Origin: Polymyxa betae A26-41
Taxonomy: Eukaryota > Protista > Endomyxa: Phytomyxea
Length of the DNA: 51,578 nucleotides
Direction: 5' to 3'
NCBI GenBank assembly: GCA_003693705.1
Contig: RBZT01000661.1
Coordinates: 1 to 51,578 of the forward strand
Part shown: piece by piece, positions 1-51,578 of the stretch
How the letters are laid out: every line of letters begins with the position of its first letter
Position numbering within the stretch: position 1 is the stretch's first letter
Program-made: the position numbers and the translations under genes
Notes under the pieces: model-generated
The model's input: the letters and a program-made list of their open reading frames with translations, nothing else
Told to the model about the DNA's origin: nothing
Database searches by the model: none

Positions 1-653
1 ATTTCATGAATTCATCTGTATATTTCTCCACATCATTTGTTGTCTAATAAACATTTTGATTTGCACATTCTGAATTCACACCTTTCATTACTACTACATC
101 AAACTTGTCAGAGGAAAACAGCGAAAGTTGATTTCAGACAAAAGTATTATCTACTGTATGATGAATATTCAATCTTGCTATCTCATAGATCAGAATGTGT
201 AAGAAAATTGACATTATGATCAGGGTAGAGCTGAGTGAGGTTGAGAACTTCCCATACAGCAAACATCAACTAACTTTTTCAGTGATCATGTCAGAATCGT
301 TGTATGGTCATTCAGTTGCGTCGCGACATGTTGAATAGTGAATGCTGTGGTAGGGTTAGGGTTTTATGCAATGCACTCACAAGGAACAAAAAAACTTGAC
401 AAGGACATGATGTCCCATGGTCAGGTCACTACAGCATTATTCAATCACTGACGTTTGAGCTTATGTGGTATAACAGCAAAAGCCGATAGCCCATGGATCG
501 TCTTGATCGTCACCAGACGAGACGAGAGAAAATCGGAGTTGCGACCTGGATTGTGGTCTTCAGGTTCCGAGCCGAAATCGTGGTCGGCTCCGAGATAGTA
601 ATCGGTGATGGAATTGGATCGGAACTCATTGGTTAAATCGTTATTGTGAAGCC

Positions 654-1562
654 ATGAGCAAATCTCTGCTGGTCGCGTTTGCTATTCTGCTGTTTGCTTG
701 CGTTCAGGTTCAGGCATTCTATGACAGCATAGAAGCAAACAAGGCTCGCGCCGGAAACGCCTTCGCCAACGAAGCCGAGGCGAAAAAAGCGGCCGCCGCT
801 CAGGCAGCCAATGTCAACGAAGCCGCCGCCAACGCTGATGAAGCCGCCGCCGATAAAGCAGCTGAGAAGACCGCCGCCGCGAAAAAAGCAGAGAAGTCAG
901 CCGCCGCCGCCAAAGCCAAGAAAGCATTCGTGAACAAGTTCAATTCAGCCAAGGAGGCGGAAGCTTCGAAGGCGGCCAAGGCGACAGCGGCAACAGCGGC
1001 GAAGGAGGCGAACGCCGAGAAAGAAGCAGCTCGGCGTAAGACGGCGAAATTCTCACGCGCCAAGAACCTGGATATTTACTCGAAGAAGGCGTCCGATATC
1101 ACCGATAGCTTCGTGAACGACGAGGAGGCGGCCAAGACGGCGGCAAAGGAAGCGACTCAGAAGGCGACGGCGGCCAAGGCGGCCGAGGCGAGAACGGCCG
1201 CGGCAAAGCGCGCCTCTAACCTCAACGCTGCAGAAGAAGCCGCCAAGAAAGCGAAAACAAACTCGGCCGCCAAAGCTGCGCGTGTCTCGTCGGCCGCCAA
1301 GAATTTCGCGAATCGCGCCAACCAGAACAAGCAGGCGGCGAACAAGTTTGCCCGAAACAAGGCGGCGTTCAATAACGCGCGTCAGGCGGCGATGGGCAAC
1401 CTCGGATATGGAAAGAGAGGTTATGGCGCCTATGGAGGAGGACCTGGATTCGGATTTGGATACCCGATCGGATATGGAGGTGCTCCTGGGTATGGCGGCG
1501 GCGGTCTGGGATATGGTGCTGGCCCTTGGTCGTACGGCTTTGGGTATCCAAGCGCCTACTAA
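654..1562 (+). CDS. Secreted Ala/Lys-rich low-complexity protein with C-terminal Gly/Tyr-rich domain (putative structural/wall protein)
   Basis: Intronless 302-aa ORF. Signal-peptide-like N-terminus (MSKSLLVAFAILLFACVQVQA), Ala/Lys/Glu/Asn helical body, GYG-rich tail. AATAAA immediately after the stop (1563-1568). Confidence 0.85.
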   Translation: MSKSLLVAFAILLFACVQVQAFYDSIEANKARAGNAFANEAEAKKAAAAQAANVNEAAANADEAAADKAAEKTAAAKKAEKSAAAAKAKKAFVNKFNSAKEAEASKAAKATAATAAKEANAEKEAARRKTAKFSRAKNLDIYSKKASDITDSFVNDEEAAKTAAKEATQKATAAKAAEARTAAAKRASNLNAAEEAAKKAKTNSAAKAARVSSAAKNFANRANQNKQAANKFARNKAAFNNARQAAMGNLGYGKRGYGAYGGGPGFGFGYPIGYGGAPGYGGGGLGYGAGPWSYGFGYPSAY

Positions 1563-2130
1563 AATAAATGGCCTTGAATCCTATTGTTTCCGTCTCGAAT
1601 AAACGTTTTCATCGGCTGGCAAATCTTGGGAGAAGTTGCGCAAGCGACAGGCTGGCTGAATGATGGTTGCAGACGATAACGTCACATAGTGCCAGGGACC
1701 TGTACGACGACGACAGCGAACACAGACTGACAGCTGGAACAAACGAACGGGAGATGAAACCCAGCCGCGAATTTCAGTCGATGAGTGCCGAAGCCGGCAG
1801 CATGGCGATCACAACTCGCAGGAACAAGTCGTCCGGGCATCCACCCTGGGTTCCAGCAGCGAAATCAACCAAATCTAGAACACATCCGGGACACAATAAG
1901 TACGCGAATGAAGACATGATATGCAATACGATTGACCTGACGTTAGAACGAAAGATGGCGGTCTAACAGATGAAAACGAAATCAGACAAGCACTGGATGA
2001 GTTACGTCAAGAGCTTGAGAGAGTTCGTGATAACTCCAGACAGCTGCGAGCCGATATGAGAACTTGCATGACGATCATATGGTCGATGCAATCCAATCTG
2101 GTTCGAAAAGTGAAGAAATACAAAGATGAT

Positions 2131-5100
2131 TTATGATGGAAAGCGAAACGGCGGCAGCAGTTGCACTCGGACGATGCCAGCATGGCCGCCGGCAGCGAAT
2201 AACGACGGTCTCGATTGGTCTTGAAAGTTCAGCGCACACCTATTCGAATATCAGAACCGATCGGGATGCTGTGCGTACAGAACGACCTCGTCATCAGCAA
2301 GTTTGGGTTCAACAGCATCTCTGCCGAACCCGCTTTCGGCAACGCCCTGCGAAGCTTCTCGCGCACCGGTTGATTCGCCTTGGCTAGCGTCACGACCTGA
2401 CATCCAATTATAGCGGAGTCGAGAAAGCGGTGAGTCCCACCAACCTTGTATTTTGGAGTAGAAAATTTCGAAAACCGAACCCTGGAAGTTTGAGAAGAAC
2501 CAGGCTTCGTTGACGACATGATCTCGATAACACGATGCTGCTGTGCCTTTTTCTGATTGGAATGTCAGAGAGCACGAACACGATAGCGGTTATGGAAACA
2601 CTGACAAAATAGAGCTTATCGGCAATATGAGAGAACAAGGCCAGGCCATTATCAGTTGTGACAGAAACGATCAGATGAAAGGGAGGCAGTCGCATCACTG
2701 ATAGACTCTGTTCATTATAAGTCAAATATATATCGGTCGTGCTGTAATACAGCTACCGTTGGAGTGACGCCTTCCACAGGAAGATCCAGCCAAAATAGCG
2801 GTGAACTGCAACAAAAGTTGTTCACGCAACTTTCAGTGAATCGGCGATAGTAGGAAGTACCTGGTGCAGCCAGCAGAAAGCGAAAGGAATTTCACACCAT
2901 TGGCCAAAGCGATCATATAGCCTTCTCCATTCTCGATTGATTCAATACCATAGACAGGACCTGACAGAAACCATGGGCGCATGTACTGAAATATTCAAAT
3001 AAGCGTACGATGGGCGTCGTACGACCATATCGGAACGTATGGTGAGCGAAGATTGAAGAGACGAAGGATACCCGAGTGAGTGCCGACGACGAAATGGTAT
3101 TTGTTGTCTCTACTCCATGTCACATTCGTAACACAATCCTATGAGCAATTCAGTAACAGGCTAAAGAGGCGATTCTCGAACTGACATTGACAGTTCGGGC
3201 TACAGGAATGATGAGCTCAGGTTTCTCGCAGCTCTGGCGAATATCGAACAGAAGAACGGTGCCTGAGAAGCAAAGAAGTCCCAATTCAGCCGGAAATGAC
3301 CACGATTCCGTACCTTGATGTGTCCCAGCTAAGATAATTGGCAAGTCGCCGTTTTCGTTTGTAGGATGCCATGCTAACGAATGTGCCTTGTATTCCGATG
3401 AAACATATCTCGACGCAGGCGAGATTCTGAAAGCATGTCATCACGAGTTCATTCAAAAGCTCCGAGCACATACCGAGTTAAAGAGATCGACCCAGAAATA
3501 TAATCAGGGTCGGGAATAGCGAGCACCGCGAACGAGCTATCAGCTCCAGTGACAGCAACGATGCCCAATAACGGAACCATCTCTAACTGAAATCGTCAAC
3601 GATGCGGTCGGATAACAAAGAATGGCGTTTGTGCATACGGACGATGGAGCAGGAAGCTGATATGGGCAGAACTCAGCCGATACGATGCTTCCCATCTGGT
3701 CGATTGCTAGACCGAGCTTGAACGAGATCTCGGCTTGCTCATCACAGCTCGTCACTTTATACAGCTTGAAAACGTTAATTAAGAGCAGGAAAGCCACGAA
3801 AACTTTACCTGAATTAAAGCCGGTTTCTGAGCAAGTTGATCATCAGGACCCGATTGTGAGCATAACATGAGATACTGCACATCTTTCTTGTCTAAAAGCA
3901 TTAAGAATATGGAACGTTCCGATTACAATAGCAGAAACCTGTTTGAATCCATTTGATAACAGTAATAGGGCCGCCGGCATTGATAAAAAGATCCGTCTTA
4001 TCGCTGCTAAAGCAGCGAAACGCTTCCAGAGACACCAACGAATCATGAACCTGGAAATCGATCGACCTGTAGTTGGGGAAGATGAATTGCTGAAGGTGGT
4101 CGTCGGGGAGATCGATGAAGTCGGACGATGAAGGACGGAACGATTCGAATAGAGATTCGGTGGCTGCGTCAATCTGGGGAGCGGTTTTAGCAGTGGTATT
4201 GACCGCCGCTACGTTTGAGGAAATCCTTCGTCTGCCACGTTTGGCTGCAGTTAACAGCTTCTCGTCGTTTCTATGATCACATATCAAAACCGCATAAATG
4301 GCAAATCAATGAGCTCGAAGCAGAAAAATCAAAACGAATAGTTAAACCATGCGCTCTCGAAAATCTTGATCATTGACCGAAAGACAAATTCTCAATTTGG
4401 CTAAATACTTGTAGCGCAAGATGGCGACATCGATTGATTCTCGAGCAAGTGGATTCATTCGAAAAGTGAGGTAGTTGATGATCTCTTCGATAGCGATGCC
4501 AGAAGTTCCGCTGAATGAACGAGCGATCGTATCGTTTTCCGAATTCTGAAAATAACATCATTGAGCATTCACAAACTGATCGAGCGGGTGTCAGATGATT
4601 TACAGGTAGAGACTCTTTCTCGACGTAATACGATTTGAATTCGTCAACAAATTTCTGATCCATATGAAAGGCCCATTGCCAGAGTATATAAAGAAAGACG
4701 CGACTCGAAGCTGGTTTATAGGTCCCCATTAGCGACCCGGACATGTTGCCCTGAAAGAAGGAATATCAAACACGACGTCCAGCAGAACCAGCAGTATCAC
4801 TTGCATTGTTGATGTCCAGAAAATCAGAGAGTTGCATCTGGGAGATATCCATCCGCATGCAGATGAATTTGATACGTGCCCGAAGGTCGGCACGCTTCAT
4901 CTTGCAGTATTTGAGAGCAGCTGGATCCTTCGGAACCCGAACTAACAGGCACAATTTGCAATCAATTTATGGGAATAGAATTCAGAAAGCAGAAGAAAGT
5001 CGACAATTTGCACACACAATGATGGAAAACGGCAAATGAAAAAAAAGAAACAAAAAAAAGATTTTTTCACCTTTTGCAATCTTACTCGTCTCGGGTCGAT

Positions 5101-5585
5101 GGATCTTCTGGAAATAGGGACAGCTTAAAGCAGCTTTCTTCGATTCCGATATCTCCGGTTCATGTTCAGGCTCAGGTATGGTCTCATTCGTTTCGTCCTT
5201 ATCGGGTTCTTTATCAACAGAATCAAATGCTTTCTGAGACAATCGACTGCTGGATCTTCGAGGTCGTTTTATGGCAGCAGGCGGCGGCTCATCAGAAACG
5301 ATTTCAAACTGCACGAGCAAATCTTATAATACTGAATATGTTGACAGATGGTTATGAAACCTCATCATCCTGATCGTCGTCAGAATCGTCGTCGGAACCT
5401 GATAGGGCTCGCTTCTTTCCTCTTCTGCTTCTCCGTTTCGGCGCCTTCACAACCAAGATCGGCTGATCGTCTTCGCTGGACGATTGTTCGGGACTGGATT
5501 CAATTTCCTCCTCCTCCTCTTCTTCCTCGGAAGTCTGTAGCAGCTCACGCCTTCCACGCCTGCCTGATCGACGCTTCGGCGGCAT
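2131..5585 (-). CDS. TFIIIC WD40 subunit-like protein (GTF3C2/Tfc6 family), multi-exon
   Basis: Basic/acidic N-terminus MPPKRRSGRRGRR...EEEEEEEE from ATG 5585. Family-like motifs LFINAGGPITVIKW and LAIDQMGSIVSAEFCP, WD-like GTVLLFDIR, and C-terminal LFAAGGHAGIVRVQ ending at TAA 2131-2133. Internal exon borders are approximate. Confidence 0.7.
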
Positions 5586-5983
5586 CGAGCTCAACAGAAA
5601 TGACAAATTCTCCGCAATTCCCTCTCTGGTCAGAAACGAACTGAACGAATCTCATTTGATGGACGGCAGATGCATCGTTTAGGGAACCATTTCAATGAAC
5701 CTGTGATTTACAGTCTAAGCTCTGTCCTGCCTTTAGGACATCGTAAGGATCGGGTCTAGAATCGTGATGAACGACCATTGCCTCATAACCGATAATTTAC
5801 AGTTATGCCAAAGCAACTGTCAAGATTTTAATTGGTTCTTTATTTACTTCAACTAAGATTTATTCTAGTCTTGAAGATCTTGAAGCACCAAGCTGAATTA
5901 TAATTTTCACAAGAACTTGTCAGCAATATTGGAACTGTTCAGGGATAGCAACTTCTGATAGCGTGTCCAGTGTCCCCATCCCG

Positions 5984-6422
5984 TTATCCTAAGTAAAACC
6001 ACCAAACGGAAATTGCAAGCACGATGAGAACCAGGAAGCTAAGTGCTTCGAAAGTCAGCAACAACCTGCGACTTCTCTTCTGTATGCCAGCAACATTGGT
6101 AGATAGAGCATCTTTGGTTACCATAAATTCTACCAAAGCCGCCTGACGGGTAGTATAATGAGGTGTTAAAGGAGTGGCTGGCATCATGATAATTGTTGAA
6201 TACAGGAATGATCTCAATGCAAATTGATATAATAAATTTTGATACTGGAAACCGAGGCTCCAAAGATCAGGATATTAAACAGGGGTAGCCACACCGTCGA
6301 AACAAAGACTTTCCAGAACTGAAATCCAAAATGATGACAATCGGTACTATGGAAGCCATCAAAGTCAAAGCTATCGTTCCCGGATATGTGAATAATCCCA
6401 GCGATTGATAAAAAAACAACAT
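5984..6422 (-). CDS. Small putative multi-pass membrane protein, unknown
   Basis: Hydrophobic segments (MLFFYQSLGLFTYPGTIALTLMASIVPIVIIL and FLVLIVLAISVWWFYLG*) in exon-sized frames separated by intron-like GT..AG stretches. Splicing is ambiguous. Confidence 0.35.
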
Positions 6423-6469
6423 GAAGCACCGAAAGATCAAGGAGCGAAATAGACTTAAGTTTAACGATA

Positions 6470-7576
6470 TTACGATGGTGGAGCGGGCGGCTGTGCTGGG
6501 AATCCAGGCGGAAGCTGAGGTGGGAATTGGGGCGGTACAAACTGACCTGGAGCGAAATTCGGAGGTGCTTGGAATCCGCCCGGGAACATGGGCGGTGGTC
6601 CATAACCACCTGCATACCTACAAAATAATAAACGAAATGTTAAACAAAGGCGAACTGAATGCATACGGCCCAGGCGGGAAAGGCATCCCTCCAAATGGTG
6701 GCATAACTGGAACGGTGGTCGTGGTTCCTGCAATTCCGGCAGAGAAATGCGAATGGACTCGTGTGGCTGTTTTGGGTTGAATGGCAGCTCGACTTCGCGC
6801 CAGCTGTCGTTCGGCGAATGTTCCATGGCGTTCGCCGTTCGTTCCTAAACGCGAGTTACGATGTGAGCTGGGTGTTCAGATCACAAATCTACCATCTTTC
6901 ATGAACGCATATGAGACATTAATCGGTTTCGAGCAGAGATATTGCCCGTCCATAGCAGTCAATGCTGCATCTGAAGCCTAATGCAGCTTTTCAGTTAAAC
7001 CGCCCCTTAAGAATCGAATAGAAACGCACCTCGAATGAGGCAAAATTAATGAAACCAAAACCTCTCGGGTTTCCACTATCATCATTGATGACTTTGGCAT
7101 TGAGTACTTGGCCAAAGGCACTGAACGTATTGTAAAGCACCTGTCGAAGGATTCAATACAATCATGAACGAATCTGAGGCACAGAACCTGCTCATCAACA
7201 TCGGGGTCGAGGTTTCCGACGAACAGATTCGCTCCAATGTCAAATTCTTCCTTCTCGCGAGACGATCGATTGATTCGAATCGACTGGCCATACAATTTGA
7301 CCATGTTCATGACTTTCATAGCGTAATCGGCGTCCCATTCTGTCCTGAACTCCACGAACGCGTAATTCTGGTGTTGGCTGGTGATCTTATCGGTCGGCAT
7401 GCAAACGTCGACTAAGCAGAATCAGAGAGTAGGCAGGGCCGAGATTCGTCATCCAGACCTAATGGCCCGCATTGGATGAAGAGCTCCCACAGGATCTCCT
7501 CTGTAACCTGCTCAGACAGATTACCGATCCAGAGCGTCGCCGCCTGGTTGCGATCTTGCTGCCTCTGTACCGACAT
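6470..7576 (-). CDS. SF3B4: Splicing factor 3B subunit 4 (SAP49/Hsh49)
   Basis: [31 protein letters not shown], then NYAFVEF...[21 protein letters not shown] and [17 protein letters not shown] (two RRMs), with a Pro-rich tail. Five canonical introns traced. Confidence 0.95.
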
Positions 7577-7929
7577 GACGATTACAACCACGGCGACTAA
7601 ACCCCCAACGCCAGGTGGTCTCTCCAGAAGCAAGCTTCAATGCAATATCGCTCCCACGGACTCCGATTTCTTTGTTGATTTTCTTCGAGGTGTTTTGTTA
7701 CCTACACACCAGGAAGTTCGTCAGAAAGTCCCAATCGCACCTGAATTCGAGGATGGAGCCCAGTTATCAAACGTGCTCGGATTCTACTAGTGGTAGTGCT
7801 GGCATCGCAAAGCGAAAAGTCAAGTGAGATTTGCCCCATAATCAAGATCAATGCGTAATAGCACTACTATTGGGCAGCGACTGGCATCAGAGGAATCGTT
7901 CTACATTAGGGCGTGTTGAAACGCGTTGT

Positions 7930-8579
7930 TTATCTTGACGCGAATTGCGTCCGGACTAGATATTTGACGATGTGATGAAGCAGCTTGGTCGAATATTCAA
8001 CAGGAACGCTAGCAGGAACATGTAGGAAGAGACAAATTCGCTCAGCAGGTGCATTTCTTAACGATTGAAACAGCGAGTATTCACAAAGAAATCGGCCAGC
8101 ATCGCTTGAAACACAGACTGGAACTGGCCAGGTCTCGGTTTGCGTCAAAAATTCCACCAGACTATTTAACAGCTGCTCATCAACCATATAAGCATCAAGG
8201 GCATTTTCGTCGTCTTCAGAACATTCGCCAATGTTATCAAGTGCGGTATAACCCTTGGAATGGGCGACTCTCTCTAAACCTAAATACGTTTTCTGATCAA
8301 CAATGGCGTCTGTGCTGGTGGACCTTGCTTACAATAGCATGGTCGACCGCTAACACCACAATGTATGACGATATCGGGCTTCAGCCTGGCGTGCATATCA
8401 CAGATAATCTCCTGTACCTGTCGATATTGCACAGGCAGCTGATAGGTCTCAATGACAACCCGCTGCACCTGCTCCTGAGATGATAATTCCCGAACGGCCA
8501 GCCAGGAAGGATTGCTATCGTAATTTCGAAATGGCCCAAACCCGGTCACTATAACGGTAACCTGAGAGTGAGAAGCCAT
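7930..8579 (-). CDS. PGPEP1: Pyroglutamyl-peptidase I (peptidase C15)
   Basis: VTGFGPF...NPSW and IHCGVS motifs. Catalytic Glu (LERVA), Cys (DAGRFLCEY) and His (FLHVP). One intron. Confidence 0.93.
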
Positions 8580-8775
8580 GATCGTTATGGTAGAAATTTG
8601 GCTGGCGGATCTATATATGAGTAACTTAACGAGCTTGCTATTGGGCTCACTCTTTTATTCCGAGATAGCAACGATCGTCTCAAGGTTGTTTGTTCTATTT
8701 CTGACGTTGGGCTGGCACCAGTGGTCGAACCTCTAGAGATTGGTCGGACGTTAGCGGTTCAACGGGTACCGGAAC

Positions 8776-8806
8776 CGGCTTGGCTGTCGGCTTGGCTGTC
8801 GGCTTG
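8776..8806. repeat. 12-bp tandem repeat (CGGCTTGGCTGT) x~2.5
   Basis: Directly visible. Lies just 3' of the CaaX gene stop. Confidence 0.8.
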
Positions 8807-8860
8807 CCTAATGGAATCATTCCAACTATTGTTACATTTCACTTTTATGAACCGATTTTT

Positions 8861-11418
8861 CTATATAATCACACAGCAAGATTTCGACGAATTGTTTGAC
8901 GCTGGCAGTTGCTCGTGTTGTCTCTTATTTGTTTCTGGCAGGTCTGTTACAGGTGCAGTGACAGCCGGCTTCTGTTCGTTTCTTTCTTTAATTTCTTCAA
9001 CAGACGGCTTCTGTTCGTTTCTTTCTTTACTTTCTTCAACAGACGGCTTCTGTTCGTTTCTTTCTTTACTTTCTTCAACCTTGTTCTGTTGCTCTTTGAC
9101 TTCTGGCGCCTTGTTATTCTGTTCTGTACTTGGACCTGGCGCATTTTTGGCAAATTCTGCAGTTGAAACCGATTCGCTGCTAATGAAGGGTACTGGTGGC
9201 GACTTTGCTCTCGGTTCATTGCTTATTTTGGCCATCAAAACTCGTTCAAGAGAATCCTTCGTATCCGCTGGCATCGCTTTGGCGACTTCTTTTTCTACAG
9301 TTGCTGTATTAGTAGTGGTCGCCAGTTCAGCAGGCTTCGGATCTTGGCTTGCTTGCCGATGCATTGCTTGCGCTCGAGGACGCTGGTGTAGACCTTTATC
9401 ATTTGGATCGGCAGTTGGCTTCTTCACTAGTTGAACAGAGGGCGATGGAGCTTCTAACACTTCCTCTTCAGCAACGTCCAGGTTGATATCGTCCAGCGAT
9501 ACCGCTGTTTTATGCTTAGGAGCAATAACATGTTGCGTCCGGTCGTCAGGTTTCTGCTGAGGCGCGTCCTTTGCGGTGCTAAATTGCTGAATTCGCGCCT
9601 GCATTTCCGAAGACGTTTGTGGTTTTGGATCTGATCCTGACGACGTTTTCGGAATGCTTTCAGATTCCTTTGCCTGAGTTCCTTCACCGGCGCCTAACTT
9701 CTGTGCATCTTTTGGCTGATCAGAGCCATTGCCATTGCTGTCCTGACCTATCGACTTCCTTCTTTGCTCGTGCTGTTTCGGCATCTCAGGTTCCTTTGCT
9801 GAGTTGTCAAATTTGGTAATGATATCCTTGACAGATTTAGGTCGCGTTAAAGTCGGCTTCTCGGAAGGCGGATCGGCTGGAGTCGGGTTCGGAACAAACT
9901 CGGGAGCGTTGACAGCCGTCGGAGGTAATCCTGATGCTGCAACGAAATCGGGAGTGTTGACAGCTGACAGCGGCAACGTAGACGTCGTTTGCGGCGTGGC
10001 GCTGTTCATAGAACTGGGCACAAATTCGATGGCGTCTGCTGACAATCGCCGGGATGTTGTGACTGGATTTCCATCATTGGCAGCGTCGGCTTCCGTCTGT
10101 GATTTGCCAACTGCAGCAGCTGAACGAATCTCGTTACCGAACTGTTTGATACGCTGCTTAATCTCGGCAGTCTCGGTATCGTCTTGGGTGGGCGCCGGTG
10201 CAGCCGCCGCCATTTCCATGCTGTCTTTAGCGGATTTCGATTTACGACGATTCCTCTTTTTGTTCTTGACGGCTGACTTCTCGGTATCGCCCTGAACTGT
10301 TGCATCATTGTCTTGATTAGCATCGTCTGCGGATGATTCTGGGTTGGTTTCGTTATTCCCTTGTTCTGCATCAAGCTTTGACAAGTTTTGTTTTGGCTGA
10401 TTGTCACCTTGCTTAAGAGCGGCCGCAGATGAATTTTGTTCTTTTTCGGGATCGTCTTGCTTCATATCCGCCATCGATGAATCATTCTTGGGTAGGTTTT
10501 GGTTTTTCGCTCGTGGCTTTCGACCTATTCTTTCGACGTTACTCGAGGAAGGTTCATTTGCATCCTTTTGTTCCTCGTTGGTTGCACCTGGGGTCGTTGA
10601 CTGTGATGCCTGTTCGTTCAGCACGACGCTTTGGGGTTCTTGTGCCTCTGTTGATTTCTGAGTACCATGTCTTTTTACCTGCTGTTTATCTTACCTTTAT
10701 TGTTCTTCTTTTCATCACAAGATTTAGGCCTCGTTGCTTCCTTAATGTCTTTATCGGCCGTCGAAGTTTCTGTTTCAAAGCCTTCTCGTGAGGTCTGATC
10801 TTTTATGGTTGATTCTTGCAGCATATTAGCATTGGCTACATCTCTCTGTTCGGCCTTTTCAGTACTTTGTGAGGGCCCGGTTTCGGTTTTTACTGAATTG
10901 CTGGATTCGGCATTTGCTGAACCCGCACTTGGATTCTTATCGTTAACATTTGGCGAAGTTTCGTTCTCGGCAATTACAGAGTTTTCCGGTTGCGCTATTG
11001 CCGCTTTGTGAACCTCGGCTGGAGAAGTTTCGGTATTTGGAGCCGACGCAGACTTTTCCAGCTGATCCTTCTGTTTAGGGGCGCTTTCAGTCTCAGCGTT
11101 TGCATTTGCTATCGGTTGTTTTTCTGAGGAGCTCTGTCCAGGATGAATTGGGTCATTAACCAAATTCGACACGCTTTCTACGGTGGTATTTAAAGCTGCG
11201 TTCACAGCAGCTTCAACAGCCTGGGCATCGTTGGAACTGTCCGACTGTTGCGATTCGTTCGGGTTTTTCGCTGGATGTGCTTTGAGATTCCTTTCTGCGT
11301 CAGATTTGTCGGAATTTGTAGCCTCTGCTTCCTGAAGAGATGGATTTGACCGTGGGATTGGCTTTTCATTGCCATCAGGATTTGGAGCTCCGCTCTTTGG
11401 AGCGTTCAGTTCCGACAT
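8861..11418 (-). CDS. Large disordered protein with PAM2-like motifs and C-terminal CCVII (CaaX) prenylation signal
   Basis: Two long ORFs are joined in frame by a 47-nt GT-AG intron (10648-10694). Motifs RRLSADAIEFVPSS and AVNAPEFVPN. Ends SKSCCVII*. Confidence 0.8.
8966..9079. repeat. 39-bp coding tandem repeat x3 (VEESKERNEQKPS)
   Basis: Near-identical units start at 8966, 9005 and 9044. Confidence 0.95.
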
Positions 11419-11626
11419 TTCTTAACCGTTGCGTTCCCACGATTATAAGATCTATTAGGGATACGGCACACGCGATCCATGTGTACAAAACTCGTGAAAT
11501 ATCTTGCTGTTTGCGACTGCATGCCAATGACTACATTACTAAGTGCTGACTGACAATTCTTTGCTTTTAGACTGAAAATACTGACTAAATATAAATAATT
11601 ATCAATAACATGTCAATGGTTCGGGT

Positions 11627-12943
11627 TTAAAACTGCTCCGTTGTCCAGGAATCCTCCTCTCTTCGTCGGAATAAGTACTTCAGCAACGCCGATTTCCACG
11701 ATGTCAATCTGGACGTTCTATAAGTAGTCACCTGACCGACCATGATCTGATGGTCCAAATCGGCATTATCAATATCGTGACGATTCCATGTCACGTGTTG
11801 ATTCTTCTCGGCCTTCAAGTACTCAGCGACTAGCTGCTGAATTTGCCCGATCATCTGGTTGCGTTCCGTTCTTGATCTCATCTCCAAATCTACAGTCCGA
11901 GTCGGTGTGACGATCGACGCGAACAGCCCTTCGTATGCCTGAGCGGCATGTTTCCGATTTAAAACGTGGGTCTGACGACCGCATCGAATCTGCTTGATAT
12001 CGACCATGAGAATGCTGCCAGTTCCCCAGGAAATTACGCCCAGCGAAGTATCAACAGAGAGTCGTTTGAATTTCGGCTTGCCATGGCGCCCGTGCTTAAT
12101 CACCTGCAGCTCTAATAATCGCTGCTGTTTCTGGCTTGGCACCCTTGCCGGTCGGGCCGAGTCAGATCGTGTCTCCACAACCAGGCTATCAATGGAGAGA
12201 CGGCGTGGAGCTGGAAGAGCCACCGTCTTGATGGGCAACTCATCCGGAACGTATTCGTTTAGATTCCTCGTCAGCATCATGGACGGCAATGGTACTGAAG
12301 GCTCAGCTGGAGGCTTTAAGGCGTCCCGTCGTAGTTGAGCTCGAATCACGTCCTTAACGCTCGGGTCGTTGGTGCGTGCGAACTGGCTTTCGATGGAATA
12401 CGATGACATGATAGCTTCAACTTCGCTGAAATTGCCAGTCTCGAAGGCGCGCCGAAATACCTCCACAGTCAACTGCGATGAAATTATCTGGCGAACCATT
12501 ATATGGTCGTTTGGTTTAGCATGACTGCCATCATCATGCGATGCTTCCGAACTGCGTTTTAATTCATCGCTATCGGTCAAGAGAGACATTCCAAGACCAC
12601 CTGATTGTTGATCTTTGTTTCGCGGTCTAACATCGGGCCATTTTGATAGGTCGTTCCAGTCACTGATATCGGATGACGATGATGGCGACCCGGGTGTGAT
12701 GACATGCTGTCGAATAATACGCAGGAAATCGTCGAGATGCGAGTGCAGATCGTTGAACTCGACAGACATATCGGAGAGAGCGTCTTCCACGAGCGTATCA
12801 ACGTTGGTTGTAATCAATGAAGAACTCGTGGAGATCGGGTCGGGTCTCGAAAACGTTTTTGCCACAACCTGATCAACGACCGTTTTGATGGTATCATCAA
12901 CTGCGATCTGTAGATCGGCTTCAGGTGACACGACGGTAAGCAT
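11627..12943 (-). CDS. PH-domain protein (PLC/Mcp5-like PH)
   Basis: Intronless 438-aa ORF. VIKHGRHGKPKFKRL...ISWG...DIKQIRCGRQT...SIVTPTRTVDLE...ERNQMIGQIQQL matches the PH pattern. Confidence 0.8.
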   Translation of the reverse strand: MLTVVSPEADLQIAVDDTIKTVVDQVVAKTFSRPDPISTSSSLITTNVDTLVEDALSDMSVEFNDLHSHLDDFLRIIRQHVITPGSPSSSSDISDWNDLSKWPDVRPRNKDQQSGGLGMSLLTDSDELKRSSEASHDDGSHAKPNDHIMVRQIISSQLTVEVFRRAFETGNFSEVEAIMSSYSIESQFARTNDPSVKDVIRAQLRRDALKPPAEPSVPLPSMMLTRNLNEYVPDELPIKTVALPAPRRLSIDSLVVETRSDSARPARVPSQKQQRLLELQVIKHGRHGKPKFKRLSVDTSLGVISWGTGSILMVDIKQIRCGRQTHVLNRKHAAQAYEGLFASIVTPTRTVDLEMRSRTERNQMIGQIQQLVAEYLKAEKNQHVTWNRHDIDNADLDHQIMVGQVTTYRTSRLTSWKSALLKYLFRRREEDSWTTEQF

Positions 12944-13223
12944 CGTTTTGACGATGCCTCGTTATATGTTGGATATATGGACGGTACGAGCAGTTAAGTT
13001 AGAGATTAAGCCCAATGATAGGAATGACTATTGCCCATGACTCAAACAAGATTTCAACCTAATGACTCAACGCCGCCAAATTTTTTTTCTAAATAAAGCA
13101 AGCACGGTTGTTCAAGAATTCGTTGGATGGAAATTTCGTCCACAGGAAACCGCTTGTCTGTAGGGTCTCTCCAGTGATTTAGAGATCAATGCCCATTGAT
13201 CACCCTGAGGAAATAGAGACGAG

Positions 13224-13296
13224 AGACAGAGAGAGAGTGTGTCGCCATACACTCTAAACGAAAGACAGAGAGAGAGAGTGTCGCCATACACTCTAA
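13224..13296. repeat. Duplicated 34-bp unit (period 39), each with an AGAGTGT/ACACTCT inverted repeat
   Basis: agacagagagagagtgtgtcgccatacactctaa and agacagagagagagagtgtcgccatacactctaa, in the divergent intergenic region. Confidence 0.85.
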
Positions 13297-13689
13297 CGGC
13301 AAATAGATGTGATTATTGATAATGATATAACCCTAAATGCGGTCTAATCTCATGACAGGAGCGCTTGTCATGTCGTATCGTAAATCGTGCTGTGCAAACC
13401 CTGATTGTTGCGTGATTGGACCCACTGACAGAAATTCCACACCGAAGTCAGGTCGAGGGGTCTGATTGCGATCAAAGCTGAATAGAAGAGGCCTTGTGAT
13501 TGACCCACGGTCAGCAATCATCTATCAAGGAGGCGGCAATTGCAATTGAAGGGGTTCCCAGATCAGTTCACTCCCCGTGCAAAAGGCCGGGCGGGCCAGT
13601 CGACTTCGACGGGCTGTCGAAGAGAAGGAAGTACCCAGATCGGCGACAACCCGGCTCTGCAAGCTTGGTTTGCTGCCGATCTAGAGGAA

Positions 13690-16600
13690 ATGATTCGAGC
13701 TGTCCGGCGCCGAGTCACTGTTTATCGGATTTATAGACAGAGCCGGGCTTTATGGGAATCCTACCTCTGTGCTTTGAGCTTATCGACAGATTCCATCTCT
13801 ACCGAGGTACATGAGCTGCAGATATGTTTCAGTCAATTTACTTCAATAGGTTTTGTGTGCGCTTGATGCGTTTCTACTGGATTTTCTGTCATCATACGAC
13901 AGATTATCACAGCCGAAACTTCTGCATCGTATATTCGGGGAATCTTTCCTGCCTTCTGTCGTCGACACGCTTATCAGGCTGATTGCGGAGCATGGAACAG
14001 TTCTGGTGAATCAAGGCTGCAATGATCTAAACGTCAGCTGTACTAGGGAGGTTATAGAAAGAGCCCTCACTGTTTGCAGTATCATTTTACAAGATCCTGT
14101 GCACAGCTCTCAGGTAATTGGATCTTTGATTCTTTGGAGTCTTTTTTATTGTTTGTTGCAGTCATAATTTCCGATTTCACAAACGGATGGATTCCTGATC
14201 TCACCTGTAGGTGGCATTTAATTTGCCTTTAGCAAGCCAGATATTGTCACTGCTGGAATCTATTGAAGACAAGGAACTGAAGACTCTGGTATTACAGCTG
14301 ATATCAGGACTTTGTTACAATCACGAATCGCGACTGGAGATCGCCAGACTGGATGGGTTTCGGAAGATTCTGGGGCTGTTGAACCATGGCGATCAATCGC
14401 TTAGCCATCAGATTCTTCGAACTCTCCGGGTGTTCCTTGATGCGGAATCCGATAATCAGCATATTTTTGAAGAAAGAAGTAAGTTCAGCTCTAGCTTCCG
14501 TTGCTGCTCTTATTCAGTTTCTCGGGACATTTAGTACTTGCTACTAATAATGATTTTAGGATCTTCCATCGAAAGTTTTCCAGATTCCGCTCGTTCTTCT
14601 CCTAGCTCACCATTGGCAGCTGCTCCGAAATCGGCTGAAAAAGCTGGAACCTGGACTAGGTCCAGGACTTGTGCAGATGTTGAAAAGCGACCAGTGATGG
14701 TAAGGTCGAAGTCGCTTGTCAACCTCAACCTCACCGGATTGGTGGGGCTCACTGCAGAACTTGGTCGGTAAAGTATCATCTGTCTAGAAGTCTGCTCTAA
14801 ACTTTTTTGTAAAGGCATCTTCTCCAGTCAGAATGAAGTAGTACCTGTCTCAGGTGATCTTGGTTGCCCGCCTTCAGTTGAAGAGACAAAAATCTCAATT
14901 CCCCCCGATCGCGAAACAATCTGCACGCAAATACAACGATTTTCAGAATTGAGCAACTCTTCTGTGAATTCGGCCACCAGTATTGTCAAGACAATGCTCA
15001 CTACGCAAGGCGCTCTGGAGCAGCTTTCACGATCGCTGCAGGATTCCCAATTAGATATGCAGTTAGAATTGCTTCGAACGATATCCAAATTGATTCTGAG
15101 GTACCTTCACGCGCTGTTTCTTTTAAAACGAGTTTTGTTTAATTTAAGCAGGAACTATGCCAGCCAGCGCGAGTTCGCTCGAATCAAAGGATACAGTTCG
15201 ATAACGCGCCTCTTGTTACAGGCAGTTCGTGATTTATCTGATACCGATTCCTCAGCGTTTCTTACTCAATGTTTTAGCATTATGCTTAAAATAATTGTAG
15301 ATGGTAAAACTTGCCTATTTGCACCACCATCGCTTTCAGTGCTTTTGCGGTTTTAAAGTGTCCATGTGTTTGCTTCTGTCGAATTCCAATAATTCAATTT
15401 AGATGATTCCGAACATCTGATAACCAACATGCCGGCATTCTCATGGCTGGTCAGCGAGGTCTCCCCTTCCAGTCTGCTGGTACATTCTTCAGCCTTGGCG
15501 CCAGCTGTCAACTGTCTCAGTGATCTTCTGATTGCCAATCCTCTAAATGCAGCTGCCTTTATCGACCACATTCCAAGTATTGTCGCCTCGTATCCGCTTT
15601 CTCAGTAATTATAGTCCTTTCTGTGTATGTTTTATCTGAAATTATCATCAGCTTCTCCGCACGTTCTCCAATCACACATCTTTTGTATCATCTGGATGTT
15701 CTGCTTTGCTGTTATAGCAATGCGGTCTTTGACAGTCTCGCCCACCTCTGGACTTCTTTCGATCGGGATCTATTCGATTGCACTGTGAAACTGCTCCAGC
15801 AACGCAGCTTATACCGGGCCCCTCGCTCAATTGAGACCATGCACTTGATCACCGCGATTGGAAATCAGTTAAGCGACAATGAACTTCCTGTCTCACAACG
15901 CTATTCCCTGATCCCGCTACTGATAATTGCATCAATTTCGGGAGAGTCATATCCCGTATCATTTGATTCAGATCCAGTATGATTCAGAATTCGCCATTGG
16001 TTTTTATCTCTGATGCTTTTAGGATCTGGTGCCCTCTTGTGTTGATCTCGAAGAGGCTATGGACATCTTATATACTTCCATAATCAGCTGCAGCCCGGAA
16101 TCCGAGCTATCTCTGTACGCCCTTGGATTCCTTACCAGTATATGGTCGTCTTGGTCGGCAGTGAATTCAGTTCGACTTGTCCGTTTCTTATTTTCGTTGA
16201 TCGAACAATCTTTTGACGTTGCTTTTAGGGCCATCATGCTGATACTCAATTTGACAACAGTGGGCTTCGCTTGCTTCTTCGCCTTTTCGAAGTTCCAGAT
16301 GTCAATTTGGTTCGTGTTATCGCTGTCATCAGTTCGCTTTTGATGGGCCTATATGGCGATGATGGCTTGTCGCGGGCTCAGCGCGAGTTCGCTGTCACAA
16401 AGGGGTTCCAGGTAACCGTTTTGTTGTTCATCGAAACCTTTTGCGTCAGGGATTCAAGTCTCTTTGAAATTTTCGATTTCTCGTCTAAATTGCTATTTTG
16501 TGTTCATTATTTTCACCTTTGTTTTTTGCGTTTAGGTCCTGATTGACGCTCTCCTGCTGCGCAGTCATGATATTAAGATACTGCAATGCGGCGTATTTGC

Positions 16601-19600
16601 CTTGCTGGCGGGCATCATCGACTGCTCGTCAAATAAGAATGACCTGGAACGCGAGCCGAATCTGAACAAGCTTCTAGATGTCTTGATTTTTTGCGAAAAG
16701 GATGCTTCTTTTGAAGCATGCGTTTTCGACTTTTTAATTGAACTTGCTACCGAAAGTGAGGACAATATCAAACGTGTCCCTCCTCCACTGCCACTATCAA
16801 TGACTCCTGCTACCATTGTAAAGCAAACAATGTCTACTATCATTCGCTGGAGAAAGTCCTGTTTAATGCATGAAAACAGGTAAATCAACCATTGCAAAAT
16901 TTATATTCTAATTTCTGCACTAGTTTGAATCCGAATCTCAATTTATTCGAAGATTTTGAGCATGCTCTGCCTGATCATTCTTTGGATGCTGGCGAATCGC
17001 CTGGAAATTTACCGCAGCCGGCAATGAAATTAATGGAATCCCTCCAGTTCCGTTCTGGTTCTGCTATTTCCCTCCAATGTTTAAAGATGTGTGTTAACAC
17101 CAAAACTGCTTCTGTTCAGGTCCGGGTTCTTTGCAATATTTTCTCGTTCGCTATTCTTTGTGCTTGATATTAAACTCTCCTTCCAGGCGTCTATGCTTTC
17201 TGCTGTTTTACATATGGTGAAAGGGCGGCCTCATAATAATCGAATTTTGACAGAAATTGATGCGCTCTCTTTCCTCATTCAGTCTTGGCCTCATTTTTCA
17301 ACAAGCAATGCTGATGTCAGAAATGCTTTCTTCGCCCTTCTTTCACGTCTTGGTCGCTATTCGATTCATCCAAATCAGGTACGTTCTATTTGCTGGAAAA
17401 TTTGCTGTTGCGTAAATCTGGGTTGCTGATAATTGTCAACCGATGGTCCTTCAGGTTGGGCTATTATTTGATTTAGCGTATGATGCAATGGCCTCGGGTG
17501 ATCCGATCACCGAAGTTTACATTCTTGATGTGATTGCACGTTTGGCTTCCCGTGTGACGCCCGAATCCTATTTCAGCTTCAGACCTCCCTCCGGTTCTGC
17601 TGGCGCTTTTTTGACTTCTACATTCACGCGAACGCCCGTCTCTCGTAACGGCTACAGCGTCGTATTCTGGTTCAAAATCTCTAAGTTTATTAACGAGGAA
17701 ACGTCGTTATTTTCGTATATTCAAAACGATGTTTCTTTGTATGAGGTTTTATTACGTTTGACCCCGCGACCGAATGGCGTTAAAGACCGGTCTGTCAATG
17801 ATTTCGATTTGTTAAGCCATTCTCCCATTAATTATCAATTTTAGATCCGTTTGTATTCGCTCCATGAATTTTGGTACTTTCATGTTCGATAAAGGAGAAA
17901 CTGTCTCGGAACAAGCCTGGCATCATCTCGTCTTAACTCACAATCGAACTGGAGTCGTCATCACAATCGACTCTGTTGTCATTGGAAAATATCCAGGTGT
18001 TCCATATCCTGTAAACCTTAACTTTAAGGTTAAATCCTCCCATCGCTTACTGCCCTTTAATAGTCGACTATAATCAAAAGGGATTCATTCCAGCTGACAA
18101 TTGGCGGTTCGAACATTGTTGGACAGATTGGCAATGTGCACGTTTTTGAGGGCTGCTTGGACTATCAGCAGGCCCAAGCTCAGTTTGCTTTGGGGCCATC
18201 AGCACACATCGTATCTACTGACATGAAACCTTTATTGAAGGTGGTTAATCACAGCCTTCTCTGCAAATTTTTCAAACATTTCTGCCTCAGGTTCACGCTG
18301 GAGATTTCGCCAATCCTATTTACAGGCCTCGCTTATCATCGCCAGCAGCTTTGGCATCGCGGGCTTTATCTGGTTCCTCGATTCATTCCGACAATCAGAT
18401 TTCCCTTCCCACGAACGTTGATGCCCATCAAACAATGTATTCATTCCTCTCCCTTGAAAGTAAGGTTCTTAAGATCGAAACAGGTCGTTTAGGACGGCAT
18501 TGAGTAGCTCTGGCACCGAAGGTTTCATTAAGTGCATTCCGTTTATTGGCGAGCACCGCCCTGGGCCCAACGGAGCACGATTAACCGCCCTGCGAATTCT
18601 CGCTGACTTGATACTCCAGTAAAACTCACTGCTATCCGTTCAGATCTTCTCTGATATTATTTCCCAGATCACCCGAAACCATGGCAGATTTTGAACGGCA
18701 GAACGGATTCGAGATGCTGTCGTACTGCTTAACACCGGCTCATCTCTCGATGGATGTTTTCAATGTATTATTTGAGATCGCTCGCAAGAATGTCTTATGC
18801 ATAATGCTGATTATGGATCTTCTTCGTCACAGCACCGGCCCCAGGACTCGCACCCGGGTGCTGGGGATCATCGCTGATATGATCCGTGATGAATCTTTGC
18901 CATATATCAGTTCAACTGGTAAACAACTGGTTTGCTCTTCTCTTTTCTCGTTTTGGACGCTTTTCCTGGAATAGTGTGCCACTATTTTTTTTTGAACGCT
19001 TTCGCATACTTGCTGTCGAATGTGTGATATGTCTAGTGCGCTGAATCATCAGCTTAATGTTTGCTAAATCATTTTGCAGCAGGGATAATTAGCTTGTTGG
19101 AGCTGCTATCGATTTCTGCAGAAGGCGATGAGATCGCCGTTCCTGTTGATCCAGCAACGCCTTCAGCAACGCTGCTGAGCAGTGTTCTATCGATCATCGA
19201 ACAGGTTATTTTAACCTGTAGCGGTACAGCAGAATCTGATATTGTTGTCGCTTTTATTGCTTGCAAATATGAACACAGCGGTAATTATGTTTCCTTGGTC
19301 AATATATGGTTAATCACAAATTTCTTTCGGTTCCATGCAATGGTTTCGGCTGCACAGTCTAAGAGCGTTGCTAGAGCTAATATCTGAAGAGAGAGCTGCA
19401 ATGACTGCGATGTTCTGCCGTTGCGCTGAAAGGCGTGACTCTCTGCTGGCCTCAGTTTCATTTCCGCTGATTATCCCAATGTTGGAGTCAACATCCACTG
19501 CTTTGCGCGTCCAGTACTTGAGGCTGTTGGCTCTGCTTTTCCGGAATTCACCTAAAAATAAGTCTATGGTCGTAAAAATGCATGGATTTGACGTCTTACT

Positions 19601-21620
19601 TCGCTTGCTTGCCAAACACCAACCTGTCAATGAAACTATTTGTGACGTAAGTCTATGTTTAAGTGAAATTTCTGTTTTACTCTTTAGTTTATTTCCTGAA
19701 GTCAGTATCACTCTTTTATGGAAATCACTAACCAGGTTAATTTCTAGGCTGTGTTCGATTTGGCTCTCGATCGACATAATCATAACGTTCCTACCAAGTC
19801 AACAAGCGGGCTTGGGCCCCGGGTGGAAGATTTTCCAAATGTGATTATTCACCCCGAAGCAATCCGATTATTACTGGAATTGCTACGCTTGGCTTCCAGT
19901 CGGCCAACGCTGCATCTGCGCTATATTGAGCGTCTCGATGAACTAATCGAATCGCGATCGAACCTAAATATTATCCTGGCCGAACCATGGTTGCATTGGT
20001 GTAGGCAATATCTGGAAGGTATTGGAAGGTTTCATTCTGTTGAACGTCCGCAAGTTGCCAGCCCGATATACCAACCTGAATCTTCCGCATTCACCGATAC
20101 GGTTCGTGGAAAATGTTTGAAGATTGCCTGACGTTTCAAAATCTCAAATCATGTTTTTCAGCGCTAATCCACTGTGGTTTGCTTTTTCAACAGTCTTTTC
20201 TGAAAACTGTATGATTGATTTTCTATAGGAATCGGTTTCAACGTCGTCAGTGTTATCATCAACTCGGGGTGATAATGTTGAAAGGCATCGAGCACGACTG
20301 GTTTCCCGCTTTGTTCGTTTAATTCAGAAAATTGTGATCCGCGACCTGTCGTGGCACAGCGGTCGCGCTTCTTGCCTACCGACACTGCTGTCGATGGTGG
20401 AGGCGTCAGAATTTGTCTCCTTAGTGGTTGATCGAGTGCTTGGCCATTTTGAGAAGTATGGGCCTTTGTGATTCTTTTTGAGGGATTTTTACAATGTTTG
20501 TTCGTAGGCATCCTCGACTTGACGAATCCGATGCACATTGTCTCATCCGCAATTTGGCCCGTATCATCGACTCGATTGATGAACTTTGTGGAACCGGGGA
20601 TAAAACGATTTCTGGAAAATGGTCGGTGCGGCTTATTCACCTCATCAATCTTCTGGCGTCGCAAAACAATGGCGACATCAGAGCGCGTATGAAACAGAAT
20701 GGCTTATTTGATCTTCGAGATCAACTGCTGTTGCGTTTTTGCCAGCAACCGTGTTCGTCTTCCGACAGGTATACAAGTGCTCTTTGCAATTTGTTGTCTT
20801 ACAGGCCTAGGTTCGTTGCTTTATCGCAGCTGTCAATGGATGCTGTTGCATCCGATGCAAAGTTTCGAAGTTCCGATGGAATTTTATACCTGCTACGTTG
20901 GTTTATTTGCGACGACGACCTTGCTCAGCTTCGGTTTCTTTTGCTCGATGCATTACGGCGTCGCTTAGGGCAGAATCAAGAAGCCCGAAAAGATCTCGAA
21001 CGTGCTGTTTCCGATCCCGATATCATTCAACAGTTGCTGGAGTCTTCCAAAACAGATGCTGAGTTCATATCCTGGTTCTTTGCCAGTGAAAGAGACATTC
21101 AACGTCAAGCGATTGTCACTCGCTTAGAAAAATCATTGCAAATAACAGAAGTATCTGCCCGCAAACAGTTTGAGAAAGTCGATGAAAGGCGACAAAAGAG
21201 GATACGCTCCAGGCTTGATACTCTTGGAAAGGCCGCTGCCGCTTCAGAGCGTGCTGTTCAACACATCTTGGAAAAATCCGAATTTGTCGTCGGGCGATTC
21301 TCGAAGCTACTTTCAACACAAATGGTATGCTACGGTTGTCTTCTTTCTTGTGACCACCGTTAACGCTTTTACAGGCGCTATCAGCAGAAGCGAGAAGGTC
21401 GCGCCTAGAGCTAGGCGCCAGCGTTTATGCAAATCGATGTCGGAATACTTGCAGCATTCTCGAAAACCGTTTATCATCCGGCAAAGCTTGTACCTTGTGT
21501 TCGAATACGTTCGAAACGAGGTGGGAGCTGATCTGTCACCTGAGTCTTGATCATTGGTCTGGCGAAGTCCAGGCTACATCTGTAAGCACTGTCGATTCCC
21601 CTCCAACCGTATTGACATGA
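13690..21620 (+). CDS. Large ARM/ConA-like (neurobeachin/Lvs/BEACH-family N-terminal-like) protein with coiled coil and terminal C2H2 zinc finger, multi-exon
   Basis: ARM-like helical exons (EIARLDGFRKILGLL, REFARIKGYSSI, DFERQNGFEMLSYCL). ConA/LamG-like block (GYSVVFWFKI, WHHLVLTH, GQIGNVHVFEGCL...FALGP). Last exon contains CTLCSNTFETRWELICHLSLDH. Start, stop and exon borders are approximate. Confidence 0.7.
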
Positions 21621-21738
21621 TGATTCCGTTGTTCATACTTCATCTATATTGTCTAATTATTCTACACATTATTAAATAACAGAACAGACATCTTCCAGTC
21701 TCAACATTGTGCGTAGAACTATCTTTGTTATTAATGCA

Positions 21739-22057
21739 ATGACGACTGAGATTATCGTTTACGAACCGCCATCCTCCCGGATGAGCATTGTCGTCAGCGG
21801 GTCTGGGCTCCGTCTCGACTCGATACCTGTGCTTAGGATGACGTAGATATCTGCTGCTGTTCGGCGTCCTGCTGATCTGGGTTGGGACCATTTACGCGGT
21901 CCTGTTGTCGAAATGGATGCCGCCCATGAACCATTCAGCACTGGATTGGCTTCGACAAGACCAGTATTATTCGTTCTTAATACCGCTTTGTATTCCGGTA
22001 GCTGCTTCTACTGTCTATATCAACTGGCTCGGGTTGAAACTCTTCCGACATTCTTAA
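21739..22057 (+). CDS. PIGY: GPI-GlcNAc transferase subunit Y (PIG-Y/Eri1 family)
   Basis: Two exons (intron 21801-21846) give MTTEIIVYEPPSSRMSIVVSGYLLLFGVLLIWVGTIYAVLLSKWMPPMNHSALDWLRQDQYYSFLIPLCIPVAASTVYINWLGLKLFRHS*. This matches the PIG-Y pattern SK..P...D.YY..LIP...PV...Y..W...K.F.H. Confidence 0.8.
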
Positions 22058-22229
22058 GCTCCAACAAACCTGTTCATACAATATAACCGTAGCCGGTATG
22101 TATCGACATCTTCCATAAATTATATATTTCCCTCCACTCGTTCTTTAAATTAATCTGATTTGTACAGTATGGTAATCTCGTGTAGATGTCGTAAAAGTGC
22201 AACCTTCATGTCAATGCGATCATCTTTGA

Positions 22230-23519
22230 TTAAGAAGCGAATTTTGATTGCCGACCCAATTCACTTTTTAAAAATCGCGGTACACAATTCTGCTGCAGGA
22301 GTCTCTCAATCTCTATCTGGGCGCCGTTAAACAAATTCACGTCCCCATCGTCCAGATGCGCTTCAATACTGTCCAGCTGTTGTGACGATATATTGATTGC
22401 AAATGCGGACGATTGCACACAGAACATGTTGTAGATGTCGCGAATCGTTTGTTGGACGGCGCTATCATCTTCCAACAAATCATACCGGAAGTTCGTCAAC
22501 GAAAATTTCGGCTGTCCGGGGTTTCTTGAAAACGATATGGTGTTTCTGGCTTCCCGGCTCCTAAGCATTTTCTGCAAGCGCTGGACGGCCATTAAAAAAT
22601 ACAAATTTTCAATACAGAATTCTGTAAGAAGGAACTGCTGAAAGGCATCGAGGACGTCCGGGCGACTGAGAATTTGGCGGACCGTGACCGTGCTCTGGAC
22701 CGGTTCCATCTCCTGATACGACCATCGAATTGGCAGAATAATCGAAACAAACCATTGCACCTGGATACAGACGAAGTAGAACAGGCCTAAGACCGGCCAC
22801 TGATACTGATCGAAATCGTTGACGGGAGGGATTAGCCACAGGACGATCTGTATCATCGACAGTCGAAATTGGATCGTGAGCTCCCATTTTATATGGAACC
22901 CATCGACGACATTCCGCATCATGAAGGCCAAATAACCCAATAAAAGCGTCCAAAACAGATACCAGTATTGCTGAATTGGGGCGACCTGCGGCGACCTCGC
23001 GCATTGGTTCTCGTCGAGAATTTCGGGCATGGTCGCAATGACGATGTTGAAGGCTGTGACAGGTATCATGACCAGGATCCAGAACGGCGCCTGAAACCTT
23101 CGCGTCAGCGCCCATTTATTGTGCAGCAGCCAGAGATCAAATTGCGTCAGGCTGGCGATTGGCACCAACGCCTTGGTCGGCGCCACTGACAAGTTCATGA
23201 AGATCTTGGCCCGATTTAATCGATACGTGAGATAATGGGTCAGATAGCGCAAGTTGAACGCCACGACGGACACCGACGCGAAATAGTTCATGGCCACGAA
23301 CGTCGCGAGACAATTGGTGGGCGAGATAATTCGCAGCAAAGTCAGGCACATATGTGCCATATAGGACCAGTACGCAACGATCACCGTCCGCGGCATTCGC
23401 TGTCGGATCGGTGTCTGATGTCGTCGAGCATAGAACAGGGCGCATGCGACCGATTGCGTAACGGCAACGGCAATGCAAGCGGCAATTAAGGCGCGCGTCG
23501 CGCCTGAGAGCGCCAACAT
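22230..23519 (-). CDS. 7TM-RGS protein (multi-pass receptor fused to regulator of G-protein signalling domain)
   Basis: About seven hydrophobic segments, with RRHQTPIRQR after TM1. RGS motifs FQQFLLTEFCIENLYFL, IYNMFCVQSSAFAINIS and LFNGAQIEIERLLQQNCVPRFLKS. Intronless. Confidence 0.9.
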   Translation of the reverse strand: MLALSGATRALIAACIAVAVTQSVACALFYARRHQTPIRQRMPRTVIVAYWSYMAHMCLTLLRIISPTNCLATFVAMNYFASVSVVAFNLRYLTHYLTYRLNRAKIFMNLSVAPTKALVPIASLTQFDLWLLHNKWALTRRFQAPFWILVMIPVTAFNIVIATMPEILDENQCARSPQVAPIQQYWYLFWTLLLGYLAFMMRNVVDGFHIKWELTIQFRLSMIQIVLWLIPPVNDFDQYQWPVLGLFYFVCIQVQWFVSIILPIRWSYQEMEPVQSTVTVRQILSRPDVLDAFQQFLLTEFCIENLYFLMAVQRLQKMLRSREARNTISFSRNPGQPKFSLTNFRYDLLEDDSAVQQTIRDIYNMFCVQSSAFAINISSQQLDSIEAHLDDGDVNLFNGAQIEIERLLQQNCVPRFLKSELGRQSKFAS

Positions 23520-26264
23520 TTAGACGATGATCCGCGACCGTACTCGCTCGTGCCCGGATACGAACATGTTGAACGATAACGAACTTAGCAATTGAAGATT
23601 AGCGATGATGTTGTCCTCGCCGTGGTCGGGGACCGCCACGAATTCGTCGATGGCGGTCATGATGCATTTCCGCAGGGCCAGTACGTAGGTCAGGCACGGG
23701 TCGGTCACTACGCTGCGGACGCGGTCCTTCCAGGTCGCCAGCTGTGCGATACAGCGCGATCGCAAAGTCGTGATCTGCAGCCCGGCGCTAATCACCTGGA
23801 ACTCCAACAGGCACGACTGCAGACGCTCGGTCATACTGCCCCGGTAGGCGCGGAGTTCTTCGGCCAGGGCACGATCGTCTTCCAGGATGGACATCATGGC
23901 CAAGGCGGCGACAATCTGGTTCGGGGCACCTCCATGCAGGTCGCCACGTAGCTCGTCCAAGGCCTGCTCCTTGCGGAGCGTTCGCGACCGGAAGAATGCC
24001 GCTGCGGCATCCGCATCGAACGAGACGCATTCGTAGATCGTCCTGGCTGGCATCTGCGATGAGGTCGTTGAACGCCGCGATGCTCGATTCACATAAAGCA
24101 GATCGAATCGGATTTGGACAGCGACGATTCCGGCGATGAAGGCGTCGAGCGTGATTGATTCGCGAGCAGTGACGGCAGCTCTAATAGCGGCCCGGATTAC
24201 ATCGGGACCTTGTTGCCACTGGGCCATATTCCATGACTGTGATCCAACACCAATTAATGATACAGCTGCCAGTCGGCGCTGACACTGTTGCACGTAACCG
24301 AACAGGGCCGTCATAAAATCCGCCACGGCTGTCTCGAACCGATCCGCCACCATCTCCATCGTCACATGTACATGGACCCTGTGCGCCTCTGTGAATAATG
24401 TCCCCAGGTGGCATACTGGCCCGTGCAGGACGACCGTGCTCTGTTCCGGTATGGCGCCGCACCGTGACAGCAGATCGAAGATTTCGGCGAGGGCGGTAGC
24501 CTGACACCAATGCAGTGCCGGGGCAGTGCCGAACACGATCCCATCGTCATTGATATCGATCAGAGCGAACAGATCGTCGATATCGACATGTGGCAGCATA
24601 GCCGGGGGTGGTGGCGAAGGCGGCTTGCGTGCTGGCACAGCGAATCGCACGGCTTGCAGGGCGAACAGACCCACCAGTTTCGCATACGGATACTGTGAGA
24701 GATAGTCGCTGGTCAGGACCAGTACGGCATCGCGATATGCGAGATCGAGCTGGAAGTCGACCATATATTGAAACAGAGCGAGATCGGTATGGATGATCTG
24801 TGCAGTTTTATCAGATCTGTTGGCCACAATCCCATCCACATCCAGCAAGACATCAGCCGAAGACGATTTCGGCAATGTGGCGCCCGGGGCGATGGCGTCA
24901 CGCACGATCCGGGCCACGCCAGCCTGTAGGCGCAGGGCCTGCACGGCAACGCTATCCTGGATCGCATCGAGTATGACCATGAGGGCGGCGGCGTTATCAG
25001 CGCCGCCCTGCAGCAGGGCGCGTACGGTGGGCGCCAGCACGACCAGCTCGCTGTTCAGCGGAATCTGGACGAGTTGACTGACGTAATCGCGGACACGGCC
25101 GTACTGGTCCGCCTGGGCTTGGGCGTGATCTGCGCTGCTCGGGGCCGTGCAAGGTTGTAATGATGCGGATGCAATTTGTAAGGAGCCAGGCAGTGATTGA
25201 TTCAGACGACTGAAGAATGCCAATAGCTCGGAATTCGGGGTTCTGGACAGGAGCGTGATTAAGACGACGGATCCCAGGACCGAGTAATACCGGCCCGCGC
25301 GGAAACAAGTCTGAATCTCCGCCTGGACCTCGTCCAGAAACTGTTGACGGAACCGAGGCCCATCTGGGGCCGCCGTCAAGGACGCGTACAGGACGGCGCA
25401 ATCGCGGCTCAAAAACACGTTCAAGAACGCGGACCTCGCCGTCACCCGATCGAATGTCTGCAAGGGCGCCGTCGATTTCGGCCGGTAATGGCACACGTAT
25501 CGGATCTGGCCGACACGTAGGCTAGTATGGCCGAATACGCACCGGGCACGAATCGGGACGTTGTCGATCGTGCAACGTTTTAGGTCCTTGAAGAAAGCAT
25601 TGCGATTGGCATAAATCTGAGATAGATCCCAATCATTGCTGTCGACGGTGATGTTTAGAAATTCGTGCGGCGTCTTGTTCTGTAGTGCGATCAGATCCTG
25701 GAGAACGAATTTCGTAAATGCCGTCAGGGCTGATTGAAATTGTGACCCGGTGACGAAGACGTCGCGGGCGATCTCGATCCGGCGCGTGTCTGCGACCAGG
25801 ATCCGGCTGAGAACCGATTCAAGGGCGATCGACGGGAGTGAAATCAGCTGAACATTGTTGTCGTCGGATCGACTCAGCTGCAGGATATCATGGAAGTCGG
25901 AGTGAATCTGTCGTAGGTACATCATATCGACATATGGCATTAGCGAATCAGTTAAGGACCAGTAAGGCGTCGCAGCTGGGTCTTGGCCATGATGGTACAG
26001 GGGGCGTCCTTGTTCGGACGCTTCCGAGATGGGTGTATGAAAACGGGCGATGATCTCGGCATCGGGGATATGTAAAGCCAGCGATTTGTAAATCTCGTGT
26101 TGTTGGAAATGTTGGACCATGATCAAATATGGATTGGTGGGATAGTCTTTGACAATTGATTTGATCGCATCCCAGTAGAAATCTATGATATGATGCTGTT
26201 GTAGATAGGCATCGGCACCATACCGATCGTTCCCGAAGATCGGCCGAAAAACGCTCGACTTCAT
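23520..26264 (-). CDS. 914-aa uncharacterised protein with two Dpy-30/RIIa-like dimerisation-docking motifs and two-fold internal duplication
   Basis: Intronless long ORF with AYLQQHHIIDFYWDAIKSIVKDYPTNPYLIMVQHF and QYMVDFQLDLAYRDAVLVLTSDYLSQYPYAKLVGLF. Confidence 0.75.
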   Translation of the reverse strand: MKSSVFRPIFGNDRYGADAYLQQHHIIDFYWDAIKSIVKDYPTNPYLIMVQHFQQHEIYKSLALHIPDAEIIARFHTPISEASEQGRPLYHHGQDPAATPYWSLTDSLMPYVDMMYLRQIHSDFHDILQLSRSDDNNVQLISLPSIALESVLSRILVADTRRIEIARDVFVTGSQFQSALTAFTKFVLQDLIALQNKTPHEFLNITVDSNDWDLSQIYANRNAFFKDLKRCTIDNVPIRARCVFGHTSLRVGQIRYVCHYRPKSTAPLQTFDRVTARSAFLNVFLSRDCAVLYASLTAAPDGPRFRQQFLDEVQAEIQTCFRAGRYYSVLGSVVLITLLSRTPNSELLAFFSRLNQSLPGSLQIASASLQPCTAPSSADHAQAQADQYGRVRDYVSQLVQIPLNSELVVLAPTVRALLQGGADNAAALMVILDAIQDSVAVQALRLQAGVARIVRDAIAPGATLPKSSSADVLLDVDGIVANRSDKTAQIIHTDLALFQYMVDFQLDLAYRDAVLVLTSDYLSQYPYAKLVGLFALQAVRFAVPARKPPSPPPPAMLPHVDIDDLFALIDINDDGIVFGTAPALHWCQATALAEIFDLLSRCGAIPEQSTVVLHGPVCHLGTLFTEAHRVHVHVTMEMVADRFETAVADFMTALFGYVQQCQRRLAAVSLIGVGSQSWNMAQWQQGPDVIRAAIRAAVTARESITLDAFIAGIVAVQIRFDLLYVNRASRRSTTSSQMPARTIYECVSFDADAAAAFFRSRTLRKEQALDELRGDLHGGAPNQIVAALAMMSILEDDRALAEELRAYRGSMTERLQSCLLEFQVISAGLQITTLRSRCIAQLATWKDRVRSVVTDPCLTYVLALRKCIMTAIDEFVAVPDHGEDNIIANLQLLSSLSFNMFVSGHERVRSRIIV

Positions 26265-27166
26265 GTATAGGCGGCAAAGCCGTCTGTGACTTTCTATTCA
26301 ATCTCAACGGCTGAAATCCGCTCATGTGACGGTTATAGCCAGGCTACAAACAAACCTCGATGTACACTTTGCGCAATTCTGCTTTCTCTTTTTGAATTTT
26401 GAAGATGTTGATCTTCAATTATTTGCTGCCCCGATACCAATCGGATATCAACAAAACGTGGGCAACTGTCTTATTTAATTGATTACGTCAAAGAAGCACA
26501 GCGACATCTGCTATGTTTCGACTCTGAACACTCCTCTGCTAGGATTGGATTGGAATGGATTGGATTTACAAATTTGTTGATTTTGTCAACGGGCGGCGCG
26601 GTGACCCTCACGCAAGGCAGGTAGTACTGAGGCATCGCCTCAATATCTACAAGGGGACTCTTTTCCAGTTTCAGAGCCGATAACTATTTCACCCATTATA
26701 CTCCTCGGCTAGCTTTTTACACTTGATAAAGTCTCGCTGCAAAGTCGTCCATAAACTGATCGAAATCCCGAAAGAAGCCTATTTCCTGATTCTGACGATA
26801 ATGATTTACTGCTGATATTCAGTCTATCAGACAGCCTATGGGCGAAGGATCTAGCTTCCGACCAGTTTAACTGCTAGATATATCCCCAGCTTTCTGATAA
26901 AGCAATATGAACGTAGACAAATTGCATTTGCAAATTCGACAGAAGAAAATATCAACGGAAGAACGCTAATGTCGATTGTAGAGAAAAATGCCAGAACCGT
27001 GCTTTCGTAAGAAACCTAAATCAGAAGCCAAATCAGGATAAAAGAATTAAGTATCTCTCATTCGGGCGACACAGACTGACTCGACCGAGCCCGACTGCAT
27101 AGATTAACTGAATATACCGATCAAGTTAAAATTAATCAAAACAGCATGTATACTTTATCTCTAGGT

Positions 27167-28408
27167 TTAGATAACGGATATCTCTTCCGGTAGAATAATC
27201 TGTTGAACTGCATTAGGGAGCCCAACTCGAAATCCGAAATAATATAAATGTTCGGATATCGACAAGGTAACTGAAGGAAACTGATCACAGCATTCCTCAT
27301 CTTCTCCATTGTCGGAATTGCAAATTTTATAGGTGCTCATATCTTCGTTATACAGTACCTGAAGCACATTTAATAACGTCTTGCTGGGAATAATGGACTT
27401 ACTTCAGTTGGGACGTGTGTAGGGAAATCAGGCCCTTCGCAGGATCGACTCCATGGCAGCCAAGAACACGGAGGTAAATGAGGCACAATATCGTGATCGT
27501 GTATGACTCGGTATATCCTTCAGCATAATGTCATATCATAAGGTATTAGTCCAATCAGTTGTAACGCACTTGGATGGCAATAATGAATGAAGGTAACCTG
27601 CGAAATAGCTGTTCCCGACTCGAGGGCTGCCGAATGTGTAGATAAGCGGGTCCGGGACAAGATCGTGAAGTGCCACCGCAGCGATCAGAGCAGTAGCGCC
27701 TCCTAAAGAGTGTCCAGTAATCAAGATAGGTGTGTCTGGTGTAAACATCTAAGCAGAATACATAATAACTGTTACGTATTACTTGGATGTTCGGAAAGAT
27801 AGCTGTTTAGGGTATCACGAATATCACTTTCAACGCTCAGAAAATATTGTAGAAACCCATGATCGACAGTGGATTTAGGAACATAATCTGGCCAACGTCG
27901 TGCTGTGAACTCGATATCAGCCATAGCAGAGCTCTCGGAATAGTACGATGTCCCTCTAAAATCTATTCAGCATCGCAGGGAGATGGCGAAATAAATTAAT
28001 ACCTGAAAGCAAGTACCAAATTAGATGGGGCTGATTTCTGCACTCCTATATAACCAAAGTTTTCTTTCTCATGGCCCTAAATCCATTATTATATTAAATC
28101 AACCATGATAGAAGGCCCAGATCCATGTCCCAACCTGAAAAATCTTTAATATTTGAAGTTCAGGAACAAGTGAACAAGAATCGCAGTTCCATGTTAAGAT
28201 TGAGCTAACATCAGATAGGTAAGCCACAGACGAATATCGCACAGCCTGACAACGTAGAATTAGAGATCGATACCGCCAGGCACCATGCGCCCTAAACCTG
28301 CGTCGCACATTGGTGCGAGTATTGGGTCTGATTCTGGAAGCAATGCGATTCAACAGACACTGCTACTTGCTGTACAGCGAGCAGAACGATGAAGGCGACT
28401 ATGACCAT
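27167..28408 (-). CDS. Secreted class-3 lipase (lipase A), multi-exon
   Basis: Signal peptide MVIVAFIVLLAVQQVAVS. Motifs HGF, ITGHSLGG, YTFGSPRVGN, HDHDIVPHLPP and SEHLYYFG (Ser/Asp/His triad). Confidence 0.9.
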
Positions 28409-28633
28409 GAGAGGGTCTCATACGAGTACCAAGATTAAACAGCGGCACTTGGCCATGCTGGCGGCATCACACTGGCCATGTAACGTTAAGGCGATTATGG
28501 TTCCAGTCAGCCTTGCATGCAGCCACAGTCGCAAAGTTCCGCCCCGATGACTCAGCTACGTGGGTTCTCAAGTCGCGATTTGCTGTATAGACAATGTATT
28601 ATAGAAAGGTAGTGGCTTCTCACATGTTTGTAG

Positions 28634-29866
28634 TCAGATGGTGATAGTGACATTGTTGACGGCATCGTGTAAGGCGAATTGATCTGGATGAGCCAGGTTG
28701 TAGCCGAAATAAACCAGATGCTCGCTAATTGAATAGGAAACGGCTGCGAATGAGTCTGAACAAGTGTTGTCTTCACCATTGATGTCGCTGCACTCAGTAA
28801 ACGACTGCATATGCTTGTCGTACAGAATCTGAAAGCAAGTTAGCTCAGCGTATAGCTTTCATTCGTTCCATTATTTCTCTTGGCGCATGTGTCGGATAAG
28901 TGCCGCCTTTCCATGCAGTTAACGTGCAAGGAGGTAAATGTGGGACCAGATCATGATCGTGATTGACTCGAAATATCCTGCACAATCAGCTGCATTTAGA
29001 TTTTGTAAACATTAAAGAAGTCGACGATTACCTTGAATTCAGACTTTTCAGATGCTTTGCGAAGAAAGAATTCCCAACACGAGGACTGCCGAAGGTATAG
29101 ACGCTTGCGTTCGGGATGATATCATACAAATCCACTAAGGCAATGATTGCTGCTGCTCCTCCCAAAGAATGACCGGTAATAACCAGCTTTGTCTCTAAAT
29201 GTATTGTAAAATAGCAACAACCCACTAAGCTCATTGTTTTACCAGGAACTCTTCTCAATCTGTCAGCAATGACATCGCGAACCCGGCTTTGGACCTTCAA
29301 GTAATATTGAAGAAACCCATGATGCACAGTGGAATCAGGGACGTGAATTGGCCATGGAATTTCTGAAAACGATAAATCTGCAACAGCAGAGTCACCGTCC
29401 AACCATATCGTTCCTCTGAAAAATTGATCAAACAAATTAAGGTTTTCAGCTGCATTACCGAAATGAAAGTACTAGCACTTCTGGGGAGTTCATCTGATAG
29501 CCAACATATCCATAATAATCACCTCTCCTTCCCTAGTTGAAAAAATGCTGGAATTTCGCTACCAGGACAGTGCTACAAAATATACTGACATCGAGAATAT
29601 CCAAGATATACAGTTCTGGTGAGTGTTTGCAGGATGTACATTGCCATTCATAGATAGAAGTTAAATTGACATTATAGGCCACAGAGGAATTCCGAGCAGC
29701 CTGATTTGCAGCAGCGATAAATAACAACGCTAAGGTCCCACGTCGATACCTGCTGAGCACACAGCTCGCTGTACAATGACGATTGGTCCCGCCAATCGCA
29801 ACCTTGACCTGCTGCTAGCCACACTAACAGCAATATTGCTGTGACAGCAGGTCGCAAGAATGTCAT
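28634..29866 (-). CDS. Secreted class-3 lipase (lipase B); last intron has a non-canonical AT donor
   Basis: Signal peptide MTFLRPAVTAILLLVWLAAGQG. Motifs VHHGF, GHSLGG, YTFGSPRVGN, HDLVPHLPP and SEHLVYFG. Same exon layout as lipases A and C. Confidence 0.8.
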
Positions 29867-29874
29867 GCGATTCG

Positions 29875-30414
29875 CCTGGTGATTGCAGGCAGGGCCAAAA
29901 CCATGTGTTGTTAGTGCAAAGGCCCCGTAAGGCGTAACGGTGTCAGGCAGGGCACCGCCAGACAGGAAGGAGTCCCCGCCATAGGGCTAACTTCTTCAAT
30001 TACTGTAGCCGTTATTTATTAATAACCAATTCATGACTAAACCGAGGTCACTCGCTCGAACCGCGGAAACGGATACGAAGGTCAAGTTGTATTCAGTAAG
30101 CGACTTTCTGCATCTGGATCGTTGGTGAAGAAGTGTGTGATATTGCTGGACACTTTGTGGCCGAAATACACGACATGATCTCGAAATGAATAGGAGAACC
30201 TCGAGAACGAATTGGAACAGTTCATGTCTTCGCCATCGTCACGACTGCATTGAACGTATGACGTCATTCCCTTGTTGTATAGTATCTAGATACAATTCAC
30301 TTTATCTGCGAAGAATGCAAAGAGCTGTGATACTTCATTTGGGGGATGCGTTGGAAATTGTCCTCCAGGGCAGGATCCATGCAAGAGAGTCAAAGAGCAC
30401 CAAGGCGTATGAGG
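29875..30414 (-). repeat. Left arm of ~0.5-kb inverted duplication (partner 34761-35260)
   Basis: Near-identical reverse complement of 34761-35260, with small indels. Confidence 0.95.
30082..30414 (-). pseudogene. 3'-only fragment of lipase C
   Basis: Encodes only PHTPWC...RDHVVYFG...LLNTT*. No GHSLG or N-terminal exons upstream. Confidence 0.85.
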
Positions 30415-31121
30415 AAGCGAAGAGCAAAGCATTGTTAGAGGTATGATAGGATAGTGCAAGAAAGCGACTAATCAGGCTATACTCGGCTCAGTTGTTCCAA
30501 GTACTGTCTGTTGAGCTATGTTCTTTTACTCAAATTACCAAATATACAAGATGGTAGAATTCTGCACAGATGCAATTGCTGCATAATTTAATGAATAGAA
30601 AGTGAAAACAAGCAACGGGTGGGACTAGATTGATGTATGCATTCACGAGTATGATTTCACAGTGATCATGATACTATACCACAACGAACCCTTCTCGTTA
30701 ATAGCGGTCCTCGACATATAATACGTTGTGATGAAGAAACACCAGGTTGAGTAGATGAGATGAAGGTCTGATTCAGAACGTTCTGATCATTAATCATGAG
30801 GCAGTGTCTCACTCATTCTACAATAACTTTGTTGTCGTTGTTTGTATCTCTTATTAAGACCACAGCCGGTACTCACTTTGCTATTAGAACAGCCATCGCT
30901 GCTTTCTAGAGGTTGCAGACCAAGGACCCTCTTGTTCTGAGTTGATGTCTAACGGTATTAAACGCCGTTATTAAATTATGGTAGGTTCAGTGGAAGTGAC
31001 GAACAGCAATGATGTCTGATTTGTCGATTAGACAGAGTAGATATTACTCTATGACGGGAGCCAGAGCCTTCAGGGAAGCAATTTCCAGGTTTGCTAATGC
31101 CACACGTCATCCAAACGGAAT

Positions 31122-31982
31122 TCAAGATTTATTTTTGTTTGGTGATATGGCCGAAGCCCTATCAAGATACCGACGATAACGTTCAAGGCCTTTAATAGTC
31201 TTAACGATATCGTCGCTGTTTAAAGCGGCTGCTCTAGTGCCTTCAGAGTGACTAGAAACTTCGATTATGCCCATTTGCCTTTCGTATTCAATACGAGTGG
31301 CATCGCAATATAGCAGAAACCGATCTAACGTCAAACACTTATTTAAACATTGTATGCCATACTCCAGATTGTAAGCATTCGGAGCTGGGAAGAAATCATT
31401 TTCGGGCTGATATTGACAGAATTCGACAGCAACTTGAACATGGTAGAATGTATAGTATTGCTTTGTAGCAACCGAAGGAGCTTTCGCTCGAAGAGTACCT
31501 TGTGTACAGGCATTAGAGAACTGCTTGGCTGCACGTCGAAGAATGGCTGAACGATCTTTAGTCGAGAGTCCAGCTAGAATGGCCAGATAATCGTCCCGGT
31601 CTAGAATCTGGTCAGACGGTCGAATTGGATTCAACGATCGCGTTGACGTCCCTCTGGAAGGAGTATCGGGCGAGATCGAGATAGAATTTGGAACCGTGAT
31701 ATCGCACCAGGTTCGAGATGGAGAATCGCCATCTTCTTCCACCACGTATTCCTGTTTAATCGAGTCTTTATATTGGCCGGTTTTCAGACTCTGCTGGAAA
31801 TCGATTCGCTTCGTCAAGGCTGTGCATAAGCGAGTGATCAGAAGCTTGGCCTTGCCACGATGCTTGCCCTGTTTCGATTGCGACAAGCGGCTGTTCTCAT
31901 TAACGATGGCATCGTCAAGATCCAGGGAGGTCTCTAACGAACTAGGCTGAGGCTTAGACGCCCCGATGGGCATAATGACCAT
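31122..31982 (-). CDS. Uncharacterised 286-aa protein
   Basis: Intronless ATG-to-stop ORF with no recognisable domain. Confidence 0.6.
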   Translation of the reverse strand: MVIMPIGASKPQPSSLETSLDLDDAIVNENSRLSQSKQGKHRGKAKLLITRLCTALTKRIDFQQSLKTGQYKDSIKQEYVVEEDGDSPSRTWCDITVPNSISISPDTPSRGTSTRSLNPIRPSDQILDRDDYLAILAGLSTKDRSAILRRAAKQFSNACTQGTLRAKAPSVATKQYYTFYHVQVAVEFCQYQPENDFFPAPNAYNLEYGIQCLNKCLTLDRFLLYCDATRIEYERQMGIIEVSSHSEGTRAAALNSDDIVKTIKGLERYRRYLDRASAISPNKNKS

Positions 31983-32111
31983 TAGCTAGGGTATAGGTCG
32001 AGATCGATTGCTTATTAGTATAACAGCGATCACTTTAAGGGAGGGAGGAATAGTTACCGCAGGTCGTAACTTAAACGACGAATTGGTAGTTCAATATATA
32101 CATGTTGTTTA

Positions 32112-32981
32112 TTAGCTATCTTCAAGATTACAAGGCACACTTGTTCGAACTGCCGGTAGTTCGATTGCATTCTGAAGTCCTAGATATGAGACGTCTGCAG
32201 TGCATATGGGCGATACGAAATAAATCTTGTCTCGTGTACAATTCCAATGAAGAGTGTCTTTAAAGGTAATAAATTCTGCTTCTGGCAAGGAGACATTGAA
32301 ATCTAGAGCCAAGGGCAACTACGATAAAGTTAATGCGATAGAGACAGCACGCAATGAAGCAAAACTAACTGTGGCGGATTCAGTTCGTGCAGGGAATGAC
32401 GTAGCAACAGTGACAATTTGCCTGCCTAGCACTTTGACACTCGTATCCGTACAGGATCTACAAATATAGCCCAAAGATATTGTAACTGAATATACTTGAA
32501 GGGCGACAAAGTTCGGGTTTGAGACCGAAATCTCAGCAGTAATATGGGTATGCAATGCTTTATCTTGGTCATTGAAACCGAACGAATTCTAAATATCAAC
32601 AATCAATCACTGACACATTTTGTGGAGATTATACCATGCTGAACTGTGTAGCTGACATCGTAACTGTACGAGGTACAAAGAAAAACAACGCGAATGTCAT
32701 TAGGATCTGCAATCGAATTAACCAAATAAAAATTGGATGTTCTATTCATCGAACCAGGCAACAAAGCAAAACTATCATCCATTCTCTCCCTGAAGCGTTT
32801 ATTAGACAGCGACAGCAATTGTGTTAGGCTCTCAACCTTTAACAAGCAAGTTGTATGTGTTCGGATTGGAACCGAACAGATCTGTGGTGGGAAGCGAGCC
32901 TCGGAAAGGGGATAGATCCGGAACGTGGTCTCTCAGGCTCTGGTATCGGACGCTGCCTGGCGACGCAATCTGTTGAGCCAT
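32112..32981 (-). CDS. Single-pass LEA_2/TMEM106-like membrane protein, multi-exon
   Basis: Spliced model MAQQIASP...WMIVLLCCLILMTFALFFFVPRTV...ITAEISVSNPNFVALQV. A TM helix followed by PR and an NPNF motif is typical of LEA_2/TMEM106. Confidence 0.65.
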
Positions 32982-33862
32982 GACGACCCCGACATAACAC
33001 AATTGCGTCTCGATGATGGCTGGAAAACTAATCTATTAGCTGTCTTAGGACAAGCAGAGTCTCATAGACAGATGTAACATTACATCACAATGTTATGCTG
33101 CAGCCCCCTGCAGGTCTATATGTCTCTCTGAGACCCATTGCGTGCCATCATTTCCACCAGCTTCGTCTTTTGATTGCAATGTGAAGAAACGCGCTCCAGC
33201 TGACCAGCGGAGAGCTTGAGCGGAGTGCCTTCGTAGGTGGGTAAATCGAACAGTCAGTTGGTGCCATACGTTGCACTGTTAATGAGGATTGGGAGCACGT
33301 TAGCAAGTGCAGAGCAATCCAAAATCTGTTAATGACAGCTGCTCAGAGATGCGCCTTCTCGCAATCTCATTTGTTATTGGTCGCATTCTCATCTTAACGT
33401 TGCTATAATAGACAGTCAAATGATGAATTGATGAGCGTGAAGAGTAAAACCGTGCTATGCTCTTGCATCTGATCTGGAAATTGGTTTCTTGACATGAACA
33501 ACACTTCTACGATTGAGGTTTTGCTTGATATCCTGTTGGGATCTATTAGAGGATCTTCTCGATCTGTGCCGTATAATTCGTGATCTCATTGAAAAGCCAC
33601 GTCCGTGTGATGGTTGGAACCCGTACTCAGTATGATGAGCATTGCTAAGGCTTAGGCTGACTTTTCATTTTCTGATGAGCGATTTGCTCTTCGCTTAGAC
33701 GCTTGATGCAACGGTGAAGGAATAAAGTCACCAACATAAATGGCAATGTGTCACTGCTGAGGTCTCATCTTTCTTTGTAACTGGATGTGGCAATTGTTTG
33801 TACTTGCGAACGAAGGTTCCTTGGAGGAACAACATATCCAGCTTCTTCTGGTAATCAACCAG

Positions 33863-35095
33863 ATGATACTACTGTGGCTAACGCTGTTAACATCATCATC
33901 GATTGCAGACAGACGAATCTGTATTTGGGAGAACCCAGAAACATATAATGAAATATGTTCCAAAGAGGTAGATAATGCATCCACATCATATAGGTTGACC
34001 TTATAGGCTTAGGCTTTGCTGTACTCGTACATTGCTTTCACAAAGGATTTAAAATCTCTCTATGAATGGCAATGTATGTTATGTAAGGGAGCACCACCCT
34101 TACACATTGTAGGTACATTTGATGTATGAAGACCCATCATTAGACAGAATCTATCCATATTGACAACATATATTAGGGCAGACCAGGAGATCATTATGGG
34201 TATATTGGATATCAGCTATCATCACCCGACGTCCTCATACTCTCATTTAGGTGAGTCCTTCTGCAGCCTCTTCAACACTAGAATCGCTGATTTCTTTCAG
34301 AGGGACGAAAAGTTTCGATGCGGCCCTGCATGACTCTGATATAATCTTCAAGCGATGGCCTGAACATGCTCCTCAATCAAAAGTGCATCGTGGATTCTTT
34401 CGACATTACAGCATAGTACAGAAACAAGTTCGTGATATCATAACTGCATGGTCACTTCTTCATCCTGGTAATCGATCTTTCCACTTTTGTATGGATTTCT
34501 GAGATATATTCATACAGCGACTAAACTGGTTATAACTGGGCATTCATTAGGAGCAGCTACAGCTATGATTGCTTCTGTTGAACTGAGCCATATCATACCC
34601 AATCCATTTGTTTACTTATTCGGCTCTCCTCGAGTTGGTAATGGTTTCTTTGCTCAGCATGTCAAAGATTTAGGCCTCAAGTAAGGCATTTCGATCCTCT
34701 CCAACGCTATTGAACACTCTGTAAAGCATCTTTCGAGTGAATAATGATCATGACATTGTCCCTCATACGCCTTGGTGCTCATTGTCTCTCTTGCATGGAT
34801 CCTGCCCTGGAGGACAATTTCCAACGCATCCCCCAACTGAAGTATGACAGGGCTCTTTGCATTCTTCGCAGATAAAGTGAATTGTATCTAGATACTATAC
34901 AACAAGGGAATGACGTCATACGTTCAATGCAGTCGTGACGATGGCGAAGACATGAACTGTTCCAATTCGTTCTCGAGATTCTCCTATTCATTTCGAGATC
35001 ATGTCGTGTATTTCGGCCACAAAGTGTCCAGCAATTTCACAAACTTCTTCACCAACGATCCAGATGCAGAAAGTCGCTTACTGAATACAACTTGA
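33863..35095 (+). CDS. Secreted class-3 lipase (lipase C), multi-exon
   Basis: Signal peptide MILLWLTLLTSSSIA. Motifs FRGT, VHRGF, GHSLGA, YLFGSPRVGN, HDIVPH and RDHVVYFG. Confidence 0.9.
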
Positions 35096-35260
35096 CCTTC
35101 GTATCCGTTTCCGCGGTTCGAGCGAGTGACCTCGTAGCTCTAGGATTTAGTTATGAATTGGTTATTAATAACTGCTATTGAAGAAGTAGCCCTATGGCGG
35201 TGACTCCGTCTGTCTGGCGGTGCCCTGCCTGACACCGTTACCTTGCCTGCAATCACCAGG
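34761..35260 (+). repeat. Right arm of inverted duplication (partner 29875-30414)
   Basis: Covers the 3' end of lipase C and downstream sequence identical to the region just upstream of the lipase B ATG. Confidence 0.95.
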
Positions 35261-35766
35261 TATCGGATTTGCAATGTGATGAACGATTCAATATCAAAAA
35301 CGCATGACTACTGGAATCCGGCGAGAGTTAGGGTTGTGTAGATAATATTCTGACTCATTCAGCCCAATTTTATCCAATTGACACAAGTTGCCGATAGCAA
35401 ACGTGGTTTGCAATCACGTTCAGTTTTCGGCATCACAGGCGCTCGCCGCACAGCAATGATGCATCGGACCTTGTAAGACGATACTGTATTTACAGAAATT
35501 CCTGCTATTAGTTCTACCAGGAGGGCTGCAGGTTGTCTCTTTGCTCATGCTGGGATTATTCAATCGGATGTTTGTCAAGGCTATTGAACCATGAATGGAC
35601 TAGTCATCAGAGATTGATCTGGCTGAGACCATCGGAAGGATTTCTGTATCATCAGCGTCGATATTTGTGTAGCTTGCTCGCACGACGAACTCCGTTGCGG
35701 TGTCCGTGCGGCTCAATCGAGCTCCCCAGATCGGTCAGCCGATTCCCTTGGAAGAAGCAATCGCTG

Positions 35767-37393
35767 ATGGGCGGCTTGAGTGTCCTGTCTCAGGCCAGTC
35801 AACCTCTCCCTCGCCGCCTCGCTTTTGTCCGGCCTCGCTCCCTCCAGAACGGCCTGATTCAAGCCGACCCGAAACCTGCGGCCGCCGGCACGAAGCCCTC
35901 GGCTCGCCTTCCCATCAGCACACGTTGGAGCCAGACGTTCGGGGCAGCGACGGGCCTGCATAACCTCGGCAACACTTGCTTCCTGAACAGTATTCTGCAA
36001 TGCCTGACGCATACGGCGCCGCTCGCCAACTACGTACTGGCCCATGCGGGATCGCGACCCGCCTGCAAGAAGCAGTTCTGTTTTCTGTGTTTCCTGAAGG
36101 GGCACGTTACCGGCGCTCTGGCCGGTGGCCAGGCTCGCGCTCCTCGCGCCCTCGTGTCCAATCTGCGCCTGTTGTCGCGAAGCTTCCGCCCGGGTCGCCA
36201 GGAGGACGCCCACGAGTTCTTGTGTAAGTGCCTGGAGGCGCTCGAGAAGAGCTGCCAGCCGAAGCTCGTCGACGCCGTATTCGGTGGACGGTTTCGATCC
36301 CGGGTCCACTGCCAGGACTGCTCGTTCGCATCCGATGCGTTCGATCCGTTCCAGGATATCTCGCTGGAGATCATCCGGGCCAGCTCGGTCGTGGCGGCCC
36401 TGAAGCATTTCACGGCACCCGAGATCCTCTCGGGCAACAACAAGTACCTGTGCAGCGGTTGCAAGCGACGGGTCATCGCCGATAAACGCCTCACCATCGA
36501 TCAGGCGCCGCCCGTCCTCACCGTCCAACTGAAACGATTCATGTACACGGGCGCGAAGATCGGCAAACCGGTCCAGTACGACCATCGGCTGGACCTGGGA
36601 CCTTTCCTGAGCGACCCGGAACAGAATATCGTGTACAATCTGTTCGGTCTTGTTGTGCATATCGGGTCGGGACCTCGATCTGGTCATTACGTGGCTTATG
36701 TGAAGAGCGCCACCGGTCTCTGGTATCTCATGGATGATTCCAGCGTCCGGAAGGTCGCCGCTGATGCTGTATGTGAAACGCTGTTATGTTCGCCCTCTTT
36801 GTAGATGCTGAGATCACAATCAGGTGTTGAAAGAGAAGCCCTATCTGCTATTCTATGTCCGTGATTCGGAAGAGCCTGCGGCGCCCGAACCGACGAAGAT
36901 AGTTCCCAGGCAGTCTGAACCATTGGAAAGTGCGGCCGAAGAGGTCGTCGAGCCCGAGAATGACGACCTTCCTCAAGTTGCAAGTGGTGGTGAAGCGGTT
37001 GTGAACGCGAACGCGGGCGGTGAAACAGCTGCCACGTCCTCTATTGAGAACGTCGAATGCATTGTTCGCCGAAGGATATCTACGCCTAAAGAATGGCGGT
37101 ATCGTCGGTTGACGCCTACCAGTGTTCCTTCTGGGAAGGTCGTCATGCGAACCTTGAAAACATTCAAATCGGTTCAGCCCGCTTCGATTGCTGCGTGGGA
37201 AGAAAACGCAGATCAATCGGCAAAAACACGCATCCTGAGAGAACATCGCGCTCAGACTGTTATAGCACAGAAGTCTGTATATGATTATGAATACGACCAA
37301 GGGAAAGTCAGGAAGGTGAAGAAGCGCCAATATCTGGATAATAGTACGAACCATTTTCAAGAGGTCGTTAACAAAAGAATACGCTCTGTGTAA
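35767..37393 (+). CDS. Ubiquitin-specific protease, USP36/USP42/UBP23-like (peptidase C19)
   Basis: Cys box GLHNLGNTCFLNSILQCL, QEDAHEF, His box GHYVAYV...MDD, PYLLFY, and C-terminal YDYEYDQGKVRKVK...NHFQ. Intron 36769-36823. Start assigned to the first in-frame ATG. Confidence 0.9.
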
Positions 37394-37422
37394 TCTGTAA
37401 CTATTTCAATGGTTTTCATGCC

Positions 37423-38736
37423 TTAACTAAAACCAGATGTGTCGTTTATGTGGACATTGCTCCTACTGGCTTTGTGTCTCCTGTTTAAGTCTTTGGTTAT
37501 CGCTTGTAGAACTTCTTCATCGTCGGAATTACTGGAAATATTGACGGGATGCAGACCGTCGTCTTCTTGACCTTGCAAGTTGATGGTCTCCAAGGCTTGC
37601 AAAAGAGATACGTCATTATGCAAGTACAGTAATGTCTCAAAGTGATCACGATGATTATTGAGTTCTTTAATCAAGGCTTGTTCGTCATCACTATCAACAC
37701 CATCACTACTGGGTCCCAGATTTGCAGCATCGGCTGGTGGAGGAGAATCCATGCTTCCTCCCTTACCAGATGTACTTGCTTGCAAGACGCGTTCATTTTG
37801 AAGACAGCATTTGCAAACGGTTTGCATTTCTGAAGATTGACGATCTTCTGATTTTGTTTCGCTGCTATTGCAGCTTCTGTCATCGACTGGATCTGGCTTG
37901 CAATGCTTGTTTGCTGGTTTCGAAACGTTTTTAAAATTTTGAATGTCCAGAAGGCGTTTCAGCCTTTGGTTTTCTTCAGCCAGATTGTTAGATGCGACAG
38001 CAATGCGTTCAGTTTCAGTTGCCCTAATGTTAAGGGTGCTCTCTGGACAATTTGCGTCTAATACAGGCCGATCTGATTTCTGATTAACAGCGTTGGTTTC
38101 GAAATTTTTTTCGATTTGCTGCTTCATATTCTCCAATTCTTTCGTCAGATCATCTATTTTACGATCTCTTTCTGTCTTTTCAGCCTCCTGCTGATGAACT
38201 TTTTCCTTGTATATTTTCAATAAAGCTAGCGAAGATGAGAAATGTGTCTTGAGTTCTATCTGAAAATTATTTTCGCTTTCCGATTGGTAACGTAGTTGCA
38301 GTACCTTTGGTTTGATTTTGAATTTTCTGATTATGCTGCTGAATCGAATTAAGTTCTTGGTCAAACCTCATCTTCTCTTTCTTAACGTTCATCGCCTCTT
38401 GAGAATATTCAGCTTTTAAGGTGATTAGTTTGCGAATAAGGGCGCCTAGTTAACGTCAGAGAGGAATGAGAGATGATTCAGCTTCATACCGATTTTGCTT
38501 TTATCTTCCTGACAAAGCTGAGAGAAGGTCAAATTACTCGTGTTCGGGTCCACATTTTCAGAGACACTGCCGCTCTCAGAAGCTACAGACGACGGTGCAT
38601 TCTGCAATTGTTGTTTCACCACGCTTTCAGCTTTCGGTTTTGCTTTTAGCTGTGGTTTTAGCGCCACAGCACTTGCGGCGCTACTTCGAACGGGTTTACC
38701 TGCGATCCAGACAAGATCGCGCCCATTTCCACCCAT
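37423..38736 (-). CDS. Hinderin/KIAA1328-like coiled-coil protein
   Basis: Spliced FSQLCQEDKSKIGALIRKL...ELKTHFSSSLALLKIYKEKV resembles the KIAA1328 motif L.DLC.EDK.RIA.LI.EL...LL.LYQ. Confidence 0.65.
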
Positions 38737-39066
38737 CTGGCTTCAATGCGAAATCTATCTATTAACCATATATCGCACCATTGTAATGAAGCAAAGGACA
38801 GAAATCGAGATGTAACATAAACAGTAGACAGCGCAGCCTGCGCCTATAAAAACTTTGTCAAAATCCGTTGCCGACATGATATAATGGCAGGGCTTGGAAA
38901 ACGAACAATCCGAGGCAAACGTATCAACTTGAGCAAAGTTAAACAGCAAGACCGAGTGATATTTTGGTTGCTTTAACGGACTGAAGAGATCACTCCCGCG
39001 GCGACCGCTCGGGTTGTTTTTTTGTGCACACTAGCGTACTTGCCCTTTTAACAAGTCGTCGTCGTC

Positions 39067-39911
39067 ATGCGCTCTCGTTCGGTGTATCTATGGTGGCCGA
39101 ACCTAATCGGTGACGCAGCAGTCCTGATGCAACTGCTGTCGTCTAATTAGTTAATAGGGTATTTTCGGATACTGACGCTTTGGGCGGCGATGTATGTTTG
39201 CATGAGCAGACCGATTCTAACTGGTATATTATATTCGACATCTCAGCTTCTGGATGCTGCTGATGGTACTGTTGCTCGTGCTTATAATCAATGCTCTCAA
39301 TTTGGTAAGCAATTGAACACAAGTTCTTGCTTTTCTTACTGTCGTGACAGGTGCCTTGCTGGATATGTTAACTGACAGGATGTCAACTTCATGTATAATT
39401 TCGTTTTTCTTAAGCAACATAATTTAGTTGTTTTCAGGCCTGCTGATGGCCATGGCAGTTAAGGACCCTCTATCCTGGCACATTTACACGTTTGTCATGG
39501 TGTTAGATCTGGTTTCACATTGGGCACAGATGTATAGGTAAGCACCGATGTATAATTCCAGTCAAACCATTTTATATGCTTGCAGTACGTTGATGGTTGG
39601 TGGTAAGTCCCATAAAGAAAACAATACTAATCCCATCATGAAGCTATATTACGTAAAACCGATTCTTTTCACGTTCTGTCTTGGTAATGAAGCGTAAGAG
39701 ACTTCAGAGCTGCGCTATAATCTATTAATTTCGCATTAGCTATATTGTTGCAAGTTATCTGTCAATGTTTTTCCCTAAGAGCGCTTTCCTCTACTGCACG
39801 CTCATGTTGGCGTTCCCTATCTTCCTCGGCAAAAACCTCATCAATGTCGTCCAGTTAATTCAATCATCAAACCGACTCGTTGCTTTAGACTCGACCACTG
39901 CTAAGAACTAG
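39067..39911 (+). CDS. PIS1: Phosphatidylinositol synthase (CDP-alcohol phosphatidyltransferase)
   Basis: VYLWWPNLIGYFR, LLDAADGTVARAYNQCSQFGALLDMLTDR, LDLVSHW, SHK and CLGNE motifs. Five introns. Confidence 0.95.
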
Positions 39912-40250
39912 AATAAATGTTTACAAATCCATTGGGCAGTATTCCTGTTCCTGATCGATTTTGTGAGGCTTTCAATGTCGCTAATCGATGGACGTTGTAC
40001 AGTAGAGTGCGCATCTGTGGGACTGCACAACTATCGAGTTGACGATTGTAAGACTGCGAGAGCCGCAAGCAGGCTTGGTGAGCGACTGAGTCAGCGTCTC
40101 TCTTTCAGTCGTGACGATCGGGAGATTCTTCGTATTGTCGACATTATTCGTTGGCACCAATCCCGGTCGAGACTTTCTCCCGATAGGCGGTTACTTAAGA
40201 TTGATCTGTATAATATTTATTCTTGGCTGATCATACCGAATTGTAATTCG

Positions 40251-42856
40251 ATGTCGATATCATTGCAACGCGGCGTCGTCCACAATTATCAAAGATTGCC
40301 AGACGAAAATGGCGACATAGCTCCGAGACCCAAGGTCCCGGTAACCAAAGTCGAGCTATTGGCCAAGGCATGGGAAATTGTCTGGCCCAAAGACGACACC
40401 ACTATGCGGATACGATTCGTCTTTAGTATTGCTCTATTAGTAGTTGGGAAGATATTAGACTTGGCTCCCCCATTTGCGTATGTTATGGCTGTTTATTAAA
40501 CAGGGAGGCTCCTTATCACTCTCTACAGATTGAAACTCATCATCGATTCATTAACGTCGGCGTCTGGTCCCCAGTTTCCGACCGCTGGCTTGGCATGCTT
40601 CGGTATTGCCAGATTCCTGTCTGCTGCGATCGGAGAGATTCGCAATATCATCTTTGCTACGGTTGGCTTATTATCTGATTGCCCATCTGCGCTGAGTTTA
40701 GAGCTTAGGTGTCTGCAAATGCTGAGCGAACGGTGGCATTGGAAGTTATGGAGCATTTAATGAACCTTTCTTATCGGTTCCATGTAAACCGGAAAACGGG
40801 ATCGTAATTTTGTTTCTGGCTGTTATGACTGCTTTGAAGCTGATCTTTGGTCAGGATTCTTCGATCTGTCTCCCGTGGAGCGTCGTCTTTTGGCGATGTC
40901 ATGAGAACATTACTTTTCAATCTTCTGCCCGTTGTCCTGCAAGTGACTGCTGTCTGTATTCTTTTATTCTTACGTTATGACTGGTCGTGTATGCTTAATC
41001 ATTGTTTGTGTCCTTTGTTATGAACCCTCTATCTAGTTGCTTCCATTACGTTTTTAACAATTGCCATATATTTTGTATACACAATAATGACAACGAAATG
41101 GAGGGATAGCCATCGCCGAAATCTAACAGAAAAGGATAATCAATACAATCAGAGAGCTACAGATGCTCTTCTGAACTACGAAACTGTCAAATACTTCAAC
41201 GCAGAAGTAATGTGTAAGATCTTTGCAATTCATTTTCTGAACCATTGATTAAGGAGCATGAAAAGCATCGTTATGATCACTCGCTGCAAGAGTTTCGAAC
41301 TGCTTCGATTCTCTCTCAAGAATCTCTCAGCGTCTTGAACATTGGACAGAATTTCATCATATCGCTTGGTGTGGTCACTGCGATGGTGCTGGCTGCTGGT
41401 CAAGTCCTTCGCGGAAAGCAATCCGTCGGTGATTTCATAATGTAATTTTGTTTCTAGAGCAGTTAGTTTTGCTGGTCTCTCAGCTGTGATTAGGATTCAG
41501 CAATTCATTCTCACTTTATATACACCTTTGGGTTTCCTGGGAACGTATTGGAGAATGATCAACCAGTCCTTGGTGGATGTCGAAGCTCTTCTCAAGCTAT
41601 TAGATGAACCAGTTGAGGTTACACATTTGTTTCCTATTTTTGCGATTTGCTGCATATCGATGTAAATCCTTTTCGATTAGATTCGTGATCTTCCGTTAGC
41701 TCGACCTCTCGAACCAAAACGAGGCCACTTGGTCTTCAAGAATGTGTCGTTCGGATATTGTCAGTCTTGTTCTAGCTGTTTGCTTCTCGCTTAGTTTGTT
41801 TTTAGCACCAAATCATCCCATCCTCAAAAATATATCATTCGAAGTTAAGCCTGGACAGAGAGTTGCAGTCGTTGGGTAAGAGTGCTCAAAAATTTATCAG
41901 GTATTTTGGCTGAATTGGGTGATCAGGGCTTCGGGTGCCGGCAAAAGCACGATTTGTCGTTTAATTTTTAGATTTTATGACGCCATCGGCGGCGAGATTC
42001 TTCTCGATGGACAAAATATAGCTCACGTCAAACAACATTCTCTGCGAAGTGAGCTCAGCCATTTACACTTGTGAAGCGGCGATTTGAACTGAATCTTACA
42101 GAGCATATCGGCATCGTACCTCAGGATTGCGTTCTCTTCAACGATTCTTTGGCTTACAATATCGGTTATGGCATCAAGTCCAAGCAGCTGGCCGATGCCA
42201 CTCAGGAGCAGATTGAACAAGCTGTAAGGCAAATGGGACAATATATTAATGAGTCTGATAGTCGTATGTTAGGCCAAAGCAGCATCAATCCACGATTTTA
42301 TAATGCGCCAGCCCGAAGGGTATCAGACGCTTTGCGGTGAACGTGGTGTGAGGTTGGCTTTTTCTTGACGAGCAATGTAGGCAGCATAGTGACTTGTTTG
42401 GGTATAGGCTGAGTGGGGGAGAGCGTCAGCGTATTGCTATTGCACGAGCGATCTTGAAAGACCCGATGCTCATGCTCTATGACGAAGCTACAAGCTCTCT
42501 AGACACCGTTACTGAACAGGCCATCCAGGTTGGTTTTTGGCAAACTGCTCCATTTCTATATTCATTCGTTCAAATAGGAATCACTTGATGAGATTGCTGA
42601 GGGACGCTCGGTCTTAATCGTTGCTCATCGTCTATCGACTATTGTGCACAGCGACAACATCATTGTATTAAAAGAAGGCAGCATAGTTGAACAAGGTTCG
42701 CATGGACAATTACTAAAATTAGATGGTGTCTATGCTGATATGTGGAGAAGACAACAGCACAAAGCAGAATGTAAGTTGCAGCATTGATTCTGGGAATGTT
42801 TTTTCTCAATGTTGCAAATAGTGGAGAGTTCTCTGGCCGAATTAGGAAGCCTATAA
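40251..42856 (+). CDS. ABCB half-transporter, ATM1/ABCB7/HMT1 type
   Basis: [30 protein letters not shown], Walker [45 protein letters not shown] and AHRLST. Many short introns. Confidence 0.92.
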
Positions 42857-43178
42857 ATCATACAAATTCATTTATTATGTGTACATTTGTTTCTGCATCT
42901 CTACGAGCATACATTTGTTCGTTTGTTTGCGTTATTTCGGTTTTGAAAAAGAGCTTTTTCAGAATAGTCGTATACTGTACTGTTATATCATTCATTTGTA
43001 GTCTTCTAAGCGCTCCATCAAAAAAATTCGTTCTCCGGGTAAAAGTGCAATCTGATAGTTAATGTTGGACATAAAGGTGATTTCTTTCGTCACATCGGAC
43101 CTTTCAAATTCCGTCTGTTGCTCTTCAGGAAGAACTAAGAATGAACTGGGACCTAACGATTCGCAGTATTTGGTGCCA

Positions 43179-44089
43179 ATGTTTCGTTCAGGGCGTGTTC
43201 TGAGCTGGTTATTCAAGACGTCCTGGCGAACCTTAACTGTTGCCACATTCTACCGATCCGCTTCAGGTCAAGCCTGGACTTCGGGCTTGGTCCCTATATC
43301 AGCGTCCCAATTCAGTCAGCCTCAATCAGCTAAGTCCTTATCACAGAAGGCGGAACAGCTCAGCAAAAATGGCGATTGGGCCCAAGCTGTTCAGATTTAC
43401 AACCAAATTTTAGTGCTGGCTGTTTCGGCACATGGAAGCAAATCATGGAATGTGATCGAACCTACGCGCGACCTTTGCTGGGCGATTCACCGGCATTCAG
43501 AGACCAATCCTGAAAATCAAGATGATCTGAGAATGGCATCTGTCCTATTACATCAAGCATATCGTAAGTCAAAGAGCAAACTTGTAATCTTCTTAATTGA
43601 GAGAAGCGAATATGTGCAGATATTGCAGGTAGCGCGGAAATCGGAGAAGACAGGCGCCAGACAGAAATGGCAGCTATCTGTGAGCAGTTATCTGCAGTCT
43701 GGCTAGAGCTGGATAAACCAGAAAATGCTGTGCAATGGATCGAAAAAGGCCTGTCTCATCTCTCTCAATCTGCTTGCAGAGACGACCATCTGGCACGCTT
43801 CTCCACTTTCTATTCTGCCTGCTTAAATCAAAGCCGCCGATTTCATGAAGCAGAAATTGTTTCTAAAAGGGTCATCACCATGGCAAAAGCCGATTCGGAA
43901 AACATGTGTCTGGCGTATTACGAACTCGGCAATGCGATATTAGCGGATGCCTCCAGGGCAGATGAAGCAGCTTCTGCTTTCAAGAAAGCCATCCAGATAG
44001 CCAGGAAACGTGGAGCCTCTCTGAAATCAGTTCGGTTGGACATAGAATCGAAATTAGCCCAGCTAGCAGATGTCCCAAACGAAATATAA
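43179..44089 (+). CDS. TPR-repeat protein with mitochondrial-presequence-like N-terminus
   Basis: MFRSGRVLSWLFKTSWRTLTVATFYRSAS, then TPR-like helices (GDWAQAVQIYNQIL, AYYELGNAI...ADEAASAFKKAI). One intron. Confidence 0.65.
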
Positions 44090-44331
44090 AATCCCGGTTT
44101 GTGAGAACTGAAGGGGTGCGCCCCGTGGTCATTAGAGAGGCACCTCTCCTCATTACAGGGTGTGTCTCTCTCATCGTAACATTACAGAGGCAGACGAGGG
44201 AGACTTCTTCTCCTCGGTTAAAGGATAGTCTGACCCTTTCTCTTAAGAAATCGTTTGGCCAGACTGCGAGCCAAGCGCCAGGTTTCTTGTCGTATTGCCT
44301 CCAGTCTCACAGGTCCCCAAGTTATTATTAG

Positions 44332-46903
44332 ATGGACCATCGGCCCAGTATCGACCCAGGCGATGCAATTGCGGCCCGATTGCTTCATGATGCGAAGCAA
44401 GTCCTGGTCACAGACGCCAACGCTCCAACGGCGTGGCTCAGGTTTCTTCGGCATTGTCAAAGGACGGACCGATTCTTTACGCCAGCTTCGAATTTGGCAT
44501 GGCATCAGTACGTTATCGATAAAGTGCTACCCAAAGATGTGCATAGAAAGAACTCAGACTATGCCCTGATATGGATTGGATTAGCTCAGGCATACGCGTA
44601 TGTCTCAACTGTCATCGAGACTAGGAGACTAATTTAATCTGCACAGAGTCAATGATAAACAAGAGGCTCGGATAACGTTCAAGTACATGAAACTTGAACG
44701 AATCGGATTGGATGTCTCTGCGTTTTACCAGGTTTGGAGCGACCTGGAATTGGCGATGGGAAATGTCGCCAAATCCAATGCGATCGTTGCTCAAGGTCGT
44801 CGCCGATTAACCGGTCAGGATACTCAGCAAATTACAGAAACTGTTCAGCTTCCTCCAGCTACCCCAATGCCCTTATCTAATGCTTCGGCATCATCGCCTT
44901 CAGGAGATTTAATGAATGTCTCAACCTGTGAATTAATTCGACCTCAAGATCCTGCTACCCCCCTTATCAATACCACTCCAATCGTACCATCTACAGAGCC
45001 GACACCAGCGGGGGGTTCTCAGTTGGCAACGCCATCGTCTCAGACGACTAGCAACAATACGGCGCCTATTCAAGCAGCACGGTCTTCCAGGCCTCCGTTA
45101 GCAACCAAAAAGTATGATTGGTCGCAATTATCACCTTCACCAGAGAAGAAGCCCCCTATCCCACATAATTCCAGCTCGACAAAAAAGAAGATTAGGTTCG
45201 AGGAAGGTGCCTTAATAAAAAAGCAAGACAAACAGCCTGAAAATCCTGTAAGAAAGGAGGATAGATCCCCTCCTGTTGAGAAGGAGAATAAATCTCCTCC
45301 TATACAACAACAGCAACCACAAGCAAGCATACCCAAGAAGTCTGCATCAAGCGAGTATCAATCCGTCATTGTCGGTCGGGATGCATATTTTGTTTGGCTA
45401 TCACTAAACGCTTTGCAGATCAATGGGCATTCGTACTTAGTACTGGACAGGGTCGGTCGAGGTGGAAGCGGCGAAGTATTCAAGGTGTGAAATTGTCATC
45501 TCTTCACGATCGATTTTATGACCCCATAGTTTTAGGTGGTTGCAAGTAGTAATCAACAGATTTATGCCTTGAAAAAGGTCAAACTAAACAACAGTGGGCC
45601 AGAAAGTCTGGACGCTATTCGAAATGAAATCACTCTGCTACAAAAGTTGAGAAGGAAGCCCAATATTATCGAGTTAATCGAGTCACAAGAAGTGCTTGCC
45701 AACAAGACGGTCTGGATGGTAGTAAAATTCCATATGTAACCACCACACAATGGTTGAAGACACTGTATAGGTTTTTGAGTTCGGGTAATTTTCTATCTCG
45801 GCCCTTGCTTCGCTGTCACCAACGGGGCTTTGCTCAGGGAAATCGATCTTGCTAAAATCCTCAGAAGTCGTAACAGCCAAGGCCTTCATGTTAATTATAT
45901 CCGAACGTGTAAGGCTTGCTATCTGTCGTGAGCATCCCAGGCTGAACCCTTAACTCAGATTGGCAACAAATGCTGGAGGCTGTGCAAACTATACATTGCG
46001 AACGTGTGGTTCATTCTGACTTGAAACCGGCCAATTTTATTATCGTAAAGGGAGTTCTCAAATTGATTGATTTTGGAATTGCTTGTGCTATGCAGAGTTG
46101 GTGCATCTGGCATTCTGATTTGAATATAATCTCACACGAGTCTAGGTGATGAGACGACCCATATTGTTCGTCATTCTCAAGTCGGCACCATCAATTATAT
46201 GTCACCTGAAGCAATTGCCGGGCCCACAGATCCTCAAACGGGGACGTATAAGGTATCAGTAAATGCTATTCGCTTTAGGCCAGTTGCTGACTTGCCTCTA
46301 GCTCGGCCGACCTAGCGACATTTGGTCATTGGGTTGCATTCTGTATCAGATGTAGGCAGTCCTGATGAAGCTGTAGATCTCTTTTTCAGAGTATTTTCTT
46401 AGGATTTTCGAAAAGCCCCCTTTCCATGAACTGAGCTTTGTTCAAAAAATTCATGCGATTACTGACGACAGGCATAAAATCGATTTCAATCTCCCTGCCC
46501 AGGTTCCAGCTGAACTTCTCCCTGATGCAATTGACATCATGAGGTATTTGAAATATATCATTCTATTCAGCATATTTCTGAAAAGCCCCGCCAGGGCATG
46601 CCTCTCTCGTAGTTCATCTAATCGCCCTACAATTCCCGAACTGCTTCAGCATCCCTTCTTGACCACGATCCCAAGGTCGCCGGCAATATCCCGAGATCAG
46701 CTACAATCGATTGTATCACATCTGCAAAATTTGATATTGCCGACGTCAGATGTCGATGCTATGTCAAAAATCGTTGATGTATATTTATTGCATTCCTATT
46801 AAATGTACTTGTGACGATTTTGCAGGAAATCTACTCTCAGTTGAAAATGGGGTCGCTTATCGATCTGGCGCAACTTCGATCTCAAACGCTATCCCCACCA
46901 TGA
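44332..46903 (+). CDS. MPS1: Mps1/TTK dual-specificity kinase
   Basis: N-terminal TPR-like domain, S/P-rich linker with a KEN motif, then [54 protein letters not shown] and [13 protein letters not shown]. Confidence 0.93.
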
Positions 46904-47188
46904 TTAGATACTGGATTTGTAAATACCCTACTATTGATCGATCTATTGACTTTATATCGATTTATTCGCCTTAATTAATATATCTATTTTTCAGCAGTCT
47001 GTTTTGCGATCGACTTCATGTCTTGTATCTGAATAGTACCAACGGACACCAGAATTATAATCTGCAGAGCGATTGAACGACAACAACAAGTCAGGGCGCT
47101 CTCGCAGCGTTGCAATTTTTCAACATGGACTATGTAGGGGCCGCCTGTCTGGAGAGATTGTACTTGGCTGTGTGACGATTATCATTGG

Positions 47189-48713
47189 ATGATGATGGCG
47201 TTGGTGGAGATCGAAGACGGCCATGATAAGAGTGAATGTTGTTCCGACGATTCCAAGCTTCTGCAATTGTCGTCGGTTTTCGATCGATATTTCGATCGCG
47301 ATCGGTCTGATACCGCTGCCTTGCGCATACGTTTGTTGGCAAACTAAACATCCATCAGACTGGATATATCATACAGCCACCTTGGCAAGAACAAAGCCAA
47401 ATTCGGCCAGATCTGCGACTTCTTGATAACCGCATCAAGTCAATGCAAATCGGTTGATTTTCGACACAACCATCTCGATGCGAGTGATGCCATCCGAATT
47501 GCCAACGTGATCACCATGAATTCAACAATCACATCTCTTGGTCTGGGAATTTGCGGAATCAGAAACACATCGCTTTGCTTAGCTTTTGACAACAGATCTA
47601 CGATTCAATCAAATTGGGACAGATGGCGCCCTGCATATCAGCACAGCCATGCAGTTCAACCGCTCTCTGCAACAATGTCATCTTCAGGGAAATCCAGTCG
47701 ACATCTCTCTTCTATCACGAATAGGTTGCAGTTTTGTTTGTCAGAAGATGCAATGCTGAATACATTGCAGAGGATTACTGCAGACGGAATCGGCTTCATG
47801 AAATTCACGACCAGAACGAGAAACCTCGTTGTGATCGATTCGATCGCCAAAGAGTTTGTCTCTGTCGACTCCCTGCCAATGATGAAGGCTGAACTATCTG
47901 ATTCAGTTATTATATCGATTACGGTTCGAATCAGCTCAGGCCGCCAACCAGCACGCTGTCACCAAACGACGTCTGATGCTGTCCGACCAGCGTTTGACGA
48001 AGCTCGAAGAAACCCTCGCCCAGCATCATCACCAGCAGGACCTACAGATGCAGGCCATGGCCAATACGCTCGACAACGAACGACGCCAGCACGATCAGAA
48101 CGTCGCCCATCTCCTACGTAATCACCAATCACATCGAATCATCGCGCCTCAATCAAAATCGGATTTCAGGCTCCCAGCAAATGGCACGAACGCAATTCGA
48201 CGATGAACGTCAGCAGCTTTTGGAGCGAATCCAGGTGCGAGAGGGCCAGCACGGCACGGACCTGTTCAATCACATTTGCTGAAATGATGCATTCAGCATT
48301 GGCAATCGACGTACGATGAGGTCGTTGAACGACATGGGCGTGAGGTCGACGATCTCCGACGAACGATCGCAGCCGGAAGTGACGAGCTGCAGACGACGCG
48401 TCGGTTGCGGCGCGATTCGGACGGCGTACTGGCCCAGGCGCATCGGGACGTGGAGCGTCTGCAAGTGCAGATGACCCAGAGCCAGGACGAGATGATCAGG
48501 TTACGCCAGGAGAACGCCGCCCTGATCGCCTCGCTTGCGGCCGAGACCGATGCCCGACATCGGCTGCAGATCGATCATGAACAGGTTGAGGCTCGAGCCC
48601 AGGAGTATGGACGACGCGCTGCCCAGGCTGAGCAACGGACTCGCTGCGAATCGAAACGGTTTCAACGAGCTCGCCGGGCCGTCTTGGAGACCGTTCAACA
48701 ACTCATTCAGTAG
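47189..48713 (+). CDS. RI-type leucine-rich-repeat plus coiled-coil protein (LRRC45-like architecture)
   Basis: LRRs RLDISYSHLG, VDFRHNHLD and LDLRFNQIGTDGA, followed by long E/Q/R-rich coiled-coil exons. Start is approximate. Confidence 0.65.
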
Positions 48714-51578
48714 AATATGTTGAGATGTTTGTTAAGCGTCATGACCTGGTCTGATATCAGCAAACGTTCCATAGAAGATTTCGGTTCTATCAATTGTTTG
48801 AGCGAGTTTACAACAAACCGCAAACTGCGATGAAATGAACAATAAATCTCAATAGAATGATATCTGAGATAGACCTGCTTCATATCAATTCAAAACGTAG
48901 CCTGTGTATAAGGTTGAAGATTATCAACAGCATTCAAACTGCTCGCAATCTTTAAAATGCCCTCTCCGAAATCGGAACCTTGATTCACACCAATCCTGAG
49001 CTTTTCTGTCATCACTCCGCTGGTTCGTCTGGCAAGTTTATTGTAGCAATGAGCGGATATGTGACTGGATTCGATTCGACTAGTTTGTTGATATTAACGG
49101 GCTGGTTCTGTATCCATATCACAAAGGCCTGAGATAATACCATCTGATCATCATTCTCCTCCTCAGAACCTCCTACTTCCGTTTTCAGAGCTGGCTGTAT
49201 TTCACCCATTCAAAGAATGCAACTGTTGCTTGCTCTGTCGTTTCAGTAGGACCTACCTAGACGAGTCCCAAGAAGGTAGGATACGTACAGGCCCAATCCA
49301 GCAGATACATCAACCATGTATCAATATCATTCCAAGATTTCAATACTGATGATCCTACACGGTTGGGAAGACGAACCAATGTAAAACCGAAACGGCCGAT
49401 TGACCAAGAAGGGCCAAGATCATCATGTATCTCGTTATCTGCAGTTAGACAATTGCTCATAAATCTCTTCTGTATGTAGATGGCTGTGTTAAAAGCAGTG
49501 ATTCCCATCTGGGCGTACTGTATTCAACCACGGGATTTGAGGCGATTCGTGAATAGTTTGCACTTGATGACGTCATGCATCTTCCATCGCAAGGTTGTTA
49601 TGATGGATTCGGGCTCGTGTTCGTACTCGATACAGATAGTGGATGTGTTTTGTCTATTCGTATGACGATATCCACCATATCTTCTTGTTGTACTGTTCTA
49701 TAGTCATTTCGTGATGGGATTCGGTCGTGGGTTTTTGACAAATCTGTTTTGTTCAACATTGCTGTTTAAACAAGGTCCGAAGATTGTCCTGTCCCATTTT
49801 CTGTGTGAGATTTGTGGCCTAATCATGATATGTTGACCAATAGACGAGCAACCCAAATCATAGGTCCTGTCTGGTTTGTTAATATAAGAGGAATGGAATA
49901 GACTACTGATTTGCTGAATACAATCAATAGATGGTGTGGTATTGATATCGATGAAGGCATTGCCTCAGTACTATCAGCCTGGCTTAACTTTAACACGATA
50001 ATCGGCATACGAGATCGCACCTGTTCAGCGAAATACAACCTTGAAGAGATTGATTGGGATTTCCATAGAAATATTACGTGCTTATAACACTGTTCAAAAT
50101 GCATGTTGAATGTTTATAAGGAAATAGAGATGAAGCGAGGAAACCGATCGATGCATTCATGGATAATAGAAGATACTCAAGGTTTTCGGGACCGATTTGG
50201 GAGTGATTAATCCCCGACGCCGAATCGACAATCGACAGAAACCATCTTAAACGATAGATTTATCATGGGGTGAAATACCAGCTGAGAAAGTAAGTTCCTG
50301 AGATCCCATCATACCCTCAACCGGATTCCAGAAAATGAACAATTTTTGGTTCCATTTAAATGTTCAAGTTGCAATTCGGCTGTGAGCTCCGTTCCTGATC
50401 TGCAACGTACCATCAACGAATATGTTCATCCATCAATCATCGTTGATGGAATAAAATTGTTGTATTCGTCAACGTGTAGAAAAGGCCAACCCTACTATAA
50501 ATGCAATCATTATCGTACATCATAGAATCGGACAAATCCATGCCAGACAGGCAGTTATTGTCAAATTAGACGAAATTATCAAGCGATGAATTCGAGTCGA
50601 AAGAACGCACTGGTCGCCTTACCTCCAGCACTGAAACAATTCGAGTTGTTGATGCTGTTTGAACATGGGCGTTTTTTAGATATTGATTCTACATACTCGA
50701 TCAGATAAAGGATATAATTGACGATCTTGCAGTTCTCAACGCTCAACAACTCCCGATTCGATATTCTAGCCTTCCAATCCATTTGCACAGGCAGAAAGTT
50801 TACAGAGAGAAGTGCTATTTTACGGACTTGAACATTTATAGAGCAATGAGCAGAAACTTGATTGAAAACAGGAGCGTACCCTGAATCGGTATAATCACAC
50901 CAAGAAGCAAGACGAATCACAAAGATAAAAGAATCTCCGAATAATACTTCGAGCGAACTGCTGTTCACGCAGACGCAGCTCCGAATATGTGTTGCATGCA
51001 GTACTGCGCACCATAGCGTAACAAACAACCCGAATAAACAAACAAACGAATTCTTCCTCAATGGATTCTACCACACGCACCAACTTTGCTCAAAACTGTT
51101 CCAGTGTCAAGGCATCACTCTCAGCTCAGGTCTTTCCCATCTATTGTCGAATTCTAAAATAAATCAGTGGACTGTGATTTCATGTCCCTTGTTAGAAGTT
51201 GGTTCCGAATGTGAGAGAGGGGAGAGAACATTGCTTTTAAGAATTTTATTAGAAGAGATGTCACCGTATTGTGGTGAAATTCAGCCAAATTTCATTAATT
51301 AGATTCGATATAGAGTTGGACTCCAAGATCCGGATAAATCACGACTGAATAACCCAGATTCCGGCCGGGACTAATCTTGCTACTCATCTATTGATCCTGA
51401 GGATTAAATCCAACCCCATATATAGAGACAATAGTGGATCTGATATATAAGAACCATTAGCGCATCGATCATATATACTTTGGATTATTAGTGCGCATTT
51501 CCATATATACAGTGGCGCAGATTTGTGTCCCGTTTGGGTGACGGCGACCTCCATCTAATGACCGTAAAGGGAGTCTCC

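Follow-up and report, generated by a model that had tools for sequence, protein, structure and literature searches.

A 7TM-RGS gene that begins at the codon after an orphan reading frame in Polymyxa betae, a probable case of genes packed without intergenic DNA

How can one long open reading frame (ORF) in a eukaryotic genome end exactly where the next begins, in the same frame? We address this question for a 51,578-nt window of Polymyxa betae A26-41, positions 1 to 51,578 of contig RBZT01000661.1, in which the minus strand reads ATC GTC TAA ATG TTG GCG. The TAA (23522-23520) closes an orphan ORF of 914 aa (23520..26264, minus strand) and the ATG (23519-23517) opens a 7TM-RGS gene of 429 aa (22230..23519, minus strand), so that stop and start form one contiguous, in-frame hexamer (23517..23522) with a spacer of zero. 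The first-pass annotation had pointed out this junction and offered four explanations for it: a bicistronic mRNA, readthrough into a fusion protein, overlapping transcription units, or a single gene interrupted by a nonsense change.

The junction itself held up. RNA-derived contigs from two independent studies, X3 (21846-24950) and X7 (21846-25177), span it without a single difference or gap, and an assembly error is excluded because both match exactly across 23520; the TAA, whose reality the annotation had left in question, is present in each. The unusual part is the zero spacer, because a shared frame alone has a 1-in-3 chance. In a survey of 222 kb of the genome, no other two ATG-to-stop ORFs of 200 aa or more abutted; its power is low because introns split most genes here and few intronless ORFs are left. 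Both ORFs are intronless and GC-rich, as had been noted: GC content is 0.55-0.60 in the block versus 0.41-0.47 in the flanks, and no sense-strand intron was seen within the two ORFs in the RNA contigs. GC3 is of coding type (0.67-0.9) right up to the junction from either side, and the composition profile contained no recognizable promoter-like stretch near it.

The downstream ORF has the layout of a 7TM-RGS protein, a family reported in protists (PMC3865004, PMC3971589). Pfam RGS (PF00615, 1.4e-18) covers the C-terminal residues 281-421, and the AF2 model (pLDDT 86.5) consists of a short N-terminus, seven long helices (6-31, 43-65, 67-112, 140-162, 179-203, 210-239 and 243-269), with which the hydropathy peaks concur, and an RGS bundle that Foldseek matched to solved RGS domains (TMt 0.8-0.9). 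With seven N-terminal transmembrane (TM) helices followed by a predicted cytosolic RGS domain, the product resembles plant AtRGS1-type proteins and is a putative G-protein regulator of the 7TM-RGS type. It differs from other 7TM-RGS proteins in its low identity to every relative (about 20-30%), and its gene is intronless and GC-rich, whereas two paralogues in the same genome carry one intron each.

Every homologue detected is a stand-alone protein, 420-480 aa long and colinear with the RGS product; the alignments begin at query residues 8-26, matched to residues 11-28 of the hit. In an N-terminal alignment of eight sequences, which included the two same-genome paralogues and three P. brassicae proteins, starts fell within 0-17 residues of M1, and R32, P37, I38 and R41 were invariant. 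All four precede M42, the next methionine, which itself falls past the first hydrophobic helix; the earlier claim that the protein requires the junction ATG is thereby upheld. All five differences between strain X12 and the window in this ORF lie at third codon positions, and purifying selection acts on the RGS protein. Judged from sequence comparison, the ORF encodes a complete, independent protein. Stand-alone relatives whose N-termini align with M1 speak against an ancestral fusion and against a single gene that has been broken.

The upstream ORF, a 925-codon open frame, is intronless, single copy and predicted to be mostly helical. Its codon composition (GC1/2/3 = 0.62/0.42/0.66) is coding-like throughout, with GC1 and GC2 of the final ~45 codons below those of the ORF body. 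Differences from strain X12 comprised four synonymous and five non-synonymous changes. No relatives of the protein were found by a word-index search over residues 1-914, in PDB sequences or in the ESM Atlas, and it had no detectable similarity to the 543-aa protein encoded next to a P. brassicae RGS gene. Neither protein of the pair had a record under exact-sequence look-up, and a scan of JGI metagenomes turned up no relative. The single-sequence AF2 model (pLDDT 36) was too poor for a fold search. An internal duplication was considered and rejected, as BLASTP of the two halves was not significant (E = 0.14). The first-pass annotation had described the protein as a docking-domain scaffold that might form a signalling module with the G-protein regulator; Pfam searches of the whole protein and of pieces, at E up to 10, gave no match, RIIa and Dpy-30 included, and neither the scaffold nor the module gained support.

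RNA contig cover runs without a gap from a BEACH-like gene through PIG-Y and the RGS gene into the 914-aa ORF. PIG-Y (21739..22057, plus strand), the convergent neighbour, has two exons, with a Pfam match (3.5e-17) on exon 2, a 46-nt GT..AG intron (21800/1-21845/6) in three RNA runs and an RNA contig continuous with the RGS region. Assembled contigs lose rare variants and reveal neither strand nor transcript ends. The only strand marker within the two ORFs is a 49-nt plus-strand intron (25178..25226, GTAAGG..AATAG; splice joint 25177>25227 in X3 and X7) that lies antisense to the 914-aa ORF and belongs to a non-coding RNA, in which open frames that cross the joint do not exceed 43 codons. This antisense RNA was assembled solely in spliced form, and depth arithmetic leaves no unspliced contig. 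Positions 25178-25226 were without contig cover in all three RNA studies, though a sense mRNA would have to include them. Because the strand marker is antisense, the RNA that bridges the junction may be antisense as well, and unstranded RNA cover in this genome is unusable as evidence of sense expression. X12 contig depths were alike on either side of the junction (6 and 7.6), and the raw-read RNA run X22 had zero reads on the window.

We favour, with a little more confidence than doubt, two separate genes with zero intergenic DNA and overlapping transcription units, packed into the compact genome of a plasmodiophorid. The upstream orphan gene would terminate at the TAA and the stand-alone RGS gene begin at the next codon; with no spacer, the two transcription units must overlap. 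We infer the transcript boundaries as follows. The RGS mRNA would most likely start ~50-150 nt or less before the end of the upstream ORF, and the upstream mRNA would end inside or beyond the RGS gene. The RGS ATG would then be either the first AUG or the one that follows a 15-codon uORF: the 15 codons that run from the final in-frame ATG of the 914-aa ORF to its end (23520..23567, minus strand) could act as such a uORF, ending right beside the RGS ATG, if the RGS mRNA starts within ~140 nt upstream. The zero spacer, the unrelated products and the completeness of the downstream protein are what minimal intergenic DNA between independent genes should look like. Against overlapping units, no RGS transcription start site was seen, no promoter-like stretch marks the junction, and the regions upstream of the RGS gene and its two paralogues share no motif; moreover, the similar X12 depths are equally consistent with a single spanning RNA. 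The RGS coding sequence contains two poly(A)-like hexamers (AATAAA at 23120, ATTAAA at 23220), but chance alone predicts ~0.6 and there is none 3' of the RGS stop; they were set aside.

Such packing has parallels. In compact genomes (Plasmodiophora brassicae, microsporidia and nucleomorphs), intergenic space can approach zero, adjacent genes come to contain promoters and terminators, and RNA can extend over more than one gene; overlapping UTRs have been published for the P. brassicae genome (PMC4815078). The P. betae locus is similar in its continuous RNA cover over neighbouring genes. At the P. brassicae loci we compared, the RGS genes of the annotated genome are separate genes, with gaps of only 130-195 bp to neighbours on the same strand and of 25-39 bp to convergent neighbours; at the P. 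betae junction, by contrast, the gap is exactly 0 nt and the frame is kept. The RGS relatives closest to the P. betae protein, from P. brassicae at about 30% identity, stand in other contexts, for example as tandem RGS pairs. If the arrangement is ordinary packing, it would represent a clean 0-nt extreme of a gene compaction that is known from plasmodiophorids.

An unlikely alternative sees the 914-aa ORF as an orphan, either young or in decay, that is not expressed in the life stages sampled; functionally, the locus would then amount to the RGS gene and an upstream region transcribed mainly antisense. The abutment would be a by-product, for example of an ORF extended until the final stop available ahead of the RGS ATG. 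The failure of every search to find relatives, the share of non-synonymous strain differences (5/9), the uncovered interval that a sense mRNA must contain and the lower GC1 and GC2 of the last ~45 codons are all consistent with this view. On the other side, chance alone would practically never yield a 925-codon open frame in DNA of 58% GC (we estimate about e^-33), and the GC1/2/3 pattern is coding-like along the whole ORF. A minor sense mRNA could also have dropped out of the contigs as a rare variant, and the RNA sampled came from stages other than zoospores and resting spores.

We consider it quite improbable that a ~4.2 kb sense mRNA carries both ORFs, with ribosomes that terminate at the UAA reinitiating at the adjoining AUG to make the RGS protein. 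Viral termination-reinitiation takes place at UAAUG or AUGA stop-start overlaps, as in caliciviruses, influenza B BM2 and hypovirus, and reinitiation is less efficient after longer ORFs. The P. betae junction is like these viral sites in that stop and start are adjacent, and coding composition reaches the junction without a spacer. The X3 and X7 contigs are also unbroken across it, with similar X12 depths on both sides, although the region's sole strand marker is antisense and the bridging contigs are possibly not sense RNA. Unlike the viral cases, it has no UGGGA (TURBS motif 1) within 200 nt upstream and no local RNA structure (fold z-scores of -0.02 and -0.56), and its upstream ORF is a cellular one of 914 codons rather than a very short one. 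Precedents for multi-gene mRNAs exist in compact eukaryotic genomes, according to work cited in PMC4815078, and in green algae, and reinitiation efficiency declines with upstream ORF length (PMC11291117). Green-algal bicistronic genes share the single strand and the very short or overlapping inter-ORF distance with our locus; they depend on leaky scanning past an ORF1 that is short (median about 290-360 nt) and ATG-depleted (PMC11291117). In contrast, the P. betae ORF1 is 2,745 nt long, with 50 ATGs in 2,742 nt versus 33.7 expected, which rules out leaky scanning. RNA contigs that bridge the two ORFs are present, their strand is unassignable, and every known enabling feature of a bicistron is absent. 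If the RGS protein really were translated from a two-gene mRNA, it would be a rare cellular case of reinitiation past a long ORF, efficient without any known tethering motif.

Very improbable, finally, is a single gene encoding a fusion of ~1,320-1,344 aa, in which the TAA is bypassed by readthrough or an in-frame intron, or is a recent nonsense mutation: the shared frame and an 81-nt GT..AG candidate intron over the stop (23584-23504, GTTCGT..CTCTCAG) would allow it, but none of the relatives is extended at its N-terminus by a long segment that aligns with the 914-aa protein, the best matches (420-480 aa) being colinear from M1, and a cytosolic 914-aa N-terminus ahead of seven TM helices would, on the predicted topology, leave the RGS domain facing away from the cytosol. 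The candidate intron, the only in-frame one, was rejected, as the X3 and X7 contigs pass the junction unspliced and RNA-supported local introns measure 44-49 nt. UAA followed by A is a strong stop context, and no significant structure lies downstream (z = -0.56), unlike what programmed readthrough would call for. Among the four explanations first offered, overlapping units therefore fits best, and the readthrough fusion and the nonsense-broken gene are disfavoured; extreme gene packing is most likely, and a special translation system or a fusion at the junction less so.

No Rfam match was found in 21500-27200, and a scan for bacterial-type promoters and terminators, irrelevant for a eukaryotic locus, was empty. 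If the arrangement is indeed packing, the locus would be a useful test case in annotating the still unannotated P. betae genome, where gene callers may wrongly fuse the pair or drop one of the two genes.

On the minus strand, the TAA (23522-23520) that ends a 914-aa ORF (23520..26264) directly abuts the ATG (23519-23517) of a 429-aa ORF (22230..23519) in the same frame, reading ...ATC GTC TAA ATG TTG GCG... The first-pass annotation had described this abutting in-frame junction, and its coordinates, frame and GC contrast all check out, with a GC content of 0.55-0.60 in the two-ORF block versus 0.41-0.47 in the flanks. A single GC3 hump extends across the block (22233-26264, minus strand), rising from ~0.54 where the 914-aa ORF begins to 0.8-0.9 just before the junction and dropping to 0.38 over the final 43 codons of the downstream ORF. 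Base composition treats the two ORFs as one unit.

The 429-aa protein carries a Pfam RGS domain (1.4e-18, aa 281-421). Its AlphaFold model, built from a 32-sequence input (pLDDT 86.5, pTM 0.81), contains seven long helices (6-31, 43-65, 67-112, 140-162, 179-203, 210-239 and 243-269) followed by an RGS bundle that matches solved RGS domains with target TM-scores of 0.8-0.9, which identifies it as a 7TM-RGS protein. An exhaustive profile search returned 130 relatives, the best of which are 420-480 aa long and colinear from the N-terminus, since query residues 8-26 align to their residues 11-28. The closest came from the chromosome-level assembly GCA_036867785.1, which we take to be Plasmodiophora brassicae; this assembly is annotated and the P. 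betae draft apparently is not. When eight N-termini were aligned (the window RGS, two P. betae paralogues, three P. brassicae proteins and two others), all starts fell within 0-17 residues of M1, and R32, P37, I38 and R41, which precede M42, were conserved in every sequence. M42 is indeed the next methionine and lies past the first hydrophobic helix. The starts near M1 and the conserved residues ahead of M42 therefore indicate a complete stand-alone protein that needs the ATG at 23519; the need for this ATG agrees with the earlier proposal. A second strain, represented by RNA contig set X12, differs at five sites in this ORF, all at third codon positions and four of them synonymous, which indicates purifying selection. 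The 7TM-RGS genes form a small plasmodiophorid family: in P. brassicae there are two tandem pairs (464+462 aa and 466+452 aa) along with one solitary gene close to a class-3 lipase, with RGS loci at L001 6413-9389 and L004 6435-9359, and P. betae has two paralogues with one intron each (contigs C944 and C26), the window copy being intronless.

Contigs from three separate studies (X3, X7 and X12) skip GT..AG or CT..AC introns of 44-49 nt and are therefore RNA-derived. RNA-supported introns in this stretch are all within that narrow size range, including those of 46 nt (27108-27153) and 44 nt (27356-27399) in the minus-strand lipase gene. One X3 contig joins 21699-21799 to 21846-24950 and one X7 contig joins 21846-25177 to 25227-25544; both cross the junction unspliced and without differences, so the TAA is genuine and present in RNA, and the dominant RNA form in these contigs contains no intron that removes it. 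The sole in-frame GT..AG candidate for splicing out the stop (81 nt, 23584-23504) exceeds the RNA-supported local introns in length and is unused in the contigs. X12 contigs end on the G of the RGS ATG (23517) and restart at 23574, leaving a 56-nt hole (23518-23573) centered on the junction that may be due to chance because contig depth in X12 is only 6-7.6. Together, the contigs establish continuous transcription but are compatible with either the presence or the absence of a sense bicistronic mRNA; a stranded raw-read run (X22) placed 0 reads on the window.

Within the two ORFs, strand is indicated solely by a 49-nt plus-strand intron (25178-25226, GTAAGG...AATAG), antisense to the 914-aa ORF. 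Two studies assembled only the spliced form, in contigs covering 21723-25544. Bin depths equal the prediction from the spliced contig alone in X3 (19.3 x 148/197 = 14.5) and X7 (17.1 x 148/197 = 12.9), and one X12 contig begins exactly at 25227; these 49 nt, obligatory in a sense mRNA, are therefore uncovered in all three studies, with no X3, X7 or X12 contig spanning them. The spliced RNA is non-coding across the joint, where a script-based stop count put the longest open frame at no more than 43 codons. These contigs additionally include the 46-nt intron of PIG-Y, a two-exon plus-strand gene (21739-22057; Pfam PIG-Y 3.5e-17 on exon 2) that is spliced in all three studies and converges on the RGS gene, with stops 172 bp apart. 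Hence a large part of the RNA covering the 914-aa ORF is antisense, as perhaps is the RNA at the junction; the spliced plus-strand RNA may represent read-through from PIG-Y or an independent antisense RNA.

We consider it most likely, and on balance probable, that these are two independent genes whose transcription units overlap, an extreme case of gene compaction. RNA contigs abut or overlap across both the 118-bp BEACH-like/PIG-Y spacer and the 172-bp convergent PIG-Y/RGS spacer. Around the P. brassicae RGS genes, same-strand CDSs are 130-195 bp apart and convergent CDSs 25-39 bp apart, and that genome has shrunken intergenic space with overlapping UTRs, a compaction likened to that of microsporidia and nucleomorphs, whose mRNAs span more than one gene (PMC4815078). 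The assembly analyzed here comprises 27,085,814 bp in 1,001 contigs, one of which is the entire window; the published P. betae draft is given as 1,001 contigs, 27,085,946 bp and 45.1% GC (PMC6328671). Ahead of the RGS start, the nearest out-of-frame ATG occurs at 23667 and the nearest in-frame ones at 23660 and 23567. On this map, an RGS mRNA initiated downstream of 23565 would present the RGS AUG first, and one initiated slightly farther upstream would include a uORF of 15 codons that ends beside that AUG, an arrangement that would favor reinitiation.

It is unlikely that the orphan 914-aa ORF is silent or decaying, with the region serving the RGS gene and an antisense RNA. The ORF is an orphan: homology and domain searches, run on the two ORFs separately, detected no relatives or domains, a comparison of its two halves shows no significant similarity (E = 0.14) and its single-sequence model is unusable (pLDDT 36). 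The earlier label of docking-domain scaffold is unsupported, with no RIIa or Dpy-30 match at E up to 10. The ORF is single copy in the assembly and lies within a 925-codon open frame of coding-type composition (GC1/2/3 = 0.62/0.42/0.66); strain X12 shows four synonymous and five non-synonymous differences, some at low depth.

A true bicistronic mRNA carrying both ORFs is quite improbable. With regard to leaky scanning, the first ORF here has 914 codons and 50 ATGs versus 33.7 expected, whereas first ORFs in green-algal bicistrons are short and poor in ATGs (PMC11291117). With regard to reinitiation, no TGGGA motif occurs in the 200 nt upstream and the preceding ORF is long (914 codons); the 201-nt junction region has no notable local RNA structure (z = -0.02). 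No trans-splicing has been found in P. brassicae (PMC6053224), and there are no loose contig ends at the junction. Least probable is a single fused gene. With regard to readthrough, the stop reads UAA then A, a strong stop context, and shuffled sequences fold as well as the 86 nt that begin at the stop (z = -0.56); none of the 130 relatives has a long N-terminal extension able to match the 914-aa protein.

About 280 nt before the ATG of the 914-aa ORF lies a dispersed repeat of ~155 bp (26540-26700) with at least 40 genome copies at 73-96% identity. RNA depth there is 3-10x that of its neighbors, and loose ends are numerous, which indicates that many transcripts contain the repeat; it has no Rfam match and looks MITE- or SINE-like.
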